Part shown: positions 1 through 64,000 of the stretch, piece after piece
Numbering within the stretch: the stretch's first letter is position 1
Layout of the letters: every line of letters begins with the position of its first letter
From: an uncultured Pseudomonadota bacterium
GTDB lineage: Bacteria > Myxococcota_A > Polyangia > Fen-1088
Reading direction: 5' to 3'
DNA length: 64,000 nucleotides
Assembly (NCBI GenBank): GCA_963847705.1
Contig: CAWKBC010000017.1
Coordinates: forward strand, 224,001 to 288,000
Made by a program: the position numbers and the translations under genes
The notes under the pieces: model-generated
The model's database searches: none
What the model was told of the DNA's origin: nothing
What the model saw: only the letters and a program-made list of their open reading frames with translations

Positions 1-171
1 GGATCCGCCGGCTGCGTCGATCTCCCGGCGCACGGCCTCGGCTTCCGGAGCGGAGCTCGAGTAGTGCACGATGACGCGTGCGCCGGCAGCCGCCAGCGCC
101 TTGGCGCTCGCACGGCCGATTCCGCGCGAGGCTCCAGTCACAAGCGCGATCTTCTGTTTGGGTTCGGGCAT
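1..171 (-). CDS. SDR family oxidoreductase, N-terminal part (runs off the window edge)
   Basis: Manual translation MPEPKQKIALVTGASRGIGRASAKALAAAGARVIVHY contains the TGxxxGIG Rossmann motif; GGAG RBS upstream; not in the ORF track. Confidence 0.85.
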   Translation of the reverse strand, partial: MPEPKQKIALVTGASRGIGRASAKALAAAGARVIVHYSSSAPEAEAVRREIDAAGGS

Positions 172-394
172 GACTCTCTCCTGGGTCTTCGATGACAGGG
201 TCTTGAATCTCGATCGCCGTGCATGACTCCATGAACACCGACAGCAGTCCCGTTGCCTCGACACGATAAGACGAGCATCGGGGCGCTGTAAGGCCCGATC
301 GCGCGAATTCCAGGTGCGGATCCGGTGCCAGTCCTGCGGCGGTGCCCCGTCTGGATCACAATTTCGAACGGCGTTAGTATCGCCGGACCTCGCA

Positions 395-640
395 ATGAGC
401 GATCGGAGGTTGGATGCGCGGTCGAGCCGCGACGGGACCGGCGCCGTTTCCGAGCCGACGCGGGTCCGGGAACGGGTCAAGGTCCGGCGCCGCCGTCGGT
501 TCCGGAAGGAGCCTGGCAACGCGCTCGACGCAGAGCGCTGGCTGGCGGGTGCGCGGTCCCGGCGCCTGCGCAGGTTCACGCTCGGCTCGTCCGTATTGGT
601 CTTGCTGGTGATCGTGGTCTATCTGATCCTTCGGGCGTGA
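395..640 (+). CDS. Small basic protein with a C-terminal transmembrane helix (hypothetical)
   Basis: MSDRRLDAR...RRRRRFRK...VLVLLVIVVYLILRA; fills the gap between genes. Confidence 0.5.
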   Translation: MSDRRLDARSSRDGTGAVSEPTRVRERVKVRRRRRFRKEPGNALDAERWLAGARSRRLRRFTLGSSVLVLLVIVVYLILRA

Positions 641-661
641 GCCCGGGCGAGGACCCGGGCT
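640..661. terminator. Hairpin between convergent genes (possible bidirectional terminator)
   Basis: aGCCCGGG-cgagga-CCCGGGCt inverted repeat between the stop codons at 640 and 662; no U-tract. Confidence 0.35.
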
Positions 662-1399
662 TCAGCCGGGCTTGCGCGGAATGCGCGCCCGCAGCGCCCA
701 GACCAGGGTCACCGCCTCGAGGACGATGTTGCCAGACATCTTCGACTGGCCGACCCGGCGTTCGACGAACTTGATGGGAACCTCGACGACGCGGAATCCG
801 CCGCAGATCGCGCGGTAGGTCATCTCGATCTGGAAACCGTAGCCGTGGGCCGAGACGGCCTCGAGATCGAGGGCCCGCAGCGTGTCGGCGCGCCAGGCCT
901 TGAAGCCCGCGGTCAGGTCGTTGATTCCGACGCCCAGGACCAGCCGCGCGTACATCCCGCCGCCGCGGCTGATGATCTTTCGCCCGAGTCCCCAGTTCTC
1001 GGTCCCGCCGCCCGCGGTGTAGCGCGACCCGATCGCCACGTCGGCGCCTTCATCCAGAGCTCGCAAGAGCCGCGGGATATCCTGGGGATCGTGGGAGAAA
1101 TCGGCGTCCATCTGGACGATGCGCTGCCAGCCGCGCGCCGATCCGAGCGCATGCTTGTAGGCCGCCAGATAGGCCGCCCCCAGCCCCTCCTTGGCGCTCC
1201 TGTGCATCACCTCGACCTGGCCATCACCAGCTTGGGCGGCGAGCTGGTCGGCCAGCGCCCCGGTCCCGTCGGGCGAGTTGTCGTCGACGATGAGGACCGT
1301 CGCCGCCGGCACCGCCGCCCGAACCGCCGGGATGATGTCCGCCAGGACCTCCCGCTCGTTGTAGGTCGGGATGACGATCAACGTCGAGGCGTCGCTCAT
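662..1399 (-). CDS. Polyprenol monophosphomannose synthase-like GT2 (Ppm1/DPM1 family)
   Basis: Motifs IPTYNERE, VDDNSPDGT, QMDADFSHDP, GSRY, DLTAGFKAW, FVERRVGQSKM. Confidence 0.9.
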   Translation of the reverse strand: MSDASTLIVIPTYNEREVLADIIPAVRAAVPAATVLIVDDNSPDGTGALADQLAAQAGDGQVEVMHRSAKEGLGAAYLAAYKHALGSARGWQRIVQMDADFSHDPQDIPRLLRALDEGADVAIGSRYTAGGGTENWGLGRKIISRGGGMYARLVLGVGINDLTAGFKAWRADTLRALDLEAVSAHGYGFQIEMTYRAICGGFRVVEVPIKFVERRVGQSKMSGNIVLEAVTLVWALRARIPRKPG

Positions 1400-1412
1400 C
1401 TGGGACGCGTGA

Positions 1413-2419
<1,007 letters not shown>

Positions 2420-2423
<4 letters not shown>

Positions 2424-3373
2424 CTGCTCTCGATCTCCTTTTGGTTGGTTTCGTAGTACTCGACGGTGGCGCGGAGGCCGACGTCGAAAGGGGTCTTCGC
2501 CACGAAGCCGAAGCGCTCGCGGGCGCGGGTGACGTCCAGCTGGCGCCGGGGCTGTCCGTTCGGCTTGCTGGTGTCCCAGACGAAACGCCCCTGGTAGCGG
2601 GCGGCCTGGGCGATCTTGCTCGCCAGGTCACGGATGGTGAGCTCCACGCCGTTGCCGAGGTTCACCGGATCGCTCGAGTCGTAGCGCTCGGCGGCCAGCA
2701 GGATCCCTTCAGCGGCGTCGTCGACGTAGAGGAACTCCCGCGTCGCCGAGCCGTCGCCCCACAAGGTGACCTCCGGCTCGCCGCGGGTGCGCGCGCCGAC
2801 GAACTTCCGGATCATCGCCGGGATGACGTGCGAGGACTCGAGGTCGAAGTTGTCCCGCGGTCCGTAGAGATTGACCGGGAAGAGGACCACGCTGTTCATG
2901 CCGTACTGCTGCCGGTAGCCCTCCGATTGCACCAGCATCATTTTCTTGGCCACCCCATACGGGGCGTTGGTCTCCTCCGGGTAGCCGTTCCAGAGATCGT
3001 CTTCCTTGAACGGCACCGGCGCGAACTTGGGGTAAGCGCAGATGGTGCCGAGCGCGACCAGCTTGGGGACCTTGGCCAGCCGGCACTCCTCGAAGAGCTG
3101 CAGCCCCATCATCGCGTTCTCGAACAGGAAGCGTCCCGGGTTCGAGCGGTTGGCGCCGATCCCCCCGACCTGGGCGGCCAGGTGGATCACCAGGTCGGGC
3201 CGCGCGTCGGCCAGGAGCCGCCGGGCGGCCGCGCGGTCGACGAGATCGTAGTCGGCCGACCGGGGAACGGTCACCGAGGCGCCGGCATCGCGCAGCCGAC
3301 CGACGACGAAGCTGCCGAGAAACCCGGCCCCACCGGTGACGACGACCCGACGGCCGTTCCAGAAGCTGCTCAT
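2420..3373 (-). CDS. fcl: GDP-L-fucose synthase
   Basis: [53 protein letters not shown]; overlaps the gmd start. Confidence 0.95.
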
Positions 3374-3441
3374 GGAGCGCGGAATCTATCCGCAACCGCT
3401 CCCGGGCGCTACGCCCACGTGAGGGGCAGGTCAGGGGCAGG

Positions 3442-4665
3442 TCAGGGAGTCGCCAGGGCTGCCCGACAGGAGAGTTTCCCCGCCGCCACCTGGGCCGCCA
3501 GCGTGGTCAGCTCGGGCAAGGCGGTCCCAGGATCGGCGGTCGGCGGGCGCACCCCACCCGGCTTCACGGTCGCGCCGTAGGTGGTGATGACGAAGATCCG
3601 GATGACGTCACTTCGCTCCGCGGGGAGCGCCCGGGCGTAAGCCTCGACGAGATCGCCGATGTCCCGCGGCGGCCGCCCTTCGAGGACCGCGCGGCCCCAG
3701 GCCGACAGCAGCTTGGCCTGAAAGTTCCGGAAGGGACCGAGCACGGCGGCGGGGCTGACCCCGGCGGGAATTCGGTCGGTCACGAACGGCGCGTAGACCT
3801 CGGCCGGAGCGATCTTGCGCCCGACCGTCTTCGACTGGGCCAGACGATAGAGCACGGTCGCCGCCACCCCGGGATCCTCCAGGAGATCGGCCGCCGCCCG
3901 CGGCGCGCCGTCGGCGCCGAGGACGTAGCGGTTCTCCCGCACCGCCGCGAACAGCGCGCGCTGGCTGCTGGTCCCGGCGCCGGCCGGCAGCGTCCCGGCG
4001 GGCCCCTCCCCCATCCGCCACTCGCGTGCGATCACCTCCAGCGACCCGGCGTAGCCCTCCAGAAGCGGCCGGGGCGGTGGGCTCGGCGCGCCGGCCGCCA
4101 CGCGAGCGGCCGCCTCGTACCCGATGAGACCGGCCAGCGTCTGGGGCAAGGCGCGGTCCTGATCCGGATAGGTGGGGAGCGCGATCCAGGCGACGTCGGC
4201 GTGCTCGTTGACGCCGCCGAAGGTCCCCTTCAGCGCCAGGCCCCGCCCGGTCTTGTCGCCCACCGGGGCGCCGACGATGAAGGCGGTCGGCTGCGCCGCC
4301 TCGGCCCGATCGGCGTCGGGGAAGCGCTTGCCGCCCACGTTGGCGTCGCGCACCAGCTGCTTGGCCAGGTAGTCGGTGCGCAGCACCTCGCCGGAGAATC
4401 CGGCCAACAACTGCTGGTAGAGCGGCGCGGCGCGCGGATCGTCGGGCGCCACGGTCGACACCAGCGGCAGGCCCGCCGGGCTGCGCGTCGCAGCGTTGGC
4501 GCCCTCGAGCGGAGCGTAGACCGCGAACGAATCGGGCGGCCCCAGCGAGGGGTCGCGGTGACAGCCGAGCGCGCCGGCCCCGGCCCAGGCGACCAACGCG
4601 AACAGCGCAACGCCGCTGGCGTCCCGAGATCCCCGCGCCTTCCCGCCGCGCGCGGCGGGCGTCAT
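3442..4665 (-). CDS. Hypothetical lipoprotein
   Basis: 407-aa ORF with hydrophobic signal and lipobox-like GALGC; start overlaps the stop of the upstream response regulator. Confidence 0.65.
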   Translation of the reverse strand: MTPAARGGKARGSRDASGVALFALVAWAGAGALGCHRDPSLGPPDSFAVYAPLEGANAATRSPAGLPLVSTVAPDDPRAAPLYQQLLAGFSGEVLRTDYLAKQLVRDANVGGKRFPDADRAEAAQPTAFIVGAPVGDKTGRGLALKGTFGGVNEHADVAWIALPTYPDQDRALPQTLAGLIGYEAAARVAAGAPSPPPRPLLEGYAGSLEVIAREWRMGEGPAGTLPAGAGTSSQRALFAAVRENRYVLGADGAPRAAADLLEDPGVAATVLYRLAQSKTVGRKIAPAEVYAPFVTDRIPAGVSPAAVLGPFRNFQAKLLSAWGRAVLEGRPPRDIGDLVEAYARALPAERSDVIRIFVITTYGATVKPGGVRPPTADPGTALPELTTLAAQVAAGKLSCRAALATP

Positions 4666-5084
4666 TGGATCCGCGCCGACTCGGCGGGCTCGCAGTAACG
4701 ATGAAGCAGCCGCGTCAGCGCGTCGAAGTCAACCGGCTTGTAGAGCACGGTGACGTCCTCTCGCACGCCGATCATCTGGTCGTTGGCCGCCGTCATGATG
4801 ACCCGCGGGATCGACGCCAGTTTGGGCGACTTCTTGATCACCTTGAGCAGCTCGACCCCGTTCATGACCGGCATGAACAGATCGATCAGCATCAGCGCCG
4901 GGACCTCGTCCTCGAGCAGGAGCAGCGCTTCGCGCCCGTTGCCGGCGCAGATGGCCCGGTAGCCGCTGTCCTCGACGACATCGTTGATGGTCAGCGCCAC
5001 GTCATGGTCGTCCTCGACGATCAACACCGCGGGACGCAGGGTTGAGGTCGGACCGGGTCCGGCGGACGACGGTTTCGTGGCCAT
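4662..5084 (-). CDS. Single-domain response regulator (receiver)
   Basis: VLIVEDD, LIDLFMPVMNG, MTAA, KPVDF; start could be 5084 or 5093. Confidence 0.9.
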   Translation of the reverse strand: MATKPSSAGPGPTSTLRPAVLIVEDDHDVALTINDVVEDSGYRAICAGNGREALLLLEDEVPALMLIDLFMPVMNGVELLKVIKKSPKLASIPRVIMTAANDQMIGVREDVTVLYKPVDFDALTRLLHRYCEPAESARIQ

Positions 5085-5183
5085 TGGGTTCACGTGTGTG
5101 CGCTGCGCGGTCTGGCTTCGTGCTCTCTATAGATCCGAGATCGACCGGGATCAATGCTCCCAGACGTAAAAGCTGAAGCGTGA

Positions 5184-5330
5184 GACACCGAGATCATCCT
5201 CTTCGACGCCGCCTGCACCGCGAAGGATGGCAAGCCCTACCACAACACGTACACCTGGTACTTCCGCATGAGGCGGATCGGGTCGTCAGCGCGAGCGCCT
5301 TCTTCGACCCCCGTGACTTCGCCAAGCGGC
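5184..5330 (+). pseudogene. Fragment of a SnoaL/ketosteroid-isomerase-like (NTF2 fold) gene
   Basis: DTEIILFDAACTAKDGKPYHNTYTWYFRM, then a frameshift to DRVVSASAFFDPRDF; in-frame TGA directly upstream and no start codon. Confidence 0.6.
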
Positions 5331-5347
5331 CCGCCCTCCAAGTCCAG

Positions 5348-5421
<74 letters not shown>

Positions 5422-5728
5422 GTGCAAGTTATTTCGGTGAGTTACATCCGGAGCGTCGTGTGATGCTTTCGAGTCTGCACCCGACCTTCCTGTGCGCGGG
5501 CAGTTCTACCACCTGCCCAGCCGGCCGAGAAAGGTCGACTGACGCCGCGCCGTGGGGACCGACCGCGACGGCGGGAACACGGCGTTCGGTGGAGATAGGG
5601 CGGAGCGGGCCGCATTCAAGTCTCGTTCCTGGCCGGACGATGTACCGAGCGTCAGAATCGTGCCTTCGGCGGAAGGCCACGATAAGATGGCGAGATCCGC
5701 GGAGAACACCGGCGACCGACGAGAAATA

Positions 5729-6316
5729 ATGTCTAGGGGAGACAAACGGTGGATCGTCGCCGGCTCGGTCGTTGTGCTGACGGGACTGGGCTGGTTTGCG
5801 CTGCGGGATCGCGGGACCAGCGGGTCCGAGCGAGCAGACGGCGACGAGCTACACGGATTTGGATCGCGACCGTTCGCGGCGGCCGACGCCAGGCTCCCCC
5901 CACCGCCCGAGACGCCCGAGCTGCTCGCCAAACAGGTCGAGGGGGCGATGGGGCGCTGGCGAACGGCGATCCTGGTGAAGGATGCCCCTTCGGTCGTCGC
6001 GCTCGACCTGACGTTCCGCCAGATGCCGGACCGTTACAGGGCCGCGCTGGCCGCGATCGCCGAGAGCGATGAGAACGAGCGCGTGCGGGCCTTCTCCACC
6101 CGCGTGCTCGGGAAGCTCAAGAACGCGGCGGAGGCGCCGCTCTACCGTCGCCTGCTCACCGACAGGAGCCCCTTCGTCCGCCAGAATGCAGTTTGGGCGC
6201 TGGGGGAGCTCGGCTCTGCCGCGGGCCCGGCCGTCGCCGAGCTGCAGAAGGCCAGCGCCCACGATCCGGCGAACGACGTCCGCGCCGCCGCCCGGGCCGC
6301 CCTCGCCAAGCGCTAG
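5729..6316 (+). CDS. Membrane-anchored HEAT-repeat protein
   Basis: N-terminal TM segment; repeats VRAFSTRVLGKL, VRQNAVWALGEL, VRAAARAAL. Confidence 0.8.
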   Translation: MSRGDKRWIVAGSVVVLTGLGWFALRDRGTSGSERADGDELHGFGSRPFAAADARLPPPPETPELLAKQVEGAMGRWRTAILVKDAPSVVALDLTFRQMPDRYRAALAAIAESDENERVRAFSTRVLGKLKNAAEAPLYRRLLTDRSPFVRQNAVWALGELGSAAGPAVAELQKASAHDPANDVRAAARAALAKR

Positions 6317-6337
6317 CAGGAAGATCGGACCGTCATC

Positions 6338-6496
6338 GTGGCAAACAAAGCGAAACGAAAACCGACAGGACCGGCCAAGAAGGCCTGGCAGAAGCCGCGC
6401 ATCAAGAGTGGCCGCCTGTTCGAGTCGAACAGCCTGGCCTGCGGCAAGAACGGTCCCGGAATGGAATCGTGCGAGCAGTTCCCGAAGATGTCATGA
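6338..6496 (+). CDS. Putative RiPP precursor peptide (52 aa)
   Basis: Manual translation from GTG: MANKAKRKPTGPAKKAWQKPRIKSGRLFESNSLACGKNGPGMESCEQFPKMS*; WxxPxI leader motif; stop overlaps the next ATG (ATGA); upstream of PqqD and rSAM genes. Confidence 0.8.
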   Translation: MANKAKRKPTGPAKKAWQKPRIKSGRLFESNSLACGKNGPGMESCEQFPKMS

Positions 6497-7848
6497 CCAG
6501 ACCGGTCGCGGGCGGTTCCGAGAAGCTGACGCTTTCGCTTTCGCTTTCGCTTTCGATAGGGGGCATCGTCGGCTGCCTGGAGATCTCGGGGGCCCAGGCG
6601 GTCTTTCTCGAGCAGGTTCGGGCGCGCTACGGGGCGTTCATCCTGCCATCCGGCAGCCGCAGCGCCAGCGACTTCAGCCTGCGGCTGGCGCTGGAGCCGA
6701 GCGCCGCGCCCGGCGGCTCGGCTTCGAAGCGCCTGGCCGAGACCGAAGCGCACCCGTTGAAGGTCACGGTCAAGGGGTACGCCATCGCCGCCGAGCGGTG
6801 GGACTTTCGGGCGCGCCTCCAGGGACGTTCGACGCCGCGGTCGGTGCCGGGGCGCGGGATCAGTTATCGCGGCGAAGGTCGCTGTGAGGCCAGCCCGTTC
6901 GCGCTCGACTGCCTGCTGAGGGTGATCTACGCGACCCTGCTGCCGCGCGTGGGGGGGATGCTCATCCACGGCTGCGGCCTGCGGCACGCGGCGATCGGGG
7001 TGATCTTCCCGGGTGTGAGCGGCGCGGGGAAGAGCACTCTCGCGCGCAAGGCGCCGGACGCGGACGACGTGCTGTCAGACGAGCTGGTGGTGGTTCGCCG
7101 GCTGGACGATGGCTGGCGCGTGTACGGGACGCCGTTCTGGGGCGACTTCGCCCGCGGCGGCATCTCGATGCGCAGCTGGCCGCTGCGAACGGTGGCGTTC
7201 CTCAACCAGGCGCGCGAGGTGGCGATGACGCCGATCACCTCCTCGGATGCGACGCTGCGCCTGCTCGGCTGCTTCCTGGCCTTCACCACCGATCGCGCGT
7301 CGGTCGAGCGGAGCCTGGCCGTGGCCGTCCAGCTCTGCGCCGAGGTTCGCTCGGTCGAGGCGTCGCTGACCCGCGCGGCGCCCACGGCGATCGTGTTCCG
7401 CAAGCTCGCCCCGCACCTCGGGCCCGAGGTGACGCGCGCGGTGCCGCCTGCGAACGCGCGCGAGCTCATCTCCGAGTTCCGCGCGCTGCTGCGCAAGCAG
7501 CGGTCGTACTCCTTCAGGCCCAAAGGGACGGCGGGCGCCTGGCTCAAGAACGGCGAATCGCTCGCGGTCCAGACGCCCGGTCTCGGCGCGCCGCTCGGGC
7601 CGGGGGACGTCGTGCTGTCCTGGGTGCCCGGACCGACGCCCGACGAGGATGCCCTGGCCTGCCGCCGACTCTCGGCGGCGGGCGCGCGCGAGGCCGGGCA
7701 GGCCTGGATCGGGGGCGAGCTACTCGGCCGCGTCACCCTCGTCTCGCGCGACGGCAAGACCCTGCCGCTTCCGGGACGTGTCGCCGATCTGGCCCGCAGC
7801 TTCGGGCCGCTGGTCGCGATTCCCATGCTGAGGATGGCCGGACGATGA
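6493..7848 (+). CDS. HprK-related P-loop protein (ScmC-like) fused to a degenerate S24/S26 peptidase-like domain
   Basis: LIHGCG, GVSGAGKST Walker A, LSDE, GTPFWG; C-terminal SFRPKGT...GDVV...LLGRVTLVSRDG. Confidence 0.7.
   Translation: MTRPVAGGSEKLTLSLSLSLSIGGIVGCLEISGAQAVFLEQVRARYGAFILPSGSRSASDFSLRLALEPSAAPGGSASKRLAETEAHPLKVTVKGYAIAAERWDFRARLQGRSTPRSVPGRGISYRGEGRCEASPFALDCLLRVIYATLLPRVGGMLIHGCGLRHAAIGVIFPGVSGAGKSTLARKAPDADDVLSDELVVVRRLDDGWRVYGTPFWGDFARGGISMRSWPLRTVAFLNQAREVAMTPITSSDATLRLLGCFLAFTTDRASVERSLAVAVQLCAEVRSVEASLTRAAPTAIVFRKLAPHLGPEVTRAVPPANARELISEFRALLRKQRSYSFRPKGTAGAWLKNGESLAVQTPGLGAPLGPGDVVLSWVPGPTPDEDALACRRLSAAGAREAGQAWIGGELLGRVTLVSRDGKTLPLPGRVADLARSFGPLVAIPMLRMAGR
6531..6554 (+). 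repeat. (GCTTTC)x4 in-frame tandem repeat
   Basis: gctttcgctttcgctttcgctttc, encoding an LS repeat. Confidence 0.85.
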
Positions 7849-8117
7849 CCTACAAGCGCGATCCCGGCCTCCCGTTCCAGAAGCTGGAGGAGGAGACCAT
7901 CGTGGTCGACCCGCGCACCCGCGAGGTCCACCTGCTGAACGACACCGCGGCGCGCGTCTGGGAGCTCCTGGCGTCGTCCTCGACGCTCGACGAGCTGACG
8001 GAGACGCTGGCCGAGGAGTACGACGCGCCTGCGGAGGCGGTGCGCGCGGGCGTCGAGGAGCTGCTGGCCGGGTTGCGCGACAAGGGCCTCCTGGTCGACG
8101 TGGCTGAGGCGGCCTGA
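7845..8117 (+). CDS. PqqD family peptide chaperone (RiPP recognition element)
   Basis: 90 aa: EETIVVDPRTREVHLLNDTAARVWELL...LAEEYDA...LRDKGLL. Confidence 0.9.
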   Translation: MTYKRDPGLPFQKLEEETIVVDPRTREVHLLNDTAARVWELLASSSTLDELTETLAEEYDAPAEAVRAGVEELLAGLRDKGLLVDVAEAA

Positions 8118-8119
8118 GC

Positions 8120-9406
8120 GTGGACTCCGCGCCGCGCTGCCAGGACGAGGCGATCCTGACCCCGTCGGGCGAGCACGCGGTGGTGAGCCAGCTGCAGAGC
8201 ATGGCCTACCAGCGGATGATCCCGCTCAACGTCTCGCTCGAGCTGACGCTCAAGTGCAACATCCGGTGCCTCCACTGCTACAACTTCGACCGCGACACCG
8301 CCGGCCCTGCCTGCGGCCCGCGCGACGCGGCGTCGCCGGCCGGGGCGCTGTCTCCGGAGCTGTCTCCGGAGCTGTCTCCGGAGCTGTCCTTGGAGGAGAT
8401 CTTCCGGGTGATGGGCGAGCTGCGCGCCGCGGGGACGCTGTTCCTCTCGCTCACCGGTGGCGAGGTCCTGAGCTCGCCGCATCTCTTCCCGGTGCTCGAC
8501 CGCGCGCGCGAGCTCAACCTGGCGGTCCAGATGCTGAGCAACGGGACGCTGCTCCGCCCCGGCGTGGCGGCGCGCCTGGCGGGCTATCGCAACCTCCTCG
8601 GCGTCAGCATCAGCGTCTACGGCGCGACGCCGGAGGTGCACGACGCCATCACGCAGATCCGCGGCTCCTGGCGGCGGACGCTCGACGGCGCCGAGCGGCT
8701 GCGCGCCCAGGGGGTGGCCGTGCGCCTCAAGCTGATCGTGATGCGCCCGAACGTGCATGAGGTGGGCGCGATGCGGGCGCTCTGCGACGCCCGCGGGTTC
8801 CCCTACCTGCTCGATCTCACGGTCACGGCGCGCCACGACGGCACCAAAGGGAGCCTGGCCATGCGGATCACCGAGGCCGAGCTGGCCGCGCTCTACCAGG
8901 GCCCGCTCCACGATCTCATTCCCAACGGCCGTCGCGCCGTCGACGAGGAGGCGTTCCCCTGCAACTGCGCGCGCGGAAACGCCGCCATCTCGGCGCGCGG
9001 CGACGTGTTTCCTTGCGTGTCGGTCCCCTGGAGGGCCGGCAACGTGCGCCAGCGGCCGTTCGGGGAGATCTGGCGGAGCTCGCCGGTGTTCGAACGAATC
9101 CGCGGGCTGAAGATCGCCGACTACCCGGCCTGTGCCCCCTGCCCCGACAAGTCCTTCTGCTCGCGGGATCGCGGCGCCGCCTACAACGCCTCGGGGAGCT
9201 ACACCGGGATCGACCCATTCGTCTGCGCCGCCGCCGGCGTCGCGCGGGCCGTCGCGGAGACGCGCCCCGGCGAGGCCGCGCGCCCCGGCGAGGCCGCGCG
9301 CCCCGGCGTGGCCGCGCGCCCCGGCGAGGCCGCGCGCCCCGGCGTGGACAACCGACCGCCGGCCGCGCCCGACGTCCGGCTGCCGCTGGCGGTCGCCGCC
9401 CGCTGA
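8120..9406 (+). CDS. Radical SAM/SPASM-domain peptide maturase
   Basis: ELTLKCNIRCLHCY (CxxxCxxC), LTGGE, SNGT; SPASM-like CNCARG...GDVFPC...GNV...CAPCPDKSFC...C. Confidence 0.92.
   Translation: MDSAPRCQDEAILTPSGEHAVVSQLQSMAYQRMIPLNVSLELTLKCNIRCLHCYNFDRDTAGPACGPRDAASPAGALSPELSPELSPELSLEEIFRVMGELRAAGTLFLSLTGGEVLSSPHLFPVLDRARELNLAVQMLSNGTLLRPGVAARLAGYRNLLGVSISVYGATPEVHDAITQIRGSWRRTLDGAERLRAQGVAVRLKLIVMRPNVHEVGAMRALCDARGFPYLLDLTVTARHDGTKGSLAMRITEAELAALYQGPLHDLIPNGRRAVDEEAFPCNCARGNAAISARGDVFPCVSVPWRAGNVRQRPFGEIWRSSPVFERIRGLKIADYPACAPCPDKSFCSRDRGAAYNASGSYTGIDPFVCAAAGVARAVAETRPGEAARPGEAARPGVAARPGEAARPGVDNRPPAAPDVRLPLAVAAR
8347..8388 (+). repeat. 12-bp tandem repeat (GCTGTCTCCGGA)x3.5 inside the rSAM gene
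   Basis: Encodes LSPE-LSPE-LSPE-LS. Confidence 0.85.
9261..9346 (+). repeat. 18-bp tandem repeat (CGCGCCCCGGCGWGGCCG)x~4.8 at the 3' end of the rSAM gene
   Basis: Encodes RPG(E/V)AA repeats. Confidence 0.85.
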
Positions 9407-9457
9407 GCGCTCTTTCTTGTCGACGGACCGTCGTCAGATTTATGGTCGGTGACCGCC

Positions 9458-9961
9458 ATGCCGCCGCTCGTCCCCGTCGTGGAGGTCAAACAGACGATGG
9501 CGGGGGGCGAGAAGCGCTTCGACTGCCTGCGCCTCGCCGGCGGCGCCGGGCACGCCGTTCTGCTCTGGATCACGCCGGCGCCGATGCGCGTTCATGGCGT
9601 CGAGCTGCCGGCGGGGACCATCAGCTTCGGGCACTTCTGGACCAATCGGTTCTACAACGTCTACCACTGGCTCGACGCCGACCGCCGGACGCTGGGGTTC
9701 TATTTCAACCTGGCCGACCGAACGCAAATCGGCGAGGCCGAGCTCGTGTGGCGCGATCTGGTGGTGGATGTGCTGGCGACCCCGGCCGGCCGGCTGGAGG
9801 TCCTCGACGAGGATGAGCTGCCCGTCCTCGTCGACCCGGAGGTGGCGGCCCACATCGCCGCCGGCAAAGCGGCGATTCTGGGCGCGCCGACTCTGCTGAT
9901 GGCGGAGATCGAGACCGCCTCCCGGGCGCTGTTCCCGCTGGCCTTTCCAGCGTCCGGTTAA
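9458..9961 (+). CDS. DUF402 domain protein
   Basis: RFYNVYHW, GFYFNLA, WRDLVVDVL, LEVLDEDEL motifs. Confidence 0.75.
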   Translation: MPPLVPVVEVKQTMAGGEKRFDCLRLAGGAGHAVLLWITPAPMRVHGVELPAGTISFGHFWTNRFYNVYHWLDADRRTLGFYFNLADRTQIGEAELVWRDLVVDVLATPAGRLEVLDEDELPVLVDPEVAAHIAAGKAAILGAPTLLMAEIETASRALFPLAFPASG

Positions 9962-10905
9962 GGGAGCTCGACCACCACGGGCTCGCGCGCGATCGCCGAC
10001 AGTGAGAATCCGCCGACGAGCGCGGCGGCCGGCAGCGACCGGCCGGGAGGACGAAGACCTGCCGAGGCGGCCAGCGCTCCCACCACGGTCTCGGGCGCCA
10101 CCCCCCGATCGCGCAGCGAGGCGAGCGTCGCCGGGCGCGTCCGCTTCGCCAGCCGCTCGCCGCCGGGCGTGACCACCAGCGGAACGTGTGCGAAGGCCGG
10201 CGGGGTCAGCTCGAGCGCGCGGTAAAGCGCGATCTGCCGCGGGGTCGAGCGCAGCAGATCGTCGCCGCGCACGACGCGCGTCACCTGCATCGCCGCGTCG
10301 TCGACGACCACGGCCAGCTGGTACGCGGCGGTGCCGTCGGCGCGGCGCAGGACGAAGTCGTCGACGCCACCCGCCTCGCTGGTCACCGCGCCATGAACCT
10401 CGTCGACGAAGTCGATCCGTTGCCCGCGGCCCACGAACCGCACGGCCGGCGCTCTCCCCTGGGCCTCCGCGCGCGCCGTCACGGCGGCGGGGTCGGTGTC
10501 GCGGCAGGTCCCGGGGTAGCGCGGCTCTGCCGCGGCGTCGTCATGCGGCGCGCTGGCGGCGCGGGCCACGTCGGCGCGCGAGCAGGCGCAGAGGAACGCC
10601 CGTTGCGAGACCAGCAGCCGCTCGATCGCCGCGTCGTAGTCTCGGGTGCGCTCGCTCTGTCGGTAGGGCGCGAACGGACCGCCGCGATCGGGCCCCTCGT
10701 CCCAGTCGAGCCCCAACCAGGCGAGATCCTCGAGCTGTCGCCGCTCGGCGTCGGGCTGCAGGCGTGCCCGATCGAGATCTTCGATCCGCATCAGGAAAGC
10801 GCCCCCCGCGCTGCGGGCGTCGAGCCAGGCGAAGAGCGCGGTCCGCGCGTTGCCGAGGTGAAGCTGGCCGGTGGGGCTGGGGGCGAAGCGGCCGCGGACC
10901 GGCAT
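9958..10905 (-). CDS. gluQ: Glutamyl-Q tRNA(Asp) synthetase
   Basis: GRFAPSPTGQLHLGN, RIEDLD, YQLAVVVDD, RGDDLL, RLAKR; 315 aa with no anticodon-binding domain. Confidence 0.9.
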   Translation of the reverse strand: MPVRGRFAPSPTGQLHLGNARTALFAWLDARSAGGAFLMRIEDLDRARLQPDAERRQLEDLAWLGLDWDEGPDRGGPFAPYRQSERTRDYDAAIERLLVSQRAFLCACSRADVARAASAPHDDAAAEPRYPGTCRDTDPAAVTARAEAQGRAPAVRFVGRGQRIDFVDEVHGAVTSEAGGVDDFVLRRADGTAAYQLAVVVDDAAMQVTRVVRGDDLLRSTPRQIALYRALELTPPAFAHVPLVVTPGGERLAKRTRPATLASLRDRGVAPETVVGALAASAGLRPPGRSLPAAALVGGFSLSAIAREPVVVELP

Positions 10906-11447
10906 CAGTAGACGATCAGCGATTCGATCTGCGTCCCCGCCAGGCGGTCCCGGCCGCGCAGAAAGCCGAGCTCGACGGCGAACGCCAGGACGCCGACCTC
11001 GCCGCCGAGCTCGCGGACCAGCTCCAGCGTCGCCAGCGCGGTCCCGCCCGTCGCCAGCAGATCGTCGACGATGGCCACGCGCGCCCCCTCCACCACGGCG
11101 TCGGCGTGGATCTCCAGCGTGTCGGTGCCGTACTCGAGCGCGTAGCTGCGGCTGGCGGTCCGGAACGGGAGCTTCCCCGGCTTCCGCACCGGCGCGAACC
11201 CGATCCCCAGGGCAGCGGCCACCGGGGCGCCGAAGATGAAGCCCCGCGACTCGACGGCCACGACAACCTCCGGCCGATGCGGCGCCAGCCGCTCCGCCAG
11301 CAGCTCGACGGTCTGTTTGAACGCCGGGCCGTCGCCCATCAGCGGCGTCAGATCGTAGAACAGGATTCCCGGCTTCGGGAAGTCGGGGATGTCGCGGACG
11401 CGGGCGCGCAGCAGCGCCAGGCGCGGATCTTCTGTGGGCGCGCTCAT
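10905..11447 (-). CDS. apt: Adenine phosphoribosyltransferase
   Basis: PDFPKPGILFYD, ESRGFIFG, RKPGKLP, YALEYG, VDDLLATGGT. Confidence 0.96.
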   Translation of the reverse strand: MSAPTEDPRLALLRARVRDIPDFPKPGILFYDLTPLMGDGPAFKQTVELLAERLAPHRPEVVVAVESRGFIFGAPVAAALGIGFAPVRKPGKLPFRTASRSYALEYGTDTLEIHADAVVEGARVAIVDDLLATGGTALATLELVRELGGEVGVLAFAVELGFLRGRDRLAGTQIESLIVY

Positions 11448-12193
11448 GGTGTCTCCCCCAGCGGCGGTAGGTAGCTCATCGGGTCACGAGGAATTTGCCC
11501 GCGTCGGACCTCGAAGTGCAAGTGCGGTCCCGTGGCGTGCCCGCTCTGGCCGACCAGCGCGATGCGGTCACCAGCCCGGACGGACTGCCCCTGGGAGACC
11601 AGCAGGACGGAGTTGTGCGCGTACGCGGTCAGCAGATCTCCCGCGTGCTTCAGCACGATCAGATTCCCGTAGCCGCGGATGCCGGCCCCCGCATAAACCA
11701 CGCGGCCGTCGGCCGCCGCGAACACGGGCGTGCCGACCGGCGCCGGCAGATCGATCCCCTCGTGGGGCTTGCCCCAGCGGGCGCCGAACGGAGAGCCGAT
11801 CAGGATGTGGATCGTCGTCAGCGGCCAGCGGAGCGCGGGGGCCGAGCCCAGCCCCAGATCGGCCGCGGTCGCGGCGCCGGCGGTGGGGTCCGGCGCTGCT
11901 TTCGGCGCGTCCCCGGTCATCAGGAACAACAGCGTCCCCGGCTTCACCCGCGCCGCGCTCTCGAAGCCATTCAGCTCCAGGATGTCCTCGGGCGGGACGC
12001 CCGCGCGCCTGGCGATGAGGTCCAGCGTCTCCCCCGCCTCGACCACGTACCAGTGTCCGGGCGGGTTCGTGGGATGCATCGGCGGCCGGTGGCCCTGACA
12101 TCCCAGCAAGAGCAGCAGGCCCACCCAGGCGACGGCCCGGGGGCCCGGGACGGCCGCCCGGAAGCGGAGACTAGGCTGCTGGCGCGCCGCCAC
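11444..12193 (-). CDS. nlpD: LysM + M23 peptidase lipoprotein (NlpD-like)
   Basis: Lipobox LLLGC; LysM VEAGETLDLIA; M23 motifs HEGID, YAHN, GPHLHFE; downstream of pcm; start uncertain. Confidence 0.8.
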   Translation of the reverse strand: MAARQQPSLRFRAAVPGPRAVAWVGLLLLLGCQGHRPPMHPTNPPGHWYVVEAGETLDLIARRAGVPPEDILELNGFESAARVKPGTLLFLMTGDAPKAAPDPTAGAATAADLGLGSAPALRWPLTTIHILIGSPFGARWGKPHEGIDLPAPVGTPVFAAADGRVVYAGAGIRGYGNLIVLKHAGDLLTAYAHNSVLLVSQGQSVRAGDRIALVGQSGHATGPHLHFEVRRGQIPRDPMSYLPPLGETP

Positions 12194-12869
12194 CGACACC
12201 GAACCGGCCGAGGAGGTCGACGTATCGGCAGCGCGTGTCGTAGGAGATCGTGAAGTCGTCGCCGGTGCGACGGACGAGCGCCAGCGTCTGCTCTTCAGTG
12301 CCGCCGAGCGGTATGACCAGGCGGCCACCTTCAGCCAGCTCGGCCGCCAGGAGCGGCGGGACGCGCGGCGCGCCAGCCGAGACGATGATGACGTCGTAGG
12401 GGGCGTGCGCCGGCCAGCCGCCGCCGCCGTCGAACGTCTCCAGGGTGACGTTGCGAAGGCCGATCTCGGCCAACACCCGACGCGCGCGGGCGGCCAACGA
12501 GGGAACGATCTCGATGGCGAACACCTCCGCCGCCAGCTCTGCGAGGACGGCCGCCTGATACCCGGAGCCTGCCCCCACCTCCAGCGCGCGATCGGTCGGG
12601 TGAACCTCCGCCAGCTCGGTGGCGCGCGCCACCATGTAGGGCTGCGAGATGGTCTGGCCGTGACCGATGGACAGCGGACGATCGTCGTAGGCCATCGGGA
12701 GCAGGCGTTCGTCGACGAAGCGATGGCGGGGGACCAGCCCCATCGCCCCCAGCACCCGAGGATCGCGGATCTCACGGTGTACGAGCTGCTCGATCACCAT
12801 CGCCCGCCGCGCCTCGGCGAAGTCGTCGCCACCGTCGCCACCTCCTCGCCCCCCCCGCGTCTCGTCCAT
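12171..12869 (-). CDS. pcm: Protein-L-isoaspartate O-methyltransferase
   Basis: VPRHRFV, GQTISQPYMVA, LEVGAGSGYQAA, APYDVI. Confidence 0.95.
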   Translation of the reverse strand: MDETRGGRGGGDGGDDFAEARRAMVIEQLVHREIRDPRVLGAMGLVPRHRFVDERLLPMAYDDRPLSIGHGQTISQPYMVARATELAEVHPTDRALEVGAGSGYQAAVLAELAAEVFAIEIVPSLAARARRVLAEIGLRNVTLETFDGGGGWPAHAPYDVIIVSAGAPRVPPLLAAELAEGGRLVIPLGGTEEQTLALVRRTGDDFTISYDTRCRYVDLLGRFGVGGGAPAA

Positions 12870-12877
12870 GACGGTGG

Positions 12878-13675
12878 TTAACTCTTAGCGCGTTCGATCG
12901 CGGCGTGCACGAATTTCCCCACCTGCCAGTTGCCGAGCTCGCCGATGAGCCCGGTGTGGGTGAGGTCGAGGCCGAGCGGCGTCACGGAGGCGAGGCCGTC
13001 GCGCACGGCGCTGAGGTCGGAGCCCGGCAGATCGGTGGCGTTCTCCTCGGGGCCGCCGATCCAGTAGTAGGCGCGGCCGCGCAGATCCTGGCGCACCTCG
13101 ACCTGATCGCGGTAGACGCGACGGCCGAGGAAGGTCACGCGGTAGCCGGAGACAGGACCAGCCGGCAGGTTCACGCTCAGCAGCGAGGCGTCCGGAATGG
13201 CCCTGTCACCGCGCCGGAGGATCTCCTCCGCCAGCGCCGCGCCAAAGCGCGCGGCGTGAGAGAAGTCCTGTGGGCGGCGCCGCTCGAGCGACAGCGCCAG
13301 CGCCGGCACGCCCCGCAGCGCGCCCTCCACGGCGCCCGCGACCGTCCCCGAGTAGAAGACGTCGGAGCCGAGGTTGAACCCGTTGTTGATCCCCGAGACC
13401 ACCAGCGCCGGCCGTCGGGGCACGAGGTGCATCAGCGCCAGGTAGACGCAGTCGACCGGCGTGCCGTCGATCGAGAAGACGCCCTCCTCGATCTCGTCGA
13501 CCCGCAGCGGGCGGTCGAGCGAGATCGAGTGCGAGGCGGCGCTCCGCTCGCGATCCGGCGCCGCCACCATCACCTGCCCGATCGCCGCCAGCGCCTCCCG
13601 CGCCGCGCGAATCCCCGGCGCCCCCACCCCGTCGTCGTTCGTCAGCAGGATCAGCGGCTGGTCACTCATCTTCAT
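12878..13675 (-). CDS. surE: 5'/3'-nucleotidase SurE
   Basis: ILLTNDDG, GTPVDCV, VSGINNG, YSGTVAGA, SVTPL. Confidence 0.96.
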   Translation of the reverse strand: MKMSDQPLILLTNDDGVGAPGIRAAREALAAIGQVMVAAPDRERSAASHSISLDRPLRVDEIEEGVFSIDGTPVDCVYLALMHLVPRRPALVVSGINNGFNLGSDVFYSGTVAGAVEGALRGVPALALSLERRRPQDFSHAARFGAALAEEILRRGDRAIPDASLLSVNLPAGPVSGYRVTFLGRRVYRDQVEVRQDLRGRAYYWIGGPEENATDLPGSDLSAVRDGLASVTPLGLDLTHTGLIGELGNWQVGKFVHAAIERAKS

Positions 13676-13677
13676 TA

Positions 13678-13753
<76 letters not shown>

Positions 13754-13799
13754 CGACTTTTGTTCTTGAGCTTCGTTTGGTCGTTTCTTTGGTTCTCTT

Positions 13800-14207
13800 C
13801 TACTTTTCTTCCGCGCAGATACGTATCAGATCTTGAAGCCCTTGCTTGATCTTTCGTAGCGTTTCCGGGGCGATTCCGGTCTGGGCGGCGGGCTGTGCCG
13901 GGACCGGCCCCTCTTCGTCGTGGCCGAGCGCGCGCAGGCGGGTGCGGGCCCCTTCGATGGTGTAGCGCTTGTCGTAGAGCAGGTGGCGAATCTTGAGCAA
14001 GAGCTCGACGTCGCGCCGCTTGTAGAGGCGCTGCTGAGAGCGGGTCTTCTGCGGCTTCACCGACTTGAACTCGGTCTCCCAGTAGCGAAGGACGTAGGGC
14101 TTCACGCCGCACAGACGCGCCGCTTCGCCGATCTTGAAGTAGGGCTTGTCCGGGATCCCCGAGCCGTCCGTCGGTGGCGCGCGGCGGGGCGATTTTCCTG
14201 GCCTCAT
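13800..14207 (-). CDS. MerR family transcriptional regulator
   Basis: IPDKPYFKIGE, VLRYWETEF, YTIEGAR; conserved downstream of ihfA. Confidence 0.92.
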   Translation of the reverse strand: MRPGKSPRRAPPTDGSGIPDKPYFKIGEAARLCGVKPYVLRYWETEFKSVKPQKTRSQQRLYKRRDVELLLKIRHLLYDKRYTIEGARTRLRALGHDEEGPVPAQPAAQTGIAPETLRKIKQGLQDLIRICAEEK

Positions 14208-14232
14208 TCCCGGGGCCTCAGCGTCCGCCGGC

Positions 14233-14511
14233 TCAATCGTTGAGGACGTTCTTCAGGACCTGGCTCGGCTTGAAGGTCAGCACGCGGCGCGCGCTGATGG
14301 TGATCTCCTGGCCGGTCTGCGGGTTGCGTCCCGCGCGCGCGTTCTTGTCGCGCACCACGAAGTTGCCGAACCCGGAGATCTTGATCTTCTCCCCGCGCTC
14401 GAGCGTCTCCTTGATCGTGTCGAACACGGTCTCGACGATCTCGGCGGCCTCCTTCTTCGAGAACCCACCAACCTTCTCGTAGACGTTCTCCACAATGTCG
14501 GCCTTCGTCAT
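14233..14511 (-). CDS. ihfA: Integration host factor alpha
   Basis: MTKADIVE...KISGFGNF...GRNPQTG...TFKPSQVLK; follows pheT. Confidence 0.95.
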   Translation of the reverse strand: MTKADIVENVYEKVGGFSKKEAAEIVETVFDTIKETLERGEKIKISGFGNFVVRDKNARAGRNPQTGQEITISARRVLTFKPSQVLKNVLND

Positions 14512-14580
14512 GACCATACGTTCTATATCATCGAACCGGCTGGGCTGAAAAGCCTGCGGCCGCGGCTGAGGTCGGGCGGC

Positions 14581-17015
14581 CTACTGTCGAAGGACCACCG
14601 AGGGGGCCGCCTTCAGCGCCGCCACGATCCTGGCGTGGGCGGCGTCGACCTCCAGGTCGGTCAAGGTCCGATCCTCGGCCCGGTAGACCAGCGTCCAGAG
14701 CATCCCCTTCTTGCCGGGGGGCGCATAGCGCGGATCGCGGTAGTCCTCGAGGACGGCCAGATCGCGCAGCAGGGGCTCGGCGGCCGAGACCAGCAGCGCC
14801 CGCTGCGCGTCGGCGCTCACCGCGGCGTCGATCCAGAACGAGAGATCGCGCGACGAGGCGGGGAAACGCGGCGGGGCCACGCTGCGGACCGGGCGCCGCT
14901 CGCCGGCGATCGCGTCGAGCGCGACCTCCAGATAAAACGCCGTGGCGTCGAGGCCCAGCTTTCGCCGGAGCCGCGGGTGAATCTCCCCCACCTGGCCGAT
15001 GAGGTGTCCGGCCGTGCCGCTGGTGCGGATCTCGGCCGAGACGCCGGGGTGAAACAGCGCGGGCGCGCTGGCCGGTGTCGTCGCTGGGGCTGCCGGCACG
15101 AACGCCGGCGCCTCGACCCCCAGCACGCGCAGGAGCTCGCGGGCGATCTGCTTGGCGTCGAAGAAGTCGACCGCCTCGTCGGGCTTGAGCCAGCCGGCGC
15201 GGCGGCCGACCACGATGGCCGCGGCTGCCGGCGTCTCGACGGGGGCCTCCTTGGGATCGGCCGCGCGGCGGACGATCGGGCCGACCTCGAACAGGGCGAC
15301 GTCGGTGACACTGCGGGCGAGGTTCCGGCGGGCGGCGTCGACCAGGCCGGGGAGCAGCGACGTCCGCATCACCTCGTAGTCGGCGGAGATCGGATTCTTC
15401 AGCGCGATGCCGTCGGCCAGCCCGCCCCCCAGCGCCGCCAGCCAGGGGCGCGGGACGAAGCCCCAGCTGACGATCTCGGTCAGGCCGATGGCGGCCAGCG
15501 CGTCGCGGGCCCGATCGGCCAGCGCCTCGGGGCTGGGGGCCGGCGCGCCGCTCCCGCGCGGCAGCCGCGCCGGCGCGCGGTCATACCCGACGAGCCGCAT
15601 GACCTCCTCGACGAGATCCTCTTCGATGGTCACGTCGGGACGGAAGGTCGGCACGGTGGCGGCGATGGCGTCGGCGCCGTCGGGTGCGCTGGCGATGCCG
15701 ATCGCCGCCAGCTTCTCGGCGGCCTGCCCGAGCGGGATCTCGAAGCCCGCCAGCCGGGTGAGGCCGGCCGCCGAGAGCGTGACCCGGCGCGGATGCTGCT
15801 GCTGCGGGTAGCGGTCGATCCCCTCGCCCGCCAGCGCTCCGCCGCCGAGGCGGGCCAGCATCGCCGCGGCCCGCCGGCTGGCGTGCGGCACCCCTTCGGC
15901 GTCGACGCCGCGCTCGAACCGGTGCGACGCCTCGCTGTGCAGGCCGAGCCGCTTGGCGGTCCGGCGCACGGCGCGCGGATCGAAGGTCGCCGCCTCCAGC
16001 AGGACCGCGGTCGTCGTCGCCGAGACCTCGCTCTCGGCGCCGCCCATCACCCCCGCCAGCGCGATGGCCCCCTGCCCGTCGGCGATCACCACGTCGCCCT
16101 CCTGCAGCGGGCGCTCGACGCCGTCGAGCGTCTTGAGCTTCTCGCCCCGGTTGGCGCGCCGGGCCTGGACGATCCCGCCCCGCAGCCGATCGAGATCGAA
16201 GGCGTGCAGCGGGTGGCCGGTCTCCAGCATCACGTAGTTGGTGACGTCGACCAGGTTCGAGATCGCCCGCACGCCGCAGGCGGCGAGACGCACGCGCATC
16301 GCCAGAGGGCTGGGCCCGACCTTGAGGCCGGTGATGACGCGGGCGGCGTAGCGCGGGCAGGCCGCCGGATCGCGGATCTCGACGTCGACGCCCCGCCCTT
16401 GCGGCAGCGCGATCTGCGCGACGTTGTCGACCGGCGGCAGCCGCCAGGGGGTCTCGAACAGCGCGGCGACCTCGCGGGCGATCCCGGCGTGCGAGAGCGC
16501 GTCGGGCCGGTTCGGCGTGACGTTCACCTCGAGGATCTCGTCGAGCAGGCCGACGTGGCGCGCCAGATCGGCGCCCACCGGCGTGTCAGGAGACAGAATC
16601 AAGATTCCGTCACCTTCTTCGCCGAGCGCCCAGCTCGATCTCGCTGCAGATCATCCCCGGCGACATCACGCCGCGGATCTCGCGCCGATCGAGCGTCTTG
16701 CCGCCCGGCAGCGTCGCGCCCGGCTGCGCCCAGGCGACCTTGCCGCCCGCGGCGGGAACGTTCGGGCGCGCCGCAGACGACCTCTTCTTCGGCGCCGCCC
16801 GCCGCCAGGCGCACGATCGACAGCGTGTCGGCCGCCGGGGTGCGGCCGCTTGCCGCAGCACCTCGGCCACGACCACGCCGGTCAGATCGCGCCCCCGGCG
16901 CTCGACCGACTCGACCTCCAGGCCGGCCAGCGAGAGCCGTCCCGCGACGCTGTCGGCCGTGACGCCCGGTTTGAGGTCGACAGAGCTCGCGCAGCCAATT
17001 GAAGGAGATCTTCAC
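14581..17015 (-). CDS. pheT: Phenylalanyl-tRNA synthetase beta subunit (apparent frameshifts at about 16600-16990)
   Basis: MKISFNWLREL start; VTPNRPDALS, NYVMLETGHPLHAFD, RFERGVD, EEDLVEEV, MRTSLLPGL; N-terminus split across frames. Confidence 0.92.
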
Positions 17016-17029
17016 GGGTCGTCTCTAGC

Positions 17030-18113
<1,084 letters not shown>

Positions 18114-18172
18114 GGCGCGCTCGTGACGTCCTTCGACGTTTGAAGTTGCCGGGCGCGTCGGCGGGCGCGCGG

Positions 18173-18526
18173 CTAGGCCGCGGCCTGCGCGGTCTCGACG
18201 ACCTTCTTGAAGGCGGCGGGGTCGCTGATGGCGAGATCCGAGAGGATCTTGCGGTCGATGGCGATGTTGGCCTTGTCGAGCGCGGCGATCAGCCTGGAGT
18301 ACGAGACGCCCAGCTCGCGCGCGGCGGCGTTGATGCGCACGATCCAGAGCCCACGGAAGTCCGGTTTGCGCTTACGCCGGTGAAAGAGCGCATAGCGCCA
18401 CTTGCGGTGGACCGCTTCGACTGCGGCCTTCCAGAGCTTGGACCGACCGCCGCGGAAGCCCTTGGCGGCCTTCCGGATCTTGTTGCGGCGATGACGGGAC
18501 TTGTAACCACCTTTTGCGCGCGGCAT
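18173..18526 (-). CDS. rplT: 50S ribosomal protein L20
   Basis: AKGFRGGRS, LWIVRINAAAR, IDRKILSDLA. Confidence 0.97.
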   Translation of the reverse strand: MPRAKGGYKSRHRRNKIRKAAKGFRGGRSKLWKAAVEAVHRKWRYALFHRRKRKPDFRGLWIVRINAAARELGVSYSRLIAALDKANIAIDRKILSDLAISDPAAFKKVVETAQAAA

Positions 18527-18550
18527 GACTTGGCTTTCCGACTTTCTACG

Positions 18551-18754
18551 CTAGGCGTAAGGGAGCATCGCTTTGATCTGATGCTCTTGGGTCTTGCTGA
18601 CGTAGGCGCCGCGGCGGAGCTTTCGCTTCGCGCTGGACGACTTCGCACCGAGGTTGTGGCGCAGGTAGGCTTTCTTCCGCTTGACGCGCCCGTTGGCGGT
18701 CAGCTTGAAACGCTTCTTCGCGCTGCTGTTCGACTTCATCTTGATCTTGGCCAT
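18551..18754 (-). CDS. rpmI: 50S ribosomal protein L35
   Basis: MAKIKMKSNSSAKKRFKLTANG...MLPYA. Confidence 0.96.
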   Translation of the reverse strand: MAKIKMKSNSSAKKRFKLTANGRVKRKKAYLRHNLGAKSSSAKRKLRRGAYVSKTQEHQIKAMLPYA

Positions 18755-18892
18755 GACGGAGCGCGGAAGTATATCGATCTCGAACCTTTGGGCAAGAGAT
18801 TCCATGCCACATCGAGAACTCTTCCGCAGACCCTGTTACAGAGGCATCTTGGAGCGGTCTCGGGCCCCGAGGGCCGCCATCGAGGTCCGCCA

Positions 18893-19747
18893 TCATGGTT
18901 CCCAGCCCACGAAGACGCTGGCGATGACGTTGGTGCGGTCGTCGCCCGCCACCGGGGCTTCGGCCAGAAACGCCAGCCAGAGCCCATGCGCCAGGGCCGA
19001 ACGCATGCCGGCGCGCGGGGTGATGCTGATGAGCGTCACCATTGGCGCCACCTCGCTCCGGAGGCTGCCTCCGGCAAAGAGCGCGAAGGCGGGCTTGGGG
19101 GCGAACCAGACCTCGGCCAGAGCCGCAGGCTGGAGCTGACCGTGGGCCTGCCCCCCGGTGACGATGAGCGGTCCGGCCAGCGACACCCCGCCATCGGCCA
19201 GCCAGCGCCGGCTGAGCCGCGCGCGGCCGCTGGCCCCCAGCTCGAGCCCGGTCTCGATTCCGCTCTGACGGGCGGTGTCGATCGGCAGCAGAGCCCGGGC
19301 GTAGGCGGCGACGGCAGCGCGCGCGCCGCCCGCCAGCAGCAGGTGATAACCGACCGTCGCGGGCCCGAATGAGGCTTCGGTCGCCGCCAGTCCGGCGTCG
19401 TTGACGTACTGGTAGGTGATGAGGTCGACGGCGAGAGAGATCCCGCTCCGGGCGTTGATCCGCCGCCGCGCGCGCACCGTTCCGCTGGCGACGATGCGCC
19501 CCTCGAAGTCGGGCGCCGCGCTTCCGTCGAAGAGCTCGCCGCGCAGGCGCAGGGAGAGGTCGGAGCCCGGACAGGTTTCTGGGATGGCGCCGAAGTCGGC
19601 CGGTTGCGCCGCCTCGGTCCCTCCCGCCAGCGGTCCGGCCGCCGCCTCGAATCGGCCCGGACAGACGCCACCCGCGAGCTCGGCGCGCGCCGCGCCGGCG
19701 GCGCACAGAACGCAGCCGAGCAGCGCCGCCGCGACTATCCCTCTCAC
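18893..19747 (-). CDS. Hypothetical exported protein, probable outer-membrane beta-barrel
   Basis: Signal peptide ending ARA; amphipathic beta strands; C-terminal VFVGWEP; GTGA overlap with the upstream gene. Confidence 0.55.
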   Translation of the reverse strand: MRGIVAAALLGCVLCAAGAARAELAGGVCPGRFEAAAGPLAGGTEAAQPADFGAIPETCPGSDLSLRLRGELFDGSAAPDFEGRIVASGTVRARRRINARSGISLAVDLITYQYVNDAGLAATEASFGPATVGYHLLLAGGARAAVAAYARALLPIDTARQSGIETGLELGASGRARLSRRWLADGGVSLAGPLIVTGGQAHGQLQPAALAEVWFAPKPAFALFAGGSLRSEVAPMVTLISITPRAGMRSALAHGLWLAFLAEAPVAGDDRTNVIASVFVGWEP

Positions 19748-22700
19748 TGCAGGCCCGGCGCCGTCCAACCGCCGCCGTCGAGATCGAGGAAAAACGGATT
19801 GCTGAACGCGGTGGGCCAGACCCCCGGCGCGATCGCTTGCAGATCGAACCGGGGATCGTCGAGCGCCGGCCGCCCCGGCACGTCCATGGCGGGGAGATCG
19901 GGCAGACCGTCGCCGTCGGTGTCGGCGGGGGTGTCCTGGTGGAGCCCTGCCTCGACGACCAGCCAGGCGTCCCCGGTGGCGGGGAGCAAGGTGGCGAGCT
20001 GCATGCTGACCGACCCGGACGAGACGTGGGTGCCGAAGGGGTCGCTGCTGGGGAAGAGAGACGAAAGGTCGAAGGTGTGCACGAGCACGCCGTTCACGAA
20101 GACGCGCGCCTCCGTCACCGGGATCCAGGGCGCGGCCGCGACGGAGATCTTCAGCGTGGCGGAATGGCTGACCGTGATGGGCGCCATGTCGGGGCGGTAG
20201 CTCGTCGCGCCGTCATCGATGGTGACATCGAGGACGGGCCCGTTGGTCCCCTCGAGGTGCCCGGCGCGCACGTCGGCATCGAAGCTGTCGACGTCGAACG
20301 TCCCCTGGTCGTGGCCCCCCCAGACCAGGTTGCGCGGGTACCCGACCTGCTCGATCGACAGCGAGTGGGAGTCGCTGTTGGCGGTGCCGACACGTTTGAA
20401 CCCCTGGTTGAGCAGCGAGAACCACAGCGCGCGGTAGCGCAGCCAATCGGCGCGGGAGGCGCCGGTCATCACCTCCTCGACGTCCCAGTCGATGTTGCGG
20501 TGGTGGCCGCCGGGCGCACGCGCCAGCGCGTTCGCGGCGAAGCTGAAGCCGTCGGTCGGCGTCGCCGGGATGGGCGTGGTCGGGTCGTAGCCGAGCGCGG
20601 CGGGGTAGCCCTGGTCGCGCCCCAGCTTGGCGAGCAGGTACGGGTGATTGAGCTGACGCACGCCGGTCGCGGGGTTGGCGAACACCGCGTCCATGTCGTC
20701 CATCAACTGGCCGGGCTCGCGCAGCTCCGGCCAGGGGGCGCCGTTGCGGGTCTGGAGAAAATCGGGGACCAGCGGCCAAAAATTGAAATGCCCGAGCGTC
20801 TTCGGGAACCGGTCGCCGGGGACGTAGTACCAGAGGATGTTGGGCGTCTGCTCGACCCCGGGGATGACCACGATGGAATTCGTCGCGCCCAGCGTGGCCA
20901 GCGTGCTCGCGTAGCTGGTGACCACGTTGTGGTCGGTCGCGATGATCACGTCGACGCCGGTGGCGAGAAAGCTGATCACCCGATCGAGGTCGGGGATGGA
21001 GGTGTCGAAGCTGGCGCCGCCGTGGACGTGGAAGTCGCCCGAGACGACCCCGCTCGGCAGGAGCTGCGGGAGCGACTGGACCTGCAGTTTGACCGGCAAG
21101 GACATCCCCGGCGCGAGGTTGACCTCGGTGCGATCGATGCTGGAGAACGGTCCGCGGGTGGCATAGACGTAGTAATGCCCGGGCGGGACAGCCAGCTCGA
21201 AGCTGCCGTTGACGGTGAGCGCGCGGTTGCACGCCGGTGAGCCTCCGTCCGGCGGGCCGAGCATGGGCGCGCAGACCACGAGCGTGCTCGTGCACGGGGG
21301 CGAGCCGCCGTTCGAAGGGGCGGCCGTCGGCGGGCAGCCGGCGAACAGGCCGTAGAGGCTGGGGACCGGAGCGCCGGTGGCCGCCGGATCGTCGAAGGGG
21401 ATGAGCACCAGCTCGGCGTAGGTGACGGGGACGCCGGGCGACGATTCGACGGTGACCGTCAGATCGGCCGAGGCCGTGATCGTCACGTCGCCAATCGACA
21501 GGTCGGTGTCCGCCGCTATGAACGAGGCGGCGGCGCCGGCCGGCAGCCCGAAGGCGTAGGGCTGGACGCGGTAGTTGCGGTTGGGCGGCAGGGCCACCTG
21601 GAAGGTGCCGTCGCTGGCCGGGACGACCTCGTTCCACGGGGTGATGCCGGTCGGATCGTCGACGTTGGGGCCGGCGGCCGGCTCGTAGAACAGCAGCGAG
21701 GCAGCGCTCCCCGAGCGGGGGTTGACCGGCGCGCCGTTGGCGACGACGCGTCCCTTGACCGTGACGGCGGGTGGATCGCCGTGAACCAGCGTCCGGACGT
21801 GCAGCGCTTCGGCCACCGCCGGGGCCAGCCCCGGCCCCGGCTCGGCGAGGATGAATCGCTCGAAGTGAAATCCGTCCCCCGGCTGGGTGACGTCGAGCGG
21901 GACGCCGGCCGCGGTCAGGGAGGAGCTGTTGAATCCGGCCGACTGCGGGCGATCGCAGGCGATGGCCGCGTAGGCGGTGTCGGGCGCCGCCTGCGATCGG
22001 GCGGCGAGAAACGGCCATTGCCGCCAGGCCTGGTCGAGGTGCTCGAGATCGAGGTTCGGCTCGACGAACCCCAGCCCCCGGCCGGGGACGAAGGGCGCCA
22101 GGCCGTTGTCGCCCCAGAAGAAGGCGTCGGCGAGGTAGAGCGTGCTCGGAGCGGAGGCGCCGTTGTAGAGGTCGCTGCGGACCCGGACGCCCGGCTCGCA
22201 GGGGCGCAGCTCGTAGCGGGTGACGACGGTGACGTGCGAATCGCTCTCCAGGTGGCCGCGAAAGATGACCGCGGCGTAGGCCCCGGGCGCCGACGGGTCG
22301 AGCTGGGGATCGAGGATGGCGGCGCTTTCATAGTGGACAGCGTCGCGCGGGAGCACGCCGGCCGCATGGTAGATGGCGTTGGTCTGATCTCCGGTGCTCA
22401 TTCCGAGCGGCGCCAGATCGAGAATCGCGCCGCCGGTGGGGCCGATGAAGTGCGGGTGGTCGGGAGCGTCGAGCACCACGCGGAGGAGATCGTTCTCGAG
22501 CAGGTAGTCTCCCTGCGCGGCCAGCGCCTTTGGCCCCGCGACCCGCTCGGGATCGTCTGGGCCAATCTGCTCGACGCGCAGCTTCGGCGCGGTGCAGGCG
22601 GCGTAGACCAGCGCCGGGCAGGCCGCCGGCGGAAGGCACTGACCGTCGTCGCCGCCGACGCAGCCGTCGCGGTGACAGCCGGCCGTGGTGGCGGCGAGCG

Positions 22701-22749
22701 CCAGGGCCCCGAGCAGGACCACCGGGGACAAGCTGCGCGGGCGCCTCAT
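19744..22749 (-). CDS. Large lipoprotein, CehA/McbA-like PHP-family metallohydrolase
   Basis: Lipobox TAGC; metal-binding motifs GDFHVH, ATDHN, GVE, QLNHP, ANSDSH. Confidence 0.8.
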   Translation of the reverse strand: MRRPRSLSPVVLLGALALAATTAGCHRDGCVGGDDGQCLPPAACPALVYAACTAPKLRVEQIGPDDPERVAGPKALAAQGDYLLENDLLRVVLDAPDHPHFIGPTGGAILDLAPLGMSTGDQTNAIYHAAGVLPRDAVHYESAAILDPQLDPSAPGAYAAVIFRGHLESDSHVTVVTRYELRPCEPGVRVRSDLYNGASAPSTLYLADAFFWGDNGLAPFVPGRGLGFVEPNLDLEHLDQAWRQWPFLAARSQAAPDTAYAAIACDRPQSAGFNSSSLTAAGVPLDVTQPGDGFHFERFILAEPGPGLAPAVAEALHVRTLVHGDPPAVTVKGRVVANGAPVNPRSGSAASLLFYEPAAGPNVDDPTGITPWNEVVPASDGTFQVALPPNRNYRVQPYAFGLPAGAAASFIAADTDLSIGDVTITASADLTVTVESSPGVPVTYAELVLIPFDDPAATGAPVPSLYGLFAGCPPTAAPSNGGSPPCTSTLVVCAPMLGPPDGGSPACNRALTVNGSFELAVPPGHYYVYATRGPFSSIDRTEVNLAPGMSLPVKLQVQSLPQLLPSGVVSGDFHVHGGASFDTSIPDLDRVISFLATGVDVIIATDHNVVTSYASTLATLGATNSIVVIPGVEQTPNILWYYVPGDRFPKTLGHFNFWPLVPDFLQTRNGAPWPELREPGQLMDDMDAVFANPATGVRQLNHPYLLAKLGRDQGYPAALGYDPTTPIPATPTDGFSFAANALARAPGGHHRNIDWDVEEVMTGASRADWLRYRALWFSLLNQGFKRVGTANSDSHSLSIEQVGYPRNLVWGGHDQGTFDVDSFDADVRAGHLEGTNGPVLDVTIDDGATSYRPDMAPITVSHSATLKISVAAAPWIPVTEARVFVNGVLVHTFDLSSLFPSSDPFGTHVSSGSVSMQLATLLPATGDAWLVVEAGLHQDTPADTDGDGLPDLPAMDVPGRPALDDPRFDLQAIAPGVWPTAFSNPFFLDLDGGGWTAPGLQ

Positions 22750-22780
22750 CGCGCCGCATATTACTGCCGAATCAGCCGAA

Positions 22781-23557
22781 TCAGGCTTTGCTTGCGGCTG
22801 CCTGGGCGGGGGCGGCGCTCGGTGCCGTGGCGGCGGGCTTGGCGGGCGCCGCAGTCGCGGTGGAGGGAGCGGCGCTGGCCGGCGCGGGGCTGGCCCCTGC
22901 CGCACTGGCTGGCGCGACGCTGGTGGGCGGCGCGCTCGGCGCAGTCGGCGGGCGGCTCGGGCCGGGACCCGGGCCGGGGCCCGAACCGGCGACCGGCGCG
23001 GCGGGGCGAATGACGCCTCCGCGCGGGCCGATGATCATGACCATCCGGCGCCCCTCCATCATCGGGCGCTGCTCAACCATCGCGATGTCCGCAACGGTCT
23101 TCACCACGGAGTCGAGCATGGCCTGCCCGGTCTCGGGGTGAACGATCTCTCGGCCGCGGAAGACGATCACCAGCTTGCACTTGTTCCCCTCGGCGAGGAA
23201 CCGGCGAATGTGCTTCACCTTGAAGTCGAAGTCATGCTCGTCCGTCTTGGGACGGAGCTTGATCTCCTTGAGGACGACCGTCGTCTGGTGCTTCCGCGAA
23301 GCCTTTTCCTTCTTCGACGTCTCGTACTTGAACTTGCCGAAGTCCATGATCTTGCAAACCGGCGGCGCTGCGCGCGGGTTCACCTCGACCAGCTCGAGCC
23401 CGGCCTCTTCGGCCAGCTTGAGCGCTTCGTGCGTGGGGATGACGCCAATTTGCGCGCCGTCGGCGCCGATGACCCGCACCTCGGGCACGCGGATGCGGCG
23501 GCCCACTCGGTAGTTGTCCGTCGCGCTGGGGGGAGCTTGATTGAATGGTCTTGGGAT
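22781..23557 (-). CDS. infC: Translation initiation factor IF-3 with ATC start and Pro/Ala-rich C-terminal extension
   Basis: PPVCKIMDFGKFKYE, KEIKLRP, FRGRE; AGGAG RBS followed by in-frame ATC ATC at 23560/23557. Confidence 0.93.
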   Translation of the reverse strand: MPRPFNQAPPSATDNYRVGRRIRVPEVRVIGADGAQIGVIPTHEALKLAEEAGLELVEVNPRAAPPVCKIMDFGKFKYETSKKEKASRKHQTTVVLKEIKLRPKTDEHDFDFKVKHIRRFLAEGNKCKLVIVFRGREIVHPETGQAMLDSVVKTVADIAMVEQRPMMEGRRMVMIIGPRGGVIRPAAPVAGSGPGPGPGPSRPPTAPSAPPTSVAPASAAGASPAPASAAPSTATAAPAKPAATAPSAAPAQAAASKA

Positions 23558-23620
23558 GATCTTTCTCCTGGTGGGTGGTGGCTAGGTTAAGGGAGGCAAA
23601 ACGTCAGGTTATTGTAATGC

Positions 23621-23646
23621 CGGCGGGCGCTTCGGGATCCCCGCCG
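23621..23646 (-). terminator. Hairpin immediately downstream of thrS
   Basis: CGGCGGG-N12-CCCGCCG; a TACAAT -10-like box (minus strand, 23611-23616) follows toward infC. Confidence 0.3.
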
Positions 23647-23649
23647 AGA

Positions 23650-25497
23650 TCAGGAATCTTTCTTGTCAGGGGCTTGGTGGGGGGGGCTTGGTGGGGTCTC
23701 GGTGGGGGCCTTGGTCGGGTCGGCAGACGCCAGATCGGGGACCTTGGCCTCGGCGGCCAGCCGCCGGGCGAACTCATCGAGCGGCGTGGCCGGCTGCTGC
23801 GCCCCTTCCCGGGTGCGTGGGGAGACCACACGTGCGGCCATGTCTTTTTCTCCCACCACGACCATGTAAGGGATCTTCTCCAGCTGGGCTCGTCGAATTT
23901 TGGCGCCCAGCTTGTCGGCGGCCAGGTCGGCCTCGACCCGCAGCCCTTCGGCCTTCAGGCGCTCGCTGACCTCGCGCGCGTAAGCCTCGGCCTTGTCGCT
24001 GACGGAGAGCACGCGCGCCTGGACCGGCGCCAGCCAGAGCGGAAAAGCCCCGGCGAAGTGCTCGATGAGCACGGCGATGAACCGCTCGATGGAGCCGAGC
24101 AGCGCCCGGTGGATCATGACCGGCCGCTGGCGCGACCCGTCCGTGGCCACGTACTCCAGCTTGAACCGCTCGGGGAGCTGGAAGTCGAGCTGGAATGTCC
24201 CGCACTGCCACTCGCGGCCGATGGCGTCGCGGATCTTGAGGTCGATCTTGGGGCCGTAGAACGCCCCACCCCCCTCGTCGACCTCGAACGGCTTCCCGGT
24301 CCCCTCGAGCACGCGCCGGATCGCTGCCTCGGCGCGATCCCAGGAGGCGCTCTCGCCCATCAGGCTCTCGGGCCGCGTTGAGAGGAAGAGCTTCACGTCG
24401 GTGAAGCCGAACAGGTCGAGGATGTCGATGGCGAACTTGAAGCAGTCGCGCATCTCCTCTTCGATCTGCTCCTCGCGGACGAAGAGGTGCGCATCGTCCT
24501 GGGTGAACCCGCGCACGCGCAGGAGGCCATGCAGCACGCCCGAGCGCTCGTAGCGGTAGACCGTTCCGAGCTCGGCGAAGCGCAGCGGCAGATCTCGGTA
24601 GGAGCGCATCTGCGACCGGTAGATGGCGATGTGGAACGGGCAGTTCATCGGCTTGACGAGGTACCGCTGCCCTTCCAGCTCCATGCCGCCGAAGAGGTTC
24701 TCCTTGTAGTGCTCGAGGTGGCCGGAGATCTGGAGCAGCTGCTCGCGCGCGACGTGGGGGCTATAGACCGGCTGGTAGCCGCGCCGCACGACCTCGCGCC
24801 GAATGAGATCCTCGATCATCTGGCGGAGCATCGCCCCCTTCGGGTGCCAGAGGGCGAACCCGGGGCCGACCAGCTCGTCGAAGGAGAAGAGATCGAGCTC
24901 GCGCCCCAACGTCCGGTGGTCGCGCTTCTTGGCCTCTTCCAGCCGGCGCAGGTGCTCGTCGAGCTCCGCCTGCGAAGGGAACGCCGTCCCGTAGACGCGC
25001 TGGAGCTGGGGGTTGCGCTCGTCGCCGCGCCAGTAGGCGCCGGCGAACGACAGCACCTTGAAGGCCTTGATGTCGCCGGTCGACTCGACGTGCGGGCCGC
25101 GGCAGAGATCGATGAAGTCGCCGTGCTGGAAGTAGGAGACCTCTTCCGATTCGGGGATCGATTCGATGATCTCGACCTTGTACTTCTCGCCGCGCGAACG
25201 GAACCGCTCGATCGCCTCGGCGCGCGAGACCACGTGCCGCTCGAACGGCAGGTTCTCGGCCACGATCTTGCGCATCTCCTCCTCGATGCGCGCGGCGTCC
25301 TCGGGCGCGAACGGCTCGGTGTCGAAGTCGTAGTAAAAGCCGGTCTCGATCGAGGGACCGATCGCCACCTTGGCGCCGGGGCGCAGCCGCTGGACGGCGT
25401 CCGCCATCACGTGCGACGCCGAGTGCCGCATCCGCGACAGCGGATCGTCGGGAACGTCCCCCTTGTCGCGGGGCCGAATGGTCTTGGCGGAACTCAC
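23650..25497 (-). CDS. thrS: Threonyl-tRNA synthetase (short N-terminus)
   Basis: RHSASH, DLCRGPHV, GAYWRGD, RDHR, KPMNCP, RVRGFTQDDAH, AFYGPKID, GSIERF. Confidence 0.97.
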   Translation of the reverse strand: MSSAKTIRPRDKGDVPDDPLSRMRHSASHVMADAVQRLRPGAKVAIGPSIETGFYYDFDTEPFAPEDAARIEEEMRKIVAENLPFERHVVSRAEAIERFRSRGEKYKVEIIESIPESEEVSYFQHGDFIDLCRGPHVESTGDIKAFKVLSFAGAYWRGDERNPQLQRVYGTAFPSQAELDEHLRRLEEAKKRDHRTLGRELDLFSFDELVGPGFALWHPKGAMLRQMIEDLIRREVVRRGYQPVYSPHVAREQLLQISGHLEHYKENLFGGMELEGQRYLVKPMNCPFHIAIYRSQMRSYRDLPLRFAELGTVYRYERSGVLHGLLRVRGFTQDDAHLFVREEQIEEEMRDCFKFAIDILDLFGFTDVKLFLSTRPESLMGESASWDRAEAAIRRVLEGTGKPFEVDEGGGAFYGPKIDLKIRDAIGREWQCGTFQLDFQLPERFKLEYVATDGSRQRPVMIHRALLGSIERFIAVLIEHFAGAFPLWLAPVQARVLSVSDKAEAYAREVSERLKAEGLRVEADLAADKLGAKIRRAQLEKIPYMVVVGEKDMAARVVSPRTREGAQQPATPLDEFARRLAAEAKVPDLASADPTKAPTETPPSPPHQAPDKKDS

Positions 25498-25590
25498 GCG
25501 GGCAGCATAGCCGCGAGAACCGAGCACGCACCCAACCAAACAGCAACGAAATCGTTTCCCCCCATCCCGAGAACAGGCGAGGGAGAGGGC

Positions 25591-25665
<75 letters not shown>

Positions 25666-25709
25666 GGGATTTTTCTCTTACGATTCCGACGCCGATTTCG
25701 ATTCGGCGT

Positions 25710-25737
25710 ACGTTACGGTTCCCGCGTTCCGTGTCAA
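25710..25737 (-). promoter_or_regulatory. Sigma70-type promoter for tRNA-Val/thrS
   Basis: Minus strand TTGACA-N16-TAACGT upstream of the tRNA. Confidence 0.5.
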
Positions 25738-25763
25738 GGGAAACAAGCCGGCGGTCCTCGGTG

Positions 25764-27101
25764 ATGATCCAGGTCCCGCTTGTGGGTGACGGTGGTGCCG
25801 GCGCGCGCGCGGCGATCGCCAGGATTCGGACCTGGTTGGCCGCCCGGGCGACGACGGTGCCGTTCCGGCTGGCGGTGGCGCTGGGGCTGCTCGGATTGCA
25901 GCTGGCGGTGGCGATTCACTCCGGCGAGCGATTCAACGCAAGTTCAACGCCGCGCCCGGGAACCCTCCCCACTTTCAAAATCCGGCCAGCGACTGGGCCC
26001 CTCGAAACTGGGATCGGCTGATTGTCAGCCGCTGGGACTCCGGCAACTACATCGAGCTCGGCCTGCGCGGCTACCGTTACTGTCCGCCGCGCGGGCCGAC
26101 GCTCCCTGTTCGCGCTCCCGGCTGCAATCTGGCTTTTTATCCGACGTACGGCCTCGCCGGACGTTACGTCGCGATGGTCTCGGGCCTCCCGATCGACTTC
26201 GCGATGTGGGCGATCTCCCTGGTGTCGTCGTTCCTGTTTCTGTTCCTCTGGACCGGCAAGGACCTGACGTCGCGGCTCGGCGTCGCCGAGACCTATCTGG
26301 CGCTGCTGTTCTTCAACGCCTACACCACCGGTTACTGCCTGGTGATGGTCCAGACAGAGCCGCTGACGCTGGTGCTGGCGCTCGGGCGCCTTCGTGGCCT
26401 TCGCGCGCCAGCACCGGCTGGCCGGCGCGTTGCTGGCTGGGGCCACCACCGGCGTTCGCATCACCGGCGTGGCGATCGGGCTGGCGTTTGCGGCGGGGCT
26501 GCTGGTCGAGCTCTTGCGGGAGCGCCCGCGCTCCGTCTGGCCCTGGGTGCGCGGCCTTCTCCTGGCGGTCGTCGGCGTCTGGGGCCAGCTGGCGTTGATG
26601 GCCTATCACGCCCACCGGTTCGGCGATCCGATGACCTACATCCATGCCCACGGTCAGCTGTTCCACCACGAGCGCCCGGGCCTCGGTGCCCTGCTTCCAC
26701 CCGACGCCGACAAGATCGTCCAGTCGATCGATTACCCGTTGCACGAGGGGCTGTGGCTGGCGGCGGCGTTGCTCTGGTTCGTCCACGGGCACCGCGAGGC
26801 CTTGCGGCGTTTCCCCCTCGAGCAGCAGGCCTTCTGGTACGTGACCTACTTGGCGACCGTCGGCATCGCCACCGTTGGAATGATGCCGATCTCGCTGGCC
26901 GGGATGAGCCGCTATCTCCTCCTGGCGCTGCCGATGTTCTTCGCGATGGCGGCCGCCATGCGCCCGCGCCCCCTGCTGGCGCTGCTCTGGCTGGCGATGA
27001 CCGCCTGGCACTACTGGAACGTCGACATCTGCACCTACACCGGCGGGATGGGCGACCACGTGCTGGCGGTCTGCCACAGCCCGCACTGGATCAGGCACTG
27101 A
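25764..27101 (+). CDS. GT-C fold membrane glycosyltransferase, PIG-V/mannosyltransferase-like (split by about three frameshifts)
   Basis: RWDSGNY, AFYP, QTEP, RITG, MSRYLL motifs spread over frames; multiple TM helices. Confidence 0.7.
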
Positions 27102-28909
27102 TCGCTGGGCGCCTCGCTCTGCGTTCGCGCGCGAGCAGCAGCCCCTGCGCGACGACAGTGAGGACGAAGACGACGAGGCCGGCGGTCAGGCCCGTCGGCC
27201 GATAGGAGATCTCCACCAGCTCTTCGCTGCTCCGCACCTTGGCCCCGACGAGCCCGTGCCAGTTCTCGGCCGGCGCCCCGCCGGCGCGCCAGCCGGGATC
27301 GAAGTTCATGTCGTAGACGACGCGATCGCCGGGCGAGGCGCCGGTGACCTGGAGCGTGACCGCGTTGGGCGTCCAGCGGGTCACCTCGGCGCGTCCGGCG
27401 CCGCTGGCGAGAAAGGCCAGGCCGCGATAGTCGGGCTGGTCGCTGCCGATGACGGTGCTCTTGGCCTCGGGCGGGATGCCGTAGCAGGTGACCATCCCGG
27501 TGTTGGCGAGCATCGAGGGATAGATGATCTTGGCGGGCCACTCGTACCGATCGCGCAGCTCGGGTCCGACCGCCGGTTTTCCGTAGCGGTAGTGCTGGAA
27601 CTTCTCCTGCTTGAAGGCGGCGCTCGCCTTCACCGGCGGCACCTGCAGGCGAAACGGCGCGACGGTCGCCTGCCGGGAGATCGACGCCAGGTCGAAACCG
27701 TAGAGACAGACGATCGCCAGCGCCGCGGCCTCCGCCCAGCGGCGGCCCCGGCCGCGGGTGAAGCGCCCCCAGGGCTCGCTGGGCGCCGGCGGCCAGAACG
27801 AGGGCGAGCAGCAGGATCGCCAGGAACAGAATCCGGGCCGGCAGGTGCTGCGAGCTGAAGAGCGGGATGTGGTGGACCAGCGCCCAGATCGATTGCCCCA
27901 GCGACAGCACGACGCAGCAGAGCGCGGCGACCTTGAGCGCCACCAGACGGGGGCTCCACCCGACGGCCAGCGCGGCGAAGAGCGCCAGTACCCCGGCCAC
28001 GCCGACGTAGGCGCCCCACTCCCACCAGACCCAGAAGACCCGCAGCGGCAGGTGGGGATAGAAGTCGAAGCCCTGCTGGCGCGCGGTCAGCATCACCCAG
28101 ACGGAGTGCAACGACACGGCGTCGGCCGACTCGATGAGGCGCGGGTAGCGCGACATCGTGGCCAGGACCGGCAGGAGCTTGGGGGCGGCCAGACCGATCG
28201 AGGTGGCCGCGGTGAGGAGAAACAGCGCCAGCGGCCGGCGCGAGCGGACGGCGACGGCGCGCCCGATGGCGTAGAGCCAGAGCACCATCAAGGTGTGCGG
28301 ATAGGGATAGATGCCGCCCAGGTAGACGATCAGCGCCAGCAGGGCGCCGCCCGCCGCCGTCAGCGCCCGGCGATCCTCGTCGATCGCCCGGTCGAGGAAA
28401 TAGAGGACGAACGGCGTCCAGGCGTAGGCCAGGTGCCACATGTGCCCCGAGGCGACCTGCAGCGCCCAGCGGCTGCCCAGCATCCAGATGGCGGCCACGA
28501 ACGCCCGCCAGGCCGGACTGCGGGTGAAGCGGCCGGCCAGCAGGAAGGCGCCGAGGACCCCGACCCAGGTGGCGGCCACCACCTCGAGGCGCAGGGCCAG
28601 CGGAAACGAGAAGAGAAAATAGAGCGGCGCGAAGGGTGAGATGAAGTTGGTCGCCCCCTCGGCGTAACCCCAGGCGGGGAAGCCGCCGCAGAACCAGGGG
28701 TTCCACCAGGGGGCCTGGCCGTGGCGGAGCGCCAGCACGGTCACGTAGCGGTAGGCGGCTTGCGAGTCCCAGTCCTGAAAGCCCATCGCCCGCACGTCGG
28801 CGAAGAACGGCGCGAAGATCCAGAGCGCCAGCAGGAGGATCGGGACGACCGCCGCCCAGGCCCAAAGGGGATCGTGGCGATCGCGAAGGGAGCGCGGCGA
28901 CTCGGGCAC
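27091..28909 (-). CDS. Multi-TM GT-C/YfhO-like membrane protein (frameshift near 27770)
   Basis: QDWD, PWWNPWFCGGFP, AYAWTP; C-terminal NFDPGW...ISYRP periplasmic domain in a second frame. Confidence 0.65.
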
Positions 28910-29025
28910 GGCGCGACTTTCGTATGCCCCGACCGCGACAGCAAGTCAGGCGACAGCAAGGTCGGGCGACGCGACGTGCAGGCCGACTTGCTCCCGCTGC
29001 GCCGCGCTGGCAAGATTTCCGCGCT

Positions 29026-30000
29026 TTGATCATTGGCCGTAGCCCTCTGCGTGTCTCTCTCGGCGGAGGGGGCACCGACCTCCCCTCGTACTACCGCGAG
29101 CACGGCGGGTTTCTGATCGCCGCCGCGATGACCAAGTACGTCTACGTCTCGATGCACGAGACGCCTCTGCAGGAGATGCTGCTCCGGTATTCGCAGATCG
29201 AACGCGTCAAGGAGGTCTCCGAGATCCGCCACCCGATCCTCCGGGAGGCGCTCACCTTGACCGGCATCCGCGGGCCGAATCTGGAGATCACCAGCATGGC
29301 GGACATCCCCTCGGGGACCGGGCTCGGCTCCTCGGGGAGCTTCGCCACCTGCCTGCTCAAGGTGCTGCACAAGTTCAAGCGGCAGAACATCCACCCCCGC
29401 GAGCTGGCCGAGATGGCCTGTCACCTCGAGATCGACGTCCTCAAGGAGCCGATCGGGAAGCAGGATCAGTACATCGCGGCCTTCGGCGGCGTGACGGTGT
29501 TCGAGTTCAACCGGGACGACAGCGTCTCCGCGCGCCCGGTGCGGGCCAGCGCCGACACGCTGGATCTGCTGGAGGACAGCCTGATCATGGTGTCGACCGG
29601 CTTTTATCGGGCGGCCGGCCAGGTCCTCAAGGAGCAGGACGACAGGACGCGGACGGCCGACCCCACGATGGTCAGCAACCTGCACTACGTCAAAGAGCTG
29701 GGGCAGCGCAGCCTGGAGGCGATCGAGAGCGGCAACCTCACCGATCTCGGCCGGCTGATGGACGAGCACTGGGCGCACAAGAAGAAGCGTTCGAGCCTGA
29801 TGTCGAACCCCGACATCGACCGCTGGTATGCGCTGGCGATGGAGAACGGCGCCCTGGGCGGCAAGCTGATCGGGGCGGGCGGCGGTGGCTTCTTGCTGTT
29901 TTACACCGAGCAGAAGGGGCGCCTGCGCCACGCGCTCCGGGGCGCCGGCCTCGTCGAGGTGAACCTCGGCTTCGATTATGAAGGCACCAAGATCCTGTAG
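29026..30000 (+). CDS. GHMP sugar kinase, D-glycero-D-manno-heptose 7-phosphate kinase-like (HddA)
   Basis: PLRVSLGGGGTD, IPSGTGLGSSGS, GKQDQY, GGKLIGAGGGGF; TTG start. Confidence 0.85.
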   Translation: MIIGRSPLRVSLGGGGTDLPSYYREHGGFLIAAAMTKYVYVSMHETPLQEMLLRYSQIERVKEVSEIRHPILREALTLTGIRGPNLEITSMADIPSGTGLGSSGSFATCLLKVLHKFKRQNIHPRELAEMACHLEIDVLKEPIGKQDQYIAAFGGVTVFEFNRDDSVSARPVRASADTLDLLEDSLIMVSTGFYRAAGQVLKEQDDRTRTADPTMVSNLHYVKELGQRSLEAIESGNLTDLGRLMDEHWAHKKKRSSLMSNPDIDRWYALAMENGALGGKLIGAGGGGFLLFYTEQKGRLRHALRGAGLVEVNLGFDYEGTKIL

Positions 30001-30043
30001 CGTTGGCGACCTCCTCGGCTCCTGGCGGGATCGAATTGCGGAG

Positions 30044-32212
30044 ATGACCTGGAGCGAGCGTGTCGGCTGCGGCCTGGGCGCGCTCGCCGTGCTGCTGGCC
30101 TTCGCCGTCTCGCTCTGCGGGATCGGCGGCGCCTTCCCGGACGGGCACTACGCCTCGAGCTCGGTGATCGGGACGGCCGCCTACAACACCTACCGCTGGA
30201 AGACGTTGTTCCCCGTCGAGGTCTACGTCGATCACCCGCCGGCCTCCTCGGTCTACTACATGCACCACCCGCTGGGGATGTTCTGGGTCATCGACCTCCT
30301 CGGCAAGACCTTCGGCCTGCACGACTGGGTGCTCCGCCTGCCGCCGCTCGTCTACATGACGGCGACGACCCTGTTGTTGTTCAAGGTTGGGCGCGCGCTC
30401 TGGGGCGCGATCCCCGGCGGCCTCACCGCCCTGGCCTACGTCGCGCTGCCAATCACCCTGGGGTACGCGAACTACCACGACCTCGAGCAGCCGGTGATGT
30501 TCGGCGTCGTCCTGGCCAGCTGGGGCTACCTGCGGTTCGTGCGCACCTGGCGCGAGCGGTATGCGCTCGCCAGCGTGCTCGGCTTCGTGTTCGCCCTCAA
30601 CAACGACTGGGCGGCCTACCTGTGGGGCGCCCCGTTCCTGGCCGGCCTCTTCGTCTACGCGTTCCTGCTCTCGGAGCCGACGCGCGGGCGGCTGGAGATG
30701 AAGCCGTTCGGCCGCTACTGGGCGCTCATGTGCGTCGGGGCGGCGTTCAGCTTGGCCCTGGAGATCGTGGTGCTCAGTCAGAGCGGACGCATCTCGGACG
30801 TGCTGTCGTCGTACCTGCTGCGGTCGTCAGGGACGGCCATCCCGCTGAAGGTCGTCCTGGCGGCGCGCCGTTACCGCATCGAGCTGATGTTCACCACGCT
30901 CGGGATCGGCCTGGGGAAGCTGGCGCTCCCGATCATCGTCGCGCGCGCGGTGATCAGACGGAATCACCTCGAGCTGCTGGCCCTCCCCCTCTTCTTCTGC
31001 GCGCTCTGCCAGTACCTGGTCTTCAAGGAAGGGGCCGACGTTCACATCTTCTGGCCGCACTACTTCGCCCCCTACTTCGCGCTGGCGGTGGGCGCGCTGG
31101 CAGCGTCGGTCTGCGAGCTGACGGTCTGGGCCTGGGAGCGTCTCGGCCGGCCGGATCCCTCCCGGGGCGTTCGGGCCGCGCCCTGGGTGGCGCTGGTGTT
31201 GCTCGGGCTGCCGGTCGGCTTCGTCCTCAAGGATGGCCTCTCGCTGCTGCGCCTGGCGCGCGAGACGGGCGGGCGCTTCGCCGAGGTGAACCTGGACACC
31301 GACCTCGACAAGGAGGCGGTGCTGCGCTGGTTCCTGGCCCGCTTGCCCCCGACGGTGGGAATCGCCTATCACCCCGCCATCCACGACGGCTGGGCGCTGC
31401 AGTGGGAGCTGCGGCCGCGCCTCTCGGCCGCCAACCAGCCGGTCGTGGCCGGCGTCTCCGACAGCACCCGCGTCTACATCATGGACACGCGGAGCGCGTC
31501 GCCCGGCGAGCTGCAGCAGGCGGCCGGGCGCTACCACGTCCAGGCGGTCGGATTCCTCTGGGTGTTCGATCGGGCGCAGCCCCCCGCCCCGCTCGACGGA
31601 TATGTTCTCGACGAGCGCGAGCCCACGCTGTGGGAGCGCTGGTGGCTGGGACCGACGGAGCCGATCCGATCGGTCCGGCCCGATGCCTGGACCACCTGGG
31701 AGTGGCGCAAGATGCTCGGCCAGCCGGCGGTGGTGCCGACGAGCGCACCCACCACCACCGACGAGCTGCGGATCGCGCACAACGCCGCCGTCGAGCGCGG
31801 CGACCTGGCGTCGGCAGCGCGGCTGCGGGCGGCGCTCGTCGCGCGCCTCAACGTGCACCTGACCGCCGCGTTCGAGGGGGGGACGTCGCTTATCGGCGCC
31901 GTGCAGCGGACCGGCGCGCGCCGAAGCTTCACCCTGTTCTTCGTCGCAGGGAACATCGCGGGCGACGCGCGCTTCTCCGTCCACGCCAGGGTCACCGCGC
32001 CGCCACCCCTGTCGGGGCTGCCGGCCGCGCCGGAGAATCTGGAGATCGCCGGGGGAGCGACCTGGCCGACCAGCTTCTGGCGCCGGGGCCAGATCTACAG
32101 TCTCGAAGCGGTCTATCGCAAGCGACCCGGGACGGAGCTCCTCACCGGTGCCTGGAGCCCGGGGCCGCGGCGGACCGACGCCGCGACGCCGGTCGAGATC
32201 GCCCGCCTCTAA
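30044..32212 (+). CDS. GT-C membrane glycosyltransferase (ArnT/PMT-like)
   Basis: YYMHHPLG, RLPP, multiple TM helices, large C-terminal soluble domain. Confidence 0.7.
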   Translation: MTWSERVGCGLGALAVLLAFAVSLCGIGGAFPDGHYASSSVIGTAAYNTYRWKTLFPVEVYVDHPPASSVYYMHHPLGMFWVIDLLGKTFGLHDWVLRLPPLVYMTATTLLLFKVGRALWGAIPGGLTALAYVALPITLGYANYHDLEQPVMFGVVLASWGYLRFVRTWRERYALASVLGFVFALNNDWAAYLWGAPFLAGLFVYAFLLSEPTRGRLEMKPFGRYWALMCVGAAFSLALEIVVLSQSGRISDVLSSYLLRSSGTAIPLKVVLAARRYRIELMFTTLGIGLGKLALPIIVARAVIRRNHLELLALPLFFCALCQYLVFKEGADVHIFWPHYFAPYFALAVGALAASVCELTVWAWERLGRPDPSRGVRAAPWVALVLLGLPVGFVLKDGLSLLRLARETGGRFAEVNLDTDLDKEAVLRWFLARLPPTVGIAYHPAIHDGWALQWELRPRLSAANQPVVAGVSDSTRVYIMDTRSASPGELQQAAGRYHVQAVGFLWVFDRAQPPAPLDGYVLDEREPTLWERWWLGPTEPIRSVRPDAWTTWEWRKMLGQPAVVPTSAPTTTDELRIAHNAAVERGDLASAARLRAALVARLNVHLTAAFEGGTSLIGAVQRTGARRSFTLFFVAGNIAGDARFSVHARVTAPPPLSGLPAAPENLEIAGGATWPTSFWRRGQIYSLEAVYRKRPGTELLTGAWSPGPRRTDAATPVEIARL

Positions 32213-32826
32213 GCGCCGGGCGCGCGACAGACAGCGAAGGTGTTGAGCCCGAGCTTGTGAGAGAAGCAGGTGATGCCGCTCGGGCGGAACCCGGCCGACA
32301 CCAGCAGGGGCCAGAGATCCTTCACGTCGTAGTACATCTTGTGGTCGTCCATCTCGGCCGCGGGGGAGAGGCCCAGGCGAAAGGCCGAAAGCTCCAGGTA
32401 CTTCTTGCCCCTCCAAGACGGGACGTTGACCAGGAGGACGCCGCCCGGCAGGAGCAGCCGGCGCGCTTCGCCGAGGAGGCGCAGTGGATCGTTGACGTGC
32501 TCGAGCACCGAGACGATGAGGACGACGTCGAGCGAGGCCGAGGGGAGCGCGCCCAGCGCCTCGGGGAGCTGCCCCTCGACCGCCCGGACGCGCGGGTCGG
32601 TCTTGAGATCGTCGGCCAGCGCCACGTCGACCAGGACGGCGCTGGCGACCTCGCCCAAGATGGTGCGCGAGAAGGACGCCTGGTATCCGCAGCCGAAGTC
32701 GCCGATCCGCTTGCCGGCAAAGTCGGGGACGTGGCGGCGGATCTGCCAGGACGACAACCAGACGCCGAACCGGTCGACCAGCGTCCCGCGGCTGTTCTGC
32801 AAGAAGGCCTCCTGGCGCGCGGTCAC
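32209..32826 (-). CDS. Class I SAM-dependent methyltransferase
   Basis: IGDFGCG, SVLEHV, LLPGGVLLVNVP; GTGA-coupled to the GT2 gene. Confidence 0.85.
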   Translation of the reverse strand: MTARQEAFLQNSRGTLVDRFGVWLSSWQIRRHVPDFAGKRIGDFGCGYQASFSRTILGEVASAVLVDVALADDLKTDPRVRAVEGQLPEALGALPSASLDVVLIVSVLEHVNDPLRLLGEARRLLLPGGVLLVNVPSWRGKKYLELSAFRLGLSPAAEMDDHKMYYDVKDLWPLLVSAGFRPSGITCFSHKLGLNTFAVCRAPGA

Positions 32827-34076
32827 GGCTTGCGCCTCACGGCCACCGCGGTCGAGTGCAAGATCAGCGTGAAGGTGAAGGTCATGAAGCCGAGGATGGA
32901 GAGCAGGAGACCGGTGGCGGCGAGGTTGTTGATCGGAGAGCCGACCAGCAGCTGAAATCCATTGCGGAGGTAGTTGCGGGTGAGGAGGCCGCCACAGACG
33001 AGACCCGCGCCGAAGAGCGCGGCGGCGATCCCCACGCTCCGGTTGTAGGGGAAGCGACGGAACCACCTGGCCGTGACGTCCCCGTCCCAGTCGAAGAAGA
33101 TCTGCGACAGGATCCCCATGTAGACGCATTGCAGGCCCAGGATCGAGAGCGAGAGGCCGAGCAGCATCCAGTGCAGATCGAAGGTGACGGGCCCGAAGGT
33201 GAGGGTCCCGAACGAAAGCGGCAGCGTCAGCAAGAGCCCGGCCGCCAGGAGGATCAGCCCCGGCTTGTAGAGGAAGAAGTCGGCGCCGTAGACGAACATC
33301 GCGCGCAGGTTGATCCAGGCCGCCGCCCAGGGCGAGAACCAGCCGGAGCGCTTGTGGTGGCTGAGCCGTCCGTCGCGGTCCTTGAGGAAGCGAATCGGGA
33401 CCTCCTCGGTGCGCAGGTTCATGTGCACCGACTTGAGGACCATCTCGGAGGCGTACTCCCAGGACTGCGAGCGCAGATCCATCCGTCCCAGCGCCGCCTT
33501 GGTGATGCCGCGCATGCCGCAGTGGATGTCGGAGAATCGACTGCCGAAGATGACGTTCAAGATCGCCGTCGTCACCGGCGTCCCCAGATAACGGTGGAGC
33601 GGCGGCATCGACCCCGGCTCGATGAAGCCGCGAAAGCGCGAGCCCATAATGAACTCGGCGCCGCCCCGGAACTTCTCGACGAACGGGGCCAGCTCGCGGA
33701 AGTCGTAGGTGCAGTCGGCGTCGCCCATGACGATGTAGCGGCCGCGGATGAAGGGGAGCGCGTCGATGTACGCGCGCCCGAGGCCCCGCTTGGGGGTGCG
33801 CAGCACGCGGGCCCCGCCGGCCAGCGCCAGCTCTGTCGTGCGGTCGCTGCCGCTGTCGATGATCAGGATCTCGCCGACCACGCCGGCCTTCTTCATCCCC
33901 TGGTGGCACCAGGCGACGAAGTCGGCGATGGTCAGCTGCTCGTTCAAGGCCGGGATGACGATCGAGAGCTCCGGCTCTGCCACGTCGTTGGCCGGGAGCA
34001 GGAGCTCGATTTCGGGATCGACGGCCGAGGCGGGCACCAGGTTCACCAGGGGCGCGCTCAGGTCTGCCCCGCTCAC
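32823..34076 (-). CDS. GT2 polyprenol-phosphate glycosyltransferase with C-terminal TM helices
   Basis: SIVIPALNE, MGDADCTYD, GSRF, SDIHCGMR, EYASEM. Confidence 0.88.
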   Translation of the reverse strand: MSGADLSAPLVNLVPASAVDPEIELLLPANDVAEPELSIVIPALNEQLTIADFVAWCHQGMKKAGVVGEILIIDSGSDRTTELALAGGARVLRTPKRGLGRAYIDALPFIRGRYIVMGDADCTYDFRELAPFVEKFRGGAEFIMGSRFRGFIEPGSMPPLHRYLGTPVTTAILNVIFGSRFSDIHCGMRGITKAALGRMDLRSQSWEYASEMVLKSVHMNLRTEEVPIRFLKDRDGRLSHHKRSGWFSPWAAAWINLRAMFVYGADFFLYKPGLILLAAGLLLTLPLSFGTLTFGPVTFDLHWMLLGLSLSILGLQCVYMGILSQIFFDWDGDVTARWFRRFPYNRSVGIAAALFGAGLVCGGLLTRNYLRNGFQLLVGSPINNLAATGLLLSILGFMTFTFTLILHSTAVAVRRKP

Positions 34077-35077
34077 ATCTTCCCCGCTTTCATGTCGGGG
34101 ATCATCGCCAGCATGGAGCGGCGGAGCGCCTCGCGCGTGGAGTGCTCGCAGCGCCAGCCGAGCCCGCGGATGCGCCCCGTGTCGAGCCGGACGATCGGGA
34201 CGTCCCCCTTCCAGCCGCGGTCGCCGCCGGTGTAGTCGAAGACGACGCGCTCCTTGGCCAACCCCACGCACTCCACCGCCAGCGCCGCGATCTCGGCGAC
34301 CGTGATGTAGTCGCCGGTCGCCACGTTGTAGGCGGCGAACGGGGCCGTCGTCTTGTCGTGGGCCGTCAAGACGGCACGGACGATGTCGCTCACCAGGACG
34401 TAGGACTTCGACTGGGTCCCGTCGCCCAGGATGCGCAAGGTGATCGCAGCCTCACCCGCCGCCTGGGCGGCCAGCAGGCGGCGCGCGAAGTCGAATCCCA
34501 CGCCGTGGGTCTGGCGCGGGCCCACCACGTTCCCGAACCGGAAGCCGCAGCCGGAGAGCCCGAACATGTAGGCGTAGCTGGCGATGAGCGCCTCGCCGGC
34601 CAGCTTGCTGGCGCCGTAGGTCGACACGGGGATGAGCGGCCCCATGTCCTCGGTCCCCTCGCGCGTGCCGAGCTCGCCGTAGACGCCGCTGCCGGAGGCA
34701 TAGAGGATCCGCTTGGCGCTGGTGGTGCGCATCGCCTCGACCACCGCGCTGGTGAGCGCGGTCCCCTGGGTGAAGTCGATGGTCGGCTCGCGGGCCGCAC
34801 GGGCGATGTCGGGGTTGGAGGCCAGGTGGATGACGACGTCGTGCCCGTCCATGGCGGCGGCCAGCGCGCGCGCGTCCTCGACGTCGCCGCGCACGGCGCG
34901 AAAGCGCGGGTCGGCGTCGTGCTGGGCGTGGTGCCAGGGTCGCCCCGAGGAGTAGTTGTCGTAGAGCGTGACACCGGCTGCGCCTGCCGGTCCGAGCAGG
35001 TGATCGGTAAAATGACTGCCGATGAATCCGGCGCCACCAACGATGAAAAAGCGCTGCGCGGAGAGGGGCTGGCTCAC
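34073..35077 (-). CDS. NAD-dependent nucleotide-sugar epimerase/dehydratase
   Basis: GGAGFIGSH, HLASNPD, YGASK, GWKGDVP. Confidence 0.9.
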   Translation of the reverse strand: MSQPLSAQRFFIVGGAGFIGSHFTDHLLGPAGAAGVTLYDNYSSGRPWHHAQHDADPRFRAVRGDVEDARALAAAMDGHDVVIHLASNPDIARAAREPTIDFTQGTALTSAVVEAMRTTSAKRILYASGSGVYGELGTREGTEDMGPLIPVSTYGASKLAGEALIASYAYMFGLSGCGFRFGNVVGPRQTHGVGFDFARRLLAAQAAGEAAITLRILGDGTQSKSYVLVSDIVRAVLTAHDKTTAPFAAYNVATGDYITVAEIAALAVECVGLAKERVVFDYTGGDRGWKGDVPIVRLDTGRIRGLGWRCEHSTREALRRSMLAMIPDMKAGKM

Positions 35078-35158
35078 GGGGCGAGCATCCTAGTCCAATC
35101 CTTCGTTGAAATCCTTGGGGGAAATCCTACGGCGCGCGCGGCGCGGAGCGCGGCCCGG

Positions 35159-35779
35159 TCAGCGGGTCGGTTCCGTCGATTCCCATTTGGTCGCGGACTG
35201 CTTGAGCCGTGGATGGCTGACCAGGAGGTGCCAGATCACCGCGCAGAGTCCCTCGGTGTGCGGCGTGATCCGGTCGGGCGACACGGTCGGGATGATGACG
35301 CAGGCCTCGGCCGCGGTCCTGGTCGCGCCCCCGTCCTTGCCGACGATGCCGAAGACGGCCGCGCCCCGCTCGCGCCCGAGCTCCACGGCGCGCACCAGGT
35401 TCATCGAGACGTTCTTCTCGCGGCTGCCGCCTCCGACCGAGAAGACCAACAGCGCGTCGCGCTTGTCCAGGCGCGAGACCTTCAGCCACTCGGAGAAGCT
35501 GGTGTCCCACCCTTCGTCGTTCACGCGCGCCGTCAGCTCGGAGACGTTGTCGGTGGGCGTGTAGGCCTCGAAGCCGCAGATCTTGCGGAAGTCGTTGACC
35601 GCGTGGCTGGCGTGCCCGGCCGAGCCCCCGACGCCCAGGATGAAGAGACGCCCACCGGCATCGCGCACGCGGCCGAGGCCGATCGCCACCGCGTCGACCG
35701 CCGCCGCGTCGATCTCGCGAACCGCCCTCAGCGTCTCTTGCAGGAAGAGATCGACGAAGCCCCGCGTCTCCGTGCTCAC
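35159..35779 (-). CDS. SIS-domain phosphoheptose isomerase (GmhA-like)
   Basis: GVGGSAGHASHAVNDFRK, TARVNDEGW, PHTE. Confidence 0.82.
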   Translation of the reverse strand: MSTETRGFVDLFLQETLRAVREIDAAAVDAVAIGLGRVRDAGGRLFILGVGGSAGHASHAVNDFRKICGFEAYTPTDNVSELTARVNDEGWDTSFSEWLKVSRLDKRDALLVFSVGGGSREKNVSMNLVRAVELGRERGAAVFGIVGKDGGATRTAAEACVIIPTVSPDRITPHTEGLCAVIWHLLVSHPRLKQSATKWESTEPTR

Positions 35780-36522
35780 AGCTTGAACCCCGCCGCCTCG
35801 GCGTCTCGGAAGAACATCTGCACCGTCTCCAGGCTGAAGTCGCCGAGATCCTTGCCGACCAGCTCCAGCTTCTTCAAGAGATCGGGCGTCACCGTGATGA
35901 TGTCGCAGCCGAGCTCGGCCGCCTGGACGATGTTCAGGAGCTCGCGCGGGCTGGCCCAGAGCAGCTCGACCGACTTGCCGGCGGCCCGGCAGATCGACAG
36001 CGCCTCCCGCATGAGCGGGATCGGATCGCGGCCGGTGTCGGCGATGCGGCCGGCGAACACCGAGACCACCGAGGGCGCCCCGCCTTCGAGCGCCCGGGCC
36101 ACCTCGCGCACCTGCGCCACCGTGCAGATGGCGGTCACGTTCAGCTTCACGCCGGCGCCGGCCAGCTCGCGCACCAGCCCGGTGGTCGGCTCGCGCTTGG
36201 TGTTGGTGACCGGAATCTTGACGTAGACGTTGCCACCCCAGGTGGCGATCTCACGCGCCTGCCGCAGCATCTCCCCGGTGTCGTCGGCGAACACCTCGAA
36301 CGAGATCGGCCGGTCCTTGATCGCCGCCAGAACCTCCTTGGCGAAGGCCCGGTAGTCGGAGATCCCTGCCTTGCGCATCAACGTCGGGTTGGTGGTGAAA
36401 CCGGAGATGCGGGGGTCGCGCGCCGACTCCAGCATCGAGGGCAGCGACGCACCGTCGGCGAAGATCTTGATCCGGTCCAAAGTCGCCTTGAAGTTAGGCT
36501 GGTCGGTAGGCTCGTTGCGCAT
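35776..36522 (-). CDS. tal: Transaldolase (short type)
   Basis: IFADGA, GFTTNPTLM, ISFEVF, YVKIP, SVFAGR, LWASPRE. Confidence 0.88.
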   Translation of the reverse strand: MRNEPTDQPNFKATLDRIKIFADGASLPSMLESARDPRISGFTTNPTLMRKAGISDYRAFAKEVLAAIKDRPISFEVFADDTGEMLRQAREIATWGGNVYVKIPVTNTKREPTTGLVRELAGAGVKLNVTAICTVAQVREVARALEGGAPSVVSVFAGRIADTGRDPIPLMREALSICRAAGKSVELLWASPRELLNIVQAAELGCDIITVTPDLLKKLELVGKDLGDFSLETVQMFFRDAEAAGFKL

Positions 36523-36579
36523 GGGGGTCCTCTAGATAAGAGCGTTCGAGTCTCGCAAATCGTCGCGGAGATAACAAAG

Positions 36580-38076
36580 TCATTTTGGCTCGGGCGGGAT
36601 CTCCCCGTGACAGACCGACAGCCGCCGGACGAGCTTCTCGTAAAGGGGCCGGTTGTTGGCCTCGAAGTGGGCGTACTGTCCCTTGATCCCGAGCGCCAGC
36701 CCGATCCCCATCGACGGGATCGCCAGCAGGACGGCTGCCGCGACGACCAGCTTCCGGAGGATCCGACGCGCCCTCAGCGCCTCGTAGGCGGCCCCGGCCC
36801 CGAGCGTGCCCAGCAGGACCACGCTCCCCACGATGTCGCCCAGATACCGGTTGGTGGCGGTCGAGAGGACGAGGCACGGCGCGAGCGCGGCGGCCGCCGC
36901 CAGGGCCGTCGCCCCCACGGCCCAGCTGAAGGGCGAAACCCGGCGGGTCCGCCAGAGCGCGCGCGCCGCGGCGACCAGGGCGAAGGGCGCGAACCAGGAC
37001 CAGAGGAGTGTCGGAAGCAGCCCGGCGACCTGCTCGTAAACGAAGTAGTCCTTCGGAAGCTTGGTTCCCGGCGGAAAGGCGCGCATCCCCATGTCCAGGA
37101 TCGCGTAGGCGAAGGGGAAGCGGCAGGACCAGACCGCCGGCCGCAAGAGATAGGCGTAGAGGTTCGTGGGAAGGAACCTCGGGGCGGCCCCCATGTTGAT
37201 CCAGCTGAGCTGATAGCGGTGCCCGAAGTCGAGCCAGGCGTCGAACCGCAGCCGGTTGTAGCCGAGGGTGGCGAACAGGCCGAGCGCCACCGGCAGGCCG
37301 AGCCAGAGCGCCGTCTGCGCCGCCCGGCGTGGCCAGCGCTCCTGCCTGCCTCCGGCGGCGCCCAGCAGGGTCGCGACGACCAGAAGCGCGACCGCCGGGG
37401 CGAGACTGGTCCGGCAGCCAAAGGCCGCGGCCCAGGACGCCCCCGCCGCGACGAGAGACAGGCGCCGCACGTCGCTCGCCCAGACCGCGTCGAAAGCAAA
37501 CACCAGCCCCAGCAGCAGGAACGCCTGTCCGCCCACGATTGCCGCCTCGTAGACGGCTCCCCGCGCCAGGTTGTAGAGCGTCGGGTTGGCGAGCCCGAGC
37601 ACGAGGACGGCGGCCACCTCCAGCGCGACGGGCAGGCGACCGAACAGGCGCCGCCCCGCCCGCTCGATGAAGAGCGTCCCCGCCACGAACTGCAGGGTGG
37701 TCAGTGCGAATACAACAGGCTCGTCGCCCACGGGGGTCGAGACTCGAAAGAGGGTCTTCACCGCCGCAAGGAGCAGCGCCGGCACCGGCCCCCAGTAGAG
37801 GTAGTAGTGGCCGCGATAGAAGCTGGCGTCCCAGTACCAGAGGCCGGCGTTGGCGGGATCGAGCGGGTTGGGCCGGGAGACGAGAGCGGCTGGCGGCTCG
37901 ACGGAAAGATGCAGGTGCCCTGCTCGAAACCCCTCCGCGAGATCGTTGAGGTAACCGGTATAGAAGTGCCAGCGGGTGAAGGTCCCGGCCGAGGTGATGT
38001 ACCAGGAGACCAGCTCGACGAGGGTGGCCGCGGCGACCAGCGCTGCGATCCGTCGGTGGCTGCCTGCCGTCCTCAT
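36580..38076 (-). CDS. Multi-TM membrane protein, GT-C-like (paralog A)
   Basis: AEGFRAGHL...DASFYRGHYYLYWGP, VYEAAI, YNRLRF, RYLGD. Confidence 0.7.
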   Translation of the reverse strand: MRTAGSHRRIAALVAAATLVELVSWYITSAGTFTRWHFYTGYLNDLAEGFRAGHLHLSVEPPAALVSRPNPLDPANAGLWYWDASFYRGHYYLYWGPVPALLLAAVKTLFRVSTPVGDEPVVFALTTLQFVAGTLFIERAGRRLFGRLPVALEVAAVLVLGLANPTLYNLARGAVYEAAIVGGQAFLLLGLVFAFDAVWASDVRRLSLVAAGASWAAAFGCRTSLAPAVALLVVATLLGAAGGRQERWPRRAAQTALWLGLPVALGLFATLGYNRLRFDAWLDFGHRYQLSWINMGAAPRFLPTNLYAYLLRPAVWSCRFPFAYAILDMGMRAFPPGTKLPKDYFVYEQVAGLLPTLLWSWFAPFALVAAARALWRTRRVSPFSWAVGATALAAAAALAPCLVLSTATNRYLGDIVGSVVLLGTLGAGAAYEALRARRILRKLVVAAAVLLAIPSMGIGLALGIKGQYAHFEANNRPLYEKLVRRLSVCHGEIPPEPK

Positions 38077-38077
38077 C

Positions 38078-39601
38078 CTAGCGGCAGAATGACAGCTTCC
38101 GGCGGAGGCTCTCGTACAGAACGGCATTGTGCTGCTTGAACATCTCGTCGTAGCCCCCGAAGCCGAGAAGAAACCCGATGACCATCGTGGCACCCGCCAG
38201 GAGGATCAGGAGCGCGACCACCCCGCGCCGCGGCCAGCGACCGCGCACGGCGTCGACCAGCGACCACCCGCCCCAGGTCGCGAGCAAGACCGCGCCGGCG
38301 GAGAAGTCGCCCATGTAGCGCATGGTGGTGTCGAAGGCCGAGACGAAGACCAGCGGCATCAGGAAGGTGAGGACGGCGAAGCTGGCAAGGCACCAGACCT
38401 GGGCGCGAGCCGGGCCATCGAGGACGCCCGTCGGATCGGGAGCGCGCCGCCACCTGACCACCCCGCGGACGATGAACCAGACCGCGACCAGGCAGAGCCA
38501 GGTCCAGGGCGCGGTCACGAACAGTCCCGCCTGCGGTTCGTGGGTCGAATACCCAGGGGGAAACCGCAAACCGTGGGGGAAGCCGTGCGCCCCGATGTCG
38601 TAGAGCGCAGACAGAAATGGGAAACGGCAGGCCATCCCGACTGGCCGGAACAGGTAGCTGAAGATGTTGAGCGGCAGATAGGCCCGCGAGGTGATGAACG
38701 GGAAGACGTTCAGCTGGTACCTGATCCCGACCTCGAACCAGGAGTCGAAGCGGGCCTTGTTGTAAACGGCGAGCAGCCCCAGGGTGAGCGCGACAGGGAC
38801 GCCGAGCCAGCAGGCGCTGGCGGCCGCTCGGCGCCAGCGACGCCGCGTGGGGGTCGAAGAGCAAAGGGCGGTCAGCACCACGAAAGCGCCCACCGGCAAC
38901 ACCGCGCTGACCCGGCAGGCGATGGCCGCCGCCCAGCAGGCGCCGGCCACCAGCAGCCGCCAGCGCGCAGGCGGTGCCTCGGACGCCGCCCACACGGCGT
39001 CGAACGCCGGCACCAGGCCCAGCAGCAGCAACGACTGCGCCGCCGCGATCGCCGCCTCGTAGATGCCGGGGGTGGCCAGCATGAACGGGTTCGGCGTGAC
39101 GTAGGCGAAGGCCACCGTCGCCAGCAACGCCAGGCTGGGCGGCAGCGCGGGGAAGAGGCGTCGGGTCATTCGGCCGATCAGCAGCGCGCCCGAGACCAGG
39201 ATCAGCGTGTAGCTGGCGAACGTCACGTACTGGTCGCCGATCACGCCCTTCAGCCGCAGGACGGTCTTCACGGCGATCAGCACCAGCGCCGGCAGCGGCC
39301 CCCAGTAGAGGTAGTAGTGCCCCTTGTAGAGGCTGGCGTCCAGGAACCAGAGGTTGGAGTTGGACCAGTCGAACGGATTCGGCCGGGCCAGGAGCTCGGG
39401 CGGCGGCGGGACCGGGATGTAGAGGTGGCCGGCGCGAAATCCCTCCGCGATGAGGTCGTAGTTCGTGTTCCAGGTCGACCAGGTGGTGAAGGTCCCGGCC
39501 GTGATGATGAAGAGGTAGCTGACCTCGATCGCCAGCAGCAGAAAGACGAGCGGCAGCCACCGCGGCCAACGAAAAGATCGTGCGCGCCACCAGGCCGTCA
39601 G
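38078..39601 (-). CDS. Multi-TM membrane protein, GT-C-like (paralog B); no canonical start in frame
   Basis: Frame stays open upstream of the ORF-track start and contains AEGFRAGHL...DASLYKGHYYLYWGP; start is either CTG at 39601 or GTG at 39590 with an indel. Confidence 0.65.
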   Translation of the reverse strand: MTAWWRARSFRWPRWLPLVFLLLAIEVSYLFIITAGTFTTWSTWNTNYDLIAEGFRAGHLYIPVPPPPELLARPNPFDWSNSNLWFLDASLYKGHYYLYWGPLPALVLIAVKTVLRLKGVIGDQYVTFASYTLILVSGALLIGRMTRRLFPALPPSLALLATVAFAYVTPNPFMLATPGIYEAAIAAAQSLLLLGLVPAFDAVWAASEAPPARWRLLVAGACWAAAIACRVSAVLPVGAFVVLTALCSSTPTRRRWRRAAASACWLGVPVALTLGLLAVYNKARFDSWFEVGIRYQLNVFPFITSRAYLPLNIFSYLFRPVGMACRFPFLSALYDIGAHGFPHGLRFPPGYSTHEPQAGLFVTAPWTWLCLVAVWFIVRGVVRWRRAPDPTGVLDGPARAQVWCLASFAVLTFLMPLVFVSAFDTTMRYMGDFSAGAVLLATWGGWSLVDAVRGRWPRRGVVALLILLAGATMVIGFLLGFGGYDEMFKQHNAVLYESLRRKLSFCR

Positions 39602-40197
39602 TCGCTCTGTCGCCCCAGGAGAAATTCCGCGAAGTGTCGCAAATCAGCCCCATGAAAGGAAGGTCGAAGGCCGCGCGCGGCCAGGGTGGCGCGGTCGTCG
39701 GACGCCACCTCGCCGAGGTAGGCGGTCTGCAGGCCGAACGCGCTGCCGGCGAGGATGTCGGGCGCGCGATCCCCGACCATCCAGGAGCGCGCGCGGATGA
39801 AAGACGGGTGGCGGGCGAAGGCTTCTTCCAGGAGGCCGGTGGCCGGCTTGCGGCAACCACAGCCGTCCTCCGCGCGGTGGAAGCAGAGGTGCGAGCTCAG
39901 GATGACGCCGCCGTCAGCCGTGGCCGCCCGCAGGACCTCTGCGTGCGCCGCCTCGAGCTCGGCGCGGGTGGTCTTCCCCTTGGCCGCGGCCGGTTGGTTG
40001 CTGGCGATCACCAGCCCGAACCCGGCGTCGGTCAGCGCGCGCAGCGCCCCCGGCACCCAGGGGAAGACCTCCACCTCGCTCGGGCGCATCGGGCTGTCGG
40101 GACGCGGCTCCGCCGGGTTGTCGAGCAGGCGATTGAGGACGCCGTCTCGGTCGAGGACGATCAGCGTTCCGGCAGCGTCGACTTCTGGGCGAGCCAT
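39598..40197 (-). CDS. gmhB: HAD-IIIA heptose-1,7-bisphosphate phosphatase (GmhB-like)
   Basis: LDRDGVLN, SNQP, CFH...CGCRKP, MVGDR..DI. Confidence 0.82.
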   Translation of the reverse strand: MARPEVDAAGTLIVLDRDGVLNRLLDNPAEPRPDSPMRPSEVEVFPWVPGALRALTDAGFGLVIASNQPAAAKGKTTRAELEAAHAEVLRAATADGGVILSSHLCFHRAEDGCGCRKPATGLLEEAFARHPSFIRARSWMVGDRAPDILAGSAFGLQTAYLGEVASDDRATLAARGLRPSFHGADLRHFAEFLLGRQSD

Positions 40198-40889
40198 TGC
40201 GCGAAATCCTCCAGGCCGGCGGGGGATCCGATCTCGTAGAAGCGCTCGGCCGATTCGAAGCCGCCGAGCTGGCCGCGCAGCGACAGGGCGTGAAACAGCT
40301 CGCTCAGATCGGCCTTGGCGCCGGCGGGGACCTCCTCGGCCACCACCCGACGCTCGAGCGCGGAGAGACCGTAGTCGATGAAGGCGAAGTCCTCGGCGGG
40401 ACGCGTCCGGCGCTGCTTGTCGTAGAGGGTCACCATCCGGCCGTCAAAGATGACATTGCTGGTGTCCCAGCGGCCTTGATTTCGAAACACCGTCATGAGG
40501 GCCGGCGCGCCCGAGGCGGCGAAGGCCCGAAAGACGGCGGCGAAGTCGATGGGAAGGAACGAGTCTCCGTAGGTCAGCAGAAAGCGCTCTTCCAGGGCCC
40601 CCTCGTCGAGGGCCAGCCGGACGGCCCCGGCGGTGCCGCGCAGGTTGGCCCCCTCATCGACGGTGCGGACGCGGAGCCCGAACGCGGCGCCGTCGCCGAC
40701 GTGGTCGCGCAGCGCCTCACCGAGGTAACCGACCGACAGCACCACGTCGGTCACCCCGTGCGCCGCCAGCCAGGTGAGCTGATGGTCGATGAACGGTCGT
40801 CCGGCGACCGCAATCAACGCCTTGGGAACGCTCTCGGTGAGCGGCCGCATCCGGGTGGCCAGGCCGCCCGCCAGGATCAAGCACTGCAC
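40161..40889 (-). CDS. Sugar-1-phosphate nucleotidyltransferase (HddC-like)
   Basis: ILAGGLATRM, PKAL, GTAGA, YGDS, FYEIGS. Confidence 0.88.
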   Translation of the reverse strand: MQCLILAGGLATRMRPLTESVPKALIAVAGRPFIDHQLTWLAAHGVTDVVLSVGYLGEALRDHVGDGAAFGLRVRTVDEGANLRGTAGAVRLALDEGALEERFLLTYGDSFLPIDFAAVFRAFAASGAPALMTVFRNQGRWDTSNVIFDGRMVTLYDKQRRTRPAEDFAFIDYGLSALERRVVAEEVPAGAKADLSELFHALSLRGQLGGFESAERFYEIGSPAGLEDFAQWLAQKSTLPER

Positions 40890-40910
40890 GGGCGCGGCGT
40901 CCTCATTCGG

Positions 40911-42011
40911 CTAGAGCCGGTAGGCGACGCCGGCCAGCAGCTCCCAGCGCCCGATGTTGCCGTAGAAGTACTGCTTCTTCGCGCTGCTCGCGTAGGCCGG
41001 CCAGAAGAACAGCGAGACGTTCTTCGTCAGCTCGTACTCGGCGGCGCCGCCGATGCGGATCAGCAACAGCGCCTGCGAGCCGTTGATGGTGACCGAGGGG
41101 CTCTCCAGCAGCGTCGAGCTCGGCGTGAGGCCGCCGATCGACAGCACGCCGATCCCCAGGTCGCCCATCAACGTGAACCGCGGCGCGCCCCGCACGACGA
41201 TCGTCGGATCGATCAGGAACGAGGAGAAGCTGTCCTTCGAATCGGTCTCCTTGAGGAACGTGTAGCCGAACAGGGCGCCGAGCCGGAACCGCACCCGGGC
41301 CGCAGGGTTCCCGAAGGTGTAGCCGCCTGCCAGCGTGAAGGCGAACGACGGCTGGGCGTTCTCCTGCAGCCCCGACGACCAGGTGTCGAACCCGATGGCG
41401 GCGCGCAGATCGATCCGGCGCGGTGGCGGCGGGACGGCCCGCGGGGCGCTCGCCTCGACGACGCCGCCCGGGCTGGTTGTCCCCTGCGTCGAGGTCGGTG
41501 CAGCGGCGGCGGTCCCGCCGGTGACCACCACCTCCGGATTGGCCGCCGCAGGAGCGCTCGACGGCTCGGTCGCGGGCGGCGCGCCGCCGCTTCCGCCCGG
41601 GTTGTCCGGACCGAACGGCCCCGGTGGCGGAAGGCCCCTGGCCTGCTCCTGAACCGAGAGCTGCTTCTGCAGCGCCTCGATCTTCTGTTCCACCTCGGAG
41701 CGGTTGCGCGCCTTGGGAGAGTTGCTCAGGTAGCGCTTGTAGAAGAAGATCGCCTTCTGCGCGTCCCCCATCGTGCGGTAGGCCTGCGCGATGTTGTAGA
41801 GGAAGCCGGGATCGTTCTTGAGCTGGTACCCGTTCTGCCAGGCGTCGATCGCCTTGTCGAACTGCCCCAGGTCGAAGTAGGTGTTCCCCTGGGTGAACAG
41901 GTCGCGCGCCTTCTGGGCGTCGTCGGCGCGGGCAGCCGTCGCGCCCCACGCCATGAAGACGATCGCCACCAGCAGCGCAACCAGAGAGGCGCGGGCTCGC
42001 ACTGCCTCCAT
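40911..42011 (-). CDS. Exported TPR protein with Pro-rich linker and C-terminal beta-barrel-like domain
   Basis: Signal peptide; FLYNIAQAYR...AIFFYKRYL; ends AGVAYRL. Confidence 0.75.
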   Translation of the reverse strand: MEAVRARASLVALLVAIVFMAWGATAARADDAQKARDLFTQGNTYFDLGQFDKAIDAWQNGYQLKNDPGFLYNIAQAYRTMGDAQKAIFFYKRYLSNSPKARNRSEVEQKIEALQKQLSVQEQARGLPPPGPFGPDNPGGSGGAPPATEPSSAPAAANPEVVVTGGTAAAAPTSTQGTTSPGGVVEASAPRAVPPPPRRIDLRAAIGFDTWSSGLQENAQPSFAFTLAGGYTFGNPAARVRFRLGALFGYTFLKETDSKDSFSSFLIDPTIVVRGAPRFTLMGDLGIGVLSIGGLTPSSTLLESPSVTINGSQALLLIRIGGAAEYELTKNVSLFFWPAYASSAKKQYFYGNIGRWELLAGVAYRL

Positions 42012-42079
42012 CGTAGCTGCAAAGGCCCTGCCCCGGCAAATTCATCGGCCGGCGTGACGTTCACGATCTGCGTGACGAT

Positions 42080-42967
42080 TCACGATCTGCGTACGCGGGG
42101 CGCCAGCTCCAGGGCCGGCTTGCCTCGGCGGAACACCCGCACCGAGCCGGAGGTCTGCGAGACGACGATGGCGATGGCCTCCGTGTCGCGCGAGATCCCG
42201 GCCGCCGCCATGTGCCGCGCGCCGAGCCCGAGCGGAAGGTCGAGCTCCTTTTTGTCGTCGAGGTTGAGGTAGCGGCCGGCGGCCACCACGGTGCCGTCCT
42301 CGCGCACGATGAAGGCGCCGTCGAGCACCGAGAAGGCGTGCAGCGCGTGCCGCACGTCGGGGTTCATGATGTTCTTCTCGTCCTCGGAGTAGCCCTGAAA
42401 CGGATTCAACGTCAGCTGGCGCGACTTCTCCATCACGGTGTTGGAGTCGCCGATCACGAACAGCGCGCCCACGGGCCGCCCCTCCCACCCCTCCACGCCG
42501 ATGGAGACCGCCAGCTCGATCAGGGTGTCCATCACGCCTGCCGACACCCCCTCGGCTTGCAGGAAGCCAAACGAGCCCTCCCCGTCCTCGGGACCGACGG
42601 TGACCACCAGGATGGAGTCCGGATAGGCGGCCGGCTTGCGCGCCAGGAGCCCGACCACGACGTCACCCTCTTTGTAGATTCCGCGCGCGATCCCGCTCAC
42701 CAGGGCAATCTTTAATTTTTCGGGGCGGCCGAGGTCGTAGTCGGGGAGCGGCAGCACCGGAACGCCCGAGGCCTCGATCACGTCGCGCTGGTTTTCGCTG
42801 ACCACCGCCTGCACGAGCCGCTTGCGGGCCCGTGGTTTGCCGCGAAAAAGCTCCTCGGGGAGCGCCAGGTCGCCGACGTACAACAAGTGATCGACGCTGG
42901 GGCGCGCGGCGAGCGCCACCGCCGCGCGGATCACGTCGGCCTGGGTGGCCGTGGGGGCTTTGGCCAT
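42080..42967 (-). CDS. Diadenylate cyclase (DAC/DisA_N domain), DacZ-like architecture
   Basis: EGWEGRPVGALFVIGD, LNPF, DGA, GLGARHMAAAGIS, VVSQT; soluble N-terminal domain. Confidence 0.85.
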   Translation of the reverse strand: MAKAPTATQADVIRAAVALAARPSVDHLLYVGDLALPEELFRGKPRARKRLVQAVVSENQRDVIEASGVPVLPLPDYDLGRPEKLKIALVSGIARGIYKEGDVVVGLLARKPAAYPDSILVVTVGPEDGEGSFGFLQAEGVSAGVMDTLIELAVSIGVEGWEGRPVGALFVIGDSNTVMEKSRQLTLNPFQGYSEDEKNIMNPDVRHALHAFSVLDGAFIVREDGTVVAAGRYLNLDDKKELDLPLGLGARHMAAAGISRDTEAIAIVVSQTSGSVRVFRRGKPALELAPRVRRS

Positions 42968-43017
42968 TTTCGGCGGTCCTCGGGGGCACATGCTACGCTG
43001 AAATTGGAAGGCTCGGA

Positions 43018-44583
43018 ATGAAGTTACCGCTCAAGGGCCTCGTGCCGCGCTTGGTTCCGCGCTGGATGCCGCTCCTGCTGGGCGCGCTCATCGTCATCGG
43101 CATCGCCTTCGACATGGTGACCCGCTCCCAGCTGTCGGCGACCACGGCCCTCATGTGTGAGGGCGAGTACGCCGACACGCTGCAGGTCCAGTCGGCGCGC
43201 ACCCGCGACACCGAGCAGGGACCGAAGAGCCAGTTCAGCTACCTGGTTCGCAGCTCCGCGAAGTACGAATGCCCCTTCTTCGGCCCCGACGGCAAGCTGC
43301 GCCGCCGGCGCGTCCAGGCCAGCGAGCTCGGCACCGCGTTCGCGTACGAGGCGTCCGGCAACGACACCTACCTGCTCACCAACGAGCACGTCGCCGCCTG
43401 GCCCGATGTGACCGACACCTTCCACCGCATCGACGGCGTGCCCGAGGGGTGCAAGCGCGTCGAGGACAAGCTGCGCATCGTGCGCGACGAGCGCGACGAC
43501 TTCGAGCCCGGGCAGATCGCCCTCACCCGCGTGGCGGTCGATCCGCTGCTCGACGCCGCCATCCTCAAGGCGAGCCAGAAGCTGACCGTGCTCCCCTACC
43601 AGATCGGCAAGAGCGCGGCGCTGCGCCAGGGGAACGCCGTCGAGGTGCGCGGCTTTCCGCTCGGCGTGATGCAGGCGGTTTCGGGCGGCAAGGTGGTGAA
43701 CCCCTACGATCGCGACCAGGAACAGGGATGGGACCACGTCGACTTCGTCATCGACGCGCTCCTCGCCGAGGGGAACTCGGGCAGCCCGGTGCTGGCGGCC
43801 TCGTGCAAGTCGCACGATCTCGAGCTGGTCGGCGTCTACCACGCCGGCTACAAGGGGCACGGCGCGCTGAACGTGGTGGTCGGCATCGACCAGCTCACCG
43901 AGTTCATGCACAAGAAGCGCCGCATTGCGCGGGCCGTCAGCGAGGGGGGGCCGGGCGCGCCCTCGGCCGCGGACCGCGCGCGGGTCAAGCAGGCCCTGGG
44001 GGCCGGGACCTTGCCCCTGTTCGACTTCGGCGGGTTGTTCGTGCGGGCCGAGGAGGCGGACGGCGTCCTCCTCTATCACTTCTACGGCCGGCAGTTCCCG
44101 CTCGACGATCGGCGGGTCGCGGTCCTCGAAGATCGCCCCAAGGAGGGCGCCTTCGGCGAGCTGGCGCGCTTCTGGGTGCTCGGCCAGACGGGATGGCGCG
44201 AGTGGCCGCCCGCCGCGCTGGGAACCGAGGAGCACGATCTGCTGACGCGCGTGGGCGATTCGATCCGGCTGCAGATCCTGCACACCGTCGACTACCGGAC
44301 GGCGCTGGCCAACCCCGGGTCGGCCGACGAGAGACGGCACGGCCGCGATCTGTCGCGCGCGATCTCCCGCGACGTTCCGGTCGCGCGCGATCTGGCTTCC
44401 AATCTGCTCGACACCGTCGACCGGCTTTCTTCGGCGCGAGATCCGGCCGCCCCGGGGCCGGCCGTCGCCGGCTCGGAGACGCCTCCGGGGACTCCGCCGC
44501 TGCCGGCCTCCCCGCCGCCCGCGCCGCTTGGTTCGCCGCTCAGCGCGCCGCCGCACGCGGCCGGTCGCGCCGGTCAGCTGTAG
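43018..44583 (+). CDS. Trypsin-like (S1) serine protease, membrane-anchored
   Basis: LTNEHV (His), DAAIL (Asp), GNSGSP (Ser); N-terminal TM segment. Confidence 0.85.
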   Translation: MKLPLKGLVPRLVPRWMPLLLGALIVIGIAFDMVTRSQLSATTALMCEGEYADTLQVQSARTRDTEQGPKSQFSYLVRSSAKYECPFFGPDGKLRRRRVQASELGTAFAYEASGNDTYLLTNEHVAAWPDVTDTFHRIDGVPEGCKRVEDKLRIVRDERDDFEPGQIALTRVAVDPLLDAAILKASQKLTVLPYQIGKSAALRQGNAVEVRGFPLGVMQAVSGGKVVNPYDRDQEQGWDHVDFVIDALLAEGNSGSPVLAASCKSHDLELVGVYHAGYKGHGALNVVVGIDQLTEFMHKKRRIARAVSEGGPGAPSAADRARVKQALGAGTLPLFDFGGLFVRAEEADGVLLYHFYGRQFPLDDRRVAVLEDRPKEGAFGELARFWVLGQTGWREWPPAALGTEEHDLLTRVGDSIRLQILHTVDYRTALANPGSADERRHGRDLSRAISRDVPVARDLASNLLDTVDRLSSARDPAAPGPAVAGSETPPGTPPLPASPPPAPLGSPLSAPPHAAGRAGQL

Positions 44584-46931
44584 CGCTTGCGCACGAGCGC
44601 CAGGATGGCGTCCTTGGCGCAGTCGTCGCAGTAACCGAAGCGCGACTTCATCGTCGCCAGCGTGTTGCCCGAGGCGGTGGCGGCGTCGGGCTGCATCCGC
44701 GAGGGGCCGTCGGTCAGCAGGACCAGCAGATCCTCGTTGATCTTGCGGACCTGCTTCTTGCGCTCCTCGAAGAACGAGGTGCGCAGCTCCGCGATGGGGC
44801 GCGGGAAGATCTGCTCGTAGTCCGGCCGCTGCTTGGGGTGATCGATCGACCAGGCTCCGATCCGGCTGATGACCTCACGGCGGAACTCGTCGCGGCGGCC
44901 CGCCATCTGCAGGATCCGTTCGATCTCCGCCATCATCTCCTCGTCAGGCTCCTCATCCTTGCCGGTGATCGGGTTGGGGACCTTCTCCTTCTTGACCCAG
45001 TAGGAGACGTGCGCCACGTAGCGCTCGAAGCGGTCGATGTAGCGGCGCTCCTCGACCAGCCCCATCGAGGTGCGCACCTCGTCGTCGATCTGATCGATCA
45101 ACTTGTCGCGCACCTGGAAGATGAACTTGCGGTTCTCGTGGAAACCGCCCGGCAGCGGCTCCTGCTTGAGGAACTCGTAGACCGTCACGCCGCGGACCAG
45201 CTCCTCCAGCTCATCCAACACCGCGAAGGGCGACAGGCACTTGTACCGCGTGCTCTGCGCGGCGTTCATGATCACCAGCTTCATCTCGCGCGGCGAGGCG
45301 CCGGTGCGCCCCTCGTAGTTGGGATAGTTGTCCGACTCGCGGGCGATCTTCTCGACCCCGGCCACGAGATCGCGCTGCTGCTCGGTGCTGAGCCCCTCCG
45401 GCGTGGCGCCGTCGGCGTAGAGCTGCGCCTTTTCCATCGGCCCCAGCTTGGAGACGATGTCCGACAGGGTCTTGCTGTACTTCTCGGCCAGCGGCTTCTT
45501 CATTCGCGTCAGCGCCGCCCAGAGCGCGGTCACCCAGGCGACGTGCGGCGCCACGTGCCTTGCCGACTCGGTGTGCGCGGCCTGGATCTGCGCCTCGTAG
45601 ATCCGCTGCTCCACGCGGTGGTCCAGCAGGTAGGGCACGCGCACCAGCTCCATTCGACCCTTGAACGACTGGAACTCGGGGATCTCCTTGAACGCCGCCA
45701 GGTACCCCTCGTTCGACGAGCCGATGAAGACCGTGTCGAGCTCCAGGCTGGCGACGTCGAGCGAGACCCGCCCCTGCTCCACCGTGCCGAGCAGGTACTT
45801 GTACGACTCGAGCGGCCGCTTGAGCAGATCGGCAAAGTCGATCACGCCCCGGTTCCCGTCGACCAGCTCCCCCTGGTATTCGTAGAGCGTCAGCGACTGC
45901 AGCGCCGGCGGCAGCGAGGCGAGCGAGCGGTCCATCGTCAGCTGCCGCGAGTGGGCGTCGACCGCCAGCTGCGGCTCGACGGTGGCGGCCGCCTGCCGGT
46001 AGCGCCGGGAGACGAAGAAGCGCTCGACCTGCACGTGGCGCAGGACCTTGCTGAGATCGCCGTGGTACGAGGACAGCAGCGCCTCGAAGATCTGACGGTT
46101 GCGGTGCGACAGATCGCCGCGCACCAGGTAGTCGGCGGGCCGCAGCTCCGGTCGGTTGACGGAGGCGAGCCGCTCGGTGACCAGCTCCCGCCGCTTGCCT
46201 CGTGGGAGCAGCAAGAGCGGGTGATCGCGCATCTCGTCGGCGATCTTCGATTCGATCAGCTCGTCCTCGAGATAGGCGAAGGTCTCCTGCCCACCGCCCG
46301 ACTCGATGCCGCCGCCGAAGCCAATGCCCCCCTTGGTCAGCTTTTGCGAGGGGAAGATCCAGTTGAACTTGTAGAGCGCGCCGTCTTCCAGCGTCGAGTA
46401 ATGCTCCATCGCCCGCTGCAGGCAGGCGACGAAGGTCGACTTGGCGCTGCCGTTCGGGCCGTGCAGCAGGATGAGGCGGTTGGTCCGCCCTTCGCGCGCG
46501 AAGTTCGCCACCAACCGATAGACCGCGGCCTGAACCTCTTCCTGCCCGACCAGCGCGTCCTTGCCGTTGTCCCAGGCGCAGTCGAACAGCTTCCAGCGGG
46601 TCATCGGCCCCCGCGGCGTGCGCACCGGCTCGGTGCCGAAGTGGTCGAAGACGTCACGCACGTACTGGGCGGCCGAGCGGAGCTGGCGGGCCGGCTCGGC
46701 GCTGAACAGCGTCACGTACTCGGCGAAGGAGATCACGCGCCGGTTGCGGGCGAAGCTCTCCCGCATCTCGCCGGTCGCCTGCGTCAACCAGTCGCGCGAG
46801 TCGAAGGCCGGCGACCCGTTTGCCGCGGCGCCGTTCGGCGCGCCGGCGCTGTTCGCTCGCTGGTGGTCGTCCGCCTGCCGCGCCTCGGCAGACTCGCGGT
46901 GATCCGTCGGGGATGCTTCGCGGATCGGCAT
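44574..46931 (-). CDS. prkA: PrkA family serine kinase / AAA+ ATPase
   Basis: LLHGPNGSAKST, HPLLLLP, GNRG...DLLKRP, YLL, GASPRE. Confidence 0.85.
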   Translation of the reverse strand: MPIREASPTDHRESAEARQADDHQRANSAGAPNGAAANGSPAFDSRDWLTQATGEMRESFARNRRVISFAEYVTLFSAEPARQLRSAAQYVRDVFDHFGTEPVRTPRGPMTRWKLFDCAWDNGKDALVGQEEVQAAVYRLVANFAREGRTNRLILLHGPNGSAKSTFVACLQRAMEHYSTLEDGALYKFNWIFPSQKLTKGGIGFGGGIESGGGQETFAYLEDELIESKIADEMRDHPLLLLPRGKRRELVTERLASVNRPELRPADYLVRGDLSHRNRQIFEALLSSYHGDLSKVLRHVQVERFFVSRRYRQAAATVEPQLAVDAHSRQLTMDRSLASLPPALQSLTLYEYQGELVDGNRGVIDFADLLKRPLESYKYLLGTVEQGRVSLDVASLELDTVFIGSSNEGYLAAFKEIPEFQSFKGRMELVRVPYLLDHRVEQRIYEAQIQAAHTESARHVAPHVAWVTALWAALTRMKKPLAEKYSKTLSDIVSKLGPMEKAQLYADGATPEGLSTEQQRDLVAGVEKIARESDNYPNYEGRTGASPREMKLVIMNAAQSTRYKCLSPFAVLDELEELVRGVTVYEFLKQEPLPGGFHENRKFIFQVRDKLIDQIDDEVRTSMGLVEERRYIDRFERYVAHVSYWVKKEKVPNPITGKDEEPDEEMMAEIERILQMAGRRDEFRREVISRIGAWSIDHPKQRPDYEQIFPRPIAELRTSFFEERKKQVRKINEDLLVLLTDGPSRMQPDAATASGNTLATMKSRFGYCDDCAKDAILALVRKRYS

Positions 46932-47045
46932 CGTCCTTCACGGTAGCACGCGCCCGCGACAGCTGCATACTGCGACGGCTGCATAACTTCGCCGTTCTCG
47001 CCGCGTCTTCCTTTGGGATAGATGGACTGGTATGTAAAGGCCACG

Positions 47046-47705
47046 ATGTCGAGCTTGTGTCGCCGCCTGTCCGCTCTGCTGTTGCCGGTCCTCGTCGTTG
47101 GGTCCCTGGTCGCCTCGCCGGCCCGCGCCGCGGAGACCCCGCCCCCCGCCAACTCCAGCCCGATGGCGGATTTGAAAAAATCGAACGCTCAGCTGGACAA
47201 GGTGCTGCAGAAGAACAAGCCCAACTGGTCCCCCGAGGCGGAGCTCGAGCGCACCGAGGTCAAGAAGCTGGTCGGCTCATTCCTCGACTACGGCGAGCTG
47301 GCCAAGCAATCCCTCAGCAAGAACTGGGACAAGATCACGCCCAAGCAGCGGGAAGAGTTCGTGGAGACGCTGCGCCAGCTGGTGGAGCGCAGCTACCTGC
47401 GCCAGATGCACGGCAGCCCGAACTACAACATCAAGTACGAGAAGGAAGAGAAGACCGGCTCCGAGGCTGATGTGACCGCGACGCTCAACACCGTCTCGCG
47501 CGGCAAGAAGACCAAGGTCGCGCTCGAGTACAAGATGCTCTGGCGGGACGGGCACTGGGTCGTCTACGACGTGGTGACCGACGAGCAGAGCATGCTCGAG
47601 AACTACCGCGCGGAGTTCAGCAAGATCATCAACCGGGACGGCTTCGACGCGCTCCTCAAGAAGATGCGCAAGAAGCTCGAAGAGAAAGACGACGACAGCG
47701 AGTAA
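47046..47705 (+). CDS. MlaC/Ttg2D-like ABC transporter substrate-binding protein
   Basis: Signal peptide; DYGELAKQSL..NW, WVVYDV...SMLENYRAEF. Confidence 0.85.
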   Translation: MSSLCRRLSALLLPVLVVGSLVASPARAAETPPPANSSPMADLKKSNAQLDKVLQKNKPNWSPEAELERTEVKKLVGSFLDYGELAKQSLSKNWDKITPKQREEFVETLRQLVERSYLRQMHGSPNYNIKYEKEEKTGSEADVTATLNTVSRGKKTKVALEYKMLWRDGHWVVYDVVTDEQSMLENYRAEFSKIINRDGFDALLKKMRKKLEEKDDDSE

Positions 47706-49360
47706 TGCGCGCCGCTCGCCGCGCGCGTGACCTGGTGTTGCTCGCCGGTGTCGGCCTGGCGGTGGCCAGCGGAGCGGGCGGCTGTACCGAGGACTGCTGC
47801 ACGGTCGATTCGTTTCCCATCGCGCTGACCCGCGCGCCGCTCGGCGCGCCGCCCTTGCCGACCGCCAGCCTGGGCGACGGCGGGGCGCCCCCCGGTGGCG
47901 GCGCGCTGGTGGCGCTCGCCGGTCTGCCCGGTGCGCCCGCCAACCAGCTCTTCTCGATGGTGATCGACACCGGCAGCCCGTTCACCATCCTGGCCGGCCC
48001 CACGGCCGCGAACCCCCAGACGAACGCGGCGGGCTGGAACCTCTACCAGGCTGGCGCCCCGCTGTCCCCCATGACCATGCTCCCCCCCCTGCGGGCGACC
48101 TTCCGCGGCTGGGACGTCATCGGAGTGCCGCTCTACCCGGCCGGGGACCCGACCTCGTTACCGCTCGGCGTGCTCGGCGCCGATCTCTTGCGGGGCTACT
48201 CGGTCGAGCTTCGTTTCGGGGCGCCCTGCTCCGGCGGGCCGGGGCTCTGCTCGTCCATGACCTTCTGGGGCCACCTCGACGAGGACGCGTCTTTGCTCGA
48301 GGACGCCGGTTACGCGGTCGTCAGCTTCACGCCGTTCGGCGGCGGCGAGATCACCGCCGACGGCGATCCCGACTTCCTGGGCCTGCGCGGCCCGCTCGAC
48401 GTCCCCGCCACGCGGGTGGTGCTGCGGGCCTGCGCGCTGCCGAACGCGTTCGCTCCAGACACCGGCTCACCCGGGCTGTCGGTGGCGGGCTGCACCGACG
48501 GCCAGCAGGCGCTCATTCAAGCGAGCGGCATCGACCTGTCGCTGATGATCGATACCGGCGTCGGCCCGCTGGTCCTGAGCGCGTCGGCCTGGGCGCGTGT
48601 CGTCGCGGCCGCCGGCCAGGCTCAGCCCACGCCGATCACGCTGCCGTTGCCACCCCCGGCTCCGGCAACACCGGCGCCGTCGCAGCTCCCACCTCTTTAT
48701 GTCGCGACCTGGCCGACGCCGATCGACGTTCTGCTCTGGGCGACCATCCCCCGCTTCGTTCTCATCAACCTCGAGGCGGGGCCCGACGATGATCCCGGAC
48801 CCTGCGTCGAGCTCGGACGGTCGCGGCGCACGGAGATCGTCTCGTACCAGAACGCGATGGCCACCAACGGCGCCCCGGCGCTCTGCGGCGCTCGGTGTGA
48901 CATCGATCCCAACAACACGGGCGAGGCGGCCAACAGTGCGGCCTATCTGGAGATCGGCGGCCAGATCCCGGTCGCGGTGATCTCCGACGACGACCCGTTC
49001 CTGCAGGGGCTGCGCTTCGACGTCCTGCCGGAGGGGCCCGAGCTCGACGGTCTGGTCGGCGCCAACGCGCTCGGCCGCGCGCGGCTGGAGCTCGACTACC
49101 TCTCGTCGCCGGCGCGCGCCGTCTTCTCCTGCGAGACAGACGCCCCGCGCGAGGCCTGCTGGGCCGCGGCCCGCTGCCCCCAGCTGCCGGACCACTCGTC
49201 GGTCCACTACTGCTTCGGCCTGGGGCCGCACGGGCTGCCGGCCAGCTGTGACCCCGACGCCGGCATTCCGCCGGCCGACGGAGCGGCGGCCGGCTCCGCC
49301 GACGCTGGGGCCACGACCGACGCCGCGGCGACGGCCGACGCCGGGACGCCCATCCCATGA
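47705..49360 (+). CDS. Lipoprotein with two aspartic-protease-like lobes
   Basis: Lipobox AGGC; VIDTGS...GVLGADLL and MIDTGVG...GLVGANAL. Confidence 0.65.
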   Translation: MRAARRARDLVLLAGVGLAVASGAGGCTEDCCTVDSFPIALTRAPLGAPPLPTASLGDGGAPPGGGALVALAGLPGAPANQLFSMVIDTGSPFTILAGPTAANPQTNAAGWNLYQAGAPLSPMTMLPPLRATFRGWDVIGVPLYPAGDPTSLPLGVLGADLLRGYSVELRFGAPCSGGPGLCSSMTFWGHLDEDASLLEDAGYAVVSFTPFGGGEITADGDPDFLGLRGPLDVPATRVVLRACALPNAFAPDTGSPGLSVAGCTDGQQALIQASGIDLSLMIDTGVGPLVLSASAWARVVAAAGQAQPTPITLPLPPPAPATPAPSQLPPLYVATWPTPIDVLLWATIPRFVLINLEAGPDDDPGPCVELGRSRRTEIVSYQNAMATNGAPALCGARCDIDPNNTGEAANSAAYLEIGGQIPVAVISDDDPFLQGLRFDVLPEGPELDGLVGANALGRARLELDYLSSPARAVFSCETDAPREACWAAARCPQLPDHSSVHYCFGLGPHGLPASCDPDAGIPPADGAAAGSADAGATTDAAATADAGTPIP

Positions 49361-49427
49361 TGTACGAGCGGCTGCAGTGATGTGTGAGCGGCTCCAGCCG
49401 ATCCGTTGGCCTGCCGACTGAGGTAAG

Positions 49428-50216
49428 ATGCCGTCGAGGATGCGCCCCCTTCTCGCCGCCGCGCTGGGCCTTGCTCTCCTCGCCGTCGCCGCTCCGGCCG
49501 CCCAGGCCCGCGCGCGGGTCACCATCCCGGAGTTCCTGCTCGAAGGAGGTGCCCCGGCGCTCAGCAACCAGCTGCAGGACGGCTTCGTGCTCGGCCTCGT
49601 CCGCGCCGGAATCCAGGTGCTCGATCCGGGCGACACCGCGCACAAGCTGGAGGCGCACCCCGAGCTCGCGCACTGCGATGCCTCCCCCTGCCTCAAGTCG
49701 ATCGGCCAGGTGCTCGACGTCGGCTACATCGTGCGGGTGAAGATCGAGGTCGCCGGAAACAGCTACAAGAGCGTGGCCCGGCTCTTCTCCACCGAAGGGG
49801 CGGCGCCTGCTGCTCTCCCCATCGCCACCGAATCGAAGAGCTGCGACGTCTGCACCGTCGCCGAGGCGCGCGCGACGATGTTGCGCCTGGCGGACGCCGT
49901 CCGCTCCCACATCGACGAGGCGGCGCCGCTCCCGGCCCCCGTGGCGCCGCCGCCCCCCCCGCCGGCGCCCCGCCTGGTCGGTCCGGCGGTGCTGGCGATG
50001 GTCGGCGCGCTGGCCGTCGCCGCCGGCGCCGCCGTGCTCGCCTCGCAGGCGAGCTGCACGGCGACCGATTGCTCGGCGAACCGGTCGCGCAACGTCGGCG
50101 GCGGTGTCCTCATCGGCACCGGCGCGGCGCTGACCCTGACCGGCGCCTACGTGACGATCGTGCGCGGCCGCGGCGGCGACCCGGTGACCGGGGCTGCCGT
50201 CGGCTGGCGCTGGTGA
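49428..50216 (+). CDS. Hypothetical exported/membrane protein
   Basis: Signal peptide, CxxxxC, poly-Pro linker, C-terminal hydrophobic hairpin. Confidence 0.65.
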   Translation: MPSRMRPLLAAALGLALLAVAAPAAQARARVTIPEFLLEGGAPALSNQLQDGFVLGLVRAGIQVLDPGDTAHKLEAHPELAHCDASPCLKSIGQVLDVGYIVRVKIEVAGNSYKSVARLFSTEGAAPAALPIATESKSCDVCTVAEARATMLRLADAVRSHIDEAAPLPAPVAPPPPPPAPRLVGPAVLAMVGALAVAAGAAVLASQASCTATDCSANRSRNVGGGVLIGTGAALTLTGAYVTIVRGRGGDPVTGAAVGWRW

Positions 50217-50220
50217 ACGC

Positions 50221-50251
50221 GGGACGATGGGACGATGGGACGATGGGACGA
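50221..50251 (+). repeat. Intergenic 8-bp tandem repeat (GGGACGAT)x~4
   Basis: gggacgatgggacgatgggacgatgggacga, directly before an AAGGAG RBS. Confidence 0.85.
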
Positions 50252-50263
50252 AAAGGAGCGGCG

Positions 50264-50680
50264 ATGACCAGAACCGGCGGGGCGATGAGCGTGACGGCAA
50301 CTTCGGTCCTGGCCGCGGCGCTGTGCGGGGCGATCAGCTGTGGCGGCGTCTCGACGGATGACGTCACGTCGGCGCGGAATCAGGCGACCACCGCCAGCTG
50401 CAACTACTACAAGATGTGCAACCAGATCGGACCTGGCCTCTCGGGCGGTGACACGCTGGCCGACTGCATGACCACGGTCCTCGGCCAGTGGACCAACGGG
50501 TGGCCGACCACCACCTGCCAGGGGCACGTCGATCAGTCGAAGCTGACGATCTGCCTCGACGCCATCAACTCGACCACCGACTGCAGCGGCATCGGGGCGC
50601 TGTTGGCGCTGAGCAAATGCTCGTCGGCGAGCGTCTGCTCGGCCGGCGTGGTCCCCGCTCCCGACGCCGCCACGGACTGA
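50264..50680 (+). CDS. Small Cys-rich lipoprotein
   Basis: AAGGAG RBS; lipobox AISC; many Cys in the mature part. Confidence 0.75.
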   Translation: MTRTGGAMSVTATSVLAAALCGAISCGGVSTDDVTSARNQATTASCNYYKMCNQIGPGLSGGDTLADCMTTVLGQWTNGWPTTTCQGHVDQSKLTICLDAINSTTDCSGIGALLALSKCSSASVCSAGVVPAPDAATD

Positions 50681-50685
50681 ACGGC

Positions 50686-52019
50686 TCAGCCGACGTCAAT
50701 CGAGGCGCCGAGCGCGCCCAGCGTCTCGGCGAAGGTCGGGAACGACGTGCCGATGTCGGCGGTGGGGACGGTGGTCTCGTCGGCGCCCGTGAGGCCCAGG
50801 ATCGCGCCGGCCATCGCGATGCGGTGGTCGTGCTCGGGGACGACCGCGCCGCCGGCGGGCGGGCGGCCCGCCAGACCCTCGACGACGAATCCGTCCGGAT
50901 GCTCCTGGACGCGCGCGCCGGCGCGTCCGAGCTCACGCGCGAGGGCGGCGATCCGGTCCGATTCCTTGATGCGCAGCTCGGCCAGATCGGCGAACGTCGT
51001 CTCCCCCTCGGCGCTCGCCGCTGCCACCGCCAGCGCGGGGATCTCGTCGATGGCCCGCAGCGCCAGCTCGCCGGCCACCCGGGTGCCGCGCAGCGTGCTG
51101 GCCCGGGCGCGCACCCGGCCGACCGGCTCCCCCATCGCCTCGGCCACCGGCTCGATGGTCAGGTCGGCGCCCATCGCGCGGAGCACGTCCAGCGCCCCGG
51201 CGCGCGTCGGGTTGAGCCCCACATTTTCGATCACCACGTCGCTGCCGGGGACGACCAGCGCCGCGACGATCAGGAACATCGCCGACGACAGATCGCCCGG
51301 GATGGTCAGCGCCGTGGCCTCGAGGCGGCCATTCCAGCCGGCCGGATCGACGACGATCTCGCCGCTGGCCAGGGTGGTGATGGGCGCGCCGAGAAATCCC
51401 AGCATGCGTTCGGTGTGATCGCGCGAGCGGGCCGGCTCGCGCAACACCGTTCGCCCGCGCGCCTGCAGCGCGGCCAGGATGAGCGCGCTCTTGAGCTGGG
51501 CGCTGGCGACCTTCAGCTGGTGCTCGATGCCGACGAGCGCGCCGCCGCGGACGCGCAGCGGCGGGTAGACGTCGCCCGGTCGCGCCGGATCGCTGCGCCC
51601 GTCGATGGTCGCCCCCATCTGGCGCAGCGGCGCCGCCACCCGCCCCATCGGCCTCCGGGTCAGCGAGGCGTCGCCCATCATCTCGGTCTCGAACGGCCGC
51701 CCGGCCAGGAGGCCCAGGAGGAGGCGGATGGTCGTCCCGGAGTTGCCGCAGTCGAGCGCCTCGGCCGCTTCGTGCAGCCCGGCGAATCCGACGCCGGCGA
51801 TGCGCGCCTGACCGGCCTCCAGCTGGACGTCGACGCCGAGGGCCCGCAGCGCCGCCGCCGTCGACAGGTTGTCCCCCCCTGCCCGAGGCCGCTCGCCTCG
51901 ACGACGCCGTCGCAGAGCGCGCCGAACAGGAGCGCACGGTGGGAGATCGACTTGTCGCCGGGGACCCGGCAGCTGCCGCGCAGCGGTCCCGAGCGGCGGA
52001 CGTGGAGCGAGGACGACAT
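50686..52019 (-). CDS. aroA: EPSP synthase (1-nt frameshift in a G/C homopolymer at 51873-51879)
   Basis: [49 protein letters not shown]. Confidence 0.93.
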
Positions 52020-52042
52020 CGCCGGATTGACTACCACGAGAA

Positions 52043-53083
52043 TCAATGGCGCGCGGCGGCGACCATCTGCAGGATCGCCAGCAGCTTGTCGGCCAGCCCC
52101 TCGCGCCGCTCGGCCGGGACCCGGAGGTGGCCGTGCACGCGCGTCCCTTCGGCCGTGACCACCACCGCCTGGAGGATGGGTCCGAAGCCCAGCATCCGGA
52201 CCATCGGGTTCTGGGCGTACTGCCGGACCTCCACGTTGCCGGCGATCATGGCGGCGGCCGCGTCCTGGGCGTTGTCCATCACCCCGACGACGTCCAGGTT
52301 CAGGTCGTCGGCGAGATCGAGGCGGGCGGCGCAGATGGCCAGCCCGGGCGGCAGCTCGACGACCCCGGCCGCCCGCGCCCGCATGCCGTCGGTGACGTTG
52401 AGCGCGATGAAGACGACCGGACCTGAGTTGTTGGCCGGGTGGTCGGCATCGAGCGAGCGCCGCAACGTGCCGAGCGGGACGGTGCGGGCGTCCGGGACCA
52501 TCCCCCAGGCGGCGTCGATCGCGCCGCGGACCTGGTTCGCCTCCCCCTGCACCAGCGTGCGGGGGGTGACCAGCGCGACAGCCTGGGCACCGTTCGCCCC
52601 TTGCCCTTCCCACAGCGGACTGTCGCGCCAGCGGCCCGCGGTCGCGCCGGGGGTCGCGGCCATGAACGCCGCCCCGACGCGGGCTGGGTCGAACGTCCCT
52701 CGGACGATGGTCAAGGTGCGCGGAACGCCGCCGGCCTCCGTCATGACCGCCAGCAGACGCTCGCTCTCGCCGAAGATGTCGTAACCGAAGAGGCGACGCC
52801 CCTCCTCCCGCTGGCCAGAGAGGCCGCTTTCGGTGAGCGAGTGCGACCAGGGGGAGGCACGCAGCGCGGCCAGGTCGACCTCCGCCAGCGCGTCGGCGCT
52901 GGCCGGCGCCAGGTTCCAGAGATCGCTGTCGTCGGGGGCGGTGCGGGGACCGGCTTCTGCGGCCGGCGTCGCGGGCGACTGCTGCGGCATCAGATCGGCG
53001 CAGCCGGGCGCCAGCAACGCCGCAAACGCTCCCGCCAGGAGCGGCAGCCGCAAGACCAGACGCCGACGCGGACGATGCTTCAT
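52043..53083 (-). CDS. Hypothetical lipoprotein
   Basis: Lipobox APGC; 346 aa, between tyrA and aroA. Confidence 0.65.
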
Positions 53084-53105
53084 CGAAGGTCTCGTGCGTG
53101 CGGCG

Positions 53106-53996
53106 CTAGCCCGGCACGAGCCGGTCGCGTCCGAGCTTCCCGGCCTCGAGCAGCTGCTCGATCCGTTTCCCGTCGCCGGCGGCGATGGCCGCGCGCAGCG
53201 TCTCGATCTGCTCCACCAGCGCCTCCACCAGCGGGAGCACCTCGGCGCGGTTGTCGAGGAAGATGTCGCGCCACATGACGGGGCTGGAGGCGGCGACGCG
53301 GGTGGTGTCGCGCAGGCTGGGGGTCGGCAGCCGCCGCAGCCCCTCGATCACGTCGCCGGAGATGGCGCCCAGCGTGGCGGCCAGCGCGTAGGCCGCCACA
53401 TGCGGCAGGTGGCTCCCGGCGCCGAGCACGCGATCGTGCAGCGCGGCGTCCATGCGCACGGTCTCGGCGCCGAGCGCGGTCCAGAGGCGCTCGATCGTCG
53501 CGACGGACGCCTCGCGGCTGGCGGCCGTCGGACAGAGGACGCAGCGCTTCCCTTCGAACAGCAACGGGCTGGCGGCATCGGGGCCGACCCGTTCGGTCCC
53601 GGCGATGGGATGGCAGGCGACGAACGCGCCCGGCGGCAGCTTGGGCTCGACCGCGGCGATGGCGGTCGCCTTCACCGACCCCACGTCGATGACGATGGCG
53701 TGCGGGTCGAGCGCCGGCGCGATCTCGGCGGCGATCTCGCCCAGGCTGCGGACGGGGGTGGCCAGCACCACCAGCGCCGCGCCCCGCGCCGCCTCGGCCG
53801 CCGAGCTGGCCGAGCGATCGATGATCCCCAGCGCCTGCGCGCGCTCCAGCTTTTCGCGCGTCCGGCTCCAGGCCACCACCTCGGTGACGGCACCGGCGGC
53901 GCGCGCGGCCAGCGCGACCGAGCCGCCGATCTGCCCGGCGCCCATCACCGCCATGCGGCCGAGCGCGGGACCGGACCAGCGCCGCTGGGTGCTCAT
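53106..53996 (-). CDS. tyrA: Prephenate/arogenate dehydrogenase
   Basis: GAGQIGGS, DVGSVK, HPIAGTE, HD...SHLPH, RDTTRVA. Confidence 0.92.
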   Translation of the reverse strand: MSTQRRWSGPALGRMAVMGAGQIGGSVALAARAAGAVTEVVAWSRTREKLERAQALGIIDRSASSAAEAARGAALVVLATPVRSLGEIAAEIAPALDPHAIVIDVGSVKATAIAAVEPKLPPGAFVACHPIAGTERVGPDAASPLLFEGKRCVLCPTAASREASVATIERLWTALGAETVRMDAALHDRVLGAGSHLPHVAAYALAATLGAISGDVIEGLRRLPTPSLRDTTRVAASSPVMWRDIFLDNRAEVLPLVEALVEQIETLRAAIAAGDGKRIEQLLEAGKLGRDRLVPG

Positions 53997-54095
53997 GCGC
54001 GTGCACCTTCATGATGGGGGGCCATCGCGGCGAAAGTTACCGGTTGTCGTTCGTAACCGCAACGACATTGGCCCGTATAATGGGGACGAGATCGC

Positions 54096-55304
54096 ATGAA
54101 CGGCGGCGCCCACCCCAGTCTGCTCTTCGCGCTCGGCTACGGCGTCCTGACGGCGCTCACGCCCTGCGTCTACCCGATGATTCCCATCACCGTCAGCATC
54201 TTCGGCGCCAAGGCCGGCGTGCCGCGCGGGCGGGCGCTGGCGCTGGCGACCGCCTACGTCGTCGGGATCGCGGCGATGTTCGGAACGCTCGGCACGACCT
54301 TCGGACTTCTGGGACGCGCGTTCGGGACCTTCCTGGCCAACCCCTGGGTGATCGTGCCGCTGGCGCTCTTCTTCTTCGCGATGGGGCTGTCGATGTTCGG
54401 GGCCTTCGAGGTGGCGCTGCCGTCGGGGCTGCAGGGGCGACTGGCGCGCGTCGGCGGCCGCGGCTTTCTGGGCGCGTTCGGGATGGGGCTGGTCGCCGGG
54501 ATCATCGCCGCCCCCTGCACCGGCCCGCCGCTGGCGTCGCTCCTGGCCTACGTGGCCACCACGCGGAACGCCTCCTGGGGCTTCCTGCTGCTGGCGACCT
54601 ATGGCGCCGGCGTGGGGCTGCCGTTCTGGTTGCTGGCTGGCTTCTCGATGTCGCTGCCGCGCCCCGGCCGCTGGATGGAGTGGGTGAAGAGCGTGTTCGG
54701 AATCGCGCTCTTCGCGGCGGCGCTCTACTACCTCAAGAACGTCGTCCCCCAGCTGGCGCGGTTCGGCTCGGGGACGCCCGGCTTCGCGCTCACCATGGCG
54801 GCGCTGGTGCTGGTGGGCGTGGGGCTCGGCGCGGTGCACGCCAGCTTCCATGGGAGCGCGGCCGAGCGGGTGCGCAAGGCGCTGGCCGTGGGCCTGGCGA
54901 CGATCGGGCTCTTCGGGGCCACCAACTATCTGCTGGCCCCAAAAGGGGACGTGAAGCTGGCCTGGCTCTCCGACGAGCCGGCCGCGGTGACAGCGGCGCG
55001 GGCGGCCGGCCGCCCGTTGCTGGTCGACTTCGCCGCCAGCTGGTGCGTCCCCTGCCGCGAGTTCGAGGTGAAGGTCTTCTCGCGCCCCGACGTCGCCGCG
55101 GCCATGCAGCGCTTCACGCTCCTGCGCGTCGACGTCTCCCGCGAGGACGAAGACGCCGCGCTCGGCGCGATCAAGCGCAAGTACGGCACCGACACCCTCC
55201 CCGCCATCCGCATCCTCTCCTCCGACGGCGCGCTCGTCGCCAAGACCGACACGCTGGTCTCGCCCGAGGAGTTCCTGGCGCTGCTGGCGCGAGCTGCGCC
55301 TTGA
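54096..55304 (+). CDS. DsbD/CcdA transmembrane domain fused to a thioredoxin domain
   Basis: TPCVYPMIP, APCTGP, PGRWME, DFAASWCVPC. Confidence 0.88.
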   Translation: MNGGAHPSLLFALGYGVLTALTPCVYPMIPITVSIFGAKAGVPRGRALALATAYVVGIAAMFGTLGTTFGLLGRAFGTFLANPWVIVPLALFFFAMGLSMFGAFEVALPSGLQGRLARVGGRGFLGAFGMGLVAGIIAAPCTGPPLASLLAYVATTRNASWGFLLLATYGAGVGLPFWLLAGFSMSLPRPGRWMEWVKSVFGIALFAAALYYLKNVVPQLARFGSGTPGFALTMAALVLVGVGLGAVHASFHGSAAERVRKALAVGLATIGLFGATNYLLAPKGDVKLAWLSDEPAAVTAARAAGRPLLVDFAASWCVPCREFEVKVFSRPDVAAAMQRFTLLRVDVSREDEDAALGAIKRKYGTDTLPAIRILSSDGALVAKTDTLVSPEEFLALLARAAP

Positions 55305-55311
55305 TTCGGCC

Positions 55312-55935
55312 CTAATATCCGAGGTGAAAGGTGAGCGTTCCCAGACCGGCCACCTGGTAGCCCGACGAGTGGTCCTGGGCGGAGCTCGAGTTCACCACGT
55401 CGCCATCGAAGAAGTAGTGGTAGCCGAAGGTCCCCTTGGCGCCGACGGCGATGAAGGGGTTGAAGTAGTACTCGTAACCGATGCTGGCGTTGGCGACGAC
55501 GCCCTTCGCCGAGACCTGGCTGTCGTTGAGTGGCGGGTTGACCGGCCCCGGTGTACCGAATCCGAAGCCGCCCGCGATCTCGGGCTCGAGCACGTTCTGA
55601 CTCTGCCCGTCGGGGAGCTTGGCCTGCCCCAGCGGGATGTCGACCTCGGTTCCGAGCAGGAACTGAACGAGCGTGCCCGCCGCCCCCGAGCTGTTGAAGG
55701 TCTGAAAAAAGTTCGTCGAGAAGTCGAAGACCAGCAGCTTCAGTCCGAGGTTGAACCCCACACCACCGCCGCGCGTGGTGTCGAAGAAGTCGGGCGTATT
55801 CGGCGTGGTCCCCCACCCGGTCATGCCGCCGGCCGTGGCCCCCGCGTAGAGATCGATGAGCCGCGCCTGCGCGGGCCGCGCCGCCCAGAGCGAACCGCCG
55901 AGGACGATCGCCAGCAGCAGCGCGGAGCGCCTCAT
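55312..55935 (-). CDS. Outer-membrane beta-barrel-like protein
   Basis: Signal peptide AQA; aromatic alternating strands; ends TFHLGY. Confidence 0.65.
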   Translation of the reverse strand: MRRSALLLAIVLGGSLWAARPAQARLIDLYAGATAGGMTGWGTTPNTPDFFDTTRGGGVGFNLGLKLLVFDFSTNFFQTFNSSGAAGTLVQFLLGTEVDIPLGQAKLPDGQSQNVLEPEIAGGFGFGTPGPVNPPLNDSQVSAKGVVANASIGYEYYFNPFIAVGAKGTFGYHYFFDGDVVNSSSAQDHSSGYQVAGLGTLTFHLGY

Positions 55936-56696
55936 GTCGGTTGTCCCAGCAGCGCCTCGATGCGTTCCCGATCGAACCCCAGCAGCAGGCGTCCGCGCAC
56001 GTCGATCACCGGCACGCGGTCGGTCGGGATCCCCATCTTGCTCGCCTTGTCGGCGAGCTCCTGGGCGGCGCTGGGGTCACGCTCGATGTCTTTGTCGGCG
56101 AACGGAATCTTGTGCGCCGTCATGTATTCGCGCGCGGCGCGACAGGCGCCGCACCACGAGGTCCCGTAGATCGTCACCACCGGCGTCGCACCGGGGGGGA
56201 CCGTGCCGCCCGGCGGGGTGGAGGGCGCTCCGCTGGGCGCGGGCGCCGGCGGAGGTGCCGCCTGTCGCCCCGCGAGCGGCGACGACTCGCCGCCCGGCAG
56301 CGCCGCCAGGGCCGCGGTCTCGAAGGCCTCGCGCGACATCGCCTTCGCCGACGATTTCCCGCCGGCCAGCAGCTCGCCGACGTTGGTGACGTAGACCCGA
56401 TCGGCGCCGCCCTTCATCTGGTCGGTCGGCTCGATCACCCGCACGAGGCCGCGCGAGGACTCGGGGATCGTCTCCGGTTTGTCCGTGGTGGCGAAGGTGC
56501 CGGCAGGCTCCGCGTAGGTGAAGAGCCAGCGGCCGCCCTTCAGGACCTCGATCGTCGCCGGCGCGCCGGCCGCAGCCGGGGCAATGTCTGGAGCCGCGCG
56601 ATGACAGCCGGCCCCGAGCACCACCCCTGCCAGCACGCCCACCCACACGGACAGAGGGCCGTTCAAACGACGCCCGTGGACGAAGCGAGAACGCAT
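55932..56696 (-). CDS. Glutaredoxin/NrdH-domain lipoprotein
   Basis: Lipobox GAGC; YGTSWCGAC, VPVIDV, GFD. Confidence 0.85.
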   Translation of the reverse strand: MRSRFVHGRRLNGPLSVWVGVLAGVVLGAGCHRAAPDIAPAAAGAPATIEVLKGGRWLFTYAEPAGTFATTDKPETIPESSRGLVRVIEPTDQMKGGADRVYVTNVGELLAGGKSSAKAMSREAFETAALAALPGGESSPLAGRQAAPPPAPAPSGAPSTPPGGTVPPGATPVVTIYGTSWCGACRAAREYMTAHKIPFADKDIERDPSAAQELADKASKMGIPTDRVPVIDVRGRLLLGFDRERIEALLGQPT

Positions 56697-56796
56697 GCGA
56701 GCAGTCTAGCAGGCGCGGCCACCGCGCGCGCGTGACGAAGACCGGGCGAAATCGGGTGAGCGGGAGGCGCGGCACCCTTTGAGGGCCCCGAATCCA

Positions 56797-57306
56797 TCAA
56801 TTGACGGGGACCAGCTCCTCGCCGTCGCGCCCGCAGAAGGTGGCCTCACTCTCGTACCGCCGCGAGCAGTTGGGGCAAATCTTTCCCAGGCCGCCCGCGA
56901 ACGCCACCGCGCCGGCCGGATCGCCCGCCCCCATGGCGAGCGGCAGCGGGACCAGCTCCTCGCCGTCCAACGCGCAGAACCTCTTCCCGGCGTCGTAGGA
57001 ACGCCTGCAGGTCGGGCAGGTGGAGCCCGCACCTGCCGCCCGGGCCGCCGGATCGTTGGCCGGAACGAGATCGCGGGCGTCGTGGGGGCAGAACCGCAAG
57101 CCCGGGGCGTAGTCGCGATGGCAGGCCGGGCAGACCATGGCCTGGGGCCGCGGCGCCAGCTCCCGCGGCACGGCGGGGAGCTCGGCGCGCGCTTCACCGC
57201 CGCTCGCGCGGCGCTTCGCGCGCAGGTAGGGGCGGACGGCATACCCGATCAAGGTCAGCGCCAGCGCAGCCACCGCCGCAAACAGTGCAATCTCGACGAG
57301 CTGCAT
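56797..57306 (-). CDS. Membrane-anchored protein with three zinc-ribbon repeats
   Basis: N-terminal TM segment; 3x CPxC-x3-Y-x5-FCxxD-x3-LVP. Confidence 0.75.
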   Translation of the reverse strand: MQLVEIALFAAVAALALTLIGYAVRPYLRAKRRASGGEARAELPAVPRELAPRPQAMVCPACHRDYAPGLRFCPHDARDLVPANDPAARAAGAGSTCPTCRRSYDAGKRFCALDGEELVPLPLAMGAGDPAGAVAFAGGLGKICPNCSRRYESEATFCGRDGEELVPVN

Positions 57307-57390
57307 CGACCGGGGACCTCGAACCTAACAAAACCGCGACGGAGGGAAAAGGGGCTCGAAAAGGGACCCCGATCGACCGGGCGCCCGCAG

Positions 57391-57990
57391 CTATTTCTTC
57401 TTCCGGTGCTTCTCGTTCATCGGGCCGTGGTTCCCGAGGGAGAGCTTCAACACGGCCTGATCGACCGCCTGCTTGATGGCGTCCTTGACGACGTCCTTGG
57501 TCGTGTCGGCCGTGTCGGCGGCCAGGCGTCGCTCGGAGACCTCGGCCTCGCTCCCCGACTGGCCATCGCCGCTGAAGGCCAGCTTGGCGTCGGGGATGGT
57601 CGTGCCGAACACCGTCAGCTGGACCTCCACGGCCAGCTGCTTGTTGCGCGCCCCTGGCTTGGGATCCTTCACCTCTTGCTTGAGCTCTTCGATCCGGGCA
57701 GTGACGTCGAACCCGCGCAGGTTGCGCTTCTTGAGCTCCCCCACCAGCGCCGTCCGATCGGTCCCCGGCGCGGCCGCCCCCGCGGGACCGATGTCCGAGG
57801 CCCACTCGGGACGCGACGCCAGCTCCGCCTTCAAGGCCTCGCTGGTGTATTTCTTGAGCTCGGCGTCGACCTCCGGGCCGGCCTTGACCGGCTGAAGCTG
57901 GAAGTAATACTTGGGGGCCGCCGGAGCCGGGAGCGCCCGGAGCGTCACGGTCGCCAGCGCCGCGGCCAGCGCCCATGTCCATCGCGTCAT
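57391..57990 (-). CDS. Hypothetical exported protein
   Basis: MTRWTWALAAAL signal peptide; natural residue composition. Confidence 0.7.
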   Translation of the reverse strand: MTRWTWALAAALATVTLRALPAPAAPKYYFQLQPVKAGPEVDAELKKYTSEALKAELASRPEWASDIGPAGAAAPGTDRTALVGELKKRNLRGFDVTARIEELKQEVKDPKPGARNKQLAVEVQLTVFGTTIPDAKLAFSGDGQSGSEAEVSERRLAADTADTTKDVVKDAIKQAVDQAVLKLSLGNHGPMNEKHRKKK

Positions 57991-58011
57991 GTCGCCTGTA
58001 TACTGCCCCCG

Positions 58012-58161
58012 ATGTCGGCTCGGCCCAAGGATAAATCCGCGGCGGCGCCCGCGGAGCGAGATCGGGTTTCGCTGGTCGTGGCCTGCGGAATCACGGCGTT
58101 GACGGCGGGTGGAATCCTGGCGATCTTCTCGGCGCCGCTTCTGGCGCTGCTGGGCCGGTAG
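58012..58161 (+). CDS. Small hydrophobic protein (49 aa), possibly pilin-like
   Basis: MSARPKDKSAAAPAERDRVSLVVACGITALTAGGILAIFSAPLLALLGR; upstream of the CpaF-like gene. Confidence 0.4.
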   Translation: MSARPKDKSAAAPAERDRVSLVVACGITALTAGGILAIFSAPLLALLGR

Positions 58162-58257
58162 CCTGAGCGCGGCCGCTGGCGATTCTTGACCCTGGGAATC
58201 GTCGAGAATAACGTCGCGAGGCGCCGTTTCTGTGGTTGAACCCCTTCCCGAGGCTCC

Positions 58258-60090
58258 ATGATCAAGCTGACGCTGACAGAGAAGAACGGTGAGCCCAGGC
58301 TCCTCACCTTCGACAAGGACGAGATCACGATCGGTCGCGTCTCCGGCAACGACATCGTGCTGGCCAAAGGGAACGTCTCGAAGAGACACTCGCGGTTCAC
58401 GGTCAAGAGCCCTGGGCAGATCGAGGTGGCCGACCTCAAGAGCACCAACGGCACCTACGTCAACGGGCGCAAGATCGGCTCCCCGATGCTGCTGTCCGCC
58501 TCCGACCGCGTCTATGTGGGCGACTTCCTGATCAACATCGATCTCGGCGTCGGCGCCGCGCAGAGCGATTTTGCGGCGGACTTCCCCGGCGATTCTCCGG
58601 CGGCGGCCGGCGCGGGCAGCGCGGGGCATCGGCTGCCGATTCCCCCACCCCCTCCGCCGCCCCGGGGCCGGGTTGGATCGAGCGCCGCGCAGCTTCCGAC
58701 CTACGACGACAGCGACGGCGAGGGGGACGCCGGCTTCGGCGGCGGCGACGACGACGAAGAGCTGGGGCTGGCGGCCCGCCCGCCCGGTTCGGGGCGGGTG
58801 CCCATTCCCCCTCCGCCGCCGCCGCGCCGTCCCCCGACGCCGCTGGCCAGTCGCGGTCTGGGGGAAAGCGACTTCGACGATGGGCTCGGTTCGGTGGCGC
58901 CCTCTGCCGCCGACGAGCCCGCTGACGACACCGGGAGCGTTGGCCTCTTCGCGCATTCGCGGAGCCCGGATGACGAGAGCAGCCGGCGCCCCGCCGCGCG
59001 ACCAGGCGCCGCTGCGGTCCCCGCGGCTGCCCCGTCGTTTGGCTCGGCGAGCGTCGCGCCCCCGATGACGACCGACGTCGGCGGCAACGCCGCCGGGTTC
59101 GAGGCGCTGCTGGCCGATGCGGCCGTCACGCAGATCCTCATCACCGCGCCAGATGCGGCGCTGGTCGATCGGGGCTCGGGGCTCTCGCTCCACGACGGCA
59201 GCCTCGGCGAGCCCAACGCCGTCGCCGATGCGCTCTGGCGGCTGGCCAACACGGCGTTTCCGCCCCCCGCGCCGGACAATCCGGTGGTCGACGTTCGGCT
59301 GGCCGACGGGACGCGCGTCTCGGCGGCGTTCCCCCCCGCCTCGCCGACCGGCGTGGTGGCGGCGATTCGCCGACCGGTCTTGCTCCCACGCACGCTCTCC
59401 GATCTGATCCCGGACGGAAGCAAGGACGCGCAGACGCTGCTGGAGAGCGCGATGTCGGCGCGGCGCAACCTGCTGCTCACCGGCGACGCGGCGGCGATGC
59501 CGCAGCTTCTGGGGGCGCTCGCCGCGGCGATCCCGGCCGACCGCCGGGTCGTGGCCATCGGCGCCGCGCAGCCGCAGGCGCGCGGTGGCTGGACCGATCT
59601 CGCGCCCGCGGCCGACATGGCGGGCCTCTTGCGCGTGGCCTCGACTCTCCGCGCCGACCACCTGATGGTGGGCGAGGTGATGGGACCGGAGCTCGGCGAG
59701 CTGCTGCTGGTCGCCTCGCGCGGTCAAGAGGGGCTCGTCGCGGCGCTCCCCGGGCGTTCGACGATCGAGACGCTCGGGCGCCTGGTGGCGCTGGCGGCGG
59801 CGGGCCTCGGCGCGACGACCGCGGTCACGACCGCGCTCTGCGCCAGCGCCTTCGACCTGGTGCTGCATGTGGTGGCGGTGACCGACGGGACCGTTCGCAT
59901 CGTCGAGGTGGCGGAGCCGCGGGTCGATGGAGCGGCGCTGGCCGCCGACCCGGTGCTGACCTTCTCCGGCGACGGCAACCGCCGCGAGCCGGGCGCGGGA
60001 CGGCTGCAGGGGCGCGGCGTCTCGGCGCGCCTCAGCGCGGCGTTCACCGTCGCGGGGAGCCCCCTTCCGTCTTCGCTCGTCAACAAGTGA
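58258..60090 (+). CDS. FHA domain fused to a degenerate CpaF/TadA-like ATPase domain
   Basis: FHA: TIGR...DIVL..GNVSKRH...STNGTYVNG; CpaF-like VDVRLADGTRV, LRADHLMVGEV; Walker A absent. Confidence 0.8.
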   Translation: MIKLTLTEKNGEPRLLTFDKDEITIGRVSGNDIVLAKGNVSKRHSRFTVKSPGQIEVADLKSTNGTYVNGRKIGSPMLLSASDRVYVGDFLINIDLGVGAAQSDFAADFPGDSPAAAGAGSAGHRLPIPPPPPPPRGRVGSSAAQLPTYDDSDGEGDAGFGGGDDDEELGLAARPPGSGRVPIPPPPPPRRPPTPLASRGLGESDFDDGLGSVAPSAADEPADDTGSVGLFAHSRSPDDESSRRPAARPGAAAVPAAAPSFGSASVAPPMTTDVGGNAAGFEALLADAAVTQILITAPDAALVDRGSGLSLHDGSLGEPNAVADALWRLANTAFPPPAPDNPVVDVRLADGTRVSAAFPPASPTGVVAAIRRPVLLPRTLSDLIPDGSKDAQTLLESAMSARRNLLLTGDAAAMPQLLGALAAAIPADRRVVAIGAAQPQARGGWTDLAPAADMAGLLRVASTLRADHLMVGEVMGPELGELLLVASRGQEGLVAALPGRSTIETLGRLVALAAAGLGATTAVTTALCASAFDLVLHVVAVTDGTVRIVEVAEPRVDGAALAADPVLTFSGDGNRREPGAGRLQGRGVSARLSAAFTVAGSPLPSSLVNK

Positions 60091-60097
60091 CCCGCAC

Positions 60098-61189
60098 GTG
60101 ACTCGCCGCCGCGGGCGCGAACCGAGTCGTCCCGAGGTCTTCTTCGATCACTTTCGAGGGGCGCTGTCGCGCCTGCCGGCCGGCCTCATTCGGGTGATGC
60201 CTCCCGCTCCGGCCGGCGAGCTGGCCCGCGCCGTGGCGACGCTGGGGCGGGCGCTCCCCCAGGTGTACGGGGCATTTTTGCAGTCGTTCGACGGGGCGGA
60301 TTTGTTTCACGAGACGGTGCTGATCGCCGGGGTCGGACCGGCGGCGGCGCTGCGGCTCGACGACCTGCCGCAAGATCGGGCAGGCGAGCTGGTGTTCGCC
60401 GTCGGGGCGGCGGGGGAGCGCTACCTCCTCGACGGTGAGGGCCGCGTCGTGCGCGCCGACCCCGGCGCGGACGAGCGCGCGCTGGCCGGCTCCAGCTTCG
60501 CCCGCTGGCTCGACGCAACCGTCGCGCGCGAGCAGGTGCTCTACGGCCCCGACGGAGAATATGCCCCCGACGTCTTCGACCCCTCGGGCGAGGAGGTGAC
60601 CCCGCTGGTCGCGCTTCGGCAGGCCGAGCGGGCGCTCAAGCAGGATCCCGGTGCGGCGGGCGCGGCGCACGCGCGTGGCCTCGCGCTTCGGCGCCTCGGG
60701 CGCCTGGGGGCGGCGGTCGACGCCCTCGACGAGGCGACCGCGCTCGATCCGGAGAATCCCTGGCCCTGGTTCGATCTCGGGCGCACGGCGCTGGACGACG
60801 GCCAGAACGCGCGCGCTGTGCAGGCGTTCTGCCGGGCGGCCCAGCTCGACAGGGGACCCGAGGGGGGACGCCTCCTGGCCTGGGCAGCGCGGGCCGCCGG
60901 ACCGGGCGCCGAGGCGACCACGCTGCGGGCGGCCGCCCTCGGCCGCGACGGAGCGCTGGTGGAGTCCCTCCGTCGCGCCGTCGACGCGGCGGCGGCGGAT
61001 CAGGATGCGGAGGCTGAAGCAGAGGCCGCGGCGCTGCTGGCGGCGATCGCGCCCGGCCAGTCGGTGGTCGCGCGGCGGCGACTCCCCATCGTCACAGAAC
61101 CGGCTGCTCCCCCACCGCCACCAGCTCCCCCGCGTCGTCCTCGCCCCGCAGCACCGCCGCGATCCGGCGGGTCCCGGCGGGGATCGTGA
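60098..61189 (+). CDS. SMI1/KNR4 (SUKH)-like domain plus TPR protein
   Basis: PAPAGELARAVATLGRALPQVYGAFLQSFDG; TPR ALDPENPWPWFDLG. Confidence 0.65.
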   Translation: MTRRRGREPSRPEVFFDHFRGALSRLPAGLIRVMPPAPAGELARAVATLGRALPQVYGAFLQSFDGADLFHETVLIAGVGPAAALRLDDLPQDRAGELVFAVGAAGERYLLDGEGRVVRADPGADERALAGSSFARWLDATVAREQVLYGPDGEYAPDVFDPSGEEVTPLVALRQAERALKQDPGAAGAAHARGLALRRLGRLGAAVDALDEATALDPENPWPWFDLGRTALDDGQNARAVQAFCRAAQLDRGPEGGRLLAWAARAAGPGAEATTLRAAALGRDGALVESLRRAVDAAAADQDAEAEAEAAALLAAIAPGQSVVARRRLPIVTEPAAPPPPPAPPRRPRPAAPPRSGGSRRGS

Positions 61190-62594
61190 GCGTCGCCGGC
61201 GTGGTGGACGCCGCGACCGAGGAGAGCGCGCTCCGGCGCCCGGTGGCGTCTTCGGCGTAAACACGCACCTCACCCTTGTGAACTGATCCCCGCGCGCCGG
61301 TCACCGAGACGGCGACGCTGCCGTCCTTGATCTCGAGGTGGATGTCGGCGCGGAAAAGATGATCGACGAGGCCGCTTGCGTACGCGCCGATCTCCGGGAG
61401 CAGGGCCACCGCGCTGTCGCGATAGACGGCGCGGTCGAGGAAGAACTTCACGCGCCCCGGGACGCGCAGGTAGGCGAGCAATCGCCGCCTGTGCGCGGTG
61501 GGCGCGCCCTGCTCTGCCGTCGCATAGGCGTAGTGGATGTTGCCGAGACCCGCGAGATCCAGGTGCGGCACCGAGGGGAGCGCGTACGGCAGCGACTCGC
61601 GCGCGTCACGCATCACCTCGGCGCCGGTGGTCAGGCGATCGACGACGACGGGCTCGGGCAGCGTCCCGTCCGAGAAGAACCGGCGCTGCGTGCGATCCGC
61701 CAGCCCCTGCCGATCGGCGGCGGTGATGTACGCCATCACCGTCGGGCGGTTGACCGGCGTGGCCGCGGCGGGGACGCCGGCCTGGCCGAAGGTCTCGGCG
61801 ACATAGCGTTCGAAAGCCGAGCCCCGATCGAAGAGGCTCGACCCGCCGTCGGCGAGGTAGGCGCCGCGGAAGTCGTTGCGGACGTGTGCGGGATCGCCTG
61901 CGTCCTCGAGGACGGCCAGCGTTCCGCCCAGCGCCAGCAGCGCCCGCGCCAGCGCCGTCCCGCGCGGCCCCGGACGCTCGGCCGTGGTCGCCCGTTCGAG
62001 CTGGTCGTAGAAGGTCGGCAGGCCGACGTCGTTGTCGGGCGCCACCAGCCACTCGGGCGAGGGCCGTCCGGTCAGGTTGAAGGTCGTTCCGGTCGCCGCG
62101 CCGCGCAGGCCGCCCGCTTCGGCGAACAGCATCCGCAGATCGTGACCGATCTGGAAGGCGCCGCCGGCCTGGCTGAGGCCGCTGCCGTGCGAGGGATCGA
62201 AGAAGAGGTTCTGGGCGCGCTCGGCCGGCGTCTCGGCGATCACCGCCCCGGCCACCACCCAGGCCAGCGCCGGGGCTGCCCCGTCGGCGCCGGGCCGGTA
62301 GCCTCCCGCCGGATCGAGCGCGTCGAGCCGTCCGCCGATGAGGCGGGCCGCCGTGGGGTCGAGATCGGCACGGTTGAGCACGATCGGCTCGAACAGCCCC
62401 AGCGGCCGCGACAGGCGGTGCGCCAGCACCCGGTGCAGCTCCGAGGCCAGCACCGCCTGCTCGGTGAGGCCAGCGTGCGTCGTGGCCGGATCGTACGCCC
62501 GCGCCGGGCGGGCCGTCATCAGCAGGGCGATCCCGGCGACGGTCCAAATCATCATCCGAATCATCCCGGTCGCACGGAGGCGGGCGCGAATCAT
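61092..62594 (-). CDS. Exported protein, possibly phospholipase C/P1-nuclease-like fold
   Basis: Signal peptide ending ARA; YDPATTHAGLT, LEDAGDPAHVRND; ATGA-coupled to the upstream gene. Confidence 0.5.
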   Translation of the reverse strand: MIRARLRATGMIRMMIWTVAGIALLMTARPARAYDPATTHAGLTEQAVLASELHRVLAHRLSRPLGLFEPIVLNRADLDPTAARLIGGRLDALDPAGGYRPGADGAAPALAWVVAGAVIAETPAERAQNLFFDPSHGSGLSQAGGAFQIGHDLRMLFAEAGGLRGAATGTTFNLTGRPSPEWLVAPDNDVGLPTFYDQLERATTAERPGPRGTALARALLALGGTLAVLEDAGDPAHVRNDFRGAYLADGGSSLFDRGSAFERYVAETFGQAGVPAAATPVNRPTVMAYITAADRQGLADRTQRRFFSDGTLPEPVVVDRLTTGAEVMRDARESLPYALPSVPHLDLAGLGNIHYAYATAEQGAPTAHRRRLLAYLRVPGRVKFFLDRAVYRDSAVALLPEIGAYASGLVDHLFRADIHLEIKDGSVAVSVTGARGSVHKGEVRVYAEDATGRRSALSSVAASTTPATLTIPAGTRRIAAVLRGEDDAGELVAVGEQPVL

Positions 62595-63769
62595 GGGGAG
62601 ACCTCGGGAGACGGCGTCGGCTTCACCGCCGGGTTGTCGATGTCGTTCGGCGGCCCGGCCTCGGGAGCTGGCGCGAGGCGCGGCTGCTCGGGCGGAAGCT
62701 CGGGGAGCCGCGACTCGACCAGCTTGGCCAGCTTGGCCAGCTGCGCCGGCTCGGTACACTGGCCGCTGCCGCAGGTCATCGACACCACCACGCCCCGCTC
62801 GCGAACGAGGAACACCAGCCCGCCGATCTCGCCCGACTGGGCGCGGAACGAGCCGTCGCCCACCTCGTCCGTGGCGTGCGCCCCGGGCAGCGTGGTCATC
62901 AGCTTGTTGTACTGAACCTCGGAGGCCGCCGGGCCGAGCCGCCAGACCCGCAGACCGACGTCGAAGCTCTCGGGCTTGCCGAGCGCCTTGAAGTGGCGGC
63001 TGTCGTAGAACTCGGTCGTGGGCAGGTCGGTCAGCTTGCCGTCCTCGAACTTGCCGACGTAGCCGGTGACGCCGCGAACCTCGTCGTCGCTGAGCAGCTT
63101 CGAAATGTCGAGGGGTATCAGCGGCCCCGCTTGCGCCGTCGCCTCGGCCTTCGTGCGGGCCGAGAGCGGCAGGTGCTCGCCGTCCAGCTCCAGCGCCGCC
63201 GCCTGCAGCTCCCAGGCGGCCGCCAGGCGCACCTTCGCGCCGCCGCCCAGGAAGACGAGGTGGGTGGCGTGGAGATAGGCCGGCTGCCAGCGGTCGAGGC
63301 GCACCCGATTGCCGCGCTGACTGAAGTCGCGCCGCGCGGTCTGGCCGGGGAACACCCGATCGCTCCGCCAGCCGACGTGCCCGCGGTGGTAGACGACCAG
63401 GGTGAAGCGGCGGATGCGGGCCGACGCCCCCTCCGGCAGATCGTCGAGCCGGGGGATGGTGTAGCGCCCGTCGGCGCCGGTCTGCACCACCACCTCGCGG
63501 GATCCGGACGGCGCGTGAAAGCCGATGCCGTTCTCGAACGCCCAGGACGCCGCGACGGTGGCCCCGGAGACCGGACGATCCAGATCGGCGTCGATGACGA
63601 TGCCGTCGTACGGACCGAGCAGATCGGCCGGACGGATCGAATCGGGGCGGACGGCGAACGGCGCCCGCTCGATCAGCGGCCCGCAGGCCGCCGAGGCCAG
63701 GATCATCGCCAGGAGCAGCAGCTGCGGCGCTGCCGATCTCGCTGCCGATCTTGCCGCCGGTCTTGCCAT
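62591..63769 (-). CDS. Lipoprotein with a carboxypeptidase-regulatory-like (prealbumin-fold) domain
   Basis: Lipobox SAAC; GIVIDA...PVSGATV...TGADGRYTI; start uncertain (63769-63880). Confidence 0.65.
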   Translation of the reverse strand: MARPAARSAARSAAPQLLLLAMILASAACGPLIERAPFAVRPDSIRPADLLGPYDGIVIDADLDRPVSGATVAASWAFENGIGFHAPSGSREVVVQTGADGRYTIPRLDDLPEGASARIRRFTLVVYHRGHVGWRSDRVFPGQTARRDFSQRGNRVRLDRWQPAYLHATHLVFLGGGAKVRLAAAWELQAAALELDGEHLPLSARTKAEATAQAGPLIPLDISKLLSDDEVRGVTGYVGKFEDGKLTDLPTTEFYDSRHFKALGKPESFDVGLRVWRLGPAASEVQYNKLMTTLPGAHATDEVGDGSFRAQSGEIGGLVFLVRERGVVVSMTCGSGQCTEPAQLAKLAKLVESRLPELPPEQPRLAPAPEAGPPNDIDNPAVKPTPSPEVSP

Positions 63770-63967
63770 CGGTCTTGCTGCCCTCGGTGCGCACAAAGTC
63801 GTGCGGACCATCGCAGGGGTGCCCGTGGGGGTGCCCCTCGAATTGACCGATCCGGCGGAAGTTGTTATCTCTTGACGCACTTAGGAAATCGCGGGGCAGC
63901 GCCGGCGGGTGTGTTTGTCCGGGCCGCCTGTTACCAAAGGATTCGGCCCCTTGCAAACCCCATCGAC

Positions 63968-64000
63968 ATGATCAAGTGCGGTCGCTGCGGAAACGCCAAC
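63968..64000 (+). CDS. Start of a zinc-ribbon-containing protein (truncated by the window)
   Basis: MIKCGRCGNAN. Confidence 0.45.
   Translation, partial: MIKCGRCGNAN

Follow-up and report, generated by a model that had tools for sequence, protein, structure and literature searches.

Linear polyphosphorylated peptides (LPPs; lppA-K-B-S-D-N), reported by Popov et al. 2026 (PMC13381572), are encoded in clusters located in capsule loci. Their leaders follow the consensus YxxPxVLxHQxIxFETxxS and are cut after FET by SpI, an RRE-dependent peptidase that needs S29, H68 and D93 and whose N-terminal helix has been modelled on the RRE with mutagenesis in support (PMC13381572). LppK and BsfK phosphorylate core Ser3, which makes Ser3 the site used in the closest system, and BsfK, with the catalytic motif H-G-G-G-K-S-D-D, never modified position 2 (PMC10368454); lasso kinases phosphorylate a C-terminal Ser. 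Among radical SAM/SPASM enzymes, CteB and SkfB have an open site at an auxiliary cluster (PMC8326336).

The window analysed here is the whole 64,000-nt stretch of DNA, and the unit of interest in it consists of the following features, listed with one gene found elsewhere in the same genome (G000).

5729-6316, plus strand: HEAT-repeat protein with a membrane anchor, some 195 aa when counted from the ATG at 5729 (the longest ORF starts at 5552)
6338-6496, plus strand: precursor ORF, 52 aa, GTG start
6428-6493, plus strand: predicted 22-residue core N31-S52, placed by an LPP-like cut after S30 (PMC13381572)
6493-7848, plus strand: kinase-S26 fusion ORF, 451 aa from ATG
6493-7440, plus strand: HprK/PEPCK-fold peptide kinase domain, residues 1-316, from a structure model and the catalytic motif
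7441-7848, plus strand: S26 (archaeal-type signal peptidase I) pseudo-peptidase domain, residues 317-451, from hhalign and from TIGR02228 in relatives
7845-8117, plus strand: RRE (PqqD family) ORF, 90 aa
8120-9406, plus strand: radical SAM/SPASM ORF, 428 aa
G000, contig C30, 338969-339481, minus strand: stand-alone S26 gene, intact and unlinked to the cassette

An earlier note on this DNA had described a cluster of four co-oriented genes, and all four ORFs were found again with their ATGA overlaps (6493-6496 and 7845-7848) and 2-nt gap (8118-8119). That description was incomplete as to membership, having overlooked the HEAT gene upstream. This gene (HEAT_2 1.1e-14 in Pfam) encodes an N-terminal hydrophobic segment, seen in most relatives, followed by a linker and the HEAT domain. 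The gene set is conserved among soil bacteria related to the myxobacteria, and of 89 family genomes 45 have the precursor next to the fusion domain. The HEAT gene was found in 43 of these 45 cassette genomes and in 0 of the 44 others at E<=1e-20, with a further copy in genome G004 at 1e-19. It also keeps its place upstream of the precursor across unrelated genomic contexts (loci L009, L037, L098, L108 and L113), and we conclude that it is the fifth member of the unit. The Atlas returned generic HEAT clusters only. The DUF402 gene and the downstream housekeeping genes were considered as members and rejected, being syntenic only and lost or relocated in other contexts. Neither a sigma-70 promoter nor a plus-strand terminator was found at the locus, and the unit includes no transporter.

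The precursor leader carries a W17-x-x-P20 RRE motif and F28-E29-S30, and the predicted core contains C35, C45 and the terminal S52. A total of 576 precursor homologues were found, and the following counts refer to the best 120 of them. W17, G25, L27, F28, E29, N31, S32, L33, C35 and K37 are invariant, while the W-x-x-P plus FE[S/A/T] leader, the second Cys and the terminal Ser are each present in 119 of the 120; no aromatic residue of the core is conserved. Purifying selection acts on the peptide, whose dN/dS is about 0.11 over 15 close loci. The partner gene matches PqqD (PF05402, 7.8e-19), and its best NCBIfam model is lasso_PqqD_Strm (41.2 against a cut-off of 70), with PqqD_rel_X at 39 against a cut-off of 35. 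Binding of the leader by this RRE is very probable. The leader would then be cut after F-E-S, as is fairly likely by analogy with the FET site of LPPs, on which the predicted core N31-S52 (unmodified monoisotopic mass 2313.985) is based. The full-length precursor, unmodified and counted with Met, has a mass of 5704.915. A cut after S-L-A, which follows the signal-peptide rule and gives a core mass of 1928.789, was set aside for F-E-S given the LPP paper and is still a possible outcome.

The gene following the precursor had been described as an HprK-like fusion. The kinase half of this reading holds, and the kinase is intact as judged from its motif residues; the second half, an S26 pseudo-peptidase, had been missed. 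An hhalign comparison of the fused domain with free S26 peptidases gave 93.9%, a second hhalign value of 95.2% likewise speaks for homology to signal peptidase I, and intact fused relatives match TIGR02228 at 1.6e-4 to 1e-7 while the window copy gives no match. In the window the domain has lost all three of the Ser-His-Asp residues (the Ser is gone, the His has become R391 and the KGD loop is deleted). Structural comparison with S24/S26 folds was weak (Z 2.0-2.9), with 27 fold matches, 11 of which we take to be S24/S26 proteins, and a PDB sequence search with an S26-like profile returned one chance match only (E 0.81). Across the family, for which a quick tree of the fusions was used, the triad is intact in 16 of 57 fusions, and the hypothesis that the dead state arose just once was rejected (AU p 0.008). 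The fused peptidase has lost its catalytic residues about two to three times, and at least twice, with the domain retained under selection: its dN/dS is 0.31 overall and 0.09 for its N-terminal helix, in which R-E-x-I-S-E is invariant. It is possible, at slightly less than an even chance, that the domain was retained as a dock keeping the kinase attached to the complex of RRE and precursor. Complex prediction for the dead domain with the RRE and precursor scored 0.00, in a run whose controls were not folded.

Because the fused protease domain is without catalytic residues, the stand-alone S26 gene becomes the candidate for leader removal. A catalytically intact Ser-His-Asp peptidase of the SpI kind is absent from the window cluster, and this orphan copy elsewhere in the genome has an invariant S26/H65/D84. 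With a clear score gap, the orphan is present in 25 of the 27 genomes whose fusion is dead, in none of the 18 with a live fusion and in 2 of the 44 that lack the cassette. This mirror-image distribution is no more than suggestive, since it reflects two to three independent events: it reduces to two (at most three) independent pairs, with a sign test p of 0.5. On balance we find it probable that the orphan acts in trans on the leader.

Alternatively, the orphan could be an unrelated peptidase with its own substrate that tracks dead fusions through the ancestry of genera g1 and g8, the leader being kept or trimmed by housekeeping proteases. We consider this unlikely, though the small number of independent contrasts agrees with it and the orphan was found in g1 and g8 only. 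The orphan also never adjoins the cassette and its neighbours are unrelated (a porin and others). The porin, used as a control, is patchy over live, dead and cassette-free genomes, and is missing like the orphan from G060, G064 and G071; the three live g1 genomes without the orphan are 68-82% complete and lack the porin neighbour too, although G060 and G064 carry another unlinked gene of their genus. The two dead-fusion genomes in which the orphan was not seen are 79% (G057) and 74% (G067) complete. Against the alternative, within g1 and g8 combined the orphan is absent from 3/3 live-fusion genomes and present in 25/27 dead ones, and G069, from a frameshifted assembly, has a dead fusion and the orphan although it groups with the live, orphan-free G060 and G064. 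No RRE, precursor or radical SAM gene was noticed alongside the orphan at the 14 orphan loci examined, and the F-E-S site is retained in the dead-fusion clades, both of which speak against an unrelated orphan.

The earlier claim of a discrete PqqD protein with a radical SAM/SPASM enzyme was borne out in Pfam, where the enzyme matches Radical_SAM (1.3e-18) and SPASM (5.5e-11). Relatives keep both a small ORF and a PqqD gene beside the radical SAM gene, and the window copy reaches no NCBIfam cut-off, so that neither of two objections foreseen in the earlier note (small ORFs and PqqD genes missing beside the homologues, or clustering with a characterised non-peptide family) holds. Of 71 loci retrieved by a radical SAM query, 31 contain the precursor, with a terminal Ser in 31/31; at one Planctomycetota locus (L024) the radical SAM protein is 58% identical and no precursor, RRE or kinase was found nearby. 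The nearest solved structures were PqqE (E 1e-24) and SkfB (E 1e-22) with a 12-row profile. The enzyme has C46, C50 and C53 and seven SPASM cysteines (281, 283, 299, 338, 341, 347 and 369), with D350 in place of the usual Cys after C347. With seven SPASM cysteines one site may stay open, which is the situation in CteB and SkfB; this is uncertain because an eighth Cys at position 288 occurs in 16 of the 29 radical SAM rows examined and because D350 could be a ligand, as an Asp is in PqqE. We nevertheless favour, with reasonable though limited confidence, the reading that a thioether is formed and that the auxiliary cluster involved has three Cys ligands.

The enzyme might instead form a C-C link, epimerise a residue or oxidatively decarboxylate the C-terminal (phospho)serine, with C35 and C45 forming a disulfide or adding to a dehydro residue. 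Its top profile matches (AhbD, NirJ, MftC and PqqE) are indeed decarboxylases and C-C enzymes, but all fall well under cut-off and represent generic SPASM likeness. The distance from the second Cys to the terminal Ser is nearly fixed (a Ser lies seven residues past that Cys in 106 of 119 among the best 120 of 576 precursors) while the Cys35-Cys45 spacing ranges from 7 to 13, which would suit such chemistry; the seven SPASM cysteines fit thioether synthases, and the core offers no conserved aromatic for a C-C link. We regard a product other than a thioether as improbable, about as much so as an unrelated orphan.

The kinase half of the fusion gave a model of pLDDT 81.6, with Z 14.0 to PEPCK (rmsd 4.9, 252 aligned) and Z 7.9-8.6 to HprK. 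Its motif residues (H159, G174-G177-G179-K180-S181 and D196-E197) equal the BsfK motif (PMC10368454), a likeness drawn by motif, and its matches to ScmC and HprK_rel_A/B are each under cut-off. Of the 57 distinct fusions, 56 keep an intact Walker A, and dN/dS over residues 150-310 is 0.08. Every cassette genome has a live kinase, including G081, where the fused kinase is dead and a second, live one adjoins an RRE and the HEAT gene. By a narrow preference, we take the C-terminal Ser as the phosphate site: it is present in 119 of the best 120 of 576 precursors against a background Ser frequency of 8%, fixed amid variable adjoining residues. That the kinase acts on S32 (core position 2), whether in place of the C-terminal Ser or in addition to it, is unlikely. 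S32 is invariant (120/120 of the best 120 of 576) and retained in two distant precursors, three of the four readable distant precursors have no terminal Ser, and the LPP and Bsf kinases act near the core start. However, S32 lies at +2 and not +3 from an F-E-x cut, a position that BsfK never modified, and it is replaced by Ala at L031 and L033, both of which keep the terminal Ser.

Finally, the phosphorylated peptide might, though this is doubtful, be an envelope component or tag rather than a diffusible metabolite; an unlinked NTP_transf_5 protein encoded in a polysaccharide locus would glycosylate it, and the membrane-anchored HEAT protein would retain it. In favour of this reading, the unit has no transporter and a co-inherited HEAT anchor, PsmN adds hexoses to phosphoserine, LPP clusters lie in capsule loci (PMC13381572), distant loci sit behind giant surface proteins and an NTP_transf_5 orthologue occurs in 28 of 45 cassette genomes against 3 of 44 others (those three in cassette-bearing genera). 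Against it, this genus-level co-occurrence may be ancestry, no orthologue was seen in 17 of the 45, and the link between HEAT protein and peptide is putative.

Returning to the preferred reading, the unit would be a radical-SAM branch of an LPP-type pathway with its leader protease outsourced. In this scheme the RRE would bind the W-x-x-P leader of the precursor, the SPASM enzyme would form a Cys thioether cross-link, the kinase would phosphorylate the C-terminal Ser and the unlinked stand-alone signal-peptidase-like protease would remove the leader. As a whole explanation we hold it to be evenly balanced. The predicted product is a 22-residue thioether-linked peptide with a phosphorylated C-terminal Ser. 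An extended, three-locus version, in which the cassette makes this thioether-cyclised C-terminal-phosphoserine peptide, the orphan cuts the leader, the dead copy serves as the kinase's dock at the RRE, a polysaccharide-locus nucleotidyltransferase adds sugar to the phosphate and the HEAT protein displays the product, is speculative and improbable as a whole; if true, it would mean a new product class, and a leader peptidase of RiPP clusters that had turned, repeatedly and convergently, into an adaptor of the pseudo-enzyme kind.

What is new here is a fused peptidase that lost its catalytic residues two to three times and is nonetheless conserved and, at a suggestive level, an orphan S26 distribution that mirrors the loss. 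If the pattern is upheld, RiPP clusters can hand leader removal to an unlinked gene while keeping the dead protease as a scaffold, and cluster-bound genome mining and cluster-only heterologous expression would miss the mature product. The short precursor and the predicted masses make testing in E. coli feasible. The unit combines radical-SAM cross-linking with LPP/lasso-type phosphorylation and a signal-peptidase-like leader protease, a pairing not found in the searched literature; the cassette itself was not described in these searches, whose coverage did not extend to subscription journals.

Among known systems, the locus does not fit PQQ or mycofactocin, as the earlier note had stated: PqqE scored 72.2 (cut-off 381) and MftC 94.3 (265), and genes of these operons were not among the neighbours. 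The SynChlorMet comparison made in that note was not supported, with ScmC at 42.9/125, ScmD at 22.5/100, ScmE at 83.6/400 and ScmF at 54.7/400, all under cut-off. SynChlorMet (TIGR04248-04251) and the HPr-rel-A system (TIGR04352/04353) do share an HprK-related protein, PqqD and radical SAM with the window, and the RRE passes TIGR04353 (39 vs 35), but the HprK_rel_A cut-off is unmet and the unit has one radical SAM enzyme instead of two. The sactipeptide and ranthipeptide enzymes SkfB, CteB and NxxcB resemble it in an RRE with radical SAM/SPASM, a Cys-containing precursor and possibly a three-Cys auxiliary cluster. The window enzyme is distant from this group in sequence (StsB model 82.6 against a cut-off of 625, AlbA 60.1 against 850), and the unit differs in its discrete RRE, kinase and S26 domain, its linkage being only predicted. 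Phosphorylated lasso peptides (paeninodin, pseudomycoidin and Bsf) share the HPr-kinase homologue with the H-G-G-G-K-S-D-D/E motif, the WxxP leader and, in the paeninodin type, the conserved C-terminal Ser. Unlike them, the unit has a radical SAM enzyme and no macrolactam cyclase or B2 cysteine peptidase, families that gave no match in the genes of the cluster or in its conserved neighbours.

By analogy of its parts, the closest known system is LPP, not SynChlorMet. No LPP-type NTP transferase or MsbA-like transporter was found among the unit's neighbours, and one NTP_transf_5 gene lies on another contig, C23. The window leader has W for Y, is two residues shorter and has Leu, not Ser, at core +3; the unit has in addition the radical SAM/SPASM enzyme, a pair of invariant Cys and the HEAT anchor, its kinase and peptidase are fused with the peptidase dead, and its host belongs to Polyangia rather than Bacillota. 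Both systems have a discrete RRE, a kinase resembling HprK, an archaeal-type signal peptidase domain and a [Y/W]xxP...FE[ST] leader, and no lasso cyclase. The RiPP cluster of the earlier note therefore stands in its precursor, RRE, radical SAM/SPASM enzyme and intact kinase, while its description as uncharacterised is weakened: the cassette is less unprecedented than first noted, because LPP provides a characterised analogue.

The four-gene cassette is real: the four ORFs, two ATGA overlaps and 2-nt gap described in the earlier note were all found in the window, and Pfam and NCBIfam searches matched PqqD, Radical_SAM and SPASM in the products so named. The precursor peptide had no match in either resource. 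The suggested co-location of radical SAM (rSAM) homologues with a small ORF was borne out by the peptide's presence in 31 of 71 loci retrieved by an rSAM query, the closer ones being from Polyangia/Myxococcota MAGs; all 31 peptides ended in Ser. Its profile matched 45 of the 89 genomes of the window's family, in each of which the fusion domain adjoined the peptide. This distribution tracked genera (g1, 23/25; g11, 0/13; g12, 0/11), and only five weak matches were found among 400 genomes sampled from the phylum.

Upstream of the precursor, a gene encoding a hydrophobic N-terminal segment and HEAT repeats accompanies the cassette into unrelated genomic contexts, and was detected at E ≤ 1e-20 in 43 of 45 cassette genomes versus 0 of 44 other family genomes. 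In genome G004 the match fell just under this threshold, and the G060 contig begins at the precursor. The HEAT protein may be a periplasmic binding or immunity partner. Other features of the window on either side of the unit were as follows, the sugar genes being syntenic in many relatives.

Features flanking the cassette unit
662-3373, upstream: glycosyltransferase and two sugar-nucleotide epimerase/dehydratase-like genes, named from translations
5347-5421, minus strand: tRNA-Arg(CCT), just upstream
13678-13753, minus strand: tRNA-Pro, downstream

The HprK-like label of the second gene product held for the fold; in sequence searches (Pfam/NCBIfam) it matched only HprK-related models, below their thresholds. 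Residues 9-315 of the fusion model (pLDDT 81.6) adopt a PEPCK/HprK fold (PEPCK, Z 14.0, rmsd 4.9, 252 aligned; HprK, Z 7.9-8.6). In the window's copy, H159, G174, G177, G179, K180, S181, D196 and E197 correspond to the catalytic residues of BsfK, a lasso kinase (PMC10368454). Of 63 full-length fusions, 6 identical ones were set aside, and Walker A was intact in 56 of the 57 distinct sequences.

The fusion's second part, residues 317-451, is a signal peptidase (S26) domain of archaeal type, because it matches three free S26 proteins of related clusters by profile (93.9%), intact relatives match TIGR02228, and there are weak fold matches (Z 2.0-2.9), 11 of 27 of which are to what we take to be S24/S26 proteins. 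The Ser-His-KGD set was intact in 16 of the 57 fusions and broken in 41, the window's copy included. On kinase-domain trees the dead state required 3-4 changes, two forced by strong branches; a single origin was rejected (AU p 0.008). The dead domain is still under selection, given its dN/dS of 0.31, that of its N-terminal helix (0.09), and an R-E-x-I-S-E motif invariant in 34/34 aligned rows of this helix. In-frame short tandem repeats at window 6530-6555, 8347-8388 and 9261-9344 (units of 6, 12 and 18 bp) fall where the kinase and rSAM enzyme sequences vary.

This repeatedly arising pseudo-peptidase is probably replaced in trans by an unlinked stand-alone S26 protein, a combination that would be the part new to specialists.

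Other loci of the source genome, G000
C30:338969-339481: stand-alone S26 gene
C23:27003-28055 (L148): orphan NTP_transf_5 gene, unlinked to the cassette, within a polysaccharide locus
C32:268631-274765 (L072:6632-12766), minus strand: another cluster of the broad family to which the cassette belongs
C41 (L073:3283-7319): RRE-kinase fusion, 328 aa, 3' of a PRMT-like methyltransferase

S26, H65 and D84 of the stand-alone protein are invariant. Its orthologues were identified with a 12-row profile at E ≤ 9e-39, the next S26 matches lying at E of at least 3e-15. Forty-four cassette genomes were scored (26 dead, 17 intact and one with a contig end cutting the fusion, Ser and His present), and G069, with a frameshifted copy on the same contig as locus L032, was added as dead. 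The orthologue was found in 25/27 dead-fusion, 0/18 live-fusion and 2/44 cassette-free genomes; the dead-fusion genomes without it were G057 (79% complete) and G067 (74%). G069 clusters with the live, orthologue-free G060 and G064 (support 92). Independent pairs behind the association number only 2-3 (sign test p 0.5), and the stand-alone gene is confined to g1 and g8. The three live g1 genomes, all without it, are 68-82% complete and also miss its porin neighbour; they do carry the NTP_transf_5 gene. This gene occurred in 28/45 cassette genomes versus 3/44 others of the family, tracking cassette-bearing genera, a weaker link that is possibly ancestral. In G081 (95% complete), one locus carries the rSAM, the peptide and a fusion whose kinase is dead and whose peptidase is live; a separate locus carries the RRE, the HEAT gene and a live kinase that lacks S26. 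This independent case is consistent with both activities being retained. A second cassette in G015 lacks the kinase, its peptide still Ser-terminated.

The C32 cluster comprises a Peptidase_C25 surface protein, RRE, rSAM, a Ser-terminated precursor (60 aa, three Cys), free kinase and free intact S26. No precursor was found near the C41 fusion; similar methyltransferases also neighbour related kinases in L122 and L229. In distant phylum members (L228:1-8680, L230:2-6413) a related precursor and kinase stand alone after a giant surface protein, which in L228 is 2491 aa long and carries FG-GAP and Ig-like domains; very large secreted proteins also lie near L038, L113, L122 and L024. Bdellovibrionota loci L034:7320-12383 and L038:5204-10496 combine RRE, free S26, rSAM, precursor, kinase, probable nucleotidyltransferase and ABC transporter in a single cluster, a full gene set like that of linear polyphosphorylated peptide (LPP) systems. 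The rSAM of Planctomycetota L024:7082-8179 shares 58% identity with that of the window, but a 16-kb stretch there yielded neither precursor nor RRE nor kinase.

The window's rSAM reached no named family's cut-off; the nearest solved structures were PqqE and SkfB. It has seven SPASM cysteines, and the usual Cys following C347 is replaced in all 26 readable rows of 29. The enzyme most likely forms a thioether, a reading we hold with somewhat better than even confidence because two Cys of the core are invariant and no aromatic residue is conserved there; the possible open SPASM site, as in CteB and SkfB (PMC8326336), could instead be filled by Cys288 (16/29 rows) or D350.

In the best 120 of 576 precursor homologues from a protein search, W17, G25, L27, F28, E29, N31, S32, L33, C35 and K37 are invariant, the second Cys is present in 119, and Cys-Cys spacing is 7 to 13. 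Pooled over pairs from 15 close loci, precursor dN/dS was 0.11, a value made approximate by the high GC content, with loop and tail conserved in the window's clade (0.09) and variable in two others (0.6-1.2). The LPP leader is YxxPxVLxHQxIxFETxxS, cleaved by the signal peptidase LppS after FET (PMC13381572). The cassette's leader aligns with it at WxxP and FE[S/A/T] (119/120 of the best 120), from which a core of 22 residues is predicted.

S52 is the favoured predicted phosphate site. Among the same best 120, Ser is terminal in 119 versus 8% background, and lies seven residues past the second Cys in 106/119. PMC6993621 and PMC8498205 describe the C-terminal Ser as the target of lasso kinases and PsmN as adding a hexose to the resulting phosphate. 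Phosphate on S32 would agree with its invariance across the close family and with the missing terminal Ser in 3/4 readable distant precursors, but S32 is one position off the LPP register, in which core Ser3 is the site of the kinase LppK (PMC13381572), and is absent from L031 and L033.

The known system closest to the cassette is LPP, whose clusters, according to PMC13381572, encode SpI, RRE, HprK kinase, NTP transferase and transporter. There, LppS cleavage requires S29/H68/D93 plus RRE, and the LppS N-terminal helix was modelled on the RRE with supportive mutagenesis; radical SAM goes unmentioned in the main text. No characterised member of a family combining rSAM, RRE, HprK kinase and S26 was found in the literature searched. 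The cassette lacks several defining LPP features but shares the leader-handling logic, and is of the LPP/phospho-lasso kind with an added radical SAM enzyme, its chemistry being predicted.

Follow-up and report, generated by a model that had tools for sequence, protein, structure and literature searches.

A conserved 52-residue putative RiPP precursor encoded beside a radical SAM/SPASM enzyme and a kinase fused to an apparently dead signal-peptidase-like domain in Polyangia

Several described systems share parts with the locus analysed here. According to the part of its description available (PMC13381572, 2026), the LPP system (lppA/K/B/S/D/N) combines a leader motif with genes for a discrete RRE, a kinase resembling HprK and a signal peptidase I (SpI) of archaeal type with Ser-His-Asp, together with an NTP transferase and an exporter resembling MsbA. 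LPP leaders (YxxP...FET) are cut after the Thr by the SpI-type peptidase, core Ser3 is phosphorylated (FETxxS), and the C-termini are variable; the same source defines [Y/W]xxPx[L/V/I/F/A] as the motif for discrete RREs, and its available text contains no mention of 'radical', 'rSAM' or 'SPASM'. HprK-family kinases (PadeK, PsmK) phosphorylate the terminal Ser of paeninodin and pseudomycoidin, whose pathways have a WxxP leader and a discrete RRE, as far as the accessible part of PMC6993621 describes them. Precord et al. (2023; PMC10288494, consulted in part) list six precursors in their supplement as SSN group 16 under 'Other Uncharacterized', place these look-alikes of the window's peptide among putative sacti- and ranthipeptides, and predict sactisynthases for six uncharacterised groups, which may or may not include group 16. 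The part of PMC13692751 available concerns a different system. Our literature search, with subscription papers and bioRxiv supplements outside its reach, returned no paper that describes what this cassette makes; SynChlorMet combined with radical SAM gave none, and for the Scm names and TIGR numbers the matches listed were all acronyms with other meanings.

The window, i.e., the whole 64,000-nucleotide stretch of contig CAWKBC010000017.1 that was analysed, contains the cassette summarized in Table 1. HEAT, DUF402 and response regulator genes flank it, and no transporter or nucleotidyltransferase gene was seen in the cassette itself.

Table 1. Features of the precursor locus in the window
Feature	Position	Strand	Basis or conserved elements
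HEAT-repeat protein, 195 aa, hydrophobic N-terminal stretch	5729..6316	+	Pfam HEAT_2 E 6e-15
Precursor peptide gene	6338..6496	+	GTG start, 52 codons, TGA; homology, codon bias, dN/dS
W17-Q-K-P20-R-I22, [Y/W]xxPx[L/V/I/F/A] RRE-binding motif	6386..6403	+	Over 39 rows, W17 invariant and P20 at 90% or more
F28-E-S-N-S-L-A34, conserved leader end, candidate cuts after A34 or S30	6419..6439	+	E29 invariant, L33 at least 90%
Putative core C35-S52, 18 residues	6440..6493	+	Conserved C35, G36, K37, C45, terminal Ser
Kinase/signal-peptidase-I-like fusion, 451 aa	6493..7848	+	Motifs, fold matches, profiles
Signal-peptidase-I-like domain, C-terminal in the fusion, without catalytic Ser, His, Asp	about 7447-7845	+	Sequence profiles, motif states
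PqqD-family RRE, 90 aa	7845..8117	+	Pfam PqqD E 8e-19; TIGR04353 39 bits, cut-off 35
Radical SAM/SPASM maturase, 428 aa	8120..9406	+	Pfam Radical_SAM and SPASM

Comparison with these systems revealed partial likeness to each. The window shares its leader motif, discrete RRE, HprK-like kinase and SpI-type sequence with LPP, but has a radical SAM enzyme, two Cys, a terminal Ser, Leu at the Ser3 position and no transporter, and its SpI-type domain lacks all three catalytic residues. It resembles the paeninodin type in its WxxP leader, discrete RRE and HprK-family kinase with a terminal Ser as candidate target, whereas its metal-binding pair is D-E rather than the D-D of PsmK and a radical SAM enzyme is present; neither a lasso cyclase nor a B2 protease was found among the eight flanking proteins scanned. 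The fusion's best family match was ScmC of SynChlorMet, and the PqqD plus radical SAM/SPASM layout is also alike, but all four scores lay far below cut-off (ScmC TIGR04249, 42.9 against 125 bits; ScmD TIGR04248, 22.5/100; ScmE TIGR04250, 83.6/400; ScmF TIGR04251, 54.7/400), there is one radical SAM enzyme instead of two, and no precursor model matches. For the TIGR04352/TIGR04353 system (HPr-rel-A), the PqqD chaperone model exceeded its cut-off (Table 1) and HprK-related kinase A remained below it (19.2 vs 200 bits). Membership in LPP, SynChlorMet, HPr-rel-A and the lasso peptides was rejected, as it fails on defining features.

Compared by eye, the window's peptide is also similar to group 16 (PMC10288494, seen in part), whose precursors show YxxP, FETAALACGK, a later Cys, a terminal Ser and an RRE-associated radical SAM enzyme; two hits of our family profile, P0102 and P0125, carry the group 16 motif by the same kind of comparison. 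Group 16 members have Tyr leaders and a third Cys, and the published table gives no kinase or peptidase, whereas in the window the leader is of the Trp type, the Cys number two and the kinase–dead-peptidase fusion is encoded. Recognition and phosphorylation in the window would be like those of LPP and paeninodin, and the predicted cross-link like that of StsA/B-type systems. Judged by sequence comparison, the peptide is the precursor of an RRE/kinase/radical SAM pathway whose kind has been catalogued, with look-alikes in print, but is uncharacterised, and what is new here is the kinase fused to an apparently catalytically dead peptidase domain.

The sequence-only reading of this DNA had claimed a hidden 52-aa ORF masked by an over-extended 551-aa one, and this was confirmed. 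The peptide quoted there is the exact translation of the precursor gene, which lies in another frame within a 551-aa ORF with a TTG start (6193-7848). That ORF call is over-extended, since GC3 is 0.54 in its first 100 codons and 0.90 from ATG 6493 on; the start taken here is ATG 6493, which shares bases with the precursor stop (ATGA). In a homologue search all 38 candidates were precursor homologues (68-96% identity), and W17, L27-E29 and N31-N38 were invariant among the resulting 39 close rows. In the window and 29 loci, the block W17-G41 (25 codons) deviates from the majority base 55, 72 and 203 times at codon positions 1, 2 and 3, and differing codons were synonymous in 212 cases and non-synonymous in 89. 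Over 18 close loci, precursor residues 16-52 had a dN/dS of 0.08, the lowest among six regions (kinase, 0.14; radical SAM enzyme, 0.20; RRE, 0.26; HEAT protein, 0.28; peptidase domain, 0.29), as a pooled pairwise estimate over related loci that are not independent. Overlap with the mechanically called 551-aa ORF, and a precursor GC3 of 0.77 that lies under the 0.86-0.97 of its neighbours, would suit a chance frame within a long kinase ORF, but the codon-position bias and synonymous excess across loci, the dN/dS of 0.08 and the 91 clusters that make up the family refute this explanation, to which we give practically no credence. By these measures the 52-codon ORF is a real, strongly conserved gene. 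Pfam and NCBIfam had no model for the precursor, for three distant members or for a paralogous precursor of the same genome, and the database names of 10 distant family members were uninformative. A promoter and terminator scan of 5000-11500 gave no promoters and two terminator-like sites, the same as in shuffled sequence.

Synteny analysis showed that 29 of 30 related loci from genome contigs have the gene order of the window, in which a HEAT-repeat gene precedes the precursor and an HPr-kinase-like gene comes after it. The titles of these 29 name Polyangia, Myxococcales, Myxococcota or an unclassified proteobacterium; the sequence-only reading had staked the ORF on its being conserved in orthologous loci, and it is kept in these 29. 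The exception (L033) was a chance match without a cassette and was excluded from later counts. Counted with profile HMMs, the kinase, peptidase domain and HEAT gene were present in 29/29 of these Polyangia-type loci, and the RRE and radical SAM genes in 27/29, the remaining two ending at contig edges. Of 29 loci retrieved from distant genomes, 28 had at least one gene for a kinase, radical SAM enzyme, RRE or peptidase no more than 1.5 kb from the precursor; the HEAT gene was not seen in these loci. The HEAT gene is probably co-transcribed, and the hydrophobic stretch of its product is likely a membrane anchor. The claim that the ORF encodes a RiPP-type precursor, conserved, equipped with an RRE motif and neighboured by PqqD and radical SAM/SPASM genes, is supported by this synteny and by the Pfam matches: a short conserved ORF with a leader motif adjoins an RRE and a radical SAM/SPASM gene, as in RRE-dependent radical SAM RiPP loci. 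The 52-aa peptide is almost certainly the substrate of the neighbouring cassette.

Loss of the catalytic peptidase residues in the window and in 19/19 close loci could also be read as decay of the cassette in this lineage, with the peptidase dying first and no product made. Purifying selection acts on all six tested regions across the 18 loci, however, most strongly on the precursor, and the kinase and radical SAM motifs are intact, so that decay seems highly improbable. A 6-bp tandem repeat giving LSLSLSLS near the kinase start (window:6530-6556), and tandem repeats in the radical SAM gene (SPEL three times and PGEAAR-type; window:8340-8390 and 9270-9345), are missing or shorter in relatives.

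To define the family, we searched 1.84 billion representatives with a profile of the precursor (E up to 0.001), which gave 91 hits, each a cluster at 50% identity; removal of four proteins longer than 140 aa left 87 short rows. The family follows the pattern [WY]xxP...FExxxL[AS]CGK-x7-C-x6-Ser-stop. Exactly two Cys occur in 69/87 short representatives, and the commonest geometry, C-x9-C-x6-end (Cys 10 apart, the first 17 from the end), accounts for 40/87. An alignment of 72 rows that we chose from the 87 has only E29, C35 and C45 invariant, with P20, L33 and K37 at 90% or more. The family is wide: beyond these clusters, 44 of the 301 genomes sampled from the phylum contain a match to its profile, and the Tyr-leader branch has at least 579 metagenome matches (among 601 stretches). 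Of the 79 metagenome loci kept, 34 have genes of the cassette, in the typical case a precursor, an intact peptidase, a kinase, an RRE and a radical SAM enzyme; the 45 without any, a point against the preferred reading, comprise short contigs and orphan precursors, some of the latter on long contigs.

Orphan precursors in L042, L047, L049, L051, L055, L068 and L075 have no maturase within up to 8 kb and adjoin dnaX-ybaB-recR or a CHAD/HD phosphatase-like gene; L042 and L037 each hold two precursors. Tyr-leader precursors are neighboured by a protein of about 610 aa that has an apparent signal peptide and matches nothing in Pfam (L055:8391-10241, L068:8354-10183 and some 30 others among L034-L112); this applies to full cassettes (L073, L088, L089, L096) as well as to orphan precursors. 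It is absent from the window's genome and is possibly a partner or carrier of the peptide. One distant cassette (L076:4724-7800) is preceded upstream by genes for an ABC-2 transporter and a nucleotidyltransferase (NTP_transf_5), an arrangement shared with the clusters for LPP and pseudomycoidin.

The PqqD-type RRE would grip the WQKPRI leader motif. Profile searches matched the window's RRE to the TbiB1, PbaB1, LppB and TfuB1 structures. D70 of LppB binds the Tyr of YxxP, and the Trp-binding PbaB1 has Gln there (PMC13381572, in its available part). The RRE column aligned to LppB D70 holds Asp in 20/21 Tyr-leader and 4/23 Trp-leader loci, a contrast confounded by ancestry because the Trp leaders form one lineage; one further row had no parsed leader, and the window has Gly69 in this column. 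This covariation fits direct leader recognition, subject to the same confounding, and binding of the precursor leader by the RRE is predicted as very probable.

Motif and structural analyses of the fusion indicated that its N-terminal part is an HprK/PEPCK-fold kinase. H159, the P-loop GxSGxGKST and D196-E197 are intact, and an alignment of 54 rows shows no change in the His, the P-loop or the Asp; the AlphaFold model (pLDDT 89) gave Foldseek matches to PEPCK (E 1e-6) and HprK/P (E 3e-3 to 4e-3). The precursor ends in Ser in 29/29 close loci, 78/87 family representatives and 77/79 metagenome loci, about ten times the background of the window's genome, where 150 of 1803 long ORFs (8%) are Ser-ended. 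Overlap of the precursor stop with the kinase start was considered as the cause and rejected, as it fixes the third base only and the terminal Ser persists where the two do not overlap. By analogy with the paeninodin and pseudomycoidin kinases, we consider it fairly likely that the HPr-kinase-like domain phosphorylates Ser52. The 27 readable precursors of 29 distant loci comprise 19 ending in Ser, four with Ser second-to-last and four with neither. These last four adjoin kinases all the same, three of which have D-D instead of D-E, and the Ser-ended precursors of L088, L089 and L096 occur with an RRE and a radical SAM gene but without a kinase; both observations count against Ser52 phosphorylation.

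The locus combines core Cys conserved in the 72 rows with a SPASM-type radical SAM enzyme, the gene content of sactipeptide and ranthipeptide systems. The CxxxCxxC motif of the enzyme is intact, and in the Polyangia-type loci its SPASM domain has seven Cys and an Asp at one usual Cys position, a pattern that would suit an open iron site without being diagnostic of one. Its best solved relatives are PqqE and then SkfB. Among the matches listed, it lies below every NCBIfam cut-off: AhbD (115 bits), NirJ2 (102) and MftC (94), none of them a thioether enzyme, score highest and stand ahead of the sactisynthase models StsB (82.6/625), AlbA (60.1/850) and SkfB (39.4/300), all far below cut-off. This ranking speaks against thioether chemistry, although such low family scores are not decisive. 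The ACGX-system and WGK-system, considered because of the ACGK string, were rejected, as their radical SAM models reach only 48.7/400 and 75/650.

Both Cys had been proposed as thioether donors, with Asn, Glu, Ser or Met as possible acceptors or phosphorylation sites. Both putative donors are invariant in the 72 rows. The proposed acceptors are not: N38, M42, E43, S44 and M51 vary in the wider family, so that none of them is a conserved site for linkage or phosphorylation. Thioether acceptors in sactipeptides need not be conserved, and the residues between C35 and C45 are not conserved, unlike the Cys themselves; this is the pattern expected for thioether donors with unconserved acceptors. The only conserved candidate acceptors are G36 and K37. 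The radical SAM/SPASM enzyme would join Cys35 and/or Cys45 by a thioether to carbons of core residues, a prediction that we hold to be somewhat likely.

A different role for the Cys has to be weighed, in which they form a disulfide or bind metal and the enzyme instead acts on Lys37 or Gly36, or decarboxylates the terminal (phospho)Ser in the manner of MftC or AhbD. AhbD and MftC are decarboxylating enzymes, and their place among the top family scores fits this explanation, as do weak matches to a cytosylglucuronate decarboxylase, the near-fixed Cys-Cys spacing, and the presence of G36 in 62/84 and K37 in 81/84 representatives, although the search profile favours K37 and so raises its count. 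On the other side, K37 is missing from distant homologues that adjoin the same enzymes and keep both Cys, and full-length similarity to MftC has been reported to mispredict the function of StsB (PMC10288494, in the part available). We regard this alternative as rather unlikely, and a thioether made by the radical SAM enzyme as the preferred reading of the conserved Cys.

Profile analysis of the last 130 residues of the fusion showed that they align with archaeal/SEC11-type signal peptidase I. A profile of the family's peptidases matches SEC11 (E 2e-9), whereas the window's own domain scores no family; Foldseek with the fusion model gave no peptidase among the matches listed. The assignment of the fused domain to the signal peptidases is therefore based on sequence profiles. 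The sequence-only reading had mentioned neither this domain nor the printed listing of the family as uncharacterised. The catalytic motifs separate two groups of loci: 10 sister loci have GxSM in 10/10, HR in 10/10 and KGD in 9/10 (one cut by a contig end), whereas 19 close loci have GxSM in 0/19, KGD in 0/19 and HR in 8/19, and the window lacks all three. In a kinase-domain tree of 35 rows, whose root is unsure and whose outgroups are long, one branch (99/96) splits the intact and dead states. Loss of the catalytic residues is the likelier direction of change, because the unfused distant peptidases are intact. The dead domain is under purifying selection similar to that on the RRE (dN/dS 0.29 vs 0.26) and probably survives as a docking surface.

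The signal-peptidase rule calls for small residues at -3 and -1. Position 32 is small in 84/84 representatives and position 34 is Ala or Ser in 74/84, which makes SLA|C a candidate cut, and we marginally favour cleavage there in lineages with an intact peptidase, in which the fused SpI domain would remove the leader. The leader end FESNSLAC is identical in loci with intact and dead peptidases. The proposal that the leader runs to about SLA therefore agrees with the small-residue pattern, whereas the LPP precedent would place the cut after F-E-S; FES|N is the second candidate because LPP leaders are cut after F-E-T.

This precedent could extend to an LPP-like route, in which the cut falls after F28-E29-S30, the kinase phosphorylates the inner S32 instead of Ser52, and the radical SAM cross-link is an addition. 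Such a route would draw on the LPP order of cleavage by an SpI-type peptidase and phosphorylation of core Ser3 (PMC13381572, as available), on Ser or Thr at position 30 in 54/84 rows and on the invariance of S32 in the 39 close homologues. However, the position of LPP Ser3 corresponds to Leu33 here (Leu in 76/84), position 32 is Ala in 32/84, position 30 is Arg, Gln or Lys in 13/84, and the terminal Ser is far better conserved. We find the LPP-like route distinctly unlikely and retain Ser52 as the preferred phosphorylation site.

As for the lineage of the window, the product may keep its leader or be cut by one of two intact peptidases encoded elsewhere. Both are of the type of the fused domain and were identified in the window's genome, which is 85% complete; the first belongs to a paralogous cassette on contig C32, the second lies on C30, and cutting in trans is thus possible. 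A bolder alternative, which we hold to be unlikely, is that leader cleavage has been dropped: the pseudo-enzyme would clamp FESNSLA and the RRE onto the kinase, and the full-length 52-mer, linked from C45 to G36 or K37 and phosphorylated at Ser52, would serve as a switchable signal in the cell or at the membrane-anchored HEAT protein without being exported.

The C32 cassette (L001:6632-12766; about 268.6-274.8 kb of contig C32 of genome G000, minus strand) encodes a peptidase-C25-family protein, an RRE, a radical SAM/SPASM enzyme, a precursor, an HprK-like kinase and the intact SpI-like peptidase, and has as its neighbour, on the opposite strand, a protein of very large size that is predicted to be secreted. 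Its precursor (L001:8312-8494) has 60 aa, a YxxP leader, three Cys and a terminal Ser. The C30 gene (L143:6970-7482, minus strand) is a stand-alone SpI-like gene with the Ser, His and Asp motifs and with no RRE, kinase or radical SAM gene nearby. A further locus on contig C41 (L002:3969-8319) has a methyltransferase-like gene and a membrane protein gene, surrounded by an RRE-kinase fusion and two RRE genes that stand alone, and a scan of it gave no short YxxP or WxxP ORF.

The full mechanism, comprising RRE recognition, a radical SAM thioether, Ser52 phosphorylation and the proposed fate of the peptidase, has in our estimate an even chance of being correct as a whole. As a minimal four-gene cassette, the locus would be easy to co-express. 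Lineages with intact and dead peptidases but an identical leader end provide a natural control for the cut site and for the need of cutting. If the mechanism is true, the combination of a radical SAM cross-link with Ser phosphorylation would represent a new type of RiPP product.
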